64,000 nt of DNA from an uncultured archaeon (GTDB lineage Archaea; Iainarchaeota; Iainarchaeia; Iainarchaeales; 1-14-0-10-31-34). The position numbers were made by a program, and so were the translations under genes. The notes beneath the pieces were generated by a model. That model was given only the letters and a program-made list of their open reading frames with translations, searched no databases and was not told where the DNA came from. Positions 1-64,000 of the stretch are shown here, one piece after another; the first letter of the stretch is position 1, and the number at the start of each line of letters is the position of its first letter. The DNA is taken from positions 32,001 through 96,000 of the forward strand of contig CAZSOZ010000002.1 in NCBI GenBank assembly GCA_964608675.1, written 5' to 3'.

Positions 1-17
1 CAAGTACTTTTTTTTGC

Positions 18-830
18 TCATTTTTTCGCCATTTCTTCTGTTTTTATGAACTCTATTTTCGCTGCGTCAAATAATTCTTCTGCTTCACTCAAAAGAATTG
101 AATGAACTGCTTTCTTTTCGTCTCTTTCAGCCCTGTAAACACCAAAAAATTCTTCAACTTTTTTTTCTTTAAATCCGTGACTTTTAATCACTTCCTTAAC
201 CCCTTTGTTTGAGAATTCCTTGTTTTTTAGATAGCATTGCAGTAAGTAAAGCCCTTTTAACCTCAGAATAAGAGAATAAACAACTGCATTGGAATCCAGA
301 TGCTTTTTTCCTCTTTTTTTTCCTGCTTTAATTAATTCTTTAACATTCTTGAAAGCAGTTAAGGTAGAAGAAAAAAATTCATTAAAATCAGGCTTAACTT
401 TTTCTTTTTTTAATTCTTCCAAAAGAGATTTATTAAAAACAGGTTTTGCTTCCCTTAAAATCTGATGCAAAAACAGAGTTGAATCCTTTTTTAATCCATC
501 CAAAAACTCTTTTTTTGTTTTAACCAGAAAATCAAACCTTCCTTTTTTCTTTAAATCAATTTTTTTGTCTGAAATAACCAGTAAATCTATATCTGATTCC
601 TTTGTTTGTTCTTTTCTTGCAAAGCTTCCAAAAAGGTAAATCCCCTGGATTTCGCTGAAAAAAGGCTTAAGCAATTCCATTACTTCTCCTTTTACATCTA
701 AAGGCTTTTCCTCTAAAACCACAAGAACTTTTTTTCCAATCCATTTTTTTGGAGTATACACAATGCTTCCGTTCCCAAAAGGAACAACCTCTTTTTTCAC
801 TTCCTCCAAAACATTAATTGTTCTAATCAT
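18..830 (-). CDS. DUF2080/AbrB-like N-terminal domain fused to a minimal nucleotidyltransferase (MNT) and a helical C-terminal domain
   Basis: N-terminal VVPFGNGSIVYTPKKWIGKKVLVV resembles DUF2080; YLFGSFAR...SDIDLLV is the Pol-beta NTase GS/DxD motif. Confidence 0.75.
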   Translation of the reverse strand: MIRTINVLEEVKKEVVPFGNGSIVYTPKKWIGKKVLVVLEEKPLDVKGEVMELLKPFFSEIQGIYLFGSFARKEQTKESDIDLLVISDKKIDLKKKGRFDFLVKTKKEFLDGLKKDSTLFLHQILREAKPVFNKSLLEELKKEKVKPDFNEFFSSTLTAFKNVKELIKAGKKRGKKHLDSNAVVYSLILRLKGLYLLQCYLKNKEFSNKGVKEVIKSHGFKEKKVEEFFGVYRAERDEKKAVHSILLSEAEELFDAAKIEFIKTEEMAKK

Positions 831-850
831 AGTATATACAAGTATATACC
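831..850. promoter_or_regulatory. Tandem palindromic operator candidate (GTATATAC x2)
   Basis: AGTATATACA AGTATATACC directly upstream of the 830 start codon, 10-bp period. Confidence 0.5.
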
Positions 851-1191
851 AAATTGTTTTTAAATCTTCTCCTGTTTAACCTGTCATAAATTAGCATAAA
901 AATCTTTTCCAAAGGCAATCAGCGAAATGCCAGTTAATTGATTGGAGTAAGTTTAGGCTCCTTGAAAAATTTATAAGTATATCATTATACTGATATATTT
1001 TGTCTAATTTTATATCAGTTTAATGAAGAAGTTTTTTAAAGCTTTAAGTTAATTAAATCTGCTGATGGCTTGCCTAAAAATAATTTTGAAAAAAAAGATG
1101 TTCGACTGAAAGTCGTGCGTTTTTTGTTCAACCTTTTTTTGTAAAAAGGTTGGTTAACGCATTGGAAAGTCAAATGATTATAAAGAGCTCT

Positions 1192-4160
1192 TGAGTTTTT
1201 AGTAACAGTCAACTTAACATGTCGCCGTAGCTTCATGCTTACATTTCTGTCCTATCAAACCAGTGTTCTACTGGAACTCTCACTCCTATTCCTTTTGCCC
1301 CGCAAGACAAAAGTCGTCAGAGATGACTGACTCTTTTCAGGGACCGTTTCAAGCTTAGATGCTTTCAGCTTTTATCGGTTCCGGCGTGGCTACCCAGCAA
1401 CTGCCTTGTCAGACAACTGGTACACTAGAGGCCAGGACTCCACGTTCCTCTCGTACTTATGGAATCTTCCCCTCAGTCAATCGACATGTCCGATAGATAG
1501 GATCCAAACTGGCTCGCACCGTTCTTAACCCAACTAACGTAAGGCTTTAATGAGTTAACACCTCCACCCTTGGCAGCTTATGCACTGCCAGGATGCCTTG
1601 AGACGACGGCGAGGTCGCAAACCGCGGGGTCGATATGAGCTCTTGCCCGCGACCACTCAATTACCCCCAAGATAAGTTCACTGTTAGACTAGGCCCCCAT
1701 TAACAGGGACACTAGCGTTCGCTAGACCCATCTTTCGATTCGGCTTTACTTGCTGTGCGTAAAACCGTCAAGCGTGCTTTTGGTCTTACCCTCTATGGAG
1801 AATTTCTGACTCTCCTGAGCACACCTTTGGGCACCCCTGATACCCTTTCAGGGGTGTACCGCCCCAGTCCAACTACCCATCTAATGCTGTCCTCTTTCAA
1901 GTTAGAAGTATGCTTTCCTAAGGATGGTGTTACATTGACGTCTCCACAATTCCTGACGAAACTGCTTCGAAGACTACCATCTACTCTGTACATAGAAAAC
2001 CATACCACAACATCAAACTGTAGTAAACCTCTGTGGGGTCTTCTCTTCCCATCGGACATTCGAGGCATATTCACCTCGCAGTGAGTTCATTGGGCCCAAA
2101 TTAGGGACAGTGGGAATCTCGTTACTTCATTGGTGCAAGCCGGCATTAAACCGGCAAGGTATTACGCTACCGTGAGAGCCTCAGAGTTAGGCCCGCTCTT
2201 CACCAGCGCTTAGCTCCATTGAACTGAAGTTTAACGTACTGGCAGTGAGCAGAAGTCAGCCTCTATACAAACCATTACTGGCTAGCAGAGACCTGTGTTT
2301 TTGTTAAACAGTCGGACTCCCTTTGTCATTGAAACCTGCAATTTACTCAATCGCAGGCACCCCTTATACCTAAGATACAGGGCTAATTTGCCGAATTCCC
2401 TTAATTTGGTTCTCCCAACACGCCTAGGCCTTTTCAGCCAGGGGCACTCTTCCTAGTTCTTGGTACGGTTACATGAAATCCATTTTAGTTCCCTTTTTAC
2501 GAAACCCAGGCCTCAATTAAAGGTTTCCCCTATTTCTAAATTTAATCTGTTTCTCACCATTACAGTTCTCCACAGATTTATTTTAGTTGAATGCACAGAC
2601 AAATGCACTTAATTTAGCCTGAGCTGTTAGAAACTAAACTATCGTTGCCGAAAGTATTCATGCAGTACAGGAATATGAACCTGTTTCCCTTTCGTTCACG
2701 TCGATTTACGAGTGACCTTAGGACCGACTAACCCTTAGCTAATGATTAGCGCTAAGGAACCCTAGCCCATTCGGCGGAAAGAATTCTCATCTTTCTATTG
2801 TTATTACTAGCGCGAGGATCCATATTCATAATAGATCCACAAGAAATTTCTCTCTTGCTTCTACTCTACTATGACACCCCCCTACTCCATTTATTCTTAC
2901 GAATAAGGATATGGTATCGGCAGCTGGTTTTAGCCCAGTGAATTTTCAAGACCTTTATTCTAGGTAGGTGAGCTGTTACGCACTCTTTAAAGGATGGCTG
3001 CTTCTAAGCAAACCTCCCTACTGTATTAGAATAAAGATACTTTTCGTATTTACACTTAACCAGCATTTGTGGGCCTTAACCATATTTCAGGTTGTTCCCT
3101 TCTTGGAACAAGGGCTTACCCCTTGCCCCCTACTCCGGCCTTCAAAGACATTTATAGATTTGGAGTTTGACGAAAAAGCTGGAAGTTTCCAACCAGTACT
3201 TTCTAATCAGTATCTCGACACCATAAATTATCTCCAGCCAGGCTAGCCTTAGGGCTAATTCGAGAGGAGCCCGCTATGGCCGCGTTCGATGAGCATTTAA
3301 CTACCACTCCCAGATCACCAAAGTAGATAGACTAACACTTGTTGCGAACCTCCACCATCCGGTAGGACGGCTTCATTCTGTCCAGGAGTAACTCACGCGG
3401 ATTCGGGTTTTGCCCCAGTGACTAAAGCAGTTTAATACTTTCAATCTCATCTAAAAGACTGCATTGACTCGCTTTCGCTGTGATTTCAAGGTTAAACCTT
3501 TTAATCTCGCCACAGAGACAATCTCCCTCGCTCGTGATTCAAGACGAACGATATAACGCTGATCAAATTCCTTCGGCAGCAATTTTTCAATTACCTCCTT
3601 TAGGAATCATCTTTTCTTTAACGCTATATCTTGCTGTAACCAGTTAGTTTCAAGCGCTTTTAACCCCCTGTCAAGGGTACTTTTCAACTTTCCTTCGCAG
3701 TACTAGTATGCTATCGGTCTTGAGTAGTATTTAGAATTGGAAGTTAATGCCTCCCAAGTTCACGCGCAATATTCAATGCACGCTACTCTTGAAAACGAAA
3801 AATCATCCTTTTAAATTTTTTATTTACGAGGCTATCACTCTCTATGGCACTGCTTTCCAGCAGACTTCAATTAAATTTTAAGGATGTAAATCGCTCAACA
3901 CCACATCTCCTTAATATTACTATTAAGGATTCAGTTTGTTCTCTTCTGCCTTCGATCGACTCTAATAACAGAATCATATTCATTTTCTTTTCCTTCAGGT
4001 ACTAAGATGATTCAGTTCCCTGAGTATGCCTTTCCTTTCGGAATAATTCAGGAATCCCTGGCTCAAAGATTGCATTGCATCTCCCCAAGGCTTATCGCAG
4101 CTTGCCACGCCCTTCATCAGCACTCAAGCCTAGTTATCCACTAACTGGCGTAATAACTCT
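1192..4160 (-). rRNA. rrl: 23S rRNA (archaeal)
   Basis: Sarcin-ricin loop AGUACGAGAGGAAC, P-loop, and 5' region ttatcgcagcttgccacgcccttcatc on the + strand; about 2970 nt, ends approximate. Confidence 0.97.
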
Positions 4161-4448
4161 TTATATCCGATTGACTTTCCAATGCATCAACCGTCACGCC
4201 CGGTTGACGTGCGCGCAGTATCTTCGCTTTCGCTCGATACAGCTTACTCGCCAATGGCCGTTTATAACGATTGCTTCCCCCAAGAAAAAACTCCTGGAGT
4301 GCGTTAACATCACAATAATTTTGTGAACATGATTTTAGTTTGAATTTCAATTTATTTTTTCGTTATTTGAATTCCAAACCAAATTTATCAGAAACTTTTC
4401 GAAGAAAAGTTTCTTTTTTTTGATACAACTTTTTTAAAAAAAGTTGTT

Positions 4449-4522
4449 TGGACTCAACGGGATTCGAACCCGTGGCCTCCTGGTTGCAAACCAGGCGCTC
4501 TACCAAGCTGAGCTATGAGCCC
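4449..4522 (-). tRNA. tRNA-Ala(TGC) in the ITS
   Basis: GGGCTCATAGCTCAG...CCTGG TT TGC AA CCAGG...GTTCGAATCC...TGAGTCCA; G3:U70 identity pair. Confidence 0.97.
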
Positions 4523-4754
4523 AAAAAGCTGTCACGTCCAGCTTGCATACGGGTACAATCTTCGCTTAAGCCTTTGCAAGCAAACGCTTGCGAAAACAAG
4601 GGATGAATCCCTCCAGCTCGATTGAGCTGTTATCCAGCTTTGTCCATTAAAAAAAAATTGCAGTAAATGAACCTTAAAAAAGGCAAATTTTTTTTGAACC
4701 TGTTTTGGTTCCGATACTTCCAAAAGAAATACCGGAACCTTAGGTTCTAATTGA

Positions 4755-6240
4755 AGGAGGTGATCCGTCCGCAGGTTCCCCTACGGACACCTTGTTACAA
4801 CTTAGCCCGCTTTGCAGAAACTAGAATAACTTTAAGCAAGAACTTAAAGTTCATCCAGACCCCACTTAGCTGGCTTGATGGGCGGTGTGTGCAAGGCGCA
4901 GGGACTTATTCACCGGAAGATAATGACTTCCGATTACTGGGGATTCCAACTTCATGAGGCCGAGTTACAGACCTCAATCCGAACTGAGGTTAAGTTTAAG
5001 AGATTGCCTTGCCCTTTCGGGTTTGGAGCCCATTGTCTTAACCATTGTATGCCGCGTGTTGCCCAGGAGATTCGGGCCATACTGATCTACCGTTGCCCAC
5101 TCCTTCCTCGAAGTTACCTCCGCGGTCTTTATAGAGTGCTCCCGCTAAAAACGAAATAGCAACTATAAATGTGGGTCTCGCCCGTTGCCTGAGTTGACAG
5201 GACGCTTCATAGTACGAGCTGACGATGACCATACAACACCTCTCAGCGCGTCAGGAAAGCCCTTCAGACTGTCCATCATTCTGCTGTCACCCCTGGTGAA
5301 TTATCTGGCGTTGTATCCAATTGAACCGCAGCATCCACCCCTTGTAGTGCGCCCCCGCCAATTCCATTAAGTTTCAGCCTTGCGACCGTACTTCCCAGGC
5401 GGCAGACTTAACGGCTTCCCTTCGGCACCCCTACAGCCTGTAGCTGCTAGGACACCTAGTCTGCATCGTTTACGGCTGGGACTAACCGGGTATCTAATCC
5501 GGGTCGATCCCCCAGCTTTCGTTTCTCACCGTCAGGCCCGTTCTAGTCAAACGCCTTCGCTACTGGTGGTCCTCCTAAGATCATAGCATTTCACCGCTAC
5601 CTCAGGAATTCCTTTGACTTCTCCCGGCCTCGAGTCTAAGAGTATTCTTGGCACGCCTACAGGTTAAGCCTGCAGATTTCACCAAGGACTTTTTAGACCG
5701 GCTACAAACGCTTTAGGCCCAATATTAGTGGACACAACTTATGGAGTACGTATTACCGCGGCGGCTGGCACGTATCTTACCCTCCATTTATTCGCATAAC
5801 GTTTTAAATTATGCAAAAGCAAGCAAAGCTTGCACTTGAAATCCCCCTATCACGCTTTCGCGCATTGTAGAGAATTCGCAACTGCTGCACCCCGTAGGGC
5901 TAGGGACCTTATCTCAGTTCCCTTCTCCGGGCTCCCTCTCTCAAGGCCCGTATGGATCTTGGGCTTGGTGGGCAGTTACCCCGCCAACAACCTAATCCAC
6001 CGCAGTCCCGTCTTCAAGCGAATTGCATGCATGAATGCAATCCCTTTAGGCAATTAAATCTTCCAATATTAATTGCTTATAGAGCATTAGTCCCAGTTTC
6101 CCGGGGTTTACTCTTCTTAAAGGTAGGTTGACTACGTGTTACTGAGCCGTCCGCCACAGTCCATCATAGCATGAACTGTAAGACTTGCATGTTTGAGTCG
6201 GATTTCAATAGCAGTGTCCGCCAGCAGGATCAGCTGGTAT
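4755..6240 (-). rRNA. rrs: 16S rRNA (archaeal)
   Basis: 3' anti-SD GGAUCACCUCCU, 515F site GUGCCAGCCGCCGCGGUAA, 5' AUACCAGCUGAUCCUGCUGG; about 1486 nt. Confidence 0.97.
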
Positions 6241-6554
6241 CTTCACTAATATCCTTGTCGCTTTTTTTAGTTAAAAACTGAATGGAATTGTTTTGCACTT
6301 TTTTAAGGTTTAAACCTTTAAAAAAGGTTTTTTCATTTACTACATCAGATTCAAAAAAACTTGAATCCTCATTTTTTGTCTGCCGTAAAAAAAAATCACG
6401 GTAGACACTTATGTTTGTTGCATGAAATTCATCGGAATCCAAAAAAGTGAATTCCTCTTTACGCGCATAAAGGAGGCGATAAAAAATTTGTTTTTGGCAA
6501 AAAAATTAAAACAGAAAATTACAATTTTTCTGCCTATATAATAGGGTCTTATAT

Positions 6555-6570
6555 TATTTATAAAGCTTTC
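6555..6570 (-). promoter_or_regulatory. rRNA operon promoter (BRE + TATA)
   Basis: Minus strand GAAAGCTTTATAAATA about 320 nt upstream of the 16S. Confidence 0.55.
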
Positions 6571-6615
6571 TGTGATTGATTTTTTTGTTTGTTGAATTAT
6601 TTTTTTTGTGGTTAA

Positions 6616-7545
6616 ATGAATTTAAAAGCATATTTTGATTTAGTCAGGCCTTTAGAATGGAGCAAGACTTTTGGAAACATGGTTTTTGGCTATTTGATTG
6701 CATTATTTGTTTCTGATGGTTTTGTTGTTTTTTCTAATTTTGATTTTTTTTTGTTTTTAACTGCATTTATTGCTGTTGGGCCTTTTTTGTGGGGGGGCCT
6801 TTATGCTTTAAATGATTTAACTGATTTTCATAACGATAAAAAGCATTCAGTTAAATCTTCAAGACCTTTGGCTTCAGGGAAAATTTCAGAAAAAAATACT
6901 TTTATTTTTTCTTTGATTTTAATTTTTTTGTCTTTGTTGACTGGATTTTTTTTCTTTGTTTTTTTGAATAACTTTCTTTTTCTTTTTTGTCTTCTGGCAA
7001 TGCTGTTCAATCAAATTTTGTATACTGTTAAACCTTTTCGGTTTAAATCTCTTCCATTTCTTGATTTAATTTCTGGTTCTGTAATTAATCCTTTTTTTCG
7101 TTTTTATGCAGGCTGGGTTCTTGTTTTTCAATCTTTTAATGCGCCTTTATTGATTTTAATTTTTGTTGTTGGAATCCAGTTTGCAGGTTTTGCTTTATAC
7201 AGATTGAATTCAAGAGGGCATGAAAAAGAATTGGGATACAAAAGTTCTATTGTTGTTTTTGGAGAAAAAAAAATTTTGTTTGTTTCTTATGCTGTTGGTT
7301 TAATTGCAGTTTTTTCTTTTGTTTTGATGACTTTAACTAAATGTTTTTTTCCTGACTTAATTTTTTTGGGAACTCTTCCATCCAAGTTTTTGTGGCTGGT
7401 GGTTTTAAGTATTATTTTACTTCCTTTATATTTGCAGGCTTTAAGCGACCCCCAAAAAATGGATATCAAAAAAATGCACAGAATAATGTACTTTCATAAT
7501 CTTGCATTCATTTTTGGCTTTATCTTATTGTTTTTCATTAACTAA
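6616..7545 (+). CDS. UbiA-family prenyltransferase (membrane)
   Basis: LVRPLEWSK; YALNDLTDFHND Asp-rich motif; RPLASGKIS; many TM helices. Confidence 0.85.
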   Translation: MNLKAYFDLVRPLEWSKTFGNMVFGYLIALFVSDGFVVFSNFDFFLFLTAFIAVGPFLWGGLYALNDLTDFHNDKKHSVKSSRPLASGKISEKNTFIFSLILIFLSLLTGFFFFVFLNNFLFLFCLLAMLFNQILYTVKPFRFKSLPFLDLISGSVINPFFRFYAGWVLVFQSFNAPLLILIFVVGIQFAGFALYRLNSRGHEKELGYKSSIVVFGEKKILFVSYAVGLIAVFSFVLMTLTKCFFPDLIFLGTLPSKFLWLVVLSIILLPLYLQALSDPQKMDIKKMHRIMYFHNLAFIFGFILLFFIN

Positions 7546-7602
7546 AATAAAATAAAAAAGAGAATAAAAAGGGGAAGAATAATAAAAAAAAGAGTTAATT
7601 AT

Positions 7603-7734
7603 TCAGGTTGTCTTTCTTTTCTTCAAATATCTTTTTTTGCGTTTTTCTTTGCGCATTTTCTTTTTTTTCCATTTCCATCTTTCTCTGGCTTTGGTTTTTT
7701 TAAATCTGCTTGTATCTTTGCTTCTAGTTCCCAT
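7603..7734 (-). CDS. rpl41e: Ribosomal protein eS32 (formerly eL41), 43 aa, absent from the ORF track
   Basis: MGTRSKDTSRFKKTKARERWKWKKKKMRKEKRKKRYLKKRKTT; RWKW-poly-basic core; SD AGGTGA upstream. Confidence 0.75.
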   Translation of the reverse strand: MGTRSKDTSRFKKTKARERWKWKKKKMRKEKRKKRYLKKRKTT

Positions 7735-7896
7735 TAATTCACCTAAAAAATAAGTTTTAAGTAGAATAAAAATAGGCTGTGGAAGTATTTAAATAATTTA
7801 TGCCAAAAATAACTGGTTTTTTTTGTCTTACAGTTAAATTTTTAGATGATTACTTTTAATAATTTATAAAAATCCAATTTATTGATTTGTGATAAA

Positions 7897-8141
7897 ATGG
7901 ATTCCAAAGTATTAAAGGAAACTGAATCAGTTTGTTCTGTTTGTTTAAAATTTAATTTCTGTTAAAATTGTTGAAGAAAACAACAAAATTTTTTTAAAAA
8001 AAATGCAAAGAATACGGTTTTTTTAAGGAAATTTATTGGAATAATGCTAATTTATTCAAAAAATTTTCTGATTTTGAAGCAGTTCATTCAAAAGGATACA
8101 GGGATGAAATAGAAAAAGCTAATGTAAAACCTTTAAAATAA
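7897..8141 (+). pseudogene. Relic of a tetraether lipid synthase (Tes/MJ0619-like) radical SAM gene
   Basis: With two frameshifts reads MDSKVLKETESVCSVCLK/ISVKIVEENNKIFLKK/CKEYGFFKEIYWNNANLFKKF...YRDEIEK; resembles the Tes N-terminal metal domain joined to a C-terminal-like tail, rSAM core absent. Confidence 0.6.
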
Positions 8142-8144
8142 AAA

Positions 8145-8699
8145 TTATTTTTTGATTGTTTTGCCTGCAAAAGCAAGGCTTCCGCCAATGGACGCAGTTA
8201 TGAATTGAATTAAACCCATAGGCACCAAAAAAACTGCCGGCACAATCCCTAAAAAAACCAAAAAAAGTGTGGCTGAAAAAATGAAAACTGATTTAATTAT
8301 TCCTGCAGTTATAACTGAAACAAAATAATTGATTTTGTTGACTAAATTAAAGTTTTTAATGAAATAAACAAATAATGCGTTCCCTATCCAAATGAAAGGC
8401 ATTAAATAAACTAAAAACAAGGTGAATGAACTAAAAATTATTCCTGAAATCACTGCGCCTACTGCAGGAAGCAGTATTACTGGAAGGCTTTTTTTAAAGC
8501 TTAAATACATTGCGCTTGACGCCAGAAAAAAATTCACTATGCTTCCAATAATTATCTGGTTTTGAAACTGAACATGGTTTAAAATAATTGGAATAAAAAA
8601 AACTGAAAAAGCAAGAATTAAGAGAAGCTGGTTTTCTGATTTAAAAATTGATTCATATTTTTTTTTGTTTGTTTTTTCAAAACTGTATTCAAATTTCAT
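8145..8699 (-). CDS. ECF transporter S-component-like membrane protein
   Basis: 184 aa, about 6 hydrophobic helices, NQIIIGSIVN...PFIWIGN...QFITASIGG. Confidence 0.65.
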   Translation of the reverse strand: MKFEYSFEKTNKKKYESIFKSENQLLLILAFSVFFIPIILNHVQFQNQIIIGSIVNFFLASSAMYLSFKKSLPVILLPAVGAVISGIIFSSFTLFLVYLMPFIWIGNALFVYFIKNFNLVNKINYFVSVITAGIIKSVFIFSATLFLVFLGIVPAVFLVPMGLIQFITASIGGSLAFAGKTIKK

Positions 8700-8753
8700 A
8701 TTAAATTAAAAACCAGCAAAGCCTTAAAAACATATTTTCTTTTTCTTTTATTC

Positions 8754-9857
8754 ATGAATGAGAATCTGAATGAAATAGAAAAATTACAGAAAGCTTTGAA
8801 TGACAAAAACAAACAGGTTGTTGCTCAGGTTGCTCCTGCTTTAAGGGTTACTATAGGGGAACTATTTGGTTTTCCTGCAGGAACAATTTTAACTAAAAAA
8901 TTTGTTGGAGCACTAAAAGAATTGGGAATACAAAAAGTGTTTGATACTTCTTTTTCTGCTGATGTAGTTACGGTTGAAGAGGGAACTGAATTCATTAATA
9001 GGCTTAAAGAAAAAAATAATTTGCCTTTGTTTACTTCTTGTTGTCCTGGTTCAGTTGCTTTTGTTGAAAACAAGCATCCTGAATTAGTTTATCATTTTTG
9101 TACGGTTAAATCTCCTCAGCAGACAATGGGGGCTTTAATTAAAAGTTATTACACTGAAAAAATGAATTTAAGTCATGAAAACGTTTTTGTTGTTTCAATT
9201 ATGCCGTGTGTAGTAAAAAAAATTGAAGCAAAGCGTCCTGAAATGGATTTTAACGGAATTCATCATGTTGATGCAGTTTTAACTACTATGGATATAGCCA
9301 GATTATTAAAAGAAAAAGGAATTGATTTAAAGAATTCAAAGGAACAGGAGTTTGATTCAATTCTTGGAAACGCTACAGGCGCAGGACAATTGTTTGGTGT
9401 AACCGGAGGAGTCTCTGAATCTTTGTTAAGGTTTGTTTCACAGAAACTTGAACCAGAAAAAAAGAAAATTGAATTTAGAGAAGTAAGAGGCATGGAAGGA
9501 TTAAGGGAAAAAGAAATTGAAATTGCAGGAAAAAAAATCAGGATTGCAGTTGTTCATGGTTTGCATAACTTAAATAATTTGATTTTGGATAAAAAAAAGT
9601 TTGAGTCTTTTCAGGTAATTGAAATGATGGCTTGTCCTGGCGGATGCATTGGGGGGGGAGGTCAGCCGAAATCTACTCCTGAAACAAGGGAAAAAAGAAT
9701 TCAGGCTTTAAGAAAAGTTGATTCATCTGAATCAGTAAAAATTTCTTCTGAAAGTGATGAAGTAAAAGAATTATATAAAACTTTTTTGATGAAACCGGGT
9801 TCAAAAAAAGCAAGGGATTTACTGCACACGAAAAGAATCTGCTTGAAATGCGATTAA
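8754..9857 (+). CDS. hydA: Minimal [FeFe]-hydrogenase (H-cluster domain only, group A-like)
   Basis: QVAPALR; L1 TSCCPG; L2 MPCVVKKIE; L3 EMMACPGGCIGGGGQP; C-terminal LLHT plus CLKC. Confidence 0.95.
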   Translation: MNENLNEIEKLQKALNDKNKQVVAQVAPALRVTIGELFGFPAGTILTKKFVGALKELGIQKVFDTSFSADVVTVEEGTEFINRLKEKNNLPLFTSCCPGSVAFVENKHPELVYHFCTVKSPQQTMGALIKSYYTEKMNLSHENVFVVSIMPCVVKKIEAKRPEMDFNGIHHVDAVLTTMDIARLLKEKGIDLKNSKEQEFDSILGNATGAGQLFGVTGGVSESLLRFVSQKLEPEKKKIEFREVRGMEGLREKEIEIAGKKIRIAVVHGLHNLNNLILDKKKFESFQVIEMMACPGGCIGGGGQPKSTPETREKRIQALRKVDSSESVKISSESDEVKELYKTFLMKPGSKKARDLLHTKRICLKCD

Positions 9858-9975
9858 ATTAATTTATAAATCCATCTATTATTAATTATTATAGAATAAC
9901 ACATTAAATTTAATGGAATCTATTTCTTTTATTTTTAGTTGTGTTATTAAAAGTTATATAGGAGTAGAAAAAAGC

Positions 9976-10137
9976 ATGGATTTTAACAGAAGAGGTCCAA
10001 GAAGAGATTTTGGACCAAGAGAAATGCATAAAGCAGTTTGTTCTGAATGCGGTCAGGAATGTGAAGTTCCGTTTAAGCCAATGGAAGGCAAACCTGTTTA
10101 CTGCAGAGAATGCTATAGAAACAAAAAAAGCTACTGA
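9976..10137 (+). CDS. CxxC-x17-CxxC zinc-ribbon small protein
   Basis: PREMHKAVCSECGQECEVPFKP...PVYCRECY; ATG 9976 after GGAG. Confidence 0.85.
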   Translation: MDFNRRGPRRDFGPREMHKAVCSECGQECEVPFKPMEGKPVYCRECYRNKKSY

Positions 10138-10235
10138 TTTTTTGGCATTCAGTTCAAATTAATTTTTTAACCTAATTTTTTTTCTTTTTTTTTATTCAAA
10201 AGTCTTATTAACTTTAAAACTCTTTATTTTTGTTT

Positions 10236-10709
10236 ATGAATAAAAATGATTTTTTTTTGCTTTTTTTTTCTGTTTTTGTCTGCCTTCTTGCAGGTTTTGT
10301 TGGTTCACTTTTTACTGTTGATTCAATTTCTTCTTGGTATGTTTTTTTGAATAAACCTTTTTTTACTCCTCCAAGCTGGGTGTTTGCTCCTGTTTGGACT
10401 GCTTTGTATATTTTAATGGGTTTGTCTTTGTTTTTTGTTTTAAGAAAAGGGTTTATCTGGAAAGTTAAGATTGCTTCAGGTCTTTTTTTTGTTCAGCTTT
10501 TTTTGAATTTTTTATGGTCAATTTTGTTTTTTGGTTTAAAGAATCCTTTTCTTGCTTTAATTGAAATAATTTTTTTGTGGACTGCAATTTTGTTTACTTT
10601 GTTCTTTTTTTACAGAATCGAAAAAAAGTCTGCTTATCTTTTGATTCCTTATTTTTTGTGGGTTTCTTTTGCGTCTTTATTGAATTATTTTATTTGGATT
10701 TTAAATTAA
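10236..10709 (+). CDS. tspO: TspO/MBR tryptophan-rich sensory protein
   Basis: WY..LNKPFFTPPSWVFAPVWTALY; LNFLWS; PYFLWVSFA. Confidence 0.92.
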   Translation: MNKNDFFLLFFSVFVCLLAGFVGSLFTVDSISSWYVFLNKPFFTPPSWVFAPVWTALYILMGLSLFFVLRKGFIWKVKIASGLFFVQLFLNFLWSILFFGLKNPFLALIEIIFLWTAILFTLFFFYRIEKKSAYLLIPYFLWVSFASLLNYFIWILN

Positions 10710-11137
10710 TGCCAACATTTAAATAAGTTTAACGTGCATTAATTGATTTATGAATACAGCCAAAAAAATTTTTTCTTTAATTTTTTTTCTGTTTAGACCT
10801 CTGTTTGTCTTAAAATGGCTGTTGTTCAAAAAACATTTTTTCTGATTTGAACCCGCTTTTTTTTGGTTTCATTTTAAGTTTTTTTTTAATGAAATTTTAG
10901 GCGGGAAAAATTAAATGAATTTAAAAATGAGTGGAGTTAATTGGCTGAAAAAAAAAGGATTCCTTGCAGGTTTGCTTCTTTGTGTTCAGACCAAGCATGG
11001 TACAAATACTTGTGCAATAACCATAATGAAGCCCAAAAATACTGTTCAACTTACCCTGAAATAGCCAATTATAGAAAAATAAAATGAAAGTAATGCTTAT
11101 TTAAACTGATTTTTTCAGATTCAATAGGGGTAATTTA

Positions 11138-11362
11138 ATGAAATCAGAAGTGATAGAAAAAATTGCTGCATTGATTACTGCAGCATTTGGTTTGGTTGCG
11201 GCTTTGGCCTGGAACGGGGCAATTCAGGCAATCTTTAAGGAAATTTTTGGTTCAGCTGAATCATTAATTCCAATGATAATCTATGCAGTAGTAGTAACAA
11301 TAATTGCTGTTTTAGCTACAATCTGGATAGGAAAAATATCAGAGAAAGCAAAAGAAAACTGA
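11138..11362 (+). CDS. Small two-TM protein (DUF5654-like)
   Basis: LITAAFGLVAALAWN motif. Confidence 0.75.
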   Translation: MKSEVIEKIAALITAAFGLVAALAWNGAIQAIFKEIFGSAESLIPMIIYAVVVTIIAVLATIWIGKISEKAKEN

Positions 11363-11444
11363 TTTAATTGGTAAAAATTTTGCCACTTTTTATTCTTTTT
11401 TTTTATTTATTTTTTTCTTTTAACTTTTTTCCTTTTTTATTTTA

Positions 11445-12317
11445 TTAGGATACAACTCGGTTTAACTGGAATTCCAGAATGTCTGTTGCGCCTGCTTTGA
11501 TTATTTTTGGAAGAATTTTTGGAATCATTTCTTTGTTTACTGCTACTTTCACTGCATAACCTTGTTCTGCAAAAAGCTCGCTTACAGTAGGGCTTTTCAT
11601 GCAAGGAAGAATTTTAACTAATCCGTCTAGTTTTTCTTTTGGAACATTCATTTCAAGCATTACTTTTTGCATTCCAAGCAATGCTGCTTCTAATAGCATT
11701 TTTATTTCATTTATTTTGTTTTTTTTCCATTTATCTTTTAAAGCTTTTTTGTTTGAAATCATTGTTGTAACCGACTCAAATACAATGTCAACTGCCCTTA
11801 AATTGTTTGTTTTAAGTGTTGTTCCTGTTTCAGTTAAATCAATTATTGCATCAGCAAAAATAGGGCATTTAACTTCTGTTGCGCCCCAGGAAAATTCTGC
11901 TTTGGCTTTAACCTTGTTTTTTTTAAAATATTTTTTTGTTAAATTCATTAATTCAGTTGAAACAGTTTTTCCTTCTAAATCTTTTACTGATTTGATTTTA
12001 GAGTTTTTTGGAACAGCCAAAACCCATTTAACTTTATTAAAGCCTTGTTTAGCATATTCAAATTCTTTTATTTTTTCTACTTTTACTTCAGTTTCTTTAA
12101 TCCAATCTAATCCGGTTATCCCTAAATCAATTACTTTATCTTCAACAAACATTGGAATTTCCTGTGGCTTAATTAAAGTTATTTCCACTTCTTTATCGCT
12201 TGTTACAGGATAATAAGAACGAGAATTAACTGTTATTTCAATTCCTGCTTTGCTGAATAACTCTATTGTTGTTTTCTGCAGACTGCCTGTGGGCAGTCCG
12301 ATTTTTAGTTTGTTCAT
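11445..12317 (-). CDS. hisG: ATP phosphoribosyltransferase (long form)
   Basis: KIGLPTGSL; DLGITGLD; SWGATE; DAIIDLTETGTTL; C-terminal regulatory domain. Confidence 0.96.
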   Translation of the reverse strand: MNKLKIGLPTGSLQKTTIELFSKAGIEITVNSRSYYPVTSDKEVEITLIKPQEIPMFVEDKVIDLGITGLDWIKETEVKVEKIKEFEYAKQGFNKVKWVLAVPKNSKIKSVKDLEGKTVSTELMNLTKKYFKKNKVKAKAEFSWGATEVKCPIFADAIIDLTETGTTLKTNNLRAVDIVFESVTTMISNKKALKDKWKKNKINEIKMLLEAALLGMQKVMLEMNVPKEKLDGLVKILPCMKSPTVSELFAEQGYAVKVAVNKEMIPKILPKIIKAGATDILEFQLNRVVS

Positions 12318-12982
12318 TTAATTTCCTCCAAAGAAATTTTTTCTGAATATAATGCCATTCCAATAACAGGTTTAACCCTGATTTTTTCCAGTTTTCTTGC
12401 TTCCTGAATTGAAGTAATTCCTCCTGCTACACTCAAATCTTTTTTAGTGCTCTTTCGCAATTTTTTTATTATTCCAAAATCTGTTCCCTTCATTAATCCT
12501 TCTTTTTCAACGCAAGTGAAAAGAAATTCCCCACAAAAATCTTCAAGTTCTGAAATCACTTCAAAAGGAGTTTTATTTGTTTTTTTCTTCCATCCTTGAA
12601 TTACAACTTTTCCTTTAAAAGAATCAACTGCAACAATAATTTTTTTCTTTGAAATTTTTTCAGTTAATTTTTCAAGAAACTCTTTATCTGCTTTTGTCCC
12701 AATAATAATTTTTTTTGCTCTACAATCAATTAATTCTTCTGCTTTTTCAATGCTCCTGATTCCTCCTCCAACTCTTGCATTTACAATTCCTGCTATTTCT
12801 TTTACAATCAAAGTGTTTTCTCCGTTATTCATTGCCTTATCCAAATCAATTACCTGCACTTCTTTGAATCCTTTGAATTTTCCTGCAAAATAAAAAGGGT
12901 TATTTATTTCAATCACTTTTTTTCTTCCTTGCTGAAGCTGAACTACTTTTCCTTGAATTAAATCAATGCTTGGAATAATCAT
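12314..12982 (-). CDS. hisA: ProFAR isomerase
   Basis: IIPSIDLIQGKVVQL; VGGGIRS; AGGI. Confidence 0.93.
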   Translation of the reverse strand: MIIPSIDLIQGKVVQLQQGRKKVIEINNPFYFAGKFKGFKEVQVIDLDKAMNNGENTLIVKEIAGIVNARVGGGIRSIEKAEELIDCRAKKIIIGTKADKEFLEKLTEKISKKKIIVAVDSFKGKVVIQGWKKKTNKTPFEVISELEDFCGEFLFTCVEKEGLMKGTDFGIIKKLRKSTKKDLSVAGGITSIQEARKLEKIRVKPVIGMALYSEKISLEEIK

Positions 12983-13758
12983 ATTCTCACCTTAATGTTT
13001 TGTTTTTTCAGATATTGTTTTACTTCTTTAACTGAATACTTTCCATAGTGAAAAACGCTTGCAGCTAAAACTGCGTCTGCTTTGCCTTTTTTTATTGCTT
13101 TAGCAAAACTTTCTAGTGTTCCCGCTCCTCCTGAAGCAATAACAGGAATATTAACTGAATCAGAAATCAATGAAGTTAGCTCTAAATTAAATCCTTTTTG
13201 TGTGCCGTCTGAATCCATTGAAGTAAGCAGAATTTCTCCTGCGCCAAGCTTTTTTGACTGCTTTGCCCAATACAATGCATTTAATCTGGTGTTTTTTTTT
13301 CCTCCAAAAACAAAGCATTCAAATCTTTTCCTTCCTTTAAATGAATTCTTTTTTGCATCAATTGCAATAACGCATGCCTGTGAACCAAACTCTTTGCTTA
13401 TTTTTGTTATTAATTCAGGTGAATTAATTGCGGCAGAATTAACTGAAATTTTGTCTGCTCCTGCCTTAAACAATTTTTCTGCATCTTTTATTGTTTTGGT
13501 TCCTCCTCCAACAGTTAATGGAACAAAAACCTGTTCACTTACTTTTTTGACTACTTCAATCATTGTTTTTCTTTTTTCTGCTGAAGCAGTTATGTCAAGT
13601 AAAACTATTTCATCTGCTCCTTGTTCATAGTATTGTTTAGCCATTTCTTCAGGGATTCCGGCATACTTTATTTGATTGAATTTTATTCCTTTAACTACTC
13701 TTCCTTCTTTTACTCCTAAATCGCAGTCCAAGCAAGCAATAATTCTTTTTGACAGCAT
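12979..13758 (-). CDS. hisF: Imidazole glycerol phosphate synthase cyclase subunit
   Basis: MLSKRIIACLD; GRVVKG; LDITAS; TSMDSDGT; IASGGAG. Confidence 0.96.
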   Translation of the reverse strand: MLSKRIIACLDCDLGVKEGRVVKGIKFNQIKYAGIPEEMAKQYYEQGADEIVLLDITASAEKRKTMIEVVKKVSEQVFVPLTVGGGTKTIKDAEKLFKAGADKISVNSAAINSPELITKISKEFGSQACVIAIDAKKNSFKGRKRFECFVFGGKKNTRLNALYWAKQSKKLGAGEILLTSMDSDGTQKGFNLELTSLISDSVNIPVIASGGAGTLESFAKAIKKGKADAVLAASVFHYGKYSVKEVKQYLKKQNIKVRI

Positions 13759-13762
13759 TTTT

Positions 13763-14359
13763 TCACAACTCAATAAATTTTTTCAATACTTTTAATCCAT
13801 TTTTTCCTGATTTTTCTGGGTGAAACTGAAAAGCAAAAACATTTTCTTTTTCTATTCCGGAAACAAATTCTTCTCCTTGATAACTGCTTGTACAGGAAAT
13901 AATTTTTTTTTCTTCTGGAACAGGATAAAAACTGTTAACAAAATAAAAAAATTTTCCATTTAATCCTGAGAGCAGCCCATTATTTTTTTTCACTTTGATT
14001 TTGTTCCAGCCAATCTGAGGAATCTTTTTTGCTTTAGAAAATCTTTTGTTTTTTCCCTTAAAAACTCCGAAGCCTCTTCCTTTGTTTTCCTCGCTTTCTT
14101 CAAACAATGCCTGCAGTCCTAAACAGATTCCAAGAAAAGGAGTGCCTTGTTTTATTGACTGGATTAGTGCTTTATCCAGTTTTTTTTCTTCAAGTTTTCT
14201 GGCCATGGTTCCGAATTCTCCTACTCCTGGAAAAACAATTTTTTCTGCTTTAAGTATTTTTTTCGGATTATTTGTTTCACTAACTGTTTCTCCCAGAAAC
14301 TCAAGAGAATTTTTCAGGCTTTGAATATTGCCTTTTCCATAGTCAACTATTGAAATCAT
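13763..14359 (-). CDS. hisH: Imidazole glycerol phosphate synthase glutaminase subunit
   Basis: DYGKGN; PGVG; GICLGLQ; QFHPEKSG. Confidence 0.96.
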   Translation of the reverse strand: MISIVDYGKGNIQSLKNSLEFLGETVSETNNPKKILKAEKIVFPGVGEFGTMARKLEEKKLDKALIQSIKQGTPFLGICLGLQALFEESEENKGRGFGVFKGKNKRFSKAKKIPQIGWNKIKVKKNNGLLSGLNGKFFYFVNSFYPVPEEKKIISCTSSYQGEEFVSGIEKENVFAFQFHPEKSGKNGLKVLKKFIEL

Positions 14360-14362
14360 TTT

Positions 14363-14947
14363 TTACAGCACTCCTTTTGTTGAAGGAACCCCTTTGATTC
14401 TTTCATCTGTTTCCACTGCCATTCTGACAGCTCTTCCAAATGCCTTAAACATTGCCTCTATTTTGTGGTGTGTGTTTCTTCCCTCCAAAACTTTTATGTA
14501 GAGGTTTATTCCTGCATTAAATGCAACTGCTTCAAAGAAATCCTGAATTAATTCTGTTGGCAGATCTCCAATTATTTCTCTTTCAAATTCTGCTTTAATT
14601 ACAGGAAAACCTCTGTCCGAAAAATCAACTGCACACAATGCAATCGATTCATTCATTGGAATTAATGCATTTCCATACCTCTTTATTCCTTTTTTTTCTT
14701 CTAAAGCTTTTTTTAATGCAATGCCTAAGCAAATTCCAATGTCTTCAACTATGTGGTGTTCATCCACTTCAAGGTCTCCTTTTGCTTTCAAATTCAAGTC
14801 AATTAATGATTGTTTTGAAAACAATTCAAGCAGGTGGTTTAAGAAACCGATTTTTGAATCAACTTCATATTTTCCTGTTCCATCTAAATCTATTTCTAAT
14901 TCAATTTTTGTTTCATTTGTTTTTCTTTCAATTTTTGCTTTTCTCAT
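14363..14947 (-). CDS. hisB: Imidazoleglycerol-phosphate dehydratase
   Basis: RKTNET; DEHHIVED; NTHHKIEAMFKA; PSTKG. Confidence 0.96.
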   Translation of the reverse strand: MRKAKIERKTNETKIELEIDLDGTGKYEVDSKIGFLNHLLELFSKQSLIDLNLKAKGDLEVDEHHIVEDIGICLGIALKKALEEKKGIKRYGNALIPMNESIALCAVDFSDRGFPVIKAEFEREIIGDLPTELIQDFFEAVAFNAGINLYIKVLEGRNTHHKIEAMFKAFGRAVRMAVETDERIKGVPSTKGVL

Positions 14948-16010
14948 AGCCAACTTCCTCCAGTATTTTTTTCAGTTCCTCAACAAAAAACTCCGTTTGT
15001 TTTTGTGTTCCTATTCCAATTCTGATGCACCCTTCAAGCAAAGAATACCTGCTTCTGTCTCTCACTAAAATATTTTTTTCTCTGAGTTTTTTTGAGATCA
15101 GTGAAGCGTTTTCTCCAAATTTTGCAATAAAAAAGTTTGCTGAAGTAGGAAAAGTTTTGATTTGCATTTTATTGAATTCATTTAAAGTAAATTCTCTTGC
15201 ATTCAAAACTTCTTTAATGTATTTTTCAGTGTATTCCTTGTCTTTTAATGCAGCTAATACTCCAATAACACTTAAAGAACTCACGCTGTAAGGAGAACCG
15301 GCTTTCAGCAGAACAGAAATTATTTTTTTGCAGCTTGCCAGAAAAGCAATTCTTAATCCAGCTAATCCTGCTCCTTTGCTAAAGCTCCTTAAAACAACCA
15401 GATTACTGTATTTGTCAATTAAGTCAATTACTGTTTCTTTGCAGACATCATAATATGCTTCATCAACCAAAACAATGCAGTTATTTTCTTCTGCTTTTTC
15501 AATTACTTTAATTATTGTTTTTCTTTCAATTTTTGTTCCTGTCGGGTTATTTGGATTGCATAAAACAACCAAGTTTGTTTTTGGCTTTATTGCTTTAAGA
15601 ATTCCTTTTTCAGGAAAACTTAAGTCTTTGCTGTAAAGCACTTTAGTTATTTTTGCTCCTCTTAATTCTGCATAAAACCTGAACATTGCAAAAGTGGGAA
15701 CTGCAATAACAACTTCTTCTCCTTCTTCTACAAAACAGTTCATTAAATTCCTTATTCCTTCGTCTCCTCCATTAGTTACAACAATGTTTTCTTTTTTTAA
15801 TCCAAGAGATTCAGCTATTTTTTCTCTTGCTTCATTGTATTCAGGGTAAACACAGAAATCTTCTGCTGCTGCATTTTTTATTGCTTCAATTACTTTAATT
15901 GAAGGGCCTAAAGTGTTTTCATTAAAATCCAGCCTTAATTTTCCTTTTCTGCTTTCTGTCGGCGGATCATAAGATTTCATTTCTTTTACTGCTTTCCTGA
16001 TTTTAACCAT
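14928..16010 (-). CDS. hisC: Histidinol-phosphate aminotransferase
   Basis: LDFNEN; CNPNNPTG; DEAY; RSFSKGAGLAGLR. Confidence 0.95.
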   Translation of the reverse strand: MVKIRKAVKEMKSYDPPTESRKGKLRLDFNENTLGPSIKVIEAIKNAAAEDFCVYPEYNEAREKIAESLGLKKENIVVTNGGDEGIRNLMNCFVEEGEEVVIAVPTFAMFRFYAELRGAKITKVLYSKDLSFPEKGILKAIKPKTNLVVLCNPNNPTGTKIERKTIIKVIEKAEENNCIVLVDEAYYDVCKETVIDLIDKYSNLVVLRSFSKGAGLAGLRIAFLASCKKIISVLLKAGSPYSVSSLSVIGVLAALKDKEYTEKYIKEVLNAREFTLNEFNKMQIKTFPTSANFFIAKFGENASLISKKLREKNILVRDRSRYSLLEGCIRIGIGTQKQTEFFVEELKKILEEVGYEKSKN

Positions 16011-16744
16011 TTTACTGCCTCCATTAAATCTTCAATTTTTTTTATTGAATAATCCCCTAAATTTTCTTCTCCTAAATAAATTGATTGTATTTTTGCTTTT
16101 TCTGAAGCCAAAACATCGTTAATGCTGTCCCCTACATAAACTACTTTTTTTGAGCCAATCTTTTTTGCAGCTAAAAGCAATGGTTCTGGATAAGGCTTTG
16201 CTTTTTTTGTGTCTTCCATGCAGACAATTTTCTTTAAATCAAAAAACTCTTCTAATGAATTCAGTTTCAAAGAATATTCTGCTTCTTTTCTCGGCCTTCC
16301 GGTAACAATTCCCAGCTTAAACTCTTTTTTTAGTTTTTCAAAAACTTTTTTTGGAATCATCAATTTTTCTTTATTAATCAAACCATTTTCTTTTGTTACT
16401 GGTTTTCTTCCATAGATTGTTTTGTATAATTTTTCTCCAAGATATTTTGCCTGAAATAATTCAAACAATTCAATGTATTTTTTGCTTTTCCTGTCTTTTT
16501 CTGTTATTTGCTTTATTTTTTTTTTGAATTCTTCTTTTGGAATGTCTTTTTCTAGCAAACTTATTAATGCATAGGTTGCATTCCAGTCATTGTTAAATTC
16601 AGGGATTTTTTTTATAGCTGAAACTTCTTCTTGTGAAACACTTTTTTCTAAAAATTCTTCTGATGTCTGCCTTATTGCTTCCCTGTATGACTCTGATACA
16701 TCAATTATTACTCCGTCAATGTCAAATATTATTGAATCAATCAT
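15986..16744 (-). CDS. HAD-family hydrolase, probable histidinol-phosphate phosphatase
   Basis: FDIDGV; FNNDW; TGR; KPYP; VGDSIND; located between hisD and hisC. Confidence 0.8.
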   Translation of the reverse strand: MIDSIIFDIDGVIIDVSESYREAIRQTSEEFLEKSVSQEEVSAIKKIPEFNNDWNATYALISLLEKDIPKEEFKKKIKQITEKDRKSKKYIELFELFQAKYLGEKLYKTIYGRKPVTKENGLINKEKLMIPKKVFEKLKKEFKLGIVTGRPRKEAEYSLKLNSLEEFFDLKKIVCMEDTKKAKPYPEPLLLAAKKIGSKKVVYVGDSINDVLASEKAKIQSIYLGEENLGDYSIKKIEDLMEAVKWLKSGKQ

Positions 16745-16772
16745 TTTTTTTTCCTCCGAATTTTTTTATTAA

Positions 16773-18047
16773 TTATTTGAACCTTATTTTTGCCGAGTTT
16801 TTGTGTGCAGGCAGGCTTTCAATGTCTGCAAAAACCTTAATTGTTTCTAAAAGATTTTTTAGTCCTTTTTTTGAAATTTTCTGGACAAAAGGGGTAACCA
16901 AGAAATCCCTTGCATTTAATCCAGAAGAAAACCCTGCATTTCTTCCAGTGGGCAGAATGTGGTTTGTTCCAGAACAATAATCTCCTGCAGCAACAGGAGA
17001 ATATTCTCCTACAAAAATTGAGCCCGCACACTTTATTTTCTTTAAGTCTTTTTTGCTGTCTTCAAATAAAATCAAGTGTTCTGGTGCAAGCTCATTAACT
17101 ACTTCAATTGCCTGATTCCAAGTTTTAGTTAAAATTATTGTTCCATTCCTTTTCAATGATTCTTTAATTACTTTTTTTGTTTCAAGTTTTTCTATTTGCT
17201 TTAATGCCTCTTTTTTTGCCTGTAATGCAAGCTTTTTGTTTGTTGTAACCAAAACCGTTTTAGCCAGTTCATCGTGTTCTGCCTGAGCCAAAATCTCTGA
17301 AGCAATAAATTCTGCATTGCCTTTTCTTGCCAGAATACAGCATTCACTTGGCCCTGCAATTGAATCAATTCCAACGCCTTTTCCAAAAACAATTTTTTTT
17401 GCTGTAGCAACAAAAATATTTCCCGGCCCAGTAATTTTATTCACTTTAGGGATTTTTTTTGTTCCAACTGCCATTGCCGCAATTGCCTGTGCTCCTCCTA
17501 TTTTAACTATTTTATTCACTTTGCACAAATCTGCTGCAACTAAAATAAACGGGTTAATGCTTCCGTTTTTTTCTGGGGGAGTGCATAAAACGATTTTCTT
17601 GCATCCTGCTGTTTTTGCAGGAACCAAATTCATTAAAACACTTGAAGGATAAGGATATTTTCCTCCGGGAACATAAACCCCGACTTTTTCAATTGGTCTG
17701 GTTAATTCTCCTATTTTAACTCCTTTTCTTGTTTCAACAGCCCATTCTTTGGGTAATTGTTTTTTACAGCTTTTTTCAAGGTTTTTTTTGGCAAACTTTA
17801 ATGCATTTAACTGTTTTTTTGAAACTTTTTTGTATGCATCTTTTATTTCTTTTTTTGAAACAAGGATTTCTTTTAGTTTAACTTTATCGAATTTTTCAGT
17901 AAAGCCTATTAGAGCTTTGTCCCCTTTATTTTTCACTTCCTTTATTATTTCTTTAACTGTTTCTTCTATTCTTTCAGTTTCTTCTTCTGTATCTCTCATT
18001 AAATCATTTATTTGATTTTTTTCCCTGAATTCAATTATTTTCATCAT
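16773..18047 (-). CDS. hisD: Histidinol dehydrogenase
   Basis: GVYVPGG; GGAQAIAA; GPGN; AGPSE; QAEHD; APEHL; GTNHILPT. Confidence 0.97.
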   Translation of the reverse strand: MMKIIEFREKNQINDLMRDTEEETERIEETVKEIIKEVKNKGDKALIGFTEKFDKVKLKEILVSKKEIKDAYKKVSKKQLNALKFAKKNLEKSCKKQLPKEWAVETRKGVKIGELTRPIEKVGVYVPGGKYPYPSSVLMNLVPAKTAGCKKIVLCTPPEKNGSINPFILVAADLCKVNKIVKIGGAQAIAAMAVGTKKIPKVNKITGPGNIFVATAKKIVFGKGVGIDSIAGPSECCILARKGNAEFIASEILAQAEHDELAKTVLVTTNKKLALQAKKEALKQIEKLETKKVIKESLKRNGTIILTKTWNQAIEVVNELAPEHLILFEDSKKDLKKIKCAGSIFVGEYSPVAAGDYCSGTNHILPTGRNAGFSSGLNARDFLVTPFVQKISKKGLKNLLETIKVFADIESLPAHKNSAKIRFK

Positions 18048-18067
18048 TTTATTACCTCAAAACTTAA

Positions 18068-18385
18068 TCATTTTACTCTTTCAAAACAGTTTTTTTTGTT
18101 TAAATGACAGGCATTTCCTTTTTGTTCTACTTTAAACAATAAAGTGTCTTTATCACAGTCAACAAAAACCTGTTTTAATTTTTGGGTGTTGCCAGAGGTT
18201 TCCCCTTTTCTCCACAGTTTTTTCCTGCTCCTGCTGTAATACCATCCTTGTTTTTTTTTTATTGCTTTTTCTAATGATTCTTTAGTTGAATAAGCAAGCA
18301 TTAACACTTCCCTGCTTTTTTCTTCCTGAACAATTGTTGGAATTAATCCTTTTCCTTTGTTCCAGTCAACCTTTTTTTGATTCAT
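18068..18385 (-). CDS. hisI: Phosphoribosyl-AMP cyclohydrolase
   Basis: YSRSRKKLWRKGETSGN; DCDKD; ACH. Confidence 0.95.
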   Translation of the reverse strand: MNQKKVDWNKGKGLIPTIVQEEKSREVLMLAYSTKESLEKAIKKKQGWYYSRSRKKLWRKGETSGNTQKLKQVFVDCDKDTLLFKVEQKGNACHLNKKNCFERVK

Positions 18386-18647
18386 TGTTTCTCCTCTCCA
18401 GTTCAATAAAAACTTCTTTTAGTTTTACTTCCCTTTTTGCAAGCAAAACCATCAAAAAATAGAGTAAATCAGCTGCTTCCCATACAACTTCTTTTTTTTC
18501 TTTTATTTCTGCTGCTTCAATCAGTTCTTCACTTTCTTCACTAATTTTTGTAACAAGAAGCAAGGGATCTTTAAGTAATTCGCATGTAAAAGATTTTTCA
18601 GAAAAAGATTGCTTTCTTTTTTCAATGATTTTTTCCAGAGAAAACAA
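18366..18647 (-). CDS. hisE: Phosphoribosyl-ATP pyrophosphohydrolase (start uncertain)
   Basis: KISEESEE...WEAADLLY...ELERR. Confidence 0.92.
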   Translation of the reverse strand: MFSLEKIIEKRKQSFSEKSFTCELLKDPLLLVTKISEESEELIEAAEIKEKKEVVWEAADLLYFLMVLLAKREVKLKEVFIELERRNNESKKG

Positions 18648-18648
18648 G

Positions 18649-18684
18649 TCAAATTCGTTTTTTGTGAACTGAATCCCTTCTCAT
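18649..18684 (-). other. Short leader ORF MRRDSVHKKRI immediately before hisE, or a frameshifted hisE 5' end
   Basis: ATG preceded by GGTG SD-like motif; stop TGA lies 1 nt before the hisE TTG. Confidence 0.45.
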
Positions 18685-18747
18685 AAAAGCACCAGAAACT
18701 CTTCTTTCCTCTAAATAAATAAAATCAGCAATGAACTAAACCACTTA

Positions 18748-18766
18748 GTGGGAATAATGTGGGAAT
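18748..18766. promoter_or_regulatory. GTGGGAAT direct repeats (operator candidate)
   Basis: GTGGGAAT-AAT-GTGGGAAT between the regulator gene and hisE. Confidence 0.55.
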
Positions 18767-18794
18767 CATATACTAATAGAGTTGCATAATCTTT

Positions 18795-19181
18795 TTAAAC
18801 CTTTGCGAATTTTGCCTTGAGAATCAGTTTTTCTTTTTCCAGTTCTTTTTTTACTTTGCCCAAATTTGCTTTGCTGAAGTCTGCTACCACATTCCATAAA
18901 GCTTCTTTTCCTCTTTTTGTGCTTCGTGATTCAGTAAAAACCAAATCCACTTTATTTTTTCTGAGAATTTCTGCTGCTTTTGCTAAAGAACCTGCTTTGT
19001 CGCTCAAAAAAATATGCATTTTTTTTACTTTTCTTTCCAATGGAAACAACACTATTCTTTCGTTTTCTTTGTCCAGTTCTGCTATTATTTTTTCTCCTTT
19101 TTTTATTCCTAATGCTTCTCTAAAAGAGTTTGGAATCACTATTCTTCCTTTGGAGTCAATTTTTGAGTTCTGCGTGTTCAT
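18795..19181 (-). CDS. AbrB/MraZ-type DNA-binding domain + ACT domain regulator
   Basis: KIDSKGRIVIPNSFREALGI followed by LSDKAGSLAKAAEIL (ACT signature). Confidence 0.85.
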   Translation of the reverse strand: MNTQNSKIDSKGRIVIPNSFREALGIKKGEKIIAELDKENERIVLFPLERKVKKMHIFLSDKAGSLAKAAEILRKNKVDLVFTESRSTKRGKEALWNVVADFSKANLGKVKKELEKEKLILKAKFAKV

Positions 19182-19248
19182 GCATTAATTACTGCTTTTC
19201 ACTTATTTAATGTTACTGTTAAATACTTGTCTGGTTTTATTTAAGTGC

Positions 19249-19873
19249 ATGAAAAACAGGATTTGCTTTTTTTTTTGTATTATTGCTTGTTTTTTCTTTT
19301 GGTTGTCCTGAAGAAAAAAAAGAGAAATCAAATAGTTTGCCTGATTTGGATTTTGAACCAAAACAGGAAGAAATAACTGAAGAATTTGAGTACTTGGATT
19401 ACACTAATTATGATATTTTTGAAATGGAAAAAAACATTCATGAATTAATCAATGAAGAAAAAATTAAGTTGGGCATGAATCCATTAACTTTTGATGAAGC
19501 TCTTGCGTTTATTGCAAGAAAGCATTCAAAGGACATGGCTGAAAACAATTTTTTTTCTCATTTTGACTTAAACGGAAACGATTTCAGTTACAGGTATGCA
19601 CAGGCAGGTTATGTATGCGAGATTAAAACAGGGAATTTGATTCATTTGGGTGCAGAAAACTTATTCAAATATAATATAGCAAAAACTGTTTACTCTGATG
19701 GTAGTGTTGCGGAATATAATACTCAGGAAGAATTAGAGGTTTCTGCTGTTCAGGGCTGGATGAATTCCCTTCCCCACAGGGAAAACATTGAAGAGAGTTT
19801 CTGGTTGAAAGAAGGAATAGGGGTTTACATTGATGAAGAAGGCGAAGTTTTGGTTACAGAAAACTTTTGCTGA
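19249..19873 (+). CDS. CAP (SCP/PR-1) domain lipoprotein; 5' end out of frame at a homopolymer
   Basis: ARKHSKDMAENNFFSH; GAENL; GWMNSLPHRENI; lipobox FSFGC. Confidence 0.85.
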
Positions 19874-19889
19874 ACTATTTTTTATTTAA

Positions 19890-20109
19890 CTATTCCTTGT
19901 TTTCGTTACTTTAATGGCTTTTTTTGTGTTTCTTTGGTGAGTGTTGTATCTCTGATAGTTAACTTATTTTCATTTTCTATTCATAATTATGCTTTTTTGC
20001 CGTTTCATCTGGAACTTCTCCATTTCATGCCCCAAAATTTTTTCTTCTTGCAACAACCCAAAAAAACAAGATTGAAACAACGGCTAAAACCAAAAAATTT
20101 TTTTTTCAT
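19890..20109 (-). pseudogene. Degraded lipoprotein gene remnant
   Basis: Frameshifted pieces MKKK/FLVLAVVSILFF/LGC/LQEEK form a lipoprotein signal, followed by stops. Confidence 0.35.
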
Positions 20110-20220
20110 GTTCCAGTTTAGTTAAAAACCCAGGGTTATTCCTTTGTTTTTGGCTGAAACAAACTATTTTAAATAAAAAAAACAATAGTTATTTCATTTC
20201 TTTAGGTAGGAGGCAAAAAT

Positions 20221-20415
20221 ATGTTTGAAAAAAAAGGCATTCCCGGAGAACAGCCAAAATACACGGTTTTTTCTATTATTCCTTTGCTTGTATTGATTCT
20301 GGCAGTATTATGGTTTTTGGATGAAATAGCTTTAATTAACACTAGAATTCCATGGCTTCCGGCAATCTTTATGTTAATTGCTATTGGCTGGATTCTTCAT
20401 TCAGGCCAAAAATAA
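20221..20415 (+). CDS. Small two-TM membrane protein
   Basis: GGAGG SD; two hydrophobic segments. Confidence 0.7.
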   Translation: MFEKKGIPGEQPKYTVFSIIPLLVLILAVLWFLDEIALINTRIPWLPAIFMLIAIGWILHSGQK

Positions 20416-20484
20416 AGCATTTTTTATTTTTTTGGAGCAATATTAGTAAACTTTGTTGTTCAGCCTTCTTTACTTTTAATTAAT

Positions 20485-20985
20485 TTAAGTTTTTTTGATT
20501 TTTGGAGGTTTTGGACGCCATAAACGAGTTTTTCTGTGAGTTAAATAAAAGTTTGGAGGAGTTTTTTTCCTTCCTTTCAAGTAATACAATGAAGCCACTT
20601 GAATCTTTCCTGCAGTAACTCCTCTTGCAATCAAATTTTTTCTTGCTAATTCAAGTGTTTTCCCTGAACTAATACTGTTATCTACAATTAAAACTCTTTT
20701 TCCTTTAAGAGAAGTTTTTCCACTTCTAACTATTGATGGTTCTTGAAATAATTTAACCACTTCAGCTAAAGCTTTAGGAATCTTTCCCTGTCTTTTTTTC
20801 TTTGAAACAGGTCGGTTAATTGTAATTCTTTCAATTTTAATTCCTAATTCTCTTGAAATAATTTTTGCAATAGAAAGTCCCTTGGATTCAATAGCTAAAA
20901 TCAAGTCAGGTTTAAATCTGCTTTCCTTAATTTTTTTCGCCAAAGCTTTAGTGTATTCTTCTTTTTTTTCCCAGTTTTCTGCCAT
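20485..20985 (-). CDS. Type I phosphoribosyltransferase-fold protein
   Basis: KPDLILAIESKG; GKRVLIVDNSISSGKTL PRPP loop with DN instead of DD. Confidence 0.8.
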   Translation of the reverse strand: MAENWEKKEEYTKALAKKIKESRFKPDLILAIESKGLSIAKIISRELGIKIERITINRPVSKKKRQGKIPKALAEVVKLFQEPSIVRSGKTSLKGKRVLIVDNSISSGKTLELARKNLIARGVTAGKIQVASLYYLKGRKKTPPNFYLTHRKTRLWRPKPPKIKKT

Positions 20986-21249
20986 AAAATAATTACACTT
21001 GAAACACTTTTTTAGCTTTTCTTTTTATCCCAAACTAGTTTATATTTTTTTGATTAGTGTTTACTTTAAGTTTTTGAGGTGAATTTATAGCAGTTTTTGT
21101 TAATTTTAAATGTCTTCATGGTGGTAAAGTAACAGAAAAAATGGAAAACATGATTTATTCAAAATATTATTAGCCTATTAGTCTATTTTTGTTTCCCATT
21201 TCATTAATTTTTTGTATGTCTTTTTTTGAAAGCTTCCAGTCAAACAATT

Positions 21250-22128
21250 TCATGTTTTCTTTTCTTTGTTTTCTTTTTTTGATAGAAAATAAACTCCAAA
21301 GAAAACAAGAAGGGTTCCTGTTAACTGCATTAAAGTAATGTTTTCATATAAAATAAAAAAAGCAAGAACTCCGGCAAACAAAGGAGCAGTTAATTCTAAG
21401 GCAGACGATTGTGCAGCTTTTAGCCTTTTAATTGACTCAAAAAATAAAATTATTCCGATTCCGCCGGCTAGCCCTAAAAGAAATTGAAATATATTTGAAA
21501 AACCGATTGAAGAATAAAAAAGCAAGTAAAAAAAGAAAACAAGGAATGCAATTGAAAACCTGTAAAAAGATACAACTCCCGCATTCATTTCTTTTAAGTA
21601 TTTTCTCATTGCAATAGTTGAAGTAGCCCAAAAAAAAGTTGCAGTCAAGATAAGCAGGTCGCCTAAAGAACCAAGGTTAAATAAAAAAAGGTTTTCAATT
21701 GTCCTGGTTGTAACCATTAAAGCAGAAATAATCATTAAAAAAATTCCAAGATAATCAAATTTACTTAAAACATCTTCTTTTAATACAAGGAATCCAATTA
21801 AAACAACAAAAATTGGCTGTAAATGCCCTAACATTACTGCATTAACTGCAGGAACTGAAGCCAGAGCAAAAAAATAAATTAAGTCTCCAATAAGAGTTCC
21901 CGCAACAGCAACATAAATTATTCCTGTGAACTTTTTTTTGTTTGGCTTAAAGTTTCCTTTTGAAATCAAACCGTAAGCTAATGCAATTAATGTAATTACT
22001 CCTACTCTAATTAATTGTGTTTCAAAAAAATCAGCATTAATGTATGAAAGTTTTGCAAAAACTGGTTCTACTGCCCACATTAAACTTGCGCCTAAAACAG
22101 CCAGAACTCCAACAGATTTTTTGTCCAT
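21250..22128 (-). CDS. DMT/EamA family transporter
   Basis: About 10 TM helices in two EamA repeats. Confidence 0.9.
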   Translation of the reverse strand: MDKKSVGVLAVLGASLMWAVEPVFAKLSYINADFFETQLIRVGVITLIALAYGLISKGNFKPNKKKFTGIIYVAVAGTLIGDLIYFFALASVPAVNAVMLGHLQPIFVVLIGFLVLKEDVLSKFDYLGIFLMIISALMVTTRTIENLFLFNLGSLGDLLILTATFFWATSTIAMRKYLKEMNAGVVSFYRFSIAFLVFFFYLLFYSSIGFSNIFQFLLGLAGGIGIILFFESIKRLKAAQSSALELTAPLFAGVLAFFILYENITLMQLTGTLLVFFGVYFLSKKENKEKKT

Positions 22129-22241
22129 TCAATAAATTTTGTTGTTGGATGTATTTAATTGTATTTTAAATTTAAAATCAGTGAAGTGCTATCAAATGAA
22201 ATGAAGATAGCACGCTCTATTCGCGCGAGCAGGCACGAAAA

Positions 22242-22316
22242 TGCTCCGACCGGGATTCGAACCCGGGTCTACGGCTTGAAAGGCCGCTATGCTTGGCCGG
22301 ACTACACTATCGGAGC
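22242..22316 (-). tRNA. tRNA-Glu(TTC)
   Basis: GCTCCGATAGTGTAGTCCGGCCAAGCATAGCGGCCTTTCAAGCCGTAGACCCGGGTTCGAATCCCGGTCGGAGCA. Confidence 0.97.
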
Positions 22317-22510
22317 GGCTGCTGCTGTCAGCCGGCATCAGTGCAGGACATTTGCTGCGCTCAGTCCAGCTGGACATGATTTTTGAATAAATAATTCTCA
22401 AACAGTTTTTATAAAGTTTTAGTTTAAGAATTATTATAAATTAAAGCAGTTATCTATTTTAGTAAAGGATTGTTTTTAAATTTATTGAACTGAAAAAAGA
22501 GGTTTAAAAA

Positions 22511-22678
22511 ATGGCTAGATTCAAGGAAGCAGACAACAGAATTTTCAAGGACGTTTGGATTTGCATGAAATGCAATTCAAAAAATAAGGGAAGCAAATCA
22601 AAAAAACCAAACAAATGCAGAAAATGCAATTCAAGGTCCTTGCGTTTAAAAAAGAAAGCAGCAAAGAAAGCTGCATAA
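22511..22678 (+). CDS. rpl40e: 50S ribosomal protein eL40, 55 aa, absent from the ORF track
   Basis: MARFKEADNRIFKDVWICMKCNSKN...KCRKCNSRSLRLK; GAGGT SD. Confidence 0.92.
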   Translation: MARFKEADNRIFKDVWICMKCNSKNKGSKSKKPNKCRKCNSRSLRLKKKAAKKAA

Positions 22679-22691
22679 ATTTTATGGTAAA

Positions 22692-23513
22692 ATGAATCTG
22701 AAAGAATACATTAAATTAATTCGTCCAATTGACTGCATTGTTGCTTCAATTGGAGTATTTATTGGATTCAGTTTATCTGTTCAGGGAATAATTTTAATTC
22801 CTTTTCTTGGATATGCAATGCTTTCAGTGTTTTTTGTATGTGCAGGAGGACAGGCAGTAAACGATTTTTTTGATTTTGAAATAGACAAAAAAACAAACAA
22901 AAACAAGCCTTTAGTTAACGGTTCAATTTCACAAAAGCAGGCTTTAATTTTTTCTTTGACTCTTTTTTTAATTGGAATTTCATTTTCTTTTTTAGTTAAC
23001 TTGTATGCAGTTATTGCCGCTGGATTTTTTTCTTTGCTTTTAATTGCTTATTCTGCTTTAATGAAAAAAATAAAGTTTTTGGGCAATTTGGTTGTTTCAT
23101 TTAGTGTGGCTTTTACGATTTTGTTTGGTGCAATTATTTCTATGAATTTTTTTCTGCCTTTAATTTTGTTTATTGCAGCATTTTTTGCTAATACTGCAAG
23201 GGAAATCTTAAAGGATTTAGAGGATTTAGAAAGCGAAAAAGGAATTAAAATCACTTTGCCTCAAGTTCTTTCGATTAAAACAGTTTTTTCTTTAGTGGTT
23301 TTTTTATATTTTTTAAGTGTTTTAACAGGCTTTTATCCTTTTTTTACAGGAAGATTTAATTCAATTATTTATTTGTTTTTAATGAGTGGAGCAACAATTT
23401 TTTTTGCTTTAAGTTCAATTAAAATGTATGACAAAAATTTTTCTTGCTCACAAAAGCATTCAAAAACAGGAATGTTTTTGGGTTTGATTGCTTTTTTGTT
23501 TGGAGTAATTTAA
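22692..23513 (+). CDS. Digeranylgeranylglyceryl phosphate synthase-like UbiA prenyltransferase
   Basis: KLIRP; NDFFDFEID; GNLVVS; REILKDLED. Confidence 0.8.
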   Translation: MNLKEYIKLIRPIDCIVASIGVFIGFSLSVQGIILIPFLGYAMLSVFFVCAGGQAVNDFFDFEIDKKTNKNKPLVNGSISQKQALIFSLTLFLIGISFSFLVNLYAVIAAGFFSLLLIAYSALMKKIKFLGNLVVSFSVAFTILFGAIISMNFFLPLILFIAAFFANTAREILKDLEDLESEKGIKITLPQVLSIKTVFSLVVFLYFLSVLTGFYPFFTGRFNSIIYLFLMSGATIFFALSSIKMYDKNFSCSQKHSKTGMFLGLIAFLFGVI

Positions 23514-23522
23514 AGTGAAAAA

Positions 23523-24470
23523 ATGCGTGAATTAATTTTAATGAAAGCAATTTCTTTTCTTAAAACACAGGGATTTAATGTAAGCACTTTTTTGGATACA
23601 AATTCTTGTTTTGATTTGGTTGCAAAACGTTCTGATTTAAAGCTTGTAATAAAAATTTATTCGAATATTGATGGATTAAGGAAAGAACAATCAGAAGAAC
23701 TCAAAAAAATTGCAGAAGCATTTAATGCAGTGGTTTTGATTATTGGAGAAAAAACAAAAGCTTTTATTTTAAAAAAAGGAATCGTATATGAAAGGCATTT
23801 GATTCCGGCAATGAATTATTCTACTTTTGTTTCAGTTTTTGATACAGTTGTTCCTTCAGTGAAATATTTTAAAGGAAAATCAATAGTGGAAATTGATTCA
23901 GAGGCATTAAAGGAAAAAAGAAAAGAGAAAGACTTTACTTTGGAGGAGCTTGCAAAAAAAACAGGCATAACAAAAGAATCCTTGTATAGATTAGAGCATG
24001 GTTTTTCAACAAGCCTGGAAACAGCAAAAAAATTAGAGAAATTACTGAAAGCAGATTTGATTATGGAAAAAAATTTGTTGGAAGATTTTGTTTCTGTTTC
24101 AAAGGAAAACAAAGACGAAAAAATTTTTCCTGAAAAATTTGATGATGAAGCCTTGGCAAAAATTCATTCTCTTGGTTTGGATGTATTGGAATTCAGGCAC
24201 GCTCCGTTTAAGGCTTTTGGAACAAAAAAAGAGTTTTTGTTTATTGATAAAGGGAAAGAAAAAACTGAAATGCACAAAAAAGCTTTGGTATTGGAAAAAA
24301 CTAAAGCAGTGTTTGATTCTCACAGCCTTATTTTAACTAAAAAATTTAATCTGGAAAGAATTTCTTTAACTCCAGTAATGCATGAAGAAGAATTAGATTC
24401 TTATTCTAAAGCCCGTGAACTCATGAAGGAAATAAAGAAAAGAGAAAAAGAAAAAAAACACAGGCATTAA
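23523..24470 (+). CDS. Archaeal HTH transcriptional regulator (MJ1164-like)
   Basis: SCFDLVAK...KIYSNIDG; central Cro-like HTH; APF. Confidence 0.85.
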   Translation: MRELILMKAISFLKTQGFNVSTFLDTNSCFDLVAKRSDLKLVIKIYSNIDGLRKEQSEELKKIAEAFNAVVLIIGEKTKAFILKKGIVYERHLIPAMNYSTFVSVFDTVVPSVKYFKGKSIVEIDSEALKEKRKEKDFTLEELAKKTGITKESLYRLEHGFSTSLETAKKLEKLLKADLIMEKNLLEDFVSVSKENKDEKIFPEKFDDEALAKIHSLGLDVLEFRHAPFKAFGTKKEFLFIDKGKEKTEMHKKALVLEKTKAVFDSHSLILTKKFNLERISLTPVMHEEELDSYSKARELMKEIKKREKEKKHRH

Positions 24471-24539
24471 TATTGTTTTTTCTTTTTTTTAAAAATCAGT
24501 TAGCAACATTTAAATTCAATTAAAGTTACTTTTTTTATT

Positions 24540-25193
24540 ATGTTTAATTTTGAATTGGAAAGAAAAAAACTTGTAATGCATTTGAAAAATATTAATGCAA
24601 TTAAATCAAAGAATGTTGAGAACGCTTTTTTGAATGTTAAACGTGAAAATTTTTTTCCTGAAGGCATGAAAGGAAACGCTTATTCTGATAACGCTTTTCC
24701 TATTGGTTTAGGGCAGACTATTTCTCAGCCGTATACTATTGCAGTAATGCTTGAAATGCTTGATGTAAAAAAAGGCCTGAAAGTATTGGATGTTGGTTCT
24801 GGTTCAGGTTATACTGCGTGCCTTTTATCTGAATTGCTTGGAAAAAAAGGAAAAGTTGTTTCAGTGGAATTGATTGAAGAATTAATGGACAGACAGAAAA
24901 AAAATCCTGAAATAAAAAAAAGAGAAAACATTGAATTCATTCAGGCAGATGCAACAAAAACAGATTTTGGAAAAAATCAGTTTGACAAAATTCTGGTTTC
25001 TGCTGCGTGTCCTTTTCTTCCAAAAAACTTGTTTGATTCATTAAAGGAAAAAGGAACTGCTGTTGCTCCTGTAGGAGACAGATTTTCTCAAAGAATTCAG
25101 TCAATTATCAAATTAAAAGGAAAGCCGTTCAAAGAAGATTTTTTGGAAGGCTTTTTTGTTTTTGTTCCATTAAAAGGAAGTTTTAGTGAATAA
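24540..25193 (+). CDS. pcm: Protein-L-isoaspartate O-methyltransferase
   Basis: PIGLGQTISQP; VLDVGSGSGY; FVFVPL. Confidence 0.95.
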   Translation: MFNFELERKKLVMHLKNINAIKSKNVENAFLNVKRENFFPEGMKGNAYSDNAFPIGLGQTISQPYTIAVMLEMLDVKKGLKVLDVGSGSGYTACLLSELLGKKGKVVSVELIEELMDRQKKNPEIKKRENIEFIQADATKTDFGKNQFDKILVSAACPFLPKNLFDSLKEKGTAVAPVGDRFSQRIQSIIKLKGKPFKEDFLEGFFVFVPLKGSFSE

Positions 25194-25284
25194 AAGAACT
25201 GCGAACCTTTCTGAAGAAACAAATAAATACTCGAAAAGCACTTTAATTATTGAATTATTTTTTAATTCAGGGGGCGACAAGCCT

Positions 25285-25323
25285 ATGGCAAAAAAGAAAG
25301 CAACAAAGAAAAAAAAGAAATAA
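25285..25323 (+). CDS. Putative 12-aa Lys-rich micropeptide MAKKKATKKKKK
   Basis: Standalone ORF after a G-rich SD-like GGGGGCG in an AT-rich intergenic region. Confidence 0.4.
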   Translation: MAKKKATKKKKK

Positions 25324-25366
25324 AAATTAGTTGATTTTGTTTTTTTAAGAAAAGGAATCAAGGATT

Positions 25367-26680
25367 TCAGTTCTTGATTTTCTTTTCTATTTCTTTTTCT
25401 ATTTCTCCTTCATTTATTTCTTCCAAATCATATTTTACTCTTATTATTTTTTTGTTTGTTTTAATTATTTTTGATAAATCAATTGGGGTTCCGCTTAAAA
25501 CTAAATCACATTCAGCTTTGTTGATTGTTTCCTCTAAATCTTTGATTTGTTTTTTTCCGTAACCCATTGCAGGCAGAACTTTGCTTAAATGAAGGTATTT
25601 CTGGAAAGTTTTTTGGATTGATTCCACTGCAAAGGGTTTTGGGTCAACAACATCTGCTCCCTGCTTTTCTGCCATAATTGTTGCGGCTCCAGTGTTCATT
25701 CCTCCGTGGGTAACAGTTGGGCCGTCTTCTACTATCAGAACTTTTTTTCCTTTTAATTCTGTTTCTTCTTCTAATAAAAGTTTTGAATTGCATTCAATTA
25801 TTTTTGCTGAAGGATTCCATTGCTTGATATTTTCTTTTAATTTTTCTACTTTTTCTTTTTTTGCTGTGTTCATTTTGTTGATTATTATTGCATCTGCCAT
25901 CAAAAAGTTTGCCATTCCTGGATGATAACTTAGTTCGTGTCCTGTTCTGAATGGGTCTGCTACAACAAATAATAAATTTGTTTCATAAAATGAAAATTCG
26001 TTGTTTCCTCCGTCCCATAAAAGTATGTCTGCTTCTTTTTCTGCTTCTTTTAGTATTTCTTTGTAATCGACTCCTGCAAACAATATGTTTCCTTTTTCTA
26101 TGTGGGGTTCAAATTCTTCTCTTTCTTCTATTGTGCAGTTGTTTTTTTCCAGGTCTTCATATTTTTCAAAGCGCATTACTTTTTGTTCAACTAAATTTCC
26201 GTAAGGCATTGGTTCTCGAATTACAGCAAATTTTTTTCCTGTTTTTTTAAGTATTTCTGCAATATATCTTGTGGTTTGGCTTTTTCCGCATCCTGTTCTC
26301 ACTGCATTAACTGCAATAACTGGTTTACTTGATTTTAATTGCATTGCTTTTGGTCCAAGCAGTTGAAAGGAAGCTCCTGCACTTAAAACAAGTGAAGCTC
26401 TTTTCATTACGTAATCAAAGGAATTATCTGAATAAGAAAAAAAAACTAAATCAATGTTTTTTTCTTTAATTAATTCAGTTAATTTTTCTTCTGATTCAAT
26501 TGGAATGCCTTTTGGATAAAGTTTTCCTGCTAATTCTTTTGGATAAATTCTGCTGTCTATTCCAGGAATTTGTTCTGCAGTAAAACACACTACTTCAAAT
26601 TCTTGGTTGTTTTGAAAATATGAATTAAAGTCATGGAAATCCCTGCCTGCGGCCCCCATAATAATTACTCTTTTTTTCAT
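25367..26680 (-). CDS. COG2403 cDPGS-like P-loop enzyme, likely arginine synthetase ArcE
   Basis: MGAAGRDFHDFN; TAEQIP; AVRTGCGKSQ; PMPYG; TIEEREE; WDGGNN; EDGPTVTHG. Confidence 0.8.
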   Translation of the reverse strand: MKKRVIIMGAAGRDFHDFNSYFQNNQEFEVVCFTAEQIPGIDSRIYPKELAGKLYPKGIPIESEEKLTELIKEKNIDLVFFSYSDNSFDYVMKRASLVLSAGASFQLLGPKAMQLKSSKPVIAVNAVRTGCGKSQTTRYIAEILKKTGKKFAVIREPMPYGNLVEQKVMRFEKYEDLEKNNCTIEEREEFEPHIEKGNILFAGVDYKEILKEAEKEADILLWDGGNNEFSFYETNLLFVVADPFRTGHELSYHPGMANFLMADAIIINKMNTAKKEKVEKLKENIKQWNPSAKIIECNSKLLLEEETELKGKKVLIVEDGPTVTHGGMNTGAATIMAEKQGADVVDPKPFAVESIQKTFQKYLHLSKVLPAMGYGKKQIKDLEETINKAECDLVLSGTPIDLSKIIKTNKKIIRVKYDLEEINEGEIEKEIEKKIKN

Positions 26681-26744
26681 AAAATTGCCTCCAATTTTTT
26701 TCTGAATTCATTAATTTTTTTTATTTAGAAAAACCACGATATTT

Positions 26745-27356
26745 TTATTTTTCCCAAAGCTCTTTTTTGTCTTTTCCCTGTTTATGCATTTCAATTTCAT
26801 TCATTAATTTTTCTCTTTCATCTGTTTTTTTTTGGTCTGCAAAAAAAGGTTTGATTAAAAAGAAAACAAAAGCCAGAACAACATCCAAAAATATTATGTA
26901 TAAAAAAAAAGCGTGGTTGAGAATAACAAAATAGCCCAGCAGAAAGATTCTCAGTAAAATAAGAATTGAAGCATAATTGTGCCCCTGGTATTTTCTTTTA
27001 TAAACTGCAATTCCTAAAATCAAGGAAATTAATCCGAATAATCCAAGCAAAAGAAATTCAAACAAATGCTCTGCTTTTATTATTTCTAGTTCTGGAAACA
27101 AAAGAAAAAAATAAAATATTTCTACAATCCAGGTAAGAAACAAAAGCGTTCCTGCAGTTTTTACTGCCAGAGGATTTATTTCTTCTCCTTTGTTTTCTTT
27201 TGATTCTTTTTTTTTGTATTCTCTGTTCACTTCTTCCAAAAGCCTTAAAGGATAACCAGACAATTCAAGAAATTTAATGATTTCTTTTTCATCCATTCCT
27301 TGTTTTTTTTTCTGTTTTATTCTTTTTTTGATTTCTCTGTAATCTGTTTCATGCAT
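26745..27356 (-). CDS. Hypothetical membrane protein (4 TM)
   Basis: Long ORF with charged termini and a hydrophobic core. Confidence 0.75.
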   Translation of the reverse strand: MHETDYREIKKRIKQKKKQGMDEKEIIKFLELSGYPLRLLEEVNREYKKKESKENKGEEINPLAVKTAGTLLFLTWIVEIFYFFLLFPELEIIKAEHLFEFLLLGLFGLISLILGIAVYKRKYQGHNYASILILLRIFLLGYFVILNHAFFLYIIFLDVVLAFVFFLIKPFFADQKKTDEREKLMNEIEMHKQGKDKKELWEK

Positions 27357-27362
27357 TCTTTT

Positions 27363-28271
27363 TTACCGCCTTTTTGTCACAAAAACTATTTCGTTTGGAA
27401 AATCTATTTTTGCATTCAGATAGAGGTCATTCTCTTTAATAAATTTTTTTATGATTGAGGTTTCTCTGAATGAAATTTTTTCTTTTTTTGTCATGGATTC
27501 TTTTGAACAACTTAAAATAATCCATTTAGCAGGAATCAATTCAATTAAATTTTCAGTAGAACCTTTTTTTTCTCTTTCCATTACAGGAATTAATTTAAGC
27601 AGAAAAGCTGAATCAAATTTTTTTCCGTTGTTTAAATCAAGCAATTCATTTCGTGTTTCAAAATCTGTTTCCATTAAATTCAAAAAAAAGCCTTTTCCGT
27701 TTACTTCAGAGTATTTTTTTATTAAAGAAAAATATTCATTCATCTGCTTTATGAACTCTTTTTTGTATTCTGTTCCTGCAAAAAAAATTTTTTTTAATCC
27801 AAGAAATGGAACAGAAAAATAATTGAATCCAGCAGATACATCAAGAATTGATTCAGGTTTTCCTGTTATCCTAAAAATTTTCCTGTAAAATTCAGGATAA
27901 AAATCAATTCTTTCTCTTGAAGAAACATGCATTTCCAGCATTTGTTTGTGCAAGCCAATTGTTTTTTCAAGTTTTTTTTCTTTTTTAATTTTTTCTTTTA
28001 ATTCATTAAATTTTTCTTTTATTTTTTCTTCTGGTTCGTGTTTGTACTGCCTTAATTCATAATAAATTTTCTTTTTTGTTTTTTTCATTACTTTTTTGTA
28101 TTCACTCCATTTCTCGAAATTTTTTTTCTCTGAAAACTCTAAAATATTTTCCATGAATTTTTTGTTTTTGAAGGCTTCCTCTAAAAAGACTTCTTTTGCT
28201 TTTTTTTCAGAAACCTTGTACCTTTTAACTATTTTTTTAGTTGAATTCTCAACAATTTTTTCGGGAATCAT
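27363..28271 (-). CDS. ArmA/Rmt/FmrO-like 16S rRNA methyltransferase homologue
   Basis: HVSSRERIDFYPEFY; ILDVSAGFN; FLLKLIPVMERE; NEIVF match the HxSTxER, LDxxCGxNP and LLKxxPxLE motifs. Confidence 0.75.
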   Translation of the reverse strand: MIPEKIVENSTKKIVKRYKVSEKKAKEVFLEEAFKNKKFMENILEFSEKKNFEKWSEYKKVMKKTKKKIYYELRQYKHEPEEKIKEKFNELKEKIKKEKKLEKTIGLHKQMLEMHVSSRERIDFYPEFYRKIFRITGKPESILDVSAGFNYFSVPFLGLKKIFFAGTEYKKEFIKQMNEYFSLIKKYSEVNGKGFFLNLMETDFETRNELLDLNNGKKFDSAFLLKLIPVMEREKKGSTENLIELIPAKWIILSCSKESMTKKEKISFRETSIIKKFIKENDLYLNAKIDFPNEIVFVTKRR

Positions 28272-29297
28272 TTAAAACCATTTTCCTAAAGAGCTCTGCT
28301 TTCCTTTTTCATCAAGTTTTTTTTGCAGTTTATCCAGAGTGTTTGCAACTCTTTCTTTGCTGAACTGGTGTTTTTCATGAAGCAATTCAATTATTTTTTC
28401 TTTGTCTGCATTCATGAATTTTATTTCAAAGTCTTCTTCGTATTCAGGTTTCAAAAAAATCTTTTCAATTTCTTTCCAGTCAAAATCAATTTTGTGTTCT
28501 GTTTTTTTAAGTATTTCTTCAAAGGAATCATTTTCTTTAACTAATTTTAATGCAGTTTTTGGGCCTATTTTAGGGAATTTTTCATTGAAGTCTGTTCCCA
28601 CTAAAATTCCAATCCAGACAAGTTTTTTTCTGGTTATCTCATTTTTTTCTAATACTTTGTTTAATTCAATTCTTTCAGGAAAACTTTCAATATAAATGTT
28701 TCTGCCTGGAACTTTTCTTTTTCCTCCGACAGTAATGTTTCTCAGCAAAACAGGGCTTCCAAACAATAATGCATCAAAATCCTGGCTTATACATCCGTAA
28801 ACTTCTTTTTTTTCTGCCATAACAGAAATTTGTGCTTCTCCTTCTCCTTTTGCCTGAATTACAGGCAATCCCATTAATTCAACTAATTTTTTTGCTTCTT
28901 CAATCATTTCATCTGTTAATCTTGAACTCTGCTGGGCAAATTTTTTTGCTTCTTTTAAGTCTCCTTTTTTTTGTGCTTCCTTCATTTTTTTTTCTGCTGA
29001 AGTCCTTATTTCTCGTCTTTTTTTTCTTGTTTTTTCTTTTAAAGGATGAGGTTTTCCGTCAAAAACAAAAACCGGTTTAATGTCCCTGCTTAACAGGTTA
29101 GTAGTGCGGTAAAATAATCCGGTTAAATGAGAAGTAACTTTTCCCGCTGAATCCATTAAAGGGCTTCCGTCCTGCCCCCTGATATTTGAAAGAAACTGAT
29201 ACAAAATATTAAATGAATCAATTCCAACTATTTTATTAGAAAGAGCATCTAATTCAATTTGCTCTTTTTTAACTAAATCCCCTAAATGAGTTCCCAT
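28272..29297 (-). CDS. fen: Flap endonuclease 1
   Basis: YQFLSNIR; FVFDG; EGEAQ; SQDFD; GTDFN; C-terminal PIP box QSSLGKWF. Confidence 0.97.
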   Translation of the reverse strand: MGTHLGDLVKKEQIELDALSNKIVGIDSFNILYQFLSNIRGQDGSPLMDSAGKVTSHLTGLFYRTTNLLSRDIKPVFVFDGKPHPLKEKTRKKRREIRTSAEKKMKEAQKKGDLKEAKKFAQQSSRLTDEMIEEAKKLVELMGLPVIQAKGEGEAQISVMAEKKEVYGCISQDFDALLFGSPVLLRNITVGGKRKVPGRNIYIESFPERIELNKVLEKNEITRKKLVWIGILVGTDFNEKFPKIGPKTALKLVKENDSFEEILKKTEHKIDFDWKEIEKIFLKPEYEEDFEIKFMNADKEKIIELLHEKHQFSKERVANTLDKLQKKLDEKGKQSSLGKWF

Positions 29298-29390
29298 TTT
29301 TTCTCTATAAAAAAGATTAATGCAAAGGCATTTTAAGCTTTTATTTGCATTATATTTAAAAGAAAAAAGCGCAGAAAATTAGCTTAACCT

Positions 29391-29412
29391 AATTTCCTTT
29401 ATAAAGGAAATT
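29391..29412. promoter_or_regulatory. Perfect 22-bp palindrome between divergent fen and tfb
   Basis: AATTTCCTTTATAAAGGAAATT just upstream of a TATA-like CTTTATATA. Confidence 0.5.
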
Positions 29413-29561
29413 GAACCAAAACCTTTATATAGAACCTATGTAGCAATTTATATACTAATATGCTAATTTGTCCTTGTTTTTTACTGCATATTGAATCCCG
29501 TTAGAAAGATTTGGCGAGATAAAAAATAAATTTTTTTTTAATAAAAGAAGGTGAGTTTTAA

Positions 29562-30464
29562 ATGGTTGAATGCCCAGATTGCAAAAGCAAAAACGTAAGA
29601 AGAGATCCTGAAAAAGGAGAATTAGTCTGTCAGAACTGCGGTTTAGTTATGGAAGAAGACGAAATAGACCAAGGAAAAGAATGGAGAAGCTTTGATTCAG
29701 ACCAATTCGAAGAAAGAGCAAGAACAGGAAGCCCTATGAAATACGTTAAATTAAACAAAGGGTTAGTGACAATGATTGACAGAAGAGGAACAGATTTAAG
29801 AGGAAACAAACTGTCTTCAAAGTCAAGAGCTCAAATGTACAGATTAATTAAATGGCATAAAAGAGCTTCAATTTCAAGTTCAATGCAAAGAAATTTGTCA
29901 ATTGCATTAACTGAATTAAGAAGAGTTGCTTCGTATTTGAATATTCCTGAATCTTTAGTTGAAGCAGCCGCACTCTTATACAGAAAAACAGTAAAAAAAG
30001 GATTAATTAGAGGAAGATTAATTGAAGCAGTTGTTGCAGCAGTTTTGTATACAGTTTGTAGAACTTATCATGTTCCAAGAACCTTAAACGAAATGGCTGA
30101 AGCATCAGGTTTAACCAAAAAAGAAATTGGAAGAACTTACAGGTTTTTGGTCAGAGAACTAAAATTAGAGGTTCCTTTAACTAATCCAATTCATTACATT
30201 CCAAGATTTGCTTCTGAATTAAATCTTTCAGGAGAAGTCCAGGAAGAAGGAAGAAAAATCCTTGAAGAAGCAATTGGAAATGGATTAATCTCTGGAAGAG
30301 GTCCAACAGGAGTTGCAGCAGCAGCAGTATACATCGCTGGATTACTAAAAGGAGAAAGAAGAACACAAAAAGAAGTAGCAAATGTTGCAGGGGTAACAGA
30401 AGTTACAATTAGAAACAGGTATAGGGAACTCAAAAAAAGATTAAATATTGAGGTGGTTGCTTAA
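29562..30464 (+). CDS. tfb: Transcription initiation factor IIB
   Basis: Zn ribbon CPDC..CQNC; EWRSF; two cyclin repeats; VTEVTIRNRY. Confidence 0.98.
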   Translation: MVECPDCKSKNVRRDPEKGELVCQNCGLVMEEDEIDQGKEWRSFDSDQFEERARTGSPMKYVKLNKGLVTMIDRRGTDLRGNKLSSKSRAQMYRLIKWHKRASISSSMQRNLSIALTELRRVASYLNIPESLVEAAALLYRKTVKKGLIRGRLIEAVVAAVLYTVCRTYHVPRTLNEMAEASGLTKKEIGRTYRFLVRELKLEVPLTNPIHYIPRFASELNLSGEVQEEGRKILEEAIGNGLISGRGPTGVAAAAVYIAGLLKGERRTQKEVANVAGVTEVTIRNRYRELKKRLNIEVVA

Positions 30465-30541
30465 ACCCCTTTTTTTCTTTTTTTTTGTTCAGGAGTTATG
30501 TATATTCATTAATTGTTATACTTTAAAATGGAGGTAGTATA

Positions 30542-30727
30542 ATGAATCAGTTAGGAAGAATAACAGCTTTGTTTAACGATTTAAAAGCAAACCTTGGATT
30601 AAAGCAGACAAAATTAAAAACTGTTAAAACTAATGCAAAGATTTCAAGAAACAAAGCTAAAAGAACAGTGAGAACCAGAAATAAAGCAAGAACTTCCAAA
30701 AAGAAATCAGTCAGAAAAAGAAAATAA
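30542..30727 (+). CDS. Small basic (Lys/Arg-rich) protein, 61 aa
   Basis: GGAGGT SD; poly-basic C-terminal half; downstream hairpins and T-tract. Confidence 0.75.
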   Translation: MNQLGRITALFNDLKANLGLKQTKLKTVKTNAKISRNKAKRTVRTRNKARTSKKKSVRKRK

Positions 30728-30795
30728 AAATTTTTTTAAAAAATTTTTATTAAAATCCAGCTAAAGCTGATTTCTAATTTCTTTTTTTTTATTTT
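30723..30795 (+). terminator. Inverted repeats plus T-tract, putative terminator
   Basis: AATAAAAATTTTTT-T-AAAAAATTTTTATT, then CAGC-TAAA-GCTG, then poly-T. Confidence 0.45.
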
Positions 30796-30834
30796 TTTAG
30801 CAAATTATTTTAAACTTTAAATGCATTCTTTTTT

Positions 30835-31185
30835 TTGATGAATTATTTGTTTGTTTTAATTGGTCTTGCAGTTGAAGCAATTGTATTGTTTTATACTGCA
30901 AAATTTTTTTCTGTTAAAAACAATAATGCCCAAAAAGCGATTGCTGTAGTTTTAGCTTCTTTTTTTGCAGGCAATTTAATTGGACCTTTTCTTGTTTCTG
31001 TGTTTTTTTCTCCTTTTGTTGCCGTGCTTCTTCCGTTTATTCCTTTAATTCTTGTTGTTGTCTTGTTGTTAAGATTAATTATAATAAAAATAGTTTACGG
31101 CACAGGAATTGGAACTGCTTTTGGAATTTGGATTGTTTCTGCAATAGCTTCAATCGGCTTGTCGTTTTTTCTTCCTTTTTATTAG
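30835..31185 (+). CDS. Hypothetical membrane protein
   Basis: Four hydrophobic helices. Confidence 0.7.
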   Translation: MMNYLFVLIGLAVEAIVLFYTAKFFSVKNNNAQKAIAVVLASFFAGNLIGPFLVSVFFSPFVAVLLPFIPLILVVVLLLRLIIIKIVYGTGIGTAFGIWIVSAIASIGLSFFLPFY

Positions 31186-31194
31186 TTAATTAAT

Positions 31195-31494
31195 TTATTT
31201 CGTTTCTTTTTTGTTTGTTTTTGTTTCTGTGTTTTTTCTTTTTATTTTGATTTTTGTTCCTATTGCGGTTCCGGGCAGGCCTTTTTCCATTCTTGTTATT
31301 ACTGCTCCTTTGTTTCCGTGAACTCTGGTTATTTTTCCTTGAATTGTTTTTCCGCTTAAAGTTTTCCATTCAGTTTTTTTTCCAATTAAGTCTGATGCTT
31401 TTGTTTTTGAGTCAACTGAATCACTGACTAAAACAAACTGGTTTGTATGCTGTGTTCTTCTTCCTCTTCTGAAATTTTTTATTGTCATTTCCAT
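31195..31494 (-). CDS. rpl35ae: 50S ribosomal protein eL33 (L35Ae)
   Basis: NFRRGRRTQ; GKITRVHGNKGAV; GLPG. Confidence 0.95.
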   Translation of the reverse strand: MEMTIKNFRRGRRTQHTNQFVLVSDSVDSKTKASDLIGKKTEWKTLSGKTIQGKITRVHGNKGAVITRMEKGLPGTAIGTKIKIKRKNTETKTNKKETK

Positions 31495-31635
31495 TAATAA
31501 TCCCCTTTTTTAAAACTAAAAAAATAGGTTTTTTTACCAAAAAATTGTGTATCGCAATACTTTTAAATCAAACTTTTTTTGTTTTTGTTTCCATTAATCT
31601 ATTAAACTTTTCAGCTATTCTTTTTTTGAGAGAGT

Positions 31636-32286
31636 ATGCTGATTGCAGGAATTGATGAAGCAGGCAGAGGGCCGGTGTTTGGGCCAATGGTACTGGCGGT
31701 CTGCACTATTCATAAAACAGATGAAGAAAAACTAATTAAGCTTGGAGTAAAAGACTCTAAACTTCTTTCTGTAAAAGAAAGAGCAAGACAATTTAATGAA
31801 ATTAAATGTATGGTAAAAGAATTTGGTTCAATTCAGGTTTCTCCGAAAGAAATTGATTTACTTAGAGACAGAAGGTCTTTGAATGAAATTGAAGCAATGA
31901 GAATAGGAATACTTTTAAATGAATTAAAAGAAAAACCAGAAATAGTTTTTGTTGATTCTCCTGACCATATAGCTCCAAATTTTGCTTTAAGAATAAAAAA
32001 GTACTTGACTTTTGACTGCATTATTAAATCAGAGCATAAAGCAGATTTTATTTATCCTGTTGTTTCTGCTGCATCAATTATTGCAAAAGTTGAAAGGGAT
32101 TCCGAAATAAAAAAGCTTGCAGAAAAATACGGAAAAATTGGTTCAGGTTATAGCCATGACGAAATAACTGTGAAGTTTTTAAAGGAATGGATTGAATGCA
32201 ATTCCTGTTTGCCTGAATTCGCAAGAACTTCTTGGAATACTTCAAGAAAAGCTTTGGATAAAAAATTTCAAAAAAAGTTGTTTTGA
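31636..32286 (+). CDS. rnhB: Ribonuclease HII
   Basis: GIDEAGRGP; DSK; VSAASIIAKV; GSGY; C-terminal QKKLF. Confidence 0.97.
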   Translation: MLIAGIDEAGRGPVFGPMVLAVCTIHKTDEEKLIKLGVKDSKLLSVKERARQFNEIKCMVKEFGSIQVSPKEIDLLRDRRSLNEIEAMRIGILLNELKEKPEIVFVDSPDHIAPNFALRIKKYLTFDCIIKSEHKADFIYPVVSAASIIAKVERDSEIKKLAEKYGKIGSGYSHDEITVKFLKEWIECNSCLPEFARTSWNTSRKALDKKFQKKLF

Positions 32287-32373
32287 AAAATGAAATGTAT
32301 AAAAAGTTTATCTGATGAAATTAAGTTTAAAAAACTAATTTCTGATTAATAAATTAAAGAGAGTTGTTTTTTT

Positions 32374-32841
32374 ATGCAGAACAAAAAAAAGAAAAAAAAC
32401 CCAATTAAGTTTTCTGTGGACATAAATAAAGTTGAAGAAATGGTAGACAACTTAATGGATTCAATGATTGAAAAAGTCCCAAAAGAAAAGAAACCATTTC
32501 TTATAGGATTTACTTTGAATTTTGATTCAGAGGATCTTCCTGTAATAGAAGAACTAAAAGAATTAGACGAAGAAAATTTTGATGAAAATTTTGTTTCAGC
32601 AAATCCTTCAGAGCCTTTGGCTGAAGTTAATTATTTTAAAAAAGAAGTGGTTGCTTCTTTTGAACTCCCCAAAAAAATAAGGAAAAATGAACTGCAGGTT
32701 AAAGTAAAAAAAAACTGTATTTCAGTTAAATCCCGCAAACACAATTTTTTCAAAAAAGTTTTATTAAAACATAAAATTAATCCGAAAAAATTTTCTTCTA
32801 ATTTAAATAATTCTTTTCTTGAATTAACTTTCAAAAAATAA
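32374..32841 (+). CDS. Archaeal Hsp20/alpha-crystallin-like protein
   Basis: GFTLNF..P.IEE N-terminal segment; EPL; ELP; NNSFLELTF. Confidence 0.7.
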   Translation: MQNKKKKKNPIKFSVDINKVEEMVDNLMDSMIEKVPKEKKPFLIGFTLNFDSEDLPVIEELKELDEENFDENFVSANPSEPLAEVNYFKKEVVASFELPKKIRKNELQVKVKKNCISVKSRKHNFFKKVLLKHKINPKKFSSNLNNSFLELTFKK

Positions 32842-33597
32842 TTATTTCTGAACTGATTCAAAATCAGGGTTTTTCTTTAATTTTATTGCATCCTCTCCGA
32901 AATACTGCAAAAATTTTTTTGTTGTTTTGATAACATAAGTTATTCCTGCTTTTTCTCTTGAAATAAAGCCATGGTCTCCCAGAATTTTTATTTCATCATA
33001 AGCTTTGTTTGTACGGTATTTGATTACAGTTGACTGTTTTACCGGTTGCTTGAATGCAATATAAGCCAGAGTTTTCATTACTCCTTTGGAGAACCTTGCG
33101 GGACCTGCTAAATGAGAAACTTTTACTTCCAGTTCAGGCAAAACCTGCATTCTGTATCCTTCTGTTTCTCTAATTATTTCTATTCCACTTTTTCTTTCAA
33201 TCAAGTCTTTTCTTAGTGCTTCAATTAATTCTGAAATCAAGCCTAAGTCAGGGGTTTCACAGATTTTTGTTATTTCTTTTAATGTAATTGGCTGGGGGGA
33301 CATAAACAAAACTGCTTCCACTAACTGCCTTAATTTTTCAATTCTTTTTTCTTCAGCAAAATAATCTTTTTCTTTTTTTTCAGGTTTCTTTTCTTCTTGT
33401 TCTTGATTTTCTTGTTCTTCTTGTTTTTCCTTTTCTTCAGTTTTTTCTTTTTCCTGTTCTGTTTCTTCTTTTTCTTTTGTTTCTTTTATTTCATTTATTT
33501 CTTTTTCTGTTGGTTCTGGTTCAAGGGTTTTGTTTACTGGAGGATTTAATCCTTTATTTAAATCCTGATTCAAATCTTTGTTTAATTTATTTTCCAT
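32842..33597 (-). CDS. scpB: SMC segregation/condensation protein B
   Basis: VEAVLFMS; KTLAYIAFKQPV; TTKKFLQYFG; Glu/Lys-rich N-terminal extension. Confidence 0.93.
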   Translation of the reverse strand: MENKLNKDLNQDLNKGLNPPVNKTLEPEPTEKEINEIKETKEKEETEQEKEKTEEKEKQEEQENQEQEEKKPEKKEKDYFAEEKRIEKLRQLVEAVLFMSPQPITLKEITKICETPDLGLISELIEALRKDLIERKSGIEIIRETEGYRMQVLPELEVKVSHLAGPARFSKGVMKTLAYIAFKQPVKQSTVIKYRTNKAYDEIKILGDHGFISREKAGITYVIKTTKKFLQYFGEDAIKLKKNPDFESVQK

Positions 33598-33658
33598 TTA
33601 ACCACTTAAAAAGAATTCTGTCAAAAAGAATTAAATCCGAAAAATATTTAATTAAAAG

Positions 33659-34030
33659 TTAATTTTTGTGTTTTTCTTTGTATTCTCTGACAGCTTTTTT
33701 TATTGCTTTCACTGCAAGAAGCGAGCAATGCATTTTGATTGGAGGAAGCCCATCTAATTCTTCTGCAACTTCTTTTTCTGTTAATGTTAATGCTTTTTCC
33801 AAGGTTTTTCCTTTAACCATTTCTGTTGCTTTGGATGAAGTTGCTATCGCACTTACACAGCCGAATGTTTCAACTTTAATGTCTTTGATTTTATTGTTTT
33901 CTATTTTTAAGTAAACTTTCATTAAGTCTCCGCAGACAGGATTTCCTTCTTCTGCTATTGCATCTGCATTGTCAATTTTTCCCAGGTTTTTTGGTTTCTT
34001 GAATTCTTCCATTACTTTTTTTGAATACAT
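33659..34030 (-). CDS. iscU: Fe-S scaffold IscU/NifU
   Basis: GNPVCGD; FGCVSAIA; LPPIKMHCS. Confidence 0.95.
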   Translation of the reverse strand: MYSKKVMEEFKKPKNLGKIDNADAIAEEGNPVCGDLMKVYLKIENNKIKDIKVETFGCVSAIATSSKATEMVKGKTLEKALTLTEKEVAEELDGLPPIKMHCSLLAVKAIKKAVREYKEKHKN

Positions 34031-34052
34031 TTTTTTCACCTTTTTATTTTTT

Positions 34053-35186
34053 TTATTTAACAGGGCTTATTTTTCTCAGATGTTCTACGGTTTCAGGAAT
34101 TTTTTTTACTGCAAAATCTGCGTCTTTTTCTGTATTGTTTTTTCCTAAAGAAATCCTTAACGAACCATGCGCCCACACATGACTTAATCCTATTGCTTCA
34201 AGAACATGGCTTATTTTTAGATTTTTGCTTGAGCAAGCTGAACCTGTTGAAGCTTGAATGCCTTCAAAATCCAGCATTGTAATTAATGCTTCTCCTTCTA
34301 TTCCATAAAAAGAAAAATTAATGTTGTTGGAAAGTCTTTTTGTTTGACGCCCGTTTAATTTTGATTTATTTATTTCTAAAAGAGATTTAATTATTTTGTT
34401 TCTTAGTTTTTCCTGTCTTTTCATTTCTTCTTCCCTTGATTTTTCTGCTAGTTCGAATGCTTTTGATAATCCAATTATTCCCGGAATGTTTTCTGTTCCG
34501 CTTCTTTTTTTTCTTTCCTGTCCTCCTCCGTGAATTAACGGCTCTAAAACAATCCCTTCTCTTATAAATAAAATTCCTGTTCCTTTGGGTCCGTAAAATT
34601 TGTGTCCAGAAAAGGAAGCTAAATCAAGATTCATTTTATTTAAATTAATTTTTATTTTTCCTGCTGTTTGAACCATATCTGAATGAAACAAAAAATCGTT
34701 TTTTTCTTTTATTTCACTTATTTTTTTTAGGGGCTGGATTGTTCCTATTTCGTTGTTTGCATGCATTACTGAAACCAGAGAATTTTTGTCTGAAACTTTT
34801 TTTAGTTCATTTAAGTCAATTGTTCCTGTTTTGTCAACTGAATTAAAGTAAACTTCTTTTCCTTTTGTTTTCAGGAATTCTGCTGTTCTTAACACAGAAG
34901 GATGCTCTATTTTTGATACAATCAATTTTTTTTTGTCAGTTCCTTTTAAGGCTGTATTGTTTGATTCTGTTCCGCTTGAAGTAAAATAAATTTCTTTGGG
35001 TTTACAGCCCAAAATTTTTGCAGTTTTTTTTCTTGCTTTTTCAAGTTCCTCTAAAGCTTCTTTTCCCATTGAATGCAAAGAAGAAGAATTAGCGTAAATT
35101 TTTTTTTGAATTTTGTTCATTTCCTCTAATGCTTTTTTGTCAATCTGAGTGGTTGAAGCATTGTCAAAATAAATTCTTTTATTCAC
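34053..35186 (-). CDS. iscS: Cysteine desulfurase
   Basis: YFDNASTT; ANNEIG; SGHKFYGPKG; STGSACSS. Confidence 0.95.
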   Translation of the reverse strand: MNKRIYFDNASTTQIDKKALEEMNKIQKKIYANSSSLHSMGKEALEELEKARKKTAKILGCKPKEIYFTSSGTESNNTALKGTDKKKLIVSKIEHPSVLRTAEFLKTKGKEVYFNSVDKTGTIDLNELKKVSDKNSLVSVMHANNEIGTIQPLKKISEIKEKNDFLFHSDMVQTAGKIKINLNKMNLDLASFSGHKFYGPKGTGILFIREGIVLEPLIHGGGQERKKRSGTENIPGIIGLSKAFELAEKSREEEMKRQEKLRNKIIKSLLEINKSKLNGRQTKRLSNNINFSFYGIEGEALITMLDFEGIQASTGSACSSKNLKISHVLEAIGLSHVWAHGSLRISLGKNNTEKDADFAVKKIPETVEHLRKISPVK

Positions 35187-35499
35187 AGCAAACACCTTTT
35201 TTTCTTATTTTTTTGCATATTTCGCATGATTTTTTAATAAAATATTTTTTGTTTTTTTTTCTGTCAAACAAAAAATCTCCCATTTCATGAATCTGCTGTT
35301 TTTCTTTTTTGTTTAGTTTTATTCCTGTGCCTCTTTTTCCTTGAATGTATTGAGTTAATGCTGCAGGAGTTAAATCAAGAACTTTGCAGACTTTTTTTCT
35401 GGGAATTTTTTTTTCTTTAACCAAATAAACCGTTAATTCTCTTCTAATGGAAGGCAGAACAATCCATCCAATCATTTCACAAGGAAACTTAACAGCCAT
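35179..35499 (-). CDS. HTH regulator with Cys motifs (COG2522-like)
   Basis: PCE...VLPSIR...LTPAALTQYIQGKRG...CEIC. Confidence 0.8.
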   Translation of the reverse strand: MAVKFPCEMIGWIVLPSIRRELTVYLVKEKKIPRKKVCKVLDLTPAALTQYIQGKRGTGIKLNKKEKQQIHEMGDFLFDRKKNKKYFIKKSCEICKKIRKKGVCCE

Positions 35500-35534
35500 A
35501 TTTAACAATTGTTAAAAAAGGTTTATAAAGATTT

Positions 35535-36983
35535 TTATGCTGCTGTCTGGTGAATTATTACATCTTGTCCTTTTTTTTCTCTTATTACTTCAAGTTTGGT
35601 TTGTTCGTTTATTTCTTCTGAAAAAGTTTTGTCTCCACCTATTATTTTATTCATTAAAACGCATGCAGTTAAGTCTCCTGTAACGTTTACTGCTGTTCTG
35701 CACATGTCAAGTATTCTGTCTACTCCTAAAATTAATGCTATTCCTGCCACTGGAATTCCAAATGAACCTAAAATTACTGCTAAAATTATTACTCCTACTC
35801 CGGGTGTTGCAGGCGAACCAATTGATGCTCCTACAATTGTCACAATCAAAAACAGCAAGGCAGTTAAAGCTAAATCTATTCCGAATACTTGTGCAATAAA
35901 GACTGTTGCTATTGCCTGATATAAGGCGGTTCCATCCATGTTTATTGTTGCTCCAATTGGAATAATGAATTGGGTTATTGAAGGCCTTACTTTTAGTTTT
36001 TCTTCTGCGGTTTTAATTGACAAGGGCATTACTGCTGCAGAACTTGAAGTCGAAAAAGCTAAAAGCTGTACATCTCTTATTGCAGAAAAAAAGTTTTTAG
36101 GGTTTATTCCGCCTATTACAAAAACTATTGCAGTATAAAAAATTAACAGAATAATTAATCCAAGTATTACGGTTGCAACATATACTGTTGTTCCTGTTAA
36201 TGCTTCTATTCCTAATTGTGTTGTTAGTCTTGCCATTAAACCGAACACTGCAAAGGGTGCGATTACCATTGCCCATTTAACTACTGTCATGCATACATCT
36301 TGAAGAGAACCAAGCAAATCAAGCAGGGGATGAGCTTTTTTTGGATCCATGTTAACTAAAGCTATTCCGAATATAAGAGAAAAAATAACTATTTGAAGCA
36401 TTTCTGTGTTTGTTATTGCTCCAAAAGGGTTTGTGGGAAAAATTCCTCCAATCATTTTTGGAACATCCACTAACCCTGGAGTTTCAAATTCTTGTTCTAT
36501 TTTAATTGAATCTGTTTGAAAACTTGCTTGAATTAAGTCTTCGCTTATATATGCGCCGGGCTGAATTACTGTTGCCAGAAAAACTCCTATAGTTATTGCA
36601 ATTGTTGTAGTAAACAAAAAGTATACGGCAATTGACAAACCGGTTTTTTTTAGTTTCTGCATGCTTTCGCTTGAAGCAATTCCCCTTATAATTGAAGCAA
36701 AAATCAAGGGAATCACTATCATTTGAATTACTCTTATGAAAATTGTTCCCGGCAATGCAAGCCATTCACTTATTACTGTTGCGGTTTCCTGATTAATCAG
36801 CCCTGCGGTCGGCCCCAAAAAAATTCCTGTGATTATTCCCAAAAACATTCCAGCAAGAACTTTCAGCCATAACCTGCTTTCAACTAACTCAATTAATTTG
36901 TGGCTTAAATGTTTTAGAGAACGGGGTTTAATGAATTCAATAGGGTCTTTTTCTTCGTTTTTCTTTGTTTTTTCTTTTGCCAT
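35535..36983 (-). CDS. Dicarboxylate/amino acid:cation symporter (GltP/GltPh family)
   Basis: AFSTSSSAA; GATINMDGT; GVDRILDMCRTAVNVTGD. Confidence 0.95.
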   Translation of the reverse strand: MAKEKTKKNEEKDPIEFIKPRSLKHLSHKLIELVESRLWLKVLAGMFLGIITGIFLGPTAGLINQETATVISEWLALPGTIFIRVIQMIVIPLIFASIIRGIASSESMQKLKKTGLSIAVYFLFTTTIAITIGVFLATVIQPGAYISEDLIQASFQTDSIKIEQEFETPGLVDVPKMIGGIFPTNPFGAITNTEMLQIVIFSLIFGIALVNMDPKKAHPLLDLLGSLQDVCMTVVKWAMVIAPFAVFGLMARLTTQLGIEALTGTTVYVATVILGLIILLIFYTAIVFVIGGINPKNFFSAIRDVQLLAFSTSSSAAVMPLSIKTAEEKLKVRPSITQFIIPIGATINMDGTALYQAIATVFIAQVFGIDLALTALLFLIVTIVGASIGSPATPGVGVIILAVILGSFGIPVAGIALILGVDRILDMCRTAVNVTGDLTACVLMNKIIGGDKTFSEEINEQTKLEVIREKKGQDVIIHQTAA

Positions 36984-37066
36984 TCAATAAAAAACGCTTT
37001 AATTATTTATTAATTTAACGACTTGAATCTTTTTTTTTTAATTCACGCAATTCTATTTTTTTTTCT

Positions 37067-37768
37067 TTAAAGAGATTGTTTTGTTTGGTTTTCAGTAATT
37101 GAAATAAAAATTTCGCCGAACCAGTCTTCCTGCCATAAATTGATTTTGTTTTCGTCCTGCAGGAACAGCAGGGGAATAAAAGTTTCAATTAAATGAGTGC
37201 TGGACTGTTCTTCAATTAAATGAGAAAACAATACAAGCCCTTGTGAATCAGCTTTTTTTTGTATTCTTGAAAAAACTTTTTCTTTTTTTTCGTCAATGTT
37301 TTCTTCTGCTATCGGTACCTGAAATTTTAGTTCAGGCATTTCTCTTAATTTTAATTTCTTTTTTTTGGTTTGGTCAACGATGTTTTCTATTGCTCCTACT
37401 AATTCATCCAAAGAAATTTTTCCTTCTCTTAAAGTTCTTACTTCTTTTAATTCAGGAATATATTCTTCTATTATTTTGTTCATTCCGTTTTGTGTTTCCT
37501 CTTCTTCTTCCAAGGAAGGAATTTTCAAAAGTTTTGATTTTGCTCTCAATAAAATAGCTGAAGCAAGAATTGCGTTTGCAGGAACCCTTAAATCTGTCTG
37601 CTCCATTGAATTAATTTTTTTCAGGTATTTTTCTGATAATTCAATTACATCAATATTCCAGGGATCCATTTTCTCTGAATTAACTAAATCCAGCAAAATA
37701 GTTTTCCATTCAGGCACATCAATTAATGAAATCAAATTAGTGTCGCCAAATTTAATGGATTCATGCAT
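37067..37768 (-). CDS. scpA: SMC kleisin ScpA
   Basis: MDPWNIDVIEL; AILASAILLRAKS; FIPLLFL; QEDWFGEI. Confidence 0.92.
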   Translation of the reverse strand: MHESIKFGDTNLISLIDVPEWKTILLDLVNSEKMDPWNIDVIELSEKYLKKINSMEQTDLRVPANAILASAILLRAKSKLLKIPSLEEEEETQNGMNKIIEEYIPELKEVRTLREGKISLDELVGAIENIVDQTKKKKLKLREMPELKFQVPIAEENIDEKKEKVFSRIQKKADSQGLVLFSHLIEEQSSTHLIETFIPLLFLQDENKINLWQEDWFGEIFISITENQTKQSL

Positions 37769-37845
37769 TATATCAATACGGCTTAAAAGTATTTTATTTT
37801 TTGCTTTTTTTCTGTTTTTTTTGGGTTTCTTCTGTCTGTTTTAAT

Positions 37846-38163
37846 TCATGTTCTTCTAGTTAAAAAAGTTTTTTTCGTTTTCTGTTTTTTTTTGTAGGGT
37901 TGTTCAGGGTTTTCAATTAAAACATTTTTTCCTGCAGATCTTTTTCGTTTTTCTAAATCCCTGTAAACAGGACTGCCTTTTATTTCTTTTTTTCCTTTTT
38001 TCATTAACCTGATTCTTTCTTCAGCCAAAAAATAACCTGTTCTTCGGTCTTTTTCTCGTGTTTCAGGCTGAATTCTTTTTTTCTTTAAGTTTGGTTTTGC
38101 TTTTTTTTCATCTTGTTTTTCATTTTTTTTATTAATGAAAGTATTTTTTTCATTTAACCACAA
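37846..38163 (-). CDS. Basic hypothetical protein, start probably frameshifted
   Basis: Lys/Arg-rich ORF; ATG at 38111 followed by A8 is one base out of frame with AKPNLKKK. Confidence 0.4.
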   Translation of the reverse strand: MWLNEKNTFINKKNEKQDEKKAKPNLKKKRIQPETREKDRRTGYFLAEERIRLMKKGKKEIKGSPVYRDLEKRKRSAGKNVLIENPEQPYKKKQKTKKTFLTRRT

Positions 38164-38235
38164 ACTTTTTTCTAACCGAAATTATTATTAATAGTTAAAC
38201 TATATTTATTACAAAGAAAAAACAGTTTTTTTTAG

Positions 38236-38958
38236 GTGATTGAATTGAAGAGAGTTCCATTAGGAATTGAAGGATTAGATGAATTAATTCAGGGAGGAGT
38301 TCCAAAAGGTTCTTCTATTTTAATTTCAGGAGGAGCAGGAACAGGAAAAACAATTTTTGCAACCCAATTTTTGTATAACGGAGCAACAAAGTACAATGAA
38401 GCAGGATTATATGTTACTTTGGAAACCAATTTAAAAAATATTACTTGGGACATGGAAAACTTTCGATGGGACATAAAAAAATTACAGGAAAAAGAATTAT
38501 TCAAGATTTACAAATTAAATTTAGCTGAAAAAGACTCTGAAAACATTGAAGAAGAAGTTTTAGAGGAATTAAATATTATTTCTGAATACATTGAAAAAGT
38601 TGGAGCCACAAGACTGGTGGTTGATTCAACTACTTCTCTTGCAATGTGGATTAGAGGAAGCGCAGCAATGAGAAAAACTTTGTTTCAGTTTACTGATGGA
38701 TTAAAAAAACTTGATTGCACTACTTTATTGACTTCTGAAACAAAAGGAGACAAAAGCACAATCAGTGCATTCGGAGTAGAAGAATTTGTTGTTGACGGAG
38801 TAATGGTTTTGTATTTGCATCCTCCTCATAGAACAATTTTTGTAAGAAAAATGAGGGGCACCAGCCAGTCAATGTCTCCTCATCCCTTTGAAATCACAGA
38901 AAACGGTATTGTTGTAAGAAGCAAAGAAGAAGTTCCATGGGAAGGAATCAAATTATAA
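38236..38958 (+). CDS. KaiC/RAD55-like RecA-superfamily ATPase (single domain)
   Basis: GIEGLDELIQGG; GGAGTGKT; RLVVDS; DGV; KMRGT. Confidence 0.92.
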   Translation: MIELKRVPLGIEGLDELIQGGVPKGSSILISGGAGTGKTIFATQFLYNGATKYNEAGLYVTLETNLKNITWDMENFRWDIKKLQEKELFKIYKLNLAEKDSENIEEEVLEELNIISEYIEKVGATRLVVDSTTSLAMWIRGSAAMRKTLFQFTDGLKKLDCTTLLTSETKGDKSTISAFGVEEFVVDGVMVLYLHPPHRTIFVRKMRGTSQSMSPHPFEITENGIVVRSKEEVPWEGIKL

Positions 38959-39023
38959 TTGATTGCCTTTTGCTCTTTTCTTCCTTTTTTATTCTTTTTC
39001 TTTTATATTTTTTTTTGATTTAA

Positions 39024-39629
39024 ATGAAAATAATTATTGGAGTAGATCATTTAGATAAATTTATTCCAGAAGTTTTAACTGAAGTTGAAAAGCAATCAAA
39101 AAAACTGAAAAAGAAAAGATTAAGAATAGGAATTGAATCAACTGAAAAAACAATCAAAGAACAATCTTTTTGGCTTAAATTATCTCTTAATCTTAAAGGA
39201 AAATCAGATATTGTTTTTCTTGACAGCATAACAGGCGCAAAAGTAGCTGATAGAGCAATGAAAACATTACAAACTTTGGGGACTGAACTTTCTCCGCAAA
39301 CATTAGAAAGATGCATGAAAGAACTTTATGTTGGAACAGAATTAAGAGACAAATCAATGATTAATAAAATTAGAAAACAAAAACCAGACATAATTATTGT
39401 GGGGGGAATTCATGCGTACAGTATTGGAAAAAAATTAAAAATTAAGCCAGTTTATGTTGGGAGCAATGCAAAAAAAACAAGGGAAATTGTAATGATTCTT
39501 AGAGAATTTTATGCTCCGTTTAAGAGAATTAGAAATAGAGAAAAATGGAAAAGATTTCATAAAAGAACTGAAAAAGAAAATCTAAGGCTGATGGAATACA
39601 ATGCCAAGAAAAATAAAAGAAAGCTTTAA
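39024..39629 (+). CDS. Hypothetical protein, TraB/TIKI/ChaN-like motifs
   Basis: IIIGVDH; GIES; RDKSM; IIVGGIHA. Confidence 0.5.
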   Translation: MKIIIGVDHLDKFIPEVLTEVEKQSKKLKKKRLRIGIESTEKTIKEQSFWLKLSLNLKGKSDIVFLDSITGAKVADRAMKTLQTLGTELSPQTLERCMKELYVGTELRDKSMINKIRKQKPDIIIVGGIHAYSIGKKLKIKPVYVGSNAKKTREIVMILREFYAPFKRIRNREKWKRFHKRTEKENLRLMEYNAKKNKRKL

Positions 39630-39660
39630 ATGAGATTCAAACTTATTAATACTGATTTAA

Positions 39661-40587
39661 ATGAAAGTTTTGGTTACAGGCGGAGCAGGTTTTATTGGAA
39701 GTAATACAGTTGATTTTCTTGTTAAAAACGGTTTTCAGGTTAATGTTCTTGATGATTTATCTTCAGGCTTCAAAGAATTAATTAATCCTCAGGCAAAATT
39801 TTTTCAGGGAAGTTTTGGCGACAAAAAAATCCTTAAAAAATCTTTAAATGAAGTTGAAGCAGTAATTCATTTTGCTTCTTTTATTTATCCTGAAGAATCA
39901 ATTCGTTTTCCTGAAAAATACTATAAAAATAATATTGCAAATTCTGTTGTTTTGCTGGAAGAAATGCGCAAAAAAAAAGTCAATAAAATGATTTTTTCTT
40001 CAAGCTGTTCTGTTTACGGTGAACCAAAACAAATTCCTGTTCCAGAAACAAATCCTTTGAATCCAATTACTCCTTACGGTGAAACAAAAAAAGCTTTTGA
40101 AAAAATTCTTGAATTATATTTTCATTCTTTTGGAATCAAAAGCATTTCTTTGCGTTATTTTAATCCTTTTGGTCCAAATGAACTGCATCAGCCGGAAATT
40201 CATGCAATTCCTAATTTTATTAAGGCAGTTCTTGAAGAAAAACCAATTCATGTTTTTGGAGATGGAAAACAGGTAAGGGATTTCTTTTTTGTTGAAGATT
40301 TAGTTAAAGCTCATGTTCTTGCCTTAAAAAAAATAAATCAAATAAATTTTGATGTATTTAATGCTGGCTCTGGTTTTGGGCATTCAGTTAATGAAGCCAT
40401 TAAAGAAATTTTTTCTTTAACAAAAAAAGAAACTAAAATACTTTTTTTGGAAAAAAGAGAAGGCGATCCAGTAAAACTTACTGCTGACATAACAAAAATA
40501 AAGAAAAAGCTTGGGTGGAAACCTGAAACAGATTTTAGAACAGCATTAAAAAAAACCATTGATTTTTTTGTTTTACAAAATAAATAG
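39661..40587 (+). CDS. galE: UDP-glucose 4-epimerase / NAD-dependent epimerase
   Basis: TGGAGFIG; FSSS; YGETK; LRYFN; VRDF. Confidence 0.88.
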   Translation: MKVLVTGGAGFIGSNTVDFLVKNGFQVNVLDDLSSGFKELINPQAKFFQGSFGDKKILKKSLNEVEAVIHFASFIYPEESIRFPEKYYKNNIANSVVLLEEMRKKKVNKMIFSSSCSVYGEPKQIPVPETNPLNPITPYGETKKAFEKILELYFHSFGIKSISLRYFNPFGPNELHQPEIHAIPNFIKAVLEEKPIHVFGDGKQVRDFFFVEDLVKAHVLALKKINQINFDVFNAGSGFGHSVNEAIKEIFSLTKKETKILFLEKREGDPVKLTADITKIKKKLGWKPETDFRTALKKTIDFFVLQNK

Positions 40588-40652
40588 CCTTAAAAAAAGA
40601 AAACATGACTTATTATTAAGATTTTTTCTTTTAGAAAAAAAGGGGTGAATTA

Positions 40653-41903
40653 ATGAATAAATTTAATGCAGTTTTAATTGGATTGCTTTCTTTGATTTTA
40701 ATTTCTTCTTTTGTTTTAGCTGAATTAAATTCAGATGATTTATCTGAATCAGAGGACCTTGACATTAAAGAAGATGCAGAATTAGAGGAAGCAGAAGAAA
40801 AAACAATTCCTTTAGAAGAACTTAAAGACGAAAGAATTCTTTCAAATGGAAGAATAAAACCTTACATTCGAACACTGTTTTTTTCAGGCACAGGAATTGC
40901 TTCAAGTCCTGTTGATGCACTTGACTTTTATACAGTTAAAGTGGCAGGAGGAAAAGTTGTTTTATCTGATGGAAACATTATTGGAAGAGGCACTCTTGTT
41001 TTGGATGACCAAAAATTCAGGTTAGTTGATTTGGTTATTGAAGGAGACCATGCCAGAGCAAAAATTTTTTCTGTTAATGCAGACAACAGTACTTCTGATT
41101 TAAGTGAAGTTGGAAACCTTGATTTAACTAAAGTTGCAAAGCCTTCTGTTGACGTTTGGGCAGGAAAAATGGTTTTCAAAGAAAAAAACTATAATTTTTA
41201 TTTAATTAACCATAAAAGAGAATTTAAAGCAGAAGAAGTTGCAGAGAAAGCAAGAAATTACTGCAGAGACCACCCTTACGACGAAAAATGCAAGTCTGTT
41301 GCAGGATACTTGTGCAAGGAAAACAACGAGGAATGCAGATTAAAAGTTTATAAGTATTGTCAGGACCACAAAGATGATGCAAGATGCAAAGAATTAACTT
41401 TAAGGTATTGTGCAGGAAACTTGAAGGATGCAAGATGCAGAGAATTAAATGAATCTTATTGTAATGAAAACCCTGATTCTTCTTACTGCAATCATGAAGC
41501 AGTTGATTTTTGCAAAGAAAACCCTGATAATGAAAGATGCAGAAATGTTTTTGCAGAATACTGCAAAGAACACTCTAACGAATTAAGATGCAATGCAGAA
41601 GAACTTGCTTTTTGCAGAAAAAATCCTTTAAATGAAAAATGTGTTCCAATATTAAAGCAGTACTGTGAATTCAATCAAAAAGCTTTAGTGTGTGCAGACC
41701 TAAAAATTGATTACTGTAAAGAAAACCCTGATACATTAAGATGCAAAGCAACTGCAACAGCTTTATGTACTTTGCCTGAATACAAGGATTCAGAGAAATG
41801 CACTCAAATTATTTCTCAGGCAAAAGAAAGAGTCAGAGAAGCAGTCAGGAACGCAGAACAAATTGCAAACAAAATAAATTCTCAGGTTAATTCAGGTGAT
41901 TGA
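40653..41903 (+). CDS. Secreted protein with 11 Cys-pair repeats
   Basis: Signal peptide; repeats [YF]C-x8-C with about 17-aa period. Confidence 0.85.
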   Translation: MNKFNAVLIGLLSLILISSFVLAELNSDDLSESEDLDIKEDAELEEAEEKTIPLEELKDERILSNGRIKPYIRTLFFSGTGIASSPVDALDFYTVKVAGGKVVLSDGNIIGRGTLVLDDQKFRLVDLVIEGDHARAKIFSVNADNSTSDLSEVGNLDLTKVAKPSVDVWAGKMVFKEKNYNFYLINHKREFKAEEVAEKARNYCRDHPYDEKCKSVAGYLCKENNEECRLKVYKYCQDHKDDARCKELTLRYCAGNLKDARCRELNESYCNENPDSSYCNHEAVDFCKENPDNERCRNVFAEYCKEHSNELRCNAEELAFCRKNPLNEKCVPILKQYCEFNQKALVCADLKIDYCKENPDTLRCKATATALCTLPEYKDSEKCTQIISQAKERVREAVRNAEQIANKINSQVNSGD

Positions 41904-42130
41904 ATTTGAACAAAAAATTTTTGCTTTTGGTTTTTGTTTTGACTGCAGTTTTGTTGAGCGGATGCTTTAAGCCGGACACACTTGAACAAAAAGAACCAAA
42001 AACCACTCAAAAAGAACAAACTCAAAAAGATTCTTTGTCTTCAGATGAAGAAATTGATTCTTTGTTTGAAGAAGAACTTGAAAGCCTTTCCGAAGAAAAT
42101 TTAACTGGCTTAGAAGAAGAATTAACTTAA
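41900..42130 (+). CDS. Small acidic lipoprotein
   Basis: Lipobox LLSGC; acidic tail; overlaps the upstream stop. Confidence 0.8.
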   Translation: MNLNKKFLLLVFVLTAVLLSGCFKPDTLEQKEPKTTQKEQTQKDSLSSDEEIDSLFEEELESLSEENLTGLEEELT

Positions 42131-42236
42131 TTCTTCTTCTTTTTTTGTTTTTGCTTAATTTATTTTTTTAGTTTTTTCTTTTTCTGTTTTTTTTTTGACC
42201 GCAATAAATATAAATCATTAAATCGTATTCTATTAG

Positions 42237-44930
42237 ATGAATTCATCAAAAATCTTTGTTTTGATTGCATTCCTTTTATTTTTTTCAGTTAATGTTTCAG
42301 CTGAATTCAAGTTTATTATTTCAAATGTTTCAGTTACTACTATTGCTAATCCTACCGGCGGTTCTAATGGTCCAAATGCACCGGGTCAAAACGCTTATTA
42401 TTCTTATCCTCCTTATGTGACTTTAGAGGAAGGAAATCCTCATGACTGGATTGAATTAAAATTCACTATTACTAATGATTCAACTCTTTTAGGGGAAGAC
42501 AGAGAAGTAAATGATTTTCGTTTAAGAATCGGGCTTTATAGGCTTTCTGATCCAAGCGTGTATGAAGCAAATTTTCCTGATTCGCATGGCGACTGGAGTC
42601 AAGTGCATAACATTTTTATTGAATATCACTGGGATGAAGACAACAGTTTTTATTTTGATTCAGACGGTCCTTTTTTTAGAGGAGACACAAGACAATTTAC
42701 TGTTCCTGTTCCAATCAACAACGTTGAAAACACGATTTCTGAATATCAAAGAAGATTTATTGGAGTTTTTGGTTTAACAACTGAAGGCGGAACTACAATT
42801 GATGTTCAGGTTCCAACAATTGACATTTATGTTCATGACCCTGAATTTGTGCCTGAACCAGTAGTTAATGACATTGATGCTTTTCTTGATCCTATAACCT
42901 GTTATGATTCAGGCGCTCCTGTTTTGCCTGCTCCTGGTTCAGGAACAGTTAATCCTTATGATCCAATAAGATGTGATTTACATGATTCTAATACAGTTTA
43001 TTATGAAGTAATGATTGAAGACGTTAATTCAATGCATGATGGAACAAACTATTATTTGACTGCTGATTCAATTGTTTTAAGTTGTTTTACTTTTAGTTAT
43101 TCAAATGGAGTTTTAGGAGGAAATCAAAGAGTTAATCATTCTTTTAGAGGGTATCCTTCAAATCCTACTCCTGGGTTTGGAGGAATTGTTTATGAAGGCT
43201 TTCCTGCAAGCTGTGATTTTTTGCATTATGCTTCAGAACAACCAATGCATTCTGATTGCGGTATTTTTGGAGGGTCAGCTTATACAGGTGTTCCGGAATA
43301 TTCTGTCCCTCCTAATTACATTGAAATCCCTGATTGCCCTGCTGGTTCAGATTGTCCTTTACAGGATCAAAACGTTTATTATAATGTTAATAATTTGACT
43401 TTTGAAAAATTTTTGGATCCTGCTGTTTACACTTTTTCTTTCGGAGACCAAAAAATTTTTAAGGGAACTTTTACTAATGCTGAAACAGGAGGAAACATGA
43501 AGTGTACCGGCTGGGTTAACTATAAAGTTTTTGATTCAACTGGAAATATTGTAAGGTCAATTCAAGGAAGCCAGTCTGGAGATAATACTTTAATTCATGA
43601 TGGAAGCAACACTCGTTCTTATGATGGAACGCATGACATTGGAGATTATTATGCACATATAATTAAGCTTGCAGGCCATGATGCTTTTGTTGTAAGAGGA
43701 ACAGGAAATTTTGCTGCTTTAAGTTCTTTTGTAAGACCTTTACAGCCTTGGGTTGTTCAGATTCCAATAAGAAATAATGGAGCTCCATGGAATGGAGCAA
43801 ATCCAAAAGACATATTATATATTGACATTAATCTTTTGTCTGATGACTGGGGAGACATGCCAAGCAAGACTTTTCTTTTAGATGGAAGCGATAGCCAGCA
43901 TACTTTAAATACTGATGAAGAAAAATTCTTTTATCCTGAGTTTGCAGTTAATAAAGGATGGTATCATCAGTTTTTGGAAGCAGCTGCAATGAAAGCAAAA
44001 CTGTATAATGAAAAAGGATGGATTTATGATTTGACTCCTGATGAAAGAATAAGCAATTTGCGTTTAATTACAATTTTGCATCCAATATGGAATGATTATT
44101 TTAATGACCTGTATGGACCCGGAGCATGTTTTACTATGCAAAGCATTGATAAATTATGCTGGTGGAACAGTTTAACTTGGAATACTGCTTTTGATTTGAA
44201 TGCAGGAGAAGACTATAATTTTGTTTTAAGGTTAAGGAATCCTTTTGATACAAGTGAACCCTTTAAATTAAGTTATGAAACAAGCAATCCAAACAGCGCC
44301 AGACTTGAATTTGAGCCTGAAACAAATCTTGTTCCTCCTTTTAGTTCTCCTCTTGGTTTTGGCTACAAATATGCAAAATTAATTTTAAAGAATCCTAATA
44401 TAATTCATGGAGATATAAATTATAATGTTTTAGATACCTCTGTTAATTATCCTTTTGTTTGGGATAACTTGGACATGCAATTAAGAAGTTATTCTCATAA
44501 TTTAAAGCTTGAAGACTTTAAGGTTGTTCCTGAAAAAAAGCGTTATTCTTTGGGGGAAGAACTTGATTTTCAGTTTGTTATAAGAAACACAGGAGACAAG
44601 AAAGCTGAAGACATTAATTTTATGGTGGTTTCTTCTATGGATCCTACTGTAAGATTTTATGCTCCTGCAAACACTGATATTCCTGCAGGAGGAGCAATCA
44701 CTGTAAAGAATCCTTCAAACCAAAAGCTTCCGGCAATTCCCTACAAAGGAGTGTTTTTTGTTGAAGCAACAGTTAAAAAACTTCCAAATGAATTTGATGG
44801 TTCAGATAACGATGCATTAATTTATCTTGAAACAGAATATTCAGGAGATATTTCAAATCTGCCGGAAATTCCGGTATGGTTTACTGTATTTATTGTTTTA
44901 ATTGTATTGTTAGTGGTGAAAAAAAAATGA
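42237..44930 (+). CDS. Large cell-surface protein with CARDB/Ig-like domain and PEF-CTERM-like anchor
   Basis: Signal peptide; FVIRNTGD...EFDGSDN; C-terminal LPEIP + TM + KKK. Confidence 0.85.
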   Translation: MNSSKIFVLIAFLLFFSVNVSAEFKFIISNVSVTTIANPTGGSNGPNAPGQNAYYSYPPYVTLEEGNPHDWIELKFTITNDSTLLGEDREVNDFRLRIGLYRLSDPSVYEANFPDSHGDWSQVHNIFIEYHWDEDNSFYFDSDGPFFRGDTRQFTVPVPINNVENTISEYQRRFIGVFGLTTEGGTTIDVQVPTIDIYVHDPEFVPEPVVNDIDAFLDPITCYDSGAPVLPAPGSGTVNPYDPIRCDLHDSNTVYYEVMIEDVNSMHDGTNYYLTADSIVLSCFTFSYSNGVLGGNQRVNHSFRGYPSNPTPGFGGIVYEGFPASCDFLHYASEQPMHSDCGIFGGSAYTGVPEYSVPPNYIEIPDCPAGSDCPLQDQNVYYNVNNLTFEKFLDPAVYTFSFGDQKIFKGTFTNAETGGNMKCTGWVNYKVFDSTGNIVRSIQGSQSGDNTLIHDGSNTRSYDGTHDIGDYYAHIIKLAGHDAFVVRGTGNFAALSSFVRPLQPWVVQIPIRNNGAPWNGANPKDILYIDINLLSDDWGDMPSKTFLLDGSDSQHTLNTDEEKFFYPEFAVNKGWYHQFLEAAAMKAKLYNEKGWIYDLTPDERISNLRLITILHPIWNDYFNDLYGPGACFTMQSIDKLCWWNSLTWNTAFDLNAGEDYNFVLRLRNPFDTSEPFKLSYETSNPNSARLEFEPETNLVPPFSSPLGFGYKYAKLILKNPNIIHGDINYNVLDTSVNYPFVWDNLDMQLRSYSHNLKLEDFKVVPEKKRYSLGEELDFQFVIRNTGDKKAEDINFMVVSSMDPTVRFYAPANTDIPAGGAITVKNPSNQKLPAIPYKGVFFVEATVKKLPNEFDGSDNDALIYLETEYSGDISNLPEIPVWFTVFIVLIVLLVVKKK

Positions 44931-45598
44931 AAAAAATTTTGGTTTTATTTTTGGCATTAATTTTCTTGTTTTCTTTTGTTTATTCAGATGAATCAGAGCC
45001 TTACTCCAAAGAAGATTTCAAACAGAGAATTGAAAAAGCACTGGAATACAATTTGCAGGAAGCACATTTGATTGCTGATTCAGGCAATTCAGAAGCATTA
45101 GGAAAAAACCTTGCCAGATTAAATGAATTAAAGCCTCAAGCAATAAAAGAATACAATGAATTTTATGATGCTTATTATAAAGGAAATTTGAATAAAGTAA
45201 TTGAACAGACAGAAAAATTAGAGAAAATTTTTGATGAAATGAATTCTTTAATGGTTACAGTAATTAAGTTTGAAGGAATTTACAGAAACATTTTTACTTG
45301 GAGGCTTCAGCTTGAAAGACTAATTCAAAACAAGGCATTTAATCCAAAAGACGAAAATTATTCAGAAAACATTACTGCAGTAAAAGAAAACACTGGTTCA
45401 GTTCAGGATATAACTGACTGCTGTAAAACACAGTCTGAATCAAATTGCTGTAAAGCAAAAAAGAAAGCTTTGTTCTGCCAGCAAAACCCTGAAGCAAAAG
45501 AATGCAGTGAAAAAGAATTTGATTTCATTATTGTTTTTGTAGTTATTGCTGTAATTCTTGCTTCAGCTTTAATTTATTTCCTGTTTGTCAAGAAATAA
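44927..45598 (+). CDS. Membrane-anchored secreted protein with one Cys-pair repeat
   Basis: ATGA overlap; MKKILVLFL signal; FCQQNPEAKEC; C-terminal TM + KK. Confidence 0.8.
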   Translation: MKKILVLFLALIFLFSFVYSDESEPYSKEDFKQRIEKALEYNLQEAHLIADSGNSEALGKNLARLNELKPQAIKEYNEFYDAYYKGNLNKVIEQTEKLEKIFDEMNSLMVTVIKFEGIYRNIFTWRLQLERLIQNKAFNPKDENYSENITAVKENTGSVQDITDCCKTQSESNCCKAKKKALFCQQNPEAKECSEKEFDFIIVFVVIAVILASALIYFLFVKK

Positions 45599-45691
45599 AA
45601 AATGCCATCAAAAACTGTCATTCATTTATTAAATTTTCCCTTTACTTTTTTTATTAATTAATTTTTTTATTTTTTTTTTAGGAGGAATTTT

Positions 45692-46945
45692 ATGCCGGAT
45701 ATAAAGGATGAAAAGCTTTCAGAAAAAGGAAAGCAGAGAATTGAATGGGCAGAAAAACACATGCCTGTTTTAAGGTTGATTAAAGAAAGATTTGAAAAAG
45801 AAAAACCCTTAAAAGGATTAAAAATTGGGTGCTGTCTGCATGTTACAACTGAAACAGCTAACTTAATGAGAACATTAAAAGCTGGGGGAGCAGAAGTAAA
45901 ATTGTGTGCTTCAAATCCTTTAAGTACTCAGGATGACGTTGCAGCAGCTTTAGTAAAAGAATATGGAATAGATGTTTATGCAATTACAGGAGAAAGCAAT
46001 GAAATTTATTATCAGCATATTAATTCTGTTTTGGATTCAAAACCTAATATTACTATGGATGATGGAGCAGATTTAGTTTCAACAATTCATTCAAAAAGAA
46101 AAGAGTGCCTTGAAGGTATTCTTGCAGGCACAGAAGAAACTACAACAGGAGTCATTAGATTTAAGGCAATGGAACGAGACAAAGTATTAAAGTACCCTAT
46201 TATTGCAGTAAATGATGCAACCACAAAATTCATGTTTGACAACAGGTATGGTACTGGTCAAAGCACTTTAGACGGCATTATTAGGGCAACAAATATTTTG
46301 TTGGCAGGAAAAAATGTTGTTGTAGCAGGATACGGCTGGTGTGGAAGAGGTTTTGCATTAAAAGCAAAAGGATTAGGAGCAAATGTAATTATAACAGAAG
46401 TTGATCATTTGAAGGCTTTGGAAGCAAGAATGGATGGTTTTAGAGTTAAACCTATGAATGATGCATGCAAAATAGCAGATTTGATTGTAACTTTAACCGG
46501 CGACATTAATGTAATCGACAAACATCATTTTGAATTAATGAAACCTGAATGTATTATATGCAATTCAGGGCATTTCAATGTAGAAATAAATATTGCTGAA
46601 CTAGAAAAAATGAAGAAATCAAAAAGAAAAGCAAGAGATTTTGTTGAAGAATATGTTTTGCAGGACAACAAAAGAATTTATATTTTAGGTGAAGGAAGAC
46701 TGATTAATTTAGCTGCAGCAGAAGGCCATCCTGCAGATGTAATGGACATGAGTTTTGCAAATCAGGCTTTGTCAGCAGAATTTATTTCAAAAAACAAAGG
46801 AAAACTTGAAGTAAAAGTTCATGTTGTGCCGGAAGAATTAGACAAACAGATTGCAAAATTAAAGCTTGAATCAATGGGAATTAAAATTGACACTTTAACA
46901 GAAGAACAAAAAAAATATTTGGCTTCATGGGAAATGGGAACATAA
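45692..46945 (+). CDS. ahcY: Adenosylhomocysteinase
   Basis: CLHVT; SNPLSTQD; MDDGAD; EETTTG; [10 protein letters not shown]; GHFNVEI. Confidence 0.98.
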
Positions 46946-47117
46946 GCTTTAAATAGTTCTTTTAACTACTTTTAAGTTCAAGAAGGGTTTGAATAATTAA
47001 AAAATAAAACCCGTAAAAAAAAACTAAAATATCAAAAAAAAAGAGATTTAAATTAAATCATTATTTAAAAAAATTTCTTTTCCAAAAAAAAACAAAAATA
47101 ATTTTTTTTAGGAGGAT

Positions 47118-47372
47118 TTGATTAAAATGCCAAAAAAGAAAAAAAAGAAAACTAAAAAGAAGGCAGCAAAAAAAACCAGAAAGAAAAAAACTGCAGGAAA
47201 AACAAAAAAGAAAAAATCCACAGAAAAAAAAATAACAAGAAAGCCTGCAAAAAAAACAACTAAAAAACAGCTTGTCCCCAAAAAAACCACAAGCAAACTT
47301 AAAAAGGAAGACAAACCAAAAAAGTTTTCTGAAACAATAATGGATTTGTTAAGAGAATTTGACAAGCACTAA
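47118..47372 (+). CDS. Histone H1-like Lys-rich protein
   Basis: GGAGG SD; KKKAAKKT/KPAKKT repeats; short helical C-terminus. Confidence 0.75.
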   Translation: MIKMPKKKKKKTKKKAAKKTRKKKTAGKTKKKKSTEKKITRKPAKKTTKKQLVPKKTTSKLKKEDKPKKFSETIMDLLREFDKH

Positions 47373-47403
47373 ATAAAATGTTTTCCTTTTTTATTTTTTA
47401 TTT

Positions 47404-47886
47404 ATGAGAAAACTTAAGTCAATTAAAACTTTTACTCCTAATTCTTTAAGTGAATGGTATAAAATAAGAAATCCTTTTAGGATTGCATTTAATTTCATTT
47501 TAATTTTTTTATGCCGTTATTTTCCTTCTTTTGGAGTTAAAAGATTTTTATTGCGTTTGACAGGAATGAAAGTAGGAAAAAATGTTTCGGTTTCTGCTTT
47601 AGTTACTTTTGATTTTTTTTGGCCTGAATTAATTGAAATAAAAGACAATGCAATTATCGGATTTAATTCAACTGTTTTAGCTCACGAATTTTTAATTAAA
47701 GAATACCGGACAGGAAAAGTAATAATAGGAAAAAATGTTTTAATTGGTGCAAACTCAACTGTTTTGGCAGGAGTTTTAATTGGAGACAATTCTGTTGTAG
47801 GTGCAATGAGTTTAGTTAACAGGGATGTTCCCAACAAAACTTTTTTTGCAGGAGTACCTGCAAGGCACATTAAAAAAATTCTTTAA
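47404..47886 (+). CDS. Hexapeptide-repeat O-acetyltransferase, YvoF-like
   Basis: NSL; GMKVGKNV; PELIEI; IGFNSTVLAHEFLIKEYRTGKV; DVP. Confidence 0.85.
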   Translation: MRKLKSIKTFTPNSLSEWYKIRNPFRIAFNFILIFLCRYFPSFGVKRFLLRLTGMKVGKNVSVSALVTFDFFWPELIEIKDNAIIGFNSTVLAHEFLIKEYRTGKVIIGKNVLIGANSTVLAGVLIGDNSVVGAMSLVNRDVPNKTFFAGVPARHIKKIL

Positions 47887-47941
47887 ATCTATTTTTGAAC
47901 CCAAATAAATAAAAGCACTTAAATCATTTTTTTTATAGGAG

Positions 47942-48316
47942 TTGGTTGAAATGAATGAATTTGAAGTAAAGTTATCTGGATTTCAGGAAGTAGATGAAAT
48001 AGATAAAAACAAAATAACAGAAAACTGCAGTAAATTTTATGTTAAACACAACAAAAAACTCAAAAACATTGAATTCATTGAAATTTATTTGAAAGACTAT
48101 CAGAAAGAAGGAAACAGAAAAAAGTTTTCTGTGCGTTCTACTTTGGGTTTCAGCGGTACAAGTTTAAGTTCAAAGGCATTTGACTGGAATTTAGCTAAAG
48201 CAGTTGATTCAAGCTTAAAAAAACTTGAAAGCGAAATAAAAAGAAATTTTTTAGGAAAAATTTCAGAAAAAAATAAAAATGAAATAAGAAGAAACAAGAA
48301 AAGATTAAGCACTTAA
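47942..48316 (+). CDS. HPF/RaiA-like ribosome-associated protein
   Basis: Beta-alpha-beta-beta-beta-alpha pattern ending DWNLAKAVDSSLKKLESEI. Confidence 0.6.
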   Translation: MVEMNEFEVKLSGFQEVDEIDKNKITENCSKFYVKHNKKLKNIEFIEIYLKDYQKEGNRKKFSVRSTLGFSGTSLSSKAFDWNLAKAVDSSLKKLESEIKRNFLGKISEKNKNEIRRNKKRLST

Positions 48317-49215
48317 AACTGAACAATTCTTTTGAATTCTTCAAATCTTCCTTTTATTTTGAATTGGTTGATGAAATTCATGTTGGTTACTCCCATTCCT
48401 TCTGCTTCAAGGGAAGCAAGAATTGAACCATAAACCATTGCTCTTCTAATGTTTTCTTCGTTTACTTTGTTTTCTTTTGCAAGATAGCCGATTAATGCTC
48501 CTGCAAAACTGTCTCCTGCGCCTGTTGGATCCTTAATGTCTTCCAAAGGATAGCCTGGCAAAGAAAAATGACTGTTTTTTGTGAACATCACTGAACCATG
48601 TTCGCCTTTTTTTATTATTGCGTAGTCTGAATCAAGTTTTAGGATTTCTTTTGCTGCTTTAACTAAATTTGTTGTAGTAAACAACTGCCTTGCTTCTCCG
48701 TCGTTCATTAAAGCAATATCCACTTCTTTAACTACTTTTTTTACTAATGATTCCTTGTTTTTAATCCAGAAATTCATAGTGTCATTTACAACTAATTCAG
48801 GTTCTTTTATTTGTTCAAGAATATTTAATTGTGTTTCAGGATCAATGTTTCCCAAAAAAACATATTTTGCCTGTTTATATTCTTCAGGAATGTCGGGCTG
48901 AAAGTCTTGCATTACATTTAATTCTGTTTTAATTGTTTCAGCTTTATTTAAATCAAATTCGTATTTTCCCTGCCATCTGAAAGTTTTTCCTTCTTTTTTT
49001 TCTATTCCTTTTAAGTCTATGCCTCTTCTTTTCATTAAATCCAAGTGCTCTTGAGGAAAATCTGTTCCAATTACTCCTACTATTCCTGTTTTAGCAAAAA
49101 AACTTGAAGCAATAGAAGAATAAACTGCAGAGCCCCCCAAAGTATTTAATATTTTTCCAAAAGGAGTTTCAATGCTGTCTAATCCAATGCTTCCTACAAT
49201 TAATACATCAATCAT
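48313..49215 (-). CDS. PfkB/ribokinase-family kinase (possible nucleoside kinase)
   Basis: VGSIGLDSIETPFG; LGGSAVY; DTMNFWI; DPTGAGDSFAG. Confidence 0.92.
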   Translation of the reverse strand: MIDVLIVGSIGLDSIETPFGKILNTLGGSAVYSSIASSFFAKTGIVGVIGTDFPQEHLDLMKRRGIDLKGIEKKEGKTFRWQGKYEFDLNKAETIKTELNVMQDFQPDIPEEYKQAKYVFLGNIDPETQLNILEQIKEPELVVNDTMNFWIKNKESLVKKVVKEVDIALMNDGEARQLFTTTNLVKAAKEILKLDSDYAIIKKGEHGSVMFTKNSHFSLPGYPLEDIKDPTGAGDSFAGALIGYLAKENKVNEENIRRAMVYGSILASLEAEGMGVTNMNFINQFKIKGRFEEFKRIVQF

Positions 49216-49277
49216 TTTATCACGTAAAAAAAATCTGTTCAAAAACTTTAAAATACTGTTTATTATTCTTGTTTTTT

Positions 49278-50111
49278 ATGCCTGAAAAGCTTTTAATTGG
49301 AACAGCCGGAATTCCTTTAAGCACTAAGAACCCTTCAACTAAAAATGGAATTAAGAGAGTAAAAGAATTGAATTTAGATTGCATGGAATTAGAGTTTGTA
49401 AGAAGAATTCATGTTTCAGAAGAAAAAGCTCCTGAAATAAAAAAAACAGCAGAAAAAGAAAAAATAGAGTTAACTGTTCATGCGCCTTATTACATTAACC
49501 TTAATTCTGATGAAACAAAAAAATATCATGCTTCAATTCATTACATTTATTCTTCTGCCAGAATAGGAAGCTTGTGTGGAGCAAAAAGCATTACTTTTCA
49601 TGCAGGATATTACATGAAACAGGAACCAAAAAAAGTTTTTGAAAAAATAAAAAAAGGAACAAAAGAAATTCAAAACAAATTAAAAGATGAAGGAATTGAA
49701 ATCTGGTTAAGGCCTGAAACAACAGGCAAACCAGTTCAATGGGGTTCAATTGAAGAAATTGTTTCTTTGTCAGAAGAAATTGAATTAGTTCAGCCCTGCA
49801 TTGATTTTTCTCATTTGTTTGCAAGAAGTGCAGGGAAAAAAAATTCAAAAGAATATTTTGATTCAGTTCTTTCTTTAATTGAATCAAGACTTGGAAAAAA
49901 AGCTTTAAATGAACTTCATATTCATTTAAGCGGAATCGCTTTTTCCGCTAAAGGAGAAAAAAATCATTTAATTTTAAATGAAAGCAGTTTAAATTACAAA
50001 GCAGTTTTAAAGGCATTAAAAGACTTTAAAGTTAAAGGCTGGCTTGTTTGTGAAAGCCCAAACATAGAAGAAGATGCCCTGCTTTTAAAAAAAGAATTTG
50101 AAAAAATTTAA
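49278..50111 (+). CDS. nfo: Endonuclease IV (AP endonuclease family 2)
   Basis: HAPYYINLNS; FHAG; PETTGK; DFSH; HIH; CESP. Confidence 0.9.
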   Translation: MPEKLLIGTAGIPLSTKNPSTKNGIKRVKELNLDCMELEFVRRIHVSEEKAPEIKKTAEKEKIELTVHAPYYINLNSDETKKYHASIHYIYSSARIGSLCGAKSITFHAGYYMKQEPKKVFEKIKKGTKEIQNKLKDEGIEIWLRPETTGKPVQWGSIEEIVSLSEEIELVQPCIDFSHLFARSAGKKNSKEYFDSVLSLIESRLGKKALNELHIHLSGIAFSAKGEKNHLILNESSLNYKAVLKALKDFKVKGWLVCESPNIEEDALLLKKEFEKI

Positions 50112-50764
50112 TTTTGTTTTTCTATTTCTTTGATGATTTTATTGAATTCAGGTTTTATTTCTTCAATTTTTGGTTCAGCGTTAACTTCTTTTAACAAACT
50201 TTTTTCTTTATAGTAATCAATTAAAGGTTTAGTTTGTTTTTTGTACGCTTGAAGCCTTGCTTTAATAGCTTCAGGTTTATCGTCATCCCTTGTATTTAGT
50301 TTTCCTTTACAGACATCACAGACTCCTTCTTTTTTTGGTTTCATGTAAATTTTGTGGTAAACTTTTCCGCATACACTGCAGTTTAATCTTCCTCCAAGCC
50401 TTTCCAAAGTAGTTTTGTCTGCAATAACAAAATTAATTACTGCATTAATTTTTAAATTCATTTTTTTTATTATGCTTTCAAGCAGTTCAGCCTGCTTTAT
50501 TGTTCTTGGATAGCCGTCCAAAACAAATCCTTTTTCTTTTACTTCACTTATTTTTTTTTTAATTAATTCTGCAATTAATTCATCTGAAACAAGTTTTCCT
50601 GCATTAATTGTTTTTTTTACTTTTTTTCCTAATTCTGATTCAGATTTAACTTCTGTTCTCAACAAGTCTCCTGCACTAATCTGCATTAAACCTTTTGTTT
50701 CACTTAAATATTGTGCAAAAGTTCCTTTTCCTGAACCCTGTTGGCCTAAAAAAATCAAATTCAT
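50108..50764 (-). CDS. adk: Adenylate kinase (Zn-lid type)
   Basis: GQQGSGKGT; LDGYPRT; CSVC..CDVC lid; RDDD. Confidence 0.95.
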   Translation of the reverse strand: MNLIFLGQQGSGKGTFAQYLSETKGLMQISAGDLLRTEVKSESELGKKVKKTINAGKLVSDELIAELIKKKISEVKEKGFVLDGYPRTIKQAELLESIIKKMNLKINAVINFVIADKTTLERLGGRLNCSVCGKVYHKIYMKPKKEGVCDVCKGKLNTRDDDKPEAIKARLQAYKKQTKPLIDYYKEKSLLKEVNAEPKIEEIKPEFNKIIKEIEKQN

Positions 50765-51032
50765 ATTTTCACTAAAAAAAATAAACCTGCAAAACTTTTT
50801 TAAACTTAGAAACTAAAGTTTATGTATTGATTTTAATGCCCTCAAAAAACCTTCAAAAACACAGTAAATACTTAAAAAAGCAGGATACAAAATGACAAAC
50901 AAACACGGTTTAAAAACAGCAGAAAAAAAAAGGAAAATTTCAATTCAAAGACAATTTAATTAAATACTCCAGAATTGAAGCAGTTGATTCAAAAACAGGC
51001 AAAACAAGAATTTATACTTTCAAAATTCAAAA

Positions 51033-51866
51033 TTAATTTACTTTGAAGTCAATTACTACCTGAATTTTTGTTGCACTAAAAGGCCTGACTTTTCTTTTAT
51101 CCAGAAAAACAAATTTTCTTTTTTGTTTTGCACATTCTTTTTTTGCTCTTGTAATTGCTGTTTCAAAAGCATTTTCTTTTTCTAATACTTGATAAAAATG
51201 AATTACTCCTCCTTTTTTTGCAGTTTTAATTGTTGAACTCAAAAAATTTTCTCCTCCATGAGGCATTGGCATTGCAATTCTGTCAAAAACTTTTTCAAAT
51301 TTTTTTTCAAGTTTGTTTACGTCTTTTTTTATTACTTCAATTTTTTCTTTGCATTTATTTAATTGAATGTTCTTTTTCATCCAGTTAACTGCCTCAGGAT
51401 TTAATTCAACTGCAACAGCTTTCTTCATTTCACTATTTTTGCAGAAAACAATTGGATAAGGTCCTGCTCCTGCAAAAAAGCATCCGATTACTTCATTTTT
51501 TTTAATTAATTTTGAAATCCTAAGCCTTTCATTTGATAATCTAGGCGAAAAAAAAACTTTCCTTACATCAAACTGAAACCTGCATCCTGCTTCTTTGTAG
51601 TCTGCAATAAAATTTTTTTCTCCTGCAATAATTTTTACTGGCTGAATCCTGTATTTTCCTTTGTGTTTTCCTGTAATCCTGCAGACAGTTTTAATGTTTT
51701 TATTTAATTTAATGATTGTGTTTCCAATTAATTTTTCTTTTTTTTTAAGTTCTTGTGGAACTTCAATTACTGCAATATTTCCTAAAGAATCAAAACTTTT
51801 AATGAAATTAGCTTGTTCTTTTTTTGAAAGTTTTTTTTTTAAAACTTGCTTTAAGTTTCCTGCCAT
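51033..51866 (-). CDS. Trm5/Taw2 (Met-10+) tRNA methyltransferase
   Basis: GNIAVI; VFFSPRLSNER; FAGAGPY; VELNP; DRIAMP. Confidence 0.88.
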   Translation of the reverse strand: MAGNLKQVLKKKLSKKEQANFIKSFDSLGNIAVIEVPQELKKKEKLIGNTIIKLNKNIKTVCRITGKHKGKYRIQPVKIIAGEKNFIADYKEAGCRFQFDVRKVFFSPRLSNERLRISKLIKKNEVIGCFFAGAGPYPIVFCKNSEMKKAVAVELNPEAVNWMKKNIQLNKCKEKIEVIKKDVNKLEKKFEKVFDRIAMPMPHGGENFLSSTIKTAKKGGVIHFYQVLEKENAFETAITRAKKECAKQKRKFVFLDKRKVRPFSATKIQVVIDFKVN

Positions 51867-51902
51867 AAAAAGAAATTGAATGAAATGCTTTTTAATTACT
51901 TT

Positions 51903-52499
51903 TTATTTTTCTTTTTTGAATTTTCCTTCAAAAACAATTTCTTTTAAATTTTTTCTGTCTGAAGGAAATTCTCTTTTCTGGTTTTTTTCTGACAAAACTT
52001 CTTTTTTTCCTGGTTTTCCTACTGCAATCATTGCTTCAACTTCAAATTCTCTTGGAATGCCTAATTCAGTTTTTGCTTTATCGTAATCAAAGCCTTCCAT
52101 TCCATGAACAACCAAGCCTTTCATTGAACCCTGCAAAGCCAGATTCATCCATGCTGAACCTGAATCAAATGAATGCGTTCTGGAAAAAGAATCATTAAAA
52201 TCAAAAGTAGTTTTTGAAACCACTGCAATTAAAACAGAAGCATTTTTTGTCCATTCTTGGTTTCCTGGTTTAAGTAAATCAAAAAAAGTTTTCCAATACT
52301 TTGAATTTTTTTTAGCATAAATAAATCTCCACGGCTGATTGTTTGCTGAAGAAGGAGCCCATTTTGCTGCTTCAAACAAACTCATTAATTCTTCATTTGT
52401 AATTTCTTTTTCTGACATTGCTCTTGGAGACCATCTTTTCAAAAATAATTCATTTACAGAAAACTCTGGTTTCCTGTATTCTTTTATGTTTTCTTGCAT
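51903..52499 (-). CDS. Nitroreductase family protein
   Basis: RWSPRA; WAPSSANNQPWRF; HGMEGF. Confidence 0.93.
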   Translation of the reverse strand: MQENIKEYRKPEFSVNELFLKRWSPRAMSEKEITNEELMSLFEAAKWAPSSANNQPWRFIYAKKNSKYWKTFFDLLKPGNQEWTKNASVLIAVVSKTTFDFNDSFSRTHSFDSGSAWMNLALQGSMKGLVVHGMEGFDYDKAKTELGIPREFEVEAMIAVGKPGKKEVLSEKNQKREFPSDRKNLKEIVFEGKFKKEK

Positions 52500-52606
52500 T
52501 AATCGAACACCATAATTTAATTCAATTAAGCAATCTTTATATTTTTTTTGTTTTTTTTTCTTTTAATTCAGTTTAATATAAAAAACTTCTTTTTGATTAA
52601 TATTGC

Positions 52607-53458
52607 ATGGTTTCAGATTTAATTAATGATTTTTTTGTTGATCCTATTGCTTCTCATGGAGGATACAATTTAGTTAACACTTTAGTTTATGCATTGATTC
52701 TTTTAGGAATTGCTTTTTTTGTTGTGTTTCCTTTTTTTAAAAAAAAGGGAATTAAATTCGATTTTGAATTCTTTAAAGCAGTTTTTCCATTTATTGTTTT
52801 GGGTTCAACCATAAGGATTTTTGAAGAAAATTATTCTGCGGTTTATTTTGAATTATTTGAACGTTCAACAAATCCATTAACTTTTGGGTTTTATACGGTT
52901 TCTCCAGGAATTTATGTTTTGATTGGTTTTTTAACTATTTTCAGTTTAATTCTTTCTTTTGCTTTAAGCAAAAAACTGAATAAAGAGCCGTTAAAAATTT
53001 TCATGGGAATTGGAGTAATTTTGTCTTTGCCTGTTGTATTATACCATTTACTTCATTTAACTCGCCCAATTGAATTCTTTTTTGTTTTTATTTTTACAGC
53101 AGTAATAGTTTTTGCTTTAAAGTTTGTTTCAGAAAAAATGAATTCAAAAATTCTTTCATCTAATTTAAATCTTGCAGTGTTATTTGGACAGGCATTAGAT
53201 GGAGTTGCAACTTTTACTGCAATGACTTTTTTTTCTTCTTATTCAGAACAACATGTTTTATCTGATTTTGTAATTCAGAATTTTTCTCCTGCAGCATTTA
53301 TTTTAGTTAAAGTAATTCTTGCTCTTTTGGTTTTATGGTATGCAGACAAAGAAATAGAAGACGAAAAAATGAGAAACTTCATTAAATTATTTGTAATCAT
53401 AATAGGTTTTGCTCCGGGAATAAGAAGTGTATTTAGTTTAGGTTTAACTTTAAGTTAA
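52607..53458 (+). CDS. DUF63-family membrane protein
   Basis: GYNLVNTLVYA; PFIVLGSTIR; SPGIY; DGVAT; EQHVL; GFAPGIR. Confidence 0.85.
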   Translation: MVSDLINDFFVDPIASHGGYNLVNTLVYALILLGIAFFVVFPFFKKKGIKFDFEFFKAVFPFIVLGSTIRIFEENYSAVYFELFERSTNPLTFGFYTVSPGIYVLIGFLTIFSLILSFALSKKLNKEPLKIFMGIGVILSLPVVLYHLLHLTRPIEFFFVFIFTAVIVFALKFVSEKMNSKILSSNLNLAVLFGQALDGVATFTAMTFFSSYSEQHVLSDFVIQNFSPAAFILVKVILALLVLWYADKEIEDEKMRNFIKLFVIIIGFAPGIRSVFSLGLTLS

Positions 53459-53537
53459 TTTTTTTAGAATCAGTTTAAAAAATAAAAAGACAAGGAAAGA
53501 ATTTTTTTTTCTTTCCCTTTTAAAAATAAATCAGCAT

Positions 53538-53636
53538 TTATCTTTTTTTCTTTTTCTTTGTTTTCTTTTTTTTAGTTGTCTTTTTTTTGGTTGTCTTTTT
53601 CTTTGTTGTTTTCTTTTTTTTCTTTTTTGCTGCCAT
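53538..53636 (-). CDS. 32-aa poly-Lys micropeptide, absent from the ORF track
   Basis: MAAKKKKKKTTKKKTTKKKTTKKKKTKKKKKR preceded by AAGGAGGT SD. Confidence 0.7.
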   Translation of the reverse strand: MAAKKKKKKTTKKKTTKKKTTKKKKTKKKKKR

Positions 53637-53732
53637 AAAATCAAACCTCCTTTCAAAAAAAAATTTATTTACAGAATATAGAATTTATTATATTTAAATG
53701 TTTTGTTATAAAAGTATTTTTTGAGTGAAAAA

Positions 53733-54500
53733 ATGTTTTTTTTAATTGGAATCGGATTAAAAAAAGAAAATTTAACTTTGGAAGCACAAAAAAAAATAAG
53801 TAAATGCAAAAAAATTTTTTTGGATTCATATACAAGCATTTATTCTGAAGGAAAAATTTCTGAACTGGAAAAATTTTTAGGAAAAAAAATTTCTGTTTTA
53901 AACAGAAATGACCTTGAAGAAAATTCATTGAATTTTTTTAATGAATCAAAAAAAGAAAATATTGCGTTGCTTGTTTTTGGGAATCCTTTGACTGCAACCA
54001 CTCATGTTTCAGTTTTGTCAGAACTTAAAAAGAAAGGGATTTCTTTTCAGGTTATTCCAGGGATTTCTATTTCAAATTTTGTTTCTTTTACCGGTCTGCA
54101 GGAATACAAATTCGGAAGAACTGTTTCAATCGTTTTTCCCTCTGAAAATTATGCTCCTGAATCTTTTTTTAATGCAATAACAAAAAACAAATCAATTGGA
54201 TTGCATACTTTATGTCTTTTGGACATTCAATCAGAAGAAAAAAAATTTATGAAAATAAAGGATGCAGTTGAACTCCTTGAAAAACTTGAACAAAAAAATA
54301 ATTCAAAAATTATTTCTGAAAGCGTTTTAATAGGGCTTGCCCGTGCAGGAGGAAATTCAATGAAAATAAAAGCAGGAACATCAAAAGAATTAAAGCAATT
54401 TGATTTCGGAAAAGAACCTCATTCTTTAATTGTGTCTGGAAACTTAAGTGAAGACGAAAAAGATTTTTTGAAAATTTTTTCTGAATGGAAAAAAAAATAA
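53733..54500 (+). CDS. dph5: Diphthine synthase
   Basis: LIGIGL; DSYTS; GNPLTATTH; GLQEYKFGRTVSI; GLHTLCLLD. Confidence 0.95.
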   Translation: MFFLIGIGLKKENLTLEAQKKISKCKKIFLDSYTSIYSEGKISELEKFLGKKISVLNRNDLEENSLNFFNESKKENIALLVFGNPLTATTHVSVLSELKKKGISFQVIPGISISNFVSFTGLQEYKFGRTVSIVFPSENYAPESFFNAITKNKSIGLHTLCLLDIQSEEKKFMKIKDAVELLEKLEQKNNSKIISESVLIGLARAGGNSMKIKAGTSKELKQFDFGKEPHSLIVSGNLSEDEKDFLKIFSEWKKK

Positions 54501-54504
54501 AAAA

Positions 54505-54825
54505 GTGAAAAAAATGAAGGAAAAAAAAGCAAAAGAATTAAAAAAAAACCTTGAATTAAAAGTTGAAAAATATTTTTTTTTAACCGAAACTGCTTTAAAA
54601 AAAATTGAATTCAAAGAAAATTTGTCTGAAAAAGAAAAAAGTATTGCAGATGATTTTTTTGGCATGGCAGAAAATTATTTTTCTGATGCAAAACATTTCT
54701 CTGAAAAAAATGATTTATTGAATGCTTTGGCTGCATTGTCTTATGCTCATGCATGGCTTGATGCAGGAGTCCGTTCAGGATTGTTTGACGGAAAAAAAGA
54801 CGACAAACTTTTTACTCTGCGATAG
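54505..54825 (+). CDS. DUF357 family protein
   Basis: MAENYFSDAKHF; YAHAWLDAG. Confidence 0.88.
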   Translation: MKKMKEKKAKELKKNLELKVEKYFFLTETALKKIEFKENLSEKEKSIADDFFGMAENYFSDAKHFSEKNDLLNALAALSYAHAWLDAGVRSGLFDGKKDDKLFTLR

Positions 54826-54852
54826 CTTTTTTAATTTCTTTCACTTAATTTT

Positions 54853-55326
54853 ATGCATATGAGCATTTATGAAGAACAAAATTCTCTGCCAAAGTATTCT
54901 TTCAGTTATTCTAAATTAAAGTTTCCTGTAATTGCATTTATTGCAGTGCTGGTTATTGCTTTTCTGGTTATTTCGTCTTTAAGTTTGTTTGAACCTGATC
55001 CTCTGCTGGTTTCATTTGAAGAACAGGTTTTTGATTTAAATGAAAAAAACAGCCTGCTGATGAAAGCTGTTGTAGTTAATGTTTTACAAGAAGATGTCAG
55101 GGATTCTGTAATTAAAGTCAGTCCGGTTGATGAAAAAGCTTTAACTGTTTTTCCAAAAGAAATTCAGGTTGAGGTTTTAGGCCAAGGGGAATCAAGGGCA
55201 TATAATTTTAATGTCAGGGTTTTAAATGAAGAAATTCCTTCAGGAAACTATGAAATCCAGATAGGATTTCTTGCAGGAGGACACCTTTATATAAAAAGGG
55301 TTTCAGTTTACATTAAAAACAACTAG
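54853..55326 (+). CDS. Membrane-anchored Ig-like hypothetical protein
   Basis: N-terminal TM followed by a beta-rich domain (GESRAYNF, SGNYEI). Confidence 0.7.
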   Translation: MHMSIYEEQNSLPKYSFSYSKLKFPVIAFIAVLVIAFLVISSLSLFEPDPLLVSFEEQVFDLNEKNSLLMKAVVVNVLQEDVRDSVIKVSPVDEKALTVFPKEIQVEVLGQGESRAYNFNVRVLNEEIPSGNYEIQIGFLAGGHLYIKRVSVYIKNN

Positions 55327-55595
55327 GCTTCTATTTTGAATTCTTTGAATTCGTTTTCTGCTTTCATCCATTTTGTTTCAATTTTGTCTATTCTTGTAAA
55401 AGTAAAATTTTTTATTGCTTTAAGAAATTTTTTTAATTCTTGTTTTTTTCCTTCAGCTATAATTTGCACTTTTTTGTTTGGAAGATTTTTAACAAAACCT
55501 TTTACTTCAAATTCCTTTGAAGCTTTAACTGTATTTGCACGAAAAAACACGCCCTGTACTTTTCCTGAAATAATGCATTCCATTCTTTCTTTCAT
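55323..55595 (-). CDS. acyP: Acylphosphatase
   Basis: SGKVQGVFFR; GFVKNL. Confidence 0.95.
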   Translation of the reverse strand: MKERMECIISGKVQGVFFRANTVKASKEFEVKGFVKNLPNKKVQIIAEGKKQELKKFLKAIKNFTFTRIDKIETKWMKAENEFKEFKIEA

Positions 55596-55696
55596 AAAAA
55601 AAAAATTACAGCAAAAAAAATTAAATTAAGTTTGTTTTTTTTTCACCGGCATTTACCTCAGAATTTGTTTAAAAACAAAAAAAACTTTTTTTTTGC

Positions 55697-56842
55697 ATGA
55701 ATTTAAGAGAAAAAGTAAAAGTTTTAAGCGAAGGAGGAAAATATGATGCCTGTGCAAGTTCTTCCTGCAATCCAAAAAAATCAATTGTATTCCCGAACGA
55801 CAGAATAGGAAACCTTGCTTCAGGAGGAATCTGCCATTCTTATCTTCCGTCAGGTCAATGCGTTTCATTATTTAAAGTCCTGTTAAGCAATAAATGCACC
55901 AACGACTGCTTTTATTGTTCGAATAATTGTTCAGCAAGAATAAATAGAACTGAATTCTCAAAAGAAGAATTAGCAAGAACCTTTCTGCACTTATATCAAG
56001 CGAATTACGTTGAAGGCCTTTTCTTAAGCTCTGGAATCGGAATAGATGAAGAAATTCAAATGGAAAAAATGATTGAAACAGTCAAACACCTGAGATTTAA
56101 GGAAAAATTTCATGGCTACATTCACTTGAAAATCCTTCCCGGCGTATCAAAAGACAAAATTGATCAGGCTACAAGGCTTGCTTCAAGAGTTTCAATTAAC
56201 TCAGAAGCCCCAAACAAGTCCCGTTTAAATGAATTAACTTCAACAAAAGAATTCAAAACAGATGTTTTGAAAAGAATGCGCTGGATTAAACAAAAAGCAG
56301 AAAAAAACAATCTGCCGTCAGGGCATACCACTCAATTAGTTGTCGGCCCTGCAGGAGAAACTGACAGAGAAATTCTTTTCAGAACAGACAAATTTTATTC
56401 TGAAATGAATTTAAAAAGAGGCTATTTTTCTGCATTTACTCCAATTCAGGGAACTCCTTTTGAAAACAAACAAAAAGAACCCTTAAAAAGAGAAAATTTT
56501 TTGTATCGCGCTGACTTCATGATGCGCTTGTACGGCATTAACCGAAAAGAACTTGCTTTCAATGAAAATGGAAACTTTGATTTAAGTATTGACCCAAAAA
56601 TTGCAATGGCATTGCAGTCAGACTTATTTCCATTAGACCTGAATGAATGTTCTTTTGATGAATTAATTAGAGTTCCAGGCATCGGCCCTACCTGTGCAAA
56701 AAGAATTGATGATATGAAAAAAACAGGCTTCAAGTTTTCAAAGGAAAGCGAACTCAAAAATTTAGGGGTAGTAAGCAAAAGAGTTCTTCCTTTCATTAAA
56801 TTAAATGGAAGAACCCAGTCAAATTTAAGGCAGTTCAGTTAA
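55697..56842 (+). CDS. Putative DNA modification/repair radical SAM protein with HhH (TIGR03916-like)
   Basis: KYDACASS; GICHS; CTNDCFYC; EGLFLSSG; GYIHLK; RVPGIGP. Confidence 0.92.
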   Translation: MNLREKVKVLSEGGKYDACASSSCNPKKSIVFPNDRIGNLASGGICHSYLPSGQCVSLFKVLLSNKCTNDCFYCSNNCSARINRTEFSKEELARTFLHLYQANYVEGLFLSSGIGIDEEIQMEKMIETVKHLRFKEKFHGYIHLKILPGVSKDKIDQATRLASRVSINSEAPNKSRLNELTSTKEFKTDVLKRMRWIKQKAEKNNLPSGHTTQLVVGPAGETDREILFRTDKFYSEMNLKRGYFSAFTPIQGTPFENKQKEPLKRENFLYRADFMMRLYGINRKELAFNENGNFDLSIDPKIAMALQSDLFPLDLNECSFDELIRVPGIGPTCAKRIDDMKKTGFKFSKESELKNLGVVSKRVLPFIKLNGRTQSNLRQFS

Positions 56843-56851
56843 AGTGATTAA

Positions 56852-57466
56852 ATGAATTCAAAACAAAAAGAACTTCAAAAAAGAATTTTTTTTGCAAAAA
56901 AGCATTCTTCGCGTGAAAAAGAAAAAATCATTCAGAAAGTTTTACAGCAGAAACAAAAATTTGGAATTGATTTTGTTGTAAACAATATTTCCCCTGAAGC
57001 AAGAAAACTTTATTCTTTAAGCAGTCAGGTTTCAATGTACATTCATAAAGCAGAATCATTTATCAGATTAAAACAATTAAAAGAAACTTTAATTGGAAAA
57101 GCGTTTTTTGATTTTCCTGTTGCTGAAATCGTTGCAAGGCATTTTATTCAGCGTTTTCCAAACAAAAAAATCATTATTGTTGACGAAAATTTGAATAAGG
57201 CTTTTGTCTCTGAAGGAAACCGAATTCTCTGCTCTGATGCAAAAGAATTCCGTGACTTGTTCAATTCAATTGATGAAACAGTTTCAAACAAAGAACTTGA
57301 ATCATTGTTCTCTGTTTTTTATGGTTCCCAGGTAATAGAAGAAAGGCGCAATAGAAAGTATGCTTTGCGCATGATGCCAAAAAAATATTGGAAAAATTTT
57401 AGTTTGCGTGAAGCAAAAAAAGTGGATAAAGGTTTTTACAAAGGAAATTTATTTGATTTCTGCTAG
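56852..57466 (+). CDS. DUF4130 (TIGR03915-like) partner protein
   Basis: HKAESFIR; HFIQRF; IVDE; RMMPKKYWKN. Confidence 0.82.
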   Translation: MNSKQKELQKRIFFAKKHSSREKEKIIQKVLQQKQKFGIDFVVNNISPEARKLYSLSSQVSMYIHKAESFIRLKQLKETLIGKAFFDFPVAEIVARHFIQRFPNKKIIIVDENLNKAFVSEGNRILCSDAKEFRDLFNSIDETVSNKELESLFSVFYGSQVIEERRNRKYALRMMPKKYWKNFSLREAKKVDKGFYKGNLFDFC

Positions 57467-58096
57467 CTTTTTCTTTCCAAAATTGCATTCCTTGTTTAAT
57501 AAACAAATTTCACATTTAGGATTAACCGGAAGGCATTTTTTTTGCCCAAATTTAACCATTAAATCATTCAATTCAATCCATTTGTTTTTTGGAAAAACTT
57601 TCATTAATTTTATTTCACTTTCTTCAGGTGTTCTGGTTTTAATTAATCCAATTCTGTTTGAAATTCTGTGAACATGAACATCCACAGGAATAGCTGGAAC
57701 TTTGAATGAATACACAAGAACACAGTTGGCTGTCTTTCTTCCAACTCCCTTTAATGAAACAAGTTCTTCAAGTGAATCAGGAACCTTGCCTCCAAACTTT
57801 TCATTTAATTCTATTGCAATGTTTTTGATTGTTTTTGCTTTAACCCGATAAAATCCTGCAGGCTTAATCAATAATTCAATTTTTTTTATTGGAGCATTAG
57901 CAAGTTTTTTTGCTGAAGGAAATTCTGCAAACAATTGTTTTGATGCTTTTACAGTGTTTTCATCTCTTGTTCGCTGACTCAACACAGTTGAAATCAAAAC
58001 TTTAAACGAAGTATTAAAGCCGACAACAGGTTTATGAAAGCCAACTTCTTTATGCAAAAGCCTGAGAATTAAATTAATGTTTTTTTTTGCTTTCAT
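57449..58096 (-). CDS. nth: Endonuclease III
   Basis: LSQRTRD; LKGVGRKTAN; VDVHVHR; C-x6-C-x2-C-x5-C. Confidence 0.95.
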   Translation of the reverse strand: MKAKKNINLILRLLHKEVGFHKPVVGFNTSFKVLISTVLSQRTRDENTVKASKQLFAEFPSAKKLANAPIKKIELLIKPAGFYRVKAKTIKNIAIELNEKFGGKVPDSLEELVSLKGVGRKTANCVLVYSFKVPAIPVDVHVHRISNRIGLIKTRTPEESEIKLMKVFPKNKWIELNDLMVKFGQKKCLPVNPKCEICLLNKECNFGKKKLAEIK

Positions 58097-58115
58097 TTTT
58101 TTTCAATTAATTTTT

Positions 58116-58868
58116 TTAAATCAAGTTTTCTTTTATGTAATTGACTCCGTTTCTGAAAACTGAAATTCCTTCGCCTTCAAACGGAAGCTGAATTCTTGTG
58201 CTTCTGGGATCACAAAAAGAATAAGTGTTTTTTTCTGGATGAGGCATTAAACCAAAAATTCTTCCTGTTGAATCGCAGATTCCAGCAATTGAATCAACTG
58301 AACCATTCGGATTTTTTTCGTATTTAAAAACAACGCGGTTTTTTTCGTAAAGTGTTTTTAATGTTTCTTCAGGCATCACCAGTTTTCCTTCTCCGTGGTT
58401 TATTGGACAATAAATTGATTCAATTCTTTTAGTCCAAACGCAATGGTTTCCGCCGGATTTTTTTATGGTAATCCATTCATCCTGAAAATGCCCTGAATCA
58501 TTTGAAATCAAACTGATTTCCTGTTTAAAAAGTTCATCCGAAGCATTCAACAAACCTGATTTAACTAAAGCCTGAAATCCATTGCATATTCCTAAAATTA
58601 ATTTTTGTTGTTCTAAAAATTCTTCAATTTCTTTTCTTAAATTAAATGCAAGCTTGTTTGCAAGAATTTTGGCAGAAGAAATATAGTCTCCGTCTGCAAA
58701 ACCTCCAGGCAAAACCAAAGCATGAAAATCCTGCAGTAAAATTTCTTTTCTTTCTAAAGAATTAATATGAACAGCTTTTGCTTCTGCTTGCAAATAATTA
58801 AATACATTAACTGTTTCTGCATCACAGTTTGTTCCTGCTGTCCTCAAAACTAAAATTTTCGGCTTCAT
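58116..58868 (-). CDS. purQ: FGAM synthase glutaminase subunit
   Basis: GTNCD; PGGF; GICNGFQ; HGEG; NPNGS; MPHPE. Confidence 0.96.
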   Translation of the reverse strand: MKPKILVLRTAGTNCDAETVNVFNYLQAEAKAVHINSLERKEILLQDFHALVLPGGFADGDYISSAKILANKLAFNLRKEIEEFLEQQKLILGICNGFQALVKSGLLNASDELFKQEISLISNDSGHFQDEWITIKKSGGNHCVWTKRIESIYCPINHGEGKLVMPEETLKTLYEKNRVVFKYEKNPNGSVDSIAGICDSTGRIFGLMPHPEKNTYSFCDPRSTRIQLPFEGEGISVFRNGVNYIKENLI

Positions 58869-58873
58869 TTTTT

Positions 58874-61279
58874 TCACCAATTCAATGTTTTTTTCCAGGC
58901 ATTTTTTAATTCATTTAACTCTAAATCAATAATTTTTTCTGCGTTTAATCCAGTTACTTCCAAATAATTTTTGTCTGTTACTCTGCCGATTTCACAATAA
59001 ATGCTTCCCTGCATTTTCTTTTCAAATTCATCCCTGAATTTATATGGAACTTCAACTAAAATCCTTGAATTAGATTCAGAAAACAATAAAACCGCATTAG
59101 TTTTTTTGTCTTCGTTTCCTTCAAAAAAAACTTTCCTTAAATCAATTTGTGCTCCAAGCATGCCTCCAAAAGCCATTTCAGCTAATGCAACTGCAAGGCC
59201 TCCTTCACTGCAATCATGCATTGAACGAATAATTCTTTCCTCGTTTTTTTCTCCAATTAAACTTAATTCAGATAATCCTTCATAAGCTTTTAATGCTTCT
59301 ATTGCATTCACTTCAGGAACATTTTTTCCTGTTTTATTATGCAGTTTAAGAAAATGGCTTCCGCCTAACTCATTTCTTGTTGCTCCAACCAAAAAAATCA
59401 CATTGTCTTTTTCTTTAAAATCCATAGAAATCCTTTTTTGTGCGTCAGGCATTACTCCTAAAGCAGAAATCAACAAAGTAGAAGGAATAGAAATAGTTTT
59501 GTCATTTAATTTGAATTCATTATAAAAAGAATCCTTGCCTGAAATAAAAGGAGTTCCAAAAGCAATTGCAAAATCTCTGCATGCAAAAGAACTCCTCACC
59601 AATTCAGCCAGCTTTTCTTTTGTTGGAGAACTCCAACAAAAATTATCAAGCAAAGCAATATGATTCATTTGAGCTCCAACACAAATTAAATTTCTTACTG
59701 CTTCATCTATTGCGCTTGCAGACATCCAGTAAGAGTCAATGTCTCCATACAAAGGATTAATTCCGTTGGAAACAGCAATTCCTTTCTTTGAATCAAACAA
59801 AGGCTTTATAACTGAAGCATCGCTTGGACTGTCGTTTTCTTTTCCCATTAAAGGCTTAATAACAGAAGTTCCCTGAACTTCATGGTCATACTGCCTTATT
59901 GTTGTTTCCTTTGAAGCAATATTCGGCATTGCAAGCAGTTTCAATAAAATTTGATTAAAATCAGAAGGCTCATTAAATTCTTCTTTCAAGTTTTTTTCTT
60001 TCCATTCTGCTTCCCAAATGCATTTAGGCAGAGCGTTATGCAAAAAACTCATTTCCAAGTCAATTATTTTTTGTTCTTCAAAAAAAACCTCTAATTTTTT
60101 TGAGTCAGTGAATTCTCCTAAAACAACTGCTTCAACATCTTCTTTAGAGCATAATTCAATAAACTCTTTTTCATTTTCTTGCGGAACAGCTAAAATCATT
60201 CTTTCCTGTGATTCACTTACCCATATTTCCCACGGTTTTAATCCCTTATACTTCAAAAGAGCTTTCTCTAAATGAACTACTGCTCCGGTTTCTTCTGCTA
60301 TTTCGCCTATTGCAGAACTAAAACCTCCTGCCCCACAGTCAGTAATGCAATTATATAATTTTTTGTCTCTTGCCTGCAAAAGCACGTCCATCATTTTTTT
60401 TTCTTCAATAGGATTTCCTATTTGCACGGCAGTTGAAGCAGTTTCTTCTGTTAATTCAGCTGAAGAAAAAGTTGCGCCATGAATTCCATCTCTGCCAGTT
60501 CTTCCTCCAACCACAACAATTTTGTTTCCTTTTTCAGCTTTCTTTTTATGCATTCCTTTAGGAATTAAACCAATTGTACCGCAGTACACTAAAGGATTCC
60601 CCAAATACCTGTCGTCAAACAATATTGCTCCATTAATAGTGGGAATTCCCATTCTGTTTCCGTAATCCCTTACTCCAGCTCTTACTCCCTTAAAAATTCT
60701 TTTAGGGTGTAGTAAGTTTTCAGGAATTTTATTTCTTTCTGCTTCAAAATCTCCAAAACAAAAAACATCAGTGTTGGCAACAGGTTTTGCTCCCAATCCA
60801 ACACCCAAAATATCTCTTATAACTCCCCCTATTCCTGTGTTAGCTCCTCCATAGGGATCCAAAGCAGAAGGATGATTATGGGTTTCAACTTTAAAAGCTG
60901 TATCAAAGTTTTCATTAAAAGAAATTATTCCAGCGTTATCAGAAAAAACTGAAACCAGCCAGCCCTTGTTTTTGCTAATCCTGTTTGTAGCTGTCTTAAT
61001 TGTTTCTCTAAACAAGTTTTCAATTCTTTTTTCTTTTGTGTCTCCATTCAAAAAAACTTCCCTGTAATTAAAAGCAGAATTAAATATTTTATGTTTGCAG
61101 TGCTCACTCCAAGTTTGCGCTAAAGTTTCAAGTTCTGCCTGAGAAGGATTCATTTTTTTTTCTTTAAAATACTTTTGAATTACTTTCATTTCATTTTCAT
61201 TCAAAGACAAAAGCATTCTTTTGCTTAAATCCATTAACTCTTTATCATTTAAACCAATTAATTTAATTTCATTTTCCAT
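58874..61279 (-). CDS. purL: FGAM synthase subunit
   Basis: WSEHCKH; KVETHNHPS; DCGAGG; SESQERM; HDCSEGG. Confidence 0.97.
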   Translation of the reverse strand: MENEIKLIGLNDKELMDLSKRMLLSLNENEMKVIQKYFKEKKMNPSQAELETLAQTWSEHCKHKIFNSAFNYREVFLNGDTKEKRIENLFRETIKTATNRISKNKGWLVSVFSDNAGIISFNENFDTAFKVETHNHPSALDPYGGANTGIGGVIRDILGVGLGAKPVANTDVFCFGDFEAERNKIPENLLHPKRIFKGVRAGVRDYGNRMGIPTINGAILFDDRYLGNPLVYCGTIGLIPKGMHKKKAEKGNKIVVVGGRTGRDGIHGATFSSAELTEETASTAVQIGNPIEEKKMMDVLLQARDKKLYNCITDCGAGGFSSAIGEIAEETGAVVHLEKALLKYKGLKPWEIWVSESQERMILAVPQENEKEFIELCSKEDVEAVVLGEFTDSKKLEVFFEEQKIIDLEMSFLHNALPKCIWEAEWKEKNLKEEFNEPSDFNQILLKLLAMPNIASKETTIRQYDHEVQGTSVIKPLMGKENDSPSDASVIKPLFDSKKGIAVSNGINPLYGDIDSYWMSASAIDEAVRNLICVGAQMNHIALLDNFCWSSPTKEKLAELVRSSFACRDFAIAFGTPFISGKDSFYNEFKLNDKTISIPSTLLISALGVMPDAQKRISMDFKEKDNVIFLVGATRNELGGSHFLKLHNKTGKNVPEVNAIEALKAYEGLSELSLIGEKNEERIIRSMHDCSEGGLAVALAEMAFGGMLGAQIDLRKVFFEGNEDKKTNAVLLFSESNSRILVEVPYKFRDEFEKKMQGSIYCEIGRVTDKNYLEVTGLNAEKIIDLELNELKNAWKKTLNW

Positions 61280-61283
61280 TTTT

Positions 61284-61751
61284 TCACTTTTTGATTTCTT
61301 TTATTTCAAAAGATTCAATTATTTCGTTTGCAAGAAAATTCCTGCAAATTCGGTTTATTTCTTCTTTTGTTATTCCGGAAAAAAAATATTTTTTTGATGT
61401 TTTAATTGACTCGTTTTCAGCAAAATTTCTTTTAAGCAAATCTTTTACTCCGGTCATTGCTGCATTTCCTTCATTGTCTGTTGTTCCAGGCAAAAGCTTT
61501 ATTTCAGCTGTCCAGTCAGCATTAATTTCTGTATCAGAATTAATTTTATAGTCTTCTACTACAGGATCAGCAAAAAGACTTGAAGCAGTTTTTTTGAGTT
61601 CTTCTTCTGATAATTCTGCATTAACATAATAACATTTAATTATTTTCAGGGAATCCAGTTTAATTCCCAAATCAAACAAAACATCATTTTTTATTGCTCT
61701 TGCCTCAGAATCATTTTCTTTTTCTTTAAAAAACACTTCAATTTTATTCAT
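61284..61751 (-). CDS. purS: FGAM synthase PurS-like protein (tandem domains)
   Basis: FADPVVE; LLPGTTDNEG; LANEIIE; upstream of purL. Confidence 0.8.
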   Translation of the reverse strand: MNKIEVFFKEKENDSEARAIKNDVLFDLGIKLDSLKIIKCYYVNAELSEEELKKTASSLFADPVVEDYKINSDTEINADWTAEIKLLPGTTDNEGNAAMTGVKDLLKRNFAENESIKTSKKYFFSGITKEEINRICRNFLANEIIESFEIKEIKK

Positions 61752-61787
61752 TTTTTTTCCTCAAATAGTTTAAGATAACAGCTTTTT

Positions 61788-62456
61788 TTATTTTGTTTGC
61801 TTTTCTGTTATTTTCCAGATTTCCTGATGAATTTCATTTTTTGATTTAAGTTTTTCTTTTGAAACACAGTCAATTTTAATCCAGTTTTCTTCTTTTTTGC
61901 ATAACTCCAAAAAAATTTCTCTTGTTTTTTTTTGGAAAATTAAATCTTTTTCATGAATATCCTTTTTTTCTTTCATGTAATTCTTTTGCTTTCTTGACTC
62001 CATTAATTTCTGAGAAAATTCAATTGGAACATCTAAAAAAAACACTAAATCAGGGGAAGGCATTCCAGCTTCAATTTTTTTAAGCCAATCCAAAAACTCA
62101 TGCTTTTTTTGTCTGCTTTCAAATTTTGCTGTCTGAAAACCAAAATTAGAAGTATAATATCTGTCCATTAACAAAACAAAACCTTTTTCTAAAAGTTCTT
62201 TGATTTCATTTTTTATTTCATATCTATCCAAAGAATAAAGCAAAGAAACAAATTCTTCAGAAAGCTCTTCTTTTTTTCCAAGTTCTCCCTTCAAATATTT
62301 TGCAATCAGTTTTCCAAAAAAAGATTCATACCTGGGAAAAGAAAAAATTTTTGTTTTAATTCCTTTTTCTTTGAGTTTTTCTGCAAGAATTGCGGTTTGA
62401 GTGGCTTTTCCGCTTGAATCAAGGCCTTCAAAAACAATAATTTTTCCTTTGTTCAT
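61788..62456 (-). CDS. tmk: Thymidylate kinase
   Basis: FEGLDSSGKATQ; SFPRY; MDRYYTSN; PDLVFFLD. Confidence 0.93.
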   Translation of the reverse strand: MNKGKIIVFEGLDSSGKATQTAILAEKLKEKGIKTKIFSFPRYESFFGKLIAKYLKGELGKKEELSEEFVSLLYSLDRYEIKNEIKELLEKGFVLLMDRYYTSNFGFQTAKFESRQKKHEFLDWLKKIEAGMPSPDLVFFLDVPIEFSQKLMESRKQKNYMKEKKDIHEKDLIFQKKTREIFLELCKKEENWIKIDCVSKEKLKSKNEIHQEIWKITEKQTK

Positions 62457-62513
62457 GCTTTTATTATTAAGAAAACAATTTTTTAATCTTTTATTACTCT
62501 AAATATCATTTAA

Positions 62514-63824
62514 ATGAACAAAAAACAAAAAGAAATGGAATACCTAAATTTTTTGTTTTCTTCCCACAAGCTTGGAACAAAATTAGGTTTGGAAAGAATT
62601 TCTTTTTTATTAAAAGAATTAGGAAGCCCTCAATACAAATTCAAAACCATTCATATTGCAGGAACAAACGGAAAAGGATCAAACGTAGAATTAATCAGCC
62701 GGATTTTAATAGAACACGGCTTCAAGACAGCGGCCTATATTTCTCCTCACATAAAAAAATTCAGTGAAAGAATAAAAATCAACGAAAAAGAAATTTCAGA
62801 CAAAGACTTAATTAAAGAAATCAAAAAAATAAAAAAAATCATTGAAAAAAAACAAAAAATCGATTCATCTTTTCAGCCAACTTTTTTTGAATTCAGTGTA
62901 GCAATAGCCTACAATTATTTTGCAAGAAAAAAAGTTGATTATGCGGTAATTGAAACAGGATTAGGCGGAAGACTTGATGCAACCAATTTACTTAAACCAG
63001 AAATATGCATTATAACAAACATTTCAAAAGAACACACAAATTATTTAGGAGACACAATTGAAAAAATTGCAGGAGAAAAAGCTGAAATAATAAAACCAAA
63101 TTCAATTGCAGTAACCGGAGAAACAAAAAAGAATGTTCTTCAAATAATCAGAAAAAAAGCAAAAAAAGAAAACGTTAAATTATTTGAAGCAGAAAAAGAA
63201 TGCACTGCAACAAATTATTCTTTTTCTTTATTAAAACAAAAATTTGATTTAAAAGTTCAAAACAAAAAAATAAAAGGAATAGAATTATCTATGCTGGGCA
63301 AATTTCAATTAAAAAATGTTTTCACTGCAGTTCTGACAGTAAAAAAACTTGCAGAAAAAAACAATTTTTCTTTCAGCAAAACAAAAACAAAAAAAGGCCT
63401 GAAAAAAGCGTTTGTTCCCGGAAGATTTCAGTTAATAAACAAAAATCCTTTGATTGTATTTGATGCAGGCCACAATCCAGCCTGCTTTAAAAAAATAAAA
63501 GAAACCCTTCAAATAATGAAGAAAAAAAAATTATACAAAAAACTTATAATTTTGATTGCTTTGTCTTCAGACAAAGAAATAGAAAAAATCAGTAAAATAA
63601 TTTTTCCTTTGGCTTCAAAAATAATTATTACTCAAGCAAAATACAGAGGAATGGAACTCGAAAAAATTGCAGGGCATGCAGACAAATACAAAAAAGGTTA
63701 CATTGGCTTTTATGATTCAGACGAAGCATTTGATTTTGCTTTAACTGAAACAGAAAAAAAAGATTTGCTTTTAGCAGTAGGCTCAATTTTCTTTTTAGGA
63801 GAAATTAACGTTGACTTTGTTTAA
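62514..63824 (+). CDS. folC: Folylpolyglutamate synthase/dihydrofolate synthase
   Basis: HIAGTNGKGS; SPH; ETGLGGRLDATN; PGRFQ; DAGHNP; GSIF. Confidence 0.95.
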   Translation: MNKKQKEMEYLNFLFSSHKLGTKLGLERISFLLKELGSPQYKFKTIHIAGTNGKGSNVELISRILIEHGFKTAAYISPHIKKFSERIKINEKEISDKDLIKEIKKIKKIIEKKQKIDSSFQPTFFEFSVAIAYNYFARKKVDYAVIETGLGGRLDATNLLKPEICIITNISKEHTNYLGDTIEKIAGEKAEIIKPNSIAVTGETKKNVLQIIRKKAKKENVKLFEAEKECTATNYSFSLLKQKFDLKVQNKKIKGIELSMLGKFQLKNVFTAVLTVKKLAEKNNFSFSKTKTKKGLKKAFVPGRFQLINKNPLIVFDAGHNPACFKKIKETLQIMKKKKLYKKLIILIALSSDKEIEKISKIIFPLASKIIITQAKYRGMELEKIAGHADKYKKGYIGFYDSDEAFDFALTETEKKDLLLAVGSIFFLGEINVDFV

Positions 63825-63895
63825 TTTTTCAACAAGTTTAAAAATTCTTGCATTATTAATTTTCTTATAAACTTTTTGGCCAGGTGAATTAAAAA

Positions 63896-64000
63896 ATGAA
63901 AATTAATTTAAGAAAGTTGATTACAGTAAAAAGAATAATGTTTTTTGCATTATTTGCAGTTCTTGTTTTAATTGCAAAACAAATCAATTTTTCTGCTTTA
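63896..64000 (+). CDS. Membrane protein, truncated by the window end
   Basis: GGTGA SD; MKINLRKLITVKRIMFFALFAVLVLIAKQINFSAL open to the edge. Confidence 0.6.
   Translation, partial: MKINLRKLITVKRIMFFALFAVLVLIAKQINFSAL

What the first reader, a model, noticed from the sequence alone, without database searches (positions are those of the whole stretch)
1500..1670. Strongly divergent peptidyl-transferase centre
Seen (E. coli numbering by manual alignment): ACCUCGCCGUCG instead of ACCUCGAUGUCG gives A2503C and U2504C (window 1609, 1608). GGGGUAAUUG instead of GGGAUAACAG gives A2448G, C2452U and A2453U (1664, 1660, 1659). CGUUAGUUGGG gives G2576U (1536). The A-loop flank is also altered (G2551, A2556, A2557). 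Catalytic A2451, U2506, U2585, A2602 and G2553 are kept. Known: 2452, 2503, 2504 and 2576 are near-invariant and are resistance sites for chloramphenicol, anisomycin or linezolid, and A2503 is the RlmN/Cfr target. Inference: C2452U/U2504C is a compensatory swap, and the A-site cleft is naturally remodelled and drug-insensitive.
Basis: partly seen in the sequence, partly recalled or inferred. Interest (0 to 1): 0.75.

Follow-up and report, generated by a model that had tools for sequence, protein, structure and literature searches.

The report
Iainarchaeales variant ribosome active site
This tiny uncultured archaeon and its order carry real, inherited changes in the bases lining the ribosome's peptide-bond-forming site while the catalytic bases stay intact; each change also occurs in other archaea, so it is likely tolerated drift of a known kind, with weaker binding of some antibiotics as a predicted side effect.

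Summary
All six substitutions are real at the stated coordinates (E. coli rrlB numbering). They sit in the only 23S gene found in this Iainarchaeales (DPANN) genome, and independent contigs repeat them. They are inherited: five family relatives are identical, and the six-base set occurs in 33 of 94 order members but in 0 of 214 outside loci.

These bases are near-invariant in bacteria only. C2503 is in 51 of 51 Thermococci matches and 26 of 26 Micrarchaeota loci; U2452 and U2576 are common in Aenigmatarchaeota. C2452U/U2504C is not a compensatory swap: 3 shared changes against 2.0 expected (p=0.33), in a test that recovers known pairs; the two bases do not pair in archaeal structures. The site is no more changed than the rest of this rRNA (8/49 vs 84/636, p=0.52) and no more than in other DPANN groups. 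RlmN was not found.

This is a new variant of the divergent archaeal PTCs of Nissley et al. Reduced anisomycin binding is plausible but untested. The scan noted this order-wide feature before on other DNA.

The parts
1179..4165 (-). 23S rRNA gene, the only copy found in G000
   Evidence: Rfam RF02540, 2541.7 bits; one match in the genome
1659..1665 (-). PTC segment 2447-2453: G2447, G2448 (variant), U2449, A2450, A2451 (kept), U2452 and U2453 (variants)
   Evidence: alignment to E. coli rrlB
1603..1613 (-). PTC segment 2499-2509: C2503, C2504 and U2509 variants; G2505 and U2506 kept
1553..1563 (-). A-loop of helix 92: G2553 kept; G2551.A2557 is common in archaea; A2556 is in 65 of 98 order members
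1526..1540 (-). Segment 2572-2586: U2576, U2579 and A2586 variants; G2583, U2584 and U2585 kept
1501..1510 (-). Segment 2602-2611: A2602 kept; A2609, U2610; C2611 faces A2057
2038..2046 (-). Segment 2055-2063: archaeal-type A2055 and G2058; A2057; G2061 and C2063 kept
1862..1864 (-). P-loop G2251-G2253, unchanged
2303..2303 (-). C1782, the co-changing partner of A2586
   Evidence: 26 shared changes against 3.9 expected; C.A in 58 and U.G in 24 of 84 order rows
2180..2190 (-). Helix 69 pair 1910-1920, flipped from G-C to C-G
   Evidence: 96 of 96 Iainarchaeota rows
4448..4523 (-). tRNA-Ala(UGC) in the 16S-23S spacer
4755..6240 (-). 16S rRNA gene of the same operon
   Evidence: Rfam RF01959

Best explanation
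This is the only 23S rRNA gene found in an Iainarchaeales archaeon, with intact catalytic bases and lineage-inherited changes in the bases that line and back the A-site cleft, and it likely works as an ordinary peptidyl transferase because the open archaeal form of the cleft lets those positions drift. Shown: the sequence, its inheritance, the kept core, the spread of each change across archaea, and the lack of 2452/2504 co-change. From published structures: in archaea base 2504 is flipped onto A2055 and a short uL3 loop makes room, so the bacterial 2452-2504 and 2453-2500 pairs are absent. Inferred: G000 has A2055 and a Thermococcus-length uL3 loop, so it should share that geometry. Its fast-evolving, AT-drifting rRNA then fixes tolerated changes here at about the rate seen at other conserved positions. 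G2448 and C2503 look old (shared with Micrarchaeota), U2576 is nearly fixed in the order, and 2452 toggles between C and U. Weaker binding of anisomycin-type A-site drugs is a likely by-product (about 0.6) rather than the cause.
For: Core bases at least 99% invariant across about 285 archaeal rows are all kept. Each variant recurs in unrelated archaea: on a 254-row tree 2448 changes 13 times, 2452 27, 2453 29, 2503 22, 2504 16 and 2576 8. C2503 is in 51 of 51 Thermococci matches. No enrichment in the PTC ring: 8 of 49 vs 84 of 636, p=0.52; 5 of 43 vs 110 of 759, p=0.82. Median ring changes are 8 in Iainarchaeales and 6-7 in Micrarchaeota, Nanobdellota, Aenigmatarchaeota and Thermoplasmatota. 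A2055 is present. The uL3 GAISPWNP loop aligns without a gap to PDB 6SKF uL3. Five of the six positions have support as tolerant or dispensable: A2448, A2503 and U2504 are among the flexible sites in E. coli in vitro (PMC7049736), C2452U is viable in yeast, and U2453 is the eukaryotic state (PMC5154188).
Against: G2448 (96 of 96), non-A 2503 (96 of 96) and U2576 (95 of 98) are fixed across the order, which free drift alone does not predict. U2452 comes with C2504 in 42 of 43 Iainarchaeales rows and 10 of 10 Thermoproteota rows, and fills 47% of C2504 branch length against 20% of U2504 branch length, so a permissive link may exist. The enrichment test is blunt, because the outside set includes helix positions with compensated changes. 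No structure or activity of this ribosome exists.
Confidence: 0.65

Rival explanations
1. The fixed changes (G2448, C2503, U2576, U2509.U2579, unpaired 2057.2611, A2556) form an interdependent alternative architecture that arose step by step and is now entrenched by epistasis.
For: G2448, non-A 2503 and U2576 are fixed in the order. U2452 occurs almost only with C2504 here. Weak co-change of 2576 with 2549/2559 and of 2552 with 2556 (p about 1e-3 and 1.6e-4 among 2926 pairs). Nissley et al. found synergy among three PTC changes.
Against: None of the six positions has a co-changing partner that survives correction for 2926 tests. The same bases occur singly on other backgrounds. This rival is compatible with the best explanation and differs only in degree.
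Confidence: 0.22
2. The changes were selected to escape natural A-site-cleft inhibitors made by neighbours or hosts.
For: C2452U abolishes anisomycin protection in yeast. C2452U and U2504C are resistance alleles in Thermus. G2576U is the common linezolid allele (recalled; listings). Nissley et al. raise drug evasion as a possible consequence.
Against: No enrichment in the ring. 2452 reverts about as often as it changes (15 C>U, 12 U>C under an arbitrary root). The same alleles are fixed in hyperthermophilic Thermococci and in gut methanogens with unlike ecologies. No producer or exposure is known.
Confidence: 0.08
3. C2452U and U2504C are a strict compensatory swap that keeps a pyrimidine pair between the two bases.
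For: The pair exists in E. coli. U.C is the commonest state in the order, 42 of 95.
Against: C.C in 31 of 95 order rows; U.U in 13 of 17 Aenigmatarchaeota, 5 of 29 Nanobdellota and 4 of 30 Thermoplasmatota rows. Shared changes 3 vs 2.0 expected. In 12 independent pairs, 2504 follows 2452 in 1.5 on average. The bases do not interact in archaeal structures.
Confidence: 0.04
4. Assembly error, chimera or pseudogene.
For: The source is an assembled draft genome, and the reads could be checked only as contigs.
Against: Identical contigs in a DNA run and in an RNA-library run of another study; identical bases in five relatives; single full-length copy with compensated helices.
Confidence: 0.01

Closest known systems
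Divergent PTCs of Thermoprotei and Methanomethylicia (Pyrobaculum calidifontis; Nissley et al., bioRxiv 10.1101/2024.11.12.623245)
   Same: Natural, clade-wide changes in 2447-2453 and 2500-2504 around an unchanged catalytic core; U2504C is shared; short archaeal uL3 loop; overlap with resistance alleles.
   Different: P. calidifontis has A2447, C2453, C2500, A2501 and C2554/C2555; G000 keeps the canonical base at 2447, 2500, 2501, 2554 and 2555. It instead has G2448, U2452, U2453, C2503, U2576 and A2556. The preprint text has no mention of DPANN, Iainarchaeota, 2448, 2503 or 2576; figures and supplements were not seen.
Open A-site cleft of archaeal and eukaryotic ribosomes (PMC5154188)
   Same: A2055 as the stacking partner of 2504; U2453 facing U2500, as in eukaryotes.
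   Different: Those structures keep C2452 and U2504. Status of A2503 and G2576 in them is recalled, not checked.
Laboratory PTC resistance alleles: yeast C2820U (= C2452U, PMC2275155); Thermus C2452U and U2504C (PMC7345174); G2576U (linezolid, recalled)
   Same: Same base changes.
   Different: Those are single selected mutants, with a ribosome defect in the yeast case. Here they are combined and inherited, and no drug was tested.
Natural C2503 in Thermococci, Micrarchaeota and Methanomassiliicoccales
   Same: Same base at the bacterial RlmN/Cfr site.
   Different: Thermococci carry it as the only ring change (1 of 49).

Membership tests
Functional archaeal 23S rRNA (RF02540) | Full-length match to the archaeal LSU model, in an rRNA operon | tested here: met
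   Model positions 1-2987, 2541.7 bits; 16S and tRNA-Ala upstream
Functional archaeal 23S rRNA (RF02540) | Catalytic and tRNA-binding bases kept (G2061, C2063, A2450, A2451, U2506, G2553, U2585, A2602, G2251-G2253) | tested here: met
Functional archaeal 23S rRNA (RF02540) | Transcribed and built into ribosomes | tested here: inconclusive
   An identical 285-nt contig is in an RNA library (X8); contigs give no strand or level, and no silent-stretch control was obtained
Divergent archaeal PTC (Nissley type) | Clade-wide changes at conserved positions in 2447-2453 and 2500-2504 | tested here: met
   G2448 96/96, non-A 2503 96/96, C2504 74/96, U2453 76/97, U2452 45/97
Divergent archaeal PTC (Nissley type) | The P. 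calidifontis base set (A2447, C2453, C2500, A2501, C2504) | tested here: not met
   Only C2504 is shared
Divergent archaeal PTC (Nissley type) | Short archaeal uL3 loop next to the PTC | tested here: met
   The loop aligns without a gap to 6SKF uL3; no direct alignment to E. coli uL3 was made
Divergent archaeal PTC (Nissley type) | Rearranged base triples that hold the invariant bases in place | not testable with these tools
   Needs a structure
Compensatory base-pair swap 2452/2504 | The two positions change together on the tree | tested here: not met
   3 vs 2.0 expected, p=0.33; true pairs are recovered, e.g. 2548-2560 25 vs 2.9
Drug-resistant ribosome | Reduced inhibitor binding or inhibition | not testable with these tools
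   Only analogy to mutants in other organisms
RlmN/Cfr target site | Adenine at 2503 and an RlmN-family enzyme in the genome | tested here: not met
   C at 2503; no TIGR00048 match in G000, 94% complete

The most novel reading that the evidence does not exclude
Iainarchaeales run a cooperatively rebuilt A-site cleft and tunnel entrance (G2448, C2503/C2504, U2576, U2509.U2579, unpaired 2057.2611, A2556) that is a second stable architecture of the catalytic centre, kept by selection and blind to most A-site inhibitors.
Probability: 0.15. Interest if true: 0.72.

Novelty: new variant of a known kind. Interest (0 to 1): 0.38.

Why it matters
[quoted passage not shown] It also shows that A2503, C2452 and G2576, often called universal, are bacterial constants only. 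The most usable by-product is that C2503 is the normal base in the Thermococci sampled, and U2452 with C2503 occurs in Methanomassiliicoccales. Both groups include cultured members, so these variants can be studied without culturing a DPANN archaeon. The tolerated set also maps which PTC positions can be changed in ribosome engineering.

Tried and rejected
Compensatory 2452/2504 swap: rejected. PTC-specific acceleration: not found with two definitions of conserved positions. Search for a hidden partner of 2448, 2452, 2453, 2503, 2504 or 2576 among 2926 position pairs: none survives correction. Idea that A2556 replaces RlmE methylation of U2552: TIGR00438 is over cut-off in 0 of 215 phylum genomes, including lineages that keep C2556, so it does not track the change; fibrillarin is present. 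Scan of G000 for box C/D guides complementary to the variant PTC: 1 hit on 23S, outside the PTC, against 1-4 in shuffled controls. Blastn of the PTC against E. coli genomes found only one plasmid-labelled record, which was not used; numbering comes from K-12 rrlB. Runs X1, X2, X4 and X8 were laid; the other 17 listed were not and are no evidence. The silent-stretch control for the RNA library was not obtained. The supplement of PMC7049736 (per-mutant activities) and the journal version of Nissley et al. could not be read.

Full report
Observation. The interval lies in domain V of a full-length archaeal 23S rRNA gene on the minus strand (1179-4165; RF02540, 2541.7 bits), downstream of 16S and tRNA-Ala. 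It is the only copy found in G000, a 1.2 Mb genome that is 94% complete. Alignment to E. coli K-12 rrlB confirms every substitution at the coordinates given: A2448G (1664), C2452U (1660), A2453U (1659), A2503C (1609), U2504C (1608), G2576U (1536), and G2551, A2556, A2557. G2061, C2063, A2450, A2451, G2505, U2506, G2553, G2583-U2585, A2602 and the P-loop are kept. Further changes are G2509U with C2579U, U2586A with U1782C, A2057 facing C2611, and U2609A.

Not an artefact. Of 21 runs listed I laid four. DNA run X2 has contigs over 1390-1622 and 1593-2154 with no difference; X1 and X2 may be the source sample and are not independent. RNA-library run X8, from another study, has a contig over 1489-1773 with no difference at mean word depth 942. 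Contigs give no strand or level, and I have no silent-stretch control, so expression is not shown.

Lineage and inheritance. Five records titled Ca. Iainarchaeum archaeon share contig lengths with members of the window's phylum set, so I infer Iainarchaeota, main order Iainarchaeales. Of 215 phylum genomes, 125 matched. I took 110 loci, left 15 genomes with short fragments unfetched, and dropped L113 as a bacterial-type gene, leaving 99 order rows and 10 from other orders. In the order, G2448 is in 96 of 96, non-A 2503 in 96 of 96 (92 C, 4 U), U2576 in 95 of 98, U2453 in 76 of 97, C2504 in 74 of 96 and U2452 in 45 of 97. The five other family members are identical at all six positions. The six-base set is in 33 of 94 complete order rows from 13 families, and in 0 of 10 rows from other orders.

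How unusual in archaea. A scan of 15 of 64 parts of the genome collection for non-A 2503 returned 119 stretches (about 530 estimated overall). By eye, 1 is not rRNA, 2 are bacterial-type and 116 archaeal-type, spread over Methanomassiliicoccales, Methanofastidiosa, Thermococcus, Bathyarchaeia, Micrarchaeota, Altiarchaeota, Woesearchaeota and others. I then sampled phyla around seed genomes from that scan; phylum names come from the seed records' titles. All 51 matches in 50 of 51 Thermococci-group genomes have C2503 (read by eye; 30 of 30 by script). Micrarchaeota loci have G2448 and C2503 in 26 of 26, but only 17 of 161 and 24 of 111 genomes matched the pattern (two non-rRNA rows dropped), so that sample is biased. 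Aenigmatarchaeota have U2452 in 15 of 17 and U2576 in 17 of 17. Thermoplasmatota have U2453 in 29 of 30. By hand count of 90 Nanobdellota rows (two of 92 dropped), G2448 is in 14, U2452 in 12, non-A 2503 in 15 and C2504 in 20, with U2452 and C2504 together once. One Thermoproteota locus (L323) has five of the six bases but keeps G2576. The full set is in 0 of 162 such loci, 0 of 17 Asgard and 0 of 35 bacterial loci; 34 of the 35 bacterial loci are canonical at all six. G2551.A2557 is in all Thermococci, Nanobdellota and Aenigmatarchaeota rows, so only A2556 is distinctive in the A-loop. Loci are the first 30 in the tool's order, not random, and each group includes its seed genome. Halobacteriota and Methanobacteria were not sampled.

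The swap. On an 87-row Iainarchaeota tree built without the PTC columns, 2452 changes 13 times and 2504 five times; in 12 independent pairs 2504 follows 2452 in 1.5 on average. On a 254-row archaeal tree the two change on the same branch 3 times against 2.0 expected (p=0.33). The same test recovers 2548-2560 (25 vs 2.9), 2456-2495 (21 vs 2.1), 1782-2586 (26 vs 3.9) and 2057-2611 (17 vs 2.9). U.U and C.C states are common. Published comparisons say that in archaea and eukaryotes 2504 stacks on A2055 and cannot interact with C2452 (PMC5154188, passages), and that the flipped 2504 is general in archaeal ribosomes (Nissley et al.). Against my reading, U2452 comes with C2504 in 42 of 43 order rows and 10 of 10 Thermoproteota rows, so a weak permissive link is not excluded.

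Is the PTC singled out? Among 685 positions conserved in bacteria and most free-living archaeal groups sampled, G000 differs at 8 of 49 in the PTC ring and 84 of 636 elsewhere (odds ratio 1.28, p=0.52). A second definition gave 5 of 43 vs 110 of 759 (p=0.82). Ring changes per genome have a median of 8 in Iainarchaeales (range 5-12), 7 in Micrarchaeota, Nanobdellota and Aenigmatarchaeota, 6 in Thermoplasmatota, 1 in Thermococci and 0 in bacteria. The highest values, up to 16, are in Thermoproteota loci that resemble records titled Bathyarchaeia. The window is therefore typical of DPANN, not an outlier. The test is blunt because the outside set includes helix positions.

Mechanism. Shown: intact core, inherited variant lining, recurrence across archaea. 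From the literature: archaeal ribosomes have an open cleft and a shorter uL3 loop, and deleting E. coli uL3 Q150 raised a triple PTC mutant from 18% to 34% activity (Nissley et al.). Inferred: G000 has A2055, U2453 facing U2500, and a uL3 loop that aligns without a gap to 6SKF uL3, so these positions are freed from the bacterial pairings and accept substitutions (0.65). An entrenched cooperative architecture (0.22) and selection by inhibitors (0.08) are the main rivals. Lower drug binding is plausible as a consequence: C2452U confers anisomycin resistance in yeast (PMC2275155, passages), and C2452U and U2504C are resistance alleles in Thermus (PMC7345174, passages and tables). G2576U as a linezolid allele is recalled and seen only in search listings. 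RlmN has no match in G000 or in three of the four archaeal controls, so loss of its target has no evident meaning here.

Comparison and novelty. The closest work is Nissley et al. (bioRxiv 10.1101/2024.11.12.623245). I read parts 1-2 of 7 and further passages, not the figures or supplements; the journal version was not held. It reports up to six variant positions in Thermoprotei and Methanomethylicia, says archaeal PTC bases are less conserved than bacterial ones, and already suggests drug evasion. Its text does not mention DPANN, Iainarchaeota, 2448, 2503 or 2576, though its GTDB-wide supplements may hold these rows. Ten paper searches found no description of the Iainarchaeales pattern; subscription journals are mostly not covered. 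PMC7049736 (passages; supplement unreadable) lists A2448, A2503 and U2504 as flexible in E. coli in vitro. Passages of PMC4652758 and PMC12605026 and a term search of bioRxiv 10.1101/2024.10.31.621234 added nothing.

Earlier notes of this scan. They describe the same order-wide feature on another genome (e1-9887099) and parallel cases in Micrarchaeota, Aenigmatarchaeota and Bathyarchaeia. My data agree, except that by my ring count Iainarchaeales do not carry the most changes.

Verdict. A real, order-level variant of a known phenomenon; the swap and near-invariance claims fall; drug insensitivity is untested. Interest 0.38.

Noticed in passing
L370-L399 and one search matches (Thermococci): C2503 is the normal base in all 51 matches from 50 Thermococci-group genomes, as their only change in the PTC ring; my paper search for C2503 in Thermococcus found no mention.
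   Followed up: partly
L153, L204, L207, L221 (Methanomassiliicoccales records): Gut-type methanogens carry U2452, U2453 and C2503 with U2504, a natural test case for the anisomycin-site change.
   Followed up: partly
L058:2065-2118 and L092:2068-2143; window 4393-4447 and 1129-1152: AT-rich hairpin insertions of roughly 70-90 nt interrupt the helix 89 loop of 23S in two relatives (G018, G083). Similar AT-rich hairpins follow tRNA-Ala and the 23S end in the window. They may be the two-hairpin cassette of earlier notes.
   Followed up: partly
window 2044 and 1501: The 2057-2611 pair, Watson-Crick in most other groups, is A.A in 58 and A.C in 24 of 90 Iainarchaeales rows and C.A in 21 of 26 Micrarchaeota rows.
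   Followed up: partly
window 2303 and 1526: Positions 1782 and 2586 co-change strongly; Iainarchaeales use C.A or U.G where E. coli has U.U.
   Followed up: yes
phylum-wide: No RlmE/rrmJ family match over cut-off in 215 Iainarchaeota genomes, although fibrillarin is present in G000.
   Followed up: partly
window 2120-2200: Helices 69-71 also differ: flipped 1910-1920 pair, C1916, C1926, C1928, C1968.
   Followed up: partly
L113 (G211:C75): A bacterial-type 23S fragment inside an Iainarchaeota genome, probably mis-binned; several records titled as bacteria carry archaeal-type 23S.
   Followed up: no
L265 (G402:C9:2925-3065): A Nanobdellota match with G at 2452 and changes around 2501-2507; very divergent gene or pseudogene, left out of the counts.
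   Followed up: no
window 8754-9857 and 11445-14359: By eye, an [FeFe]-hydrogenase-like ORF and a histidine biosynthesis cluster; not searched against any library.
   Followed up: no
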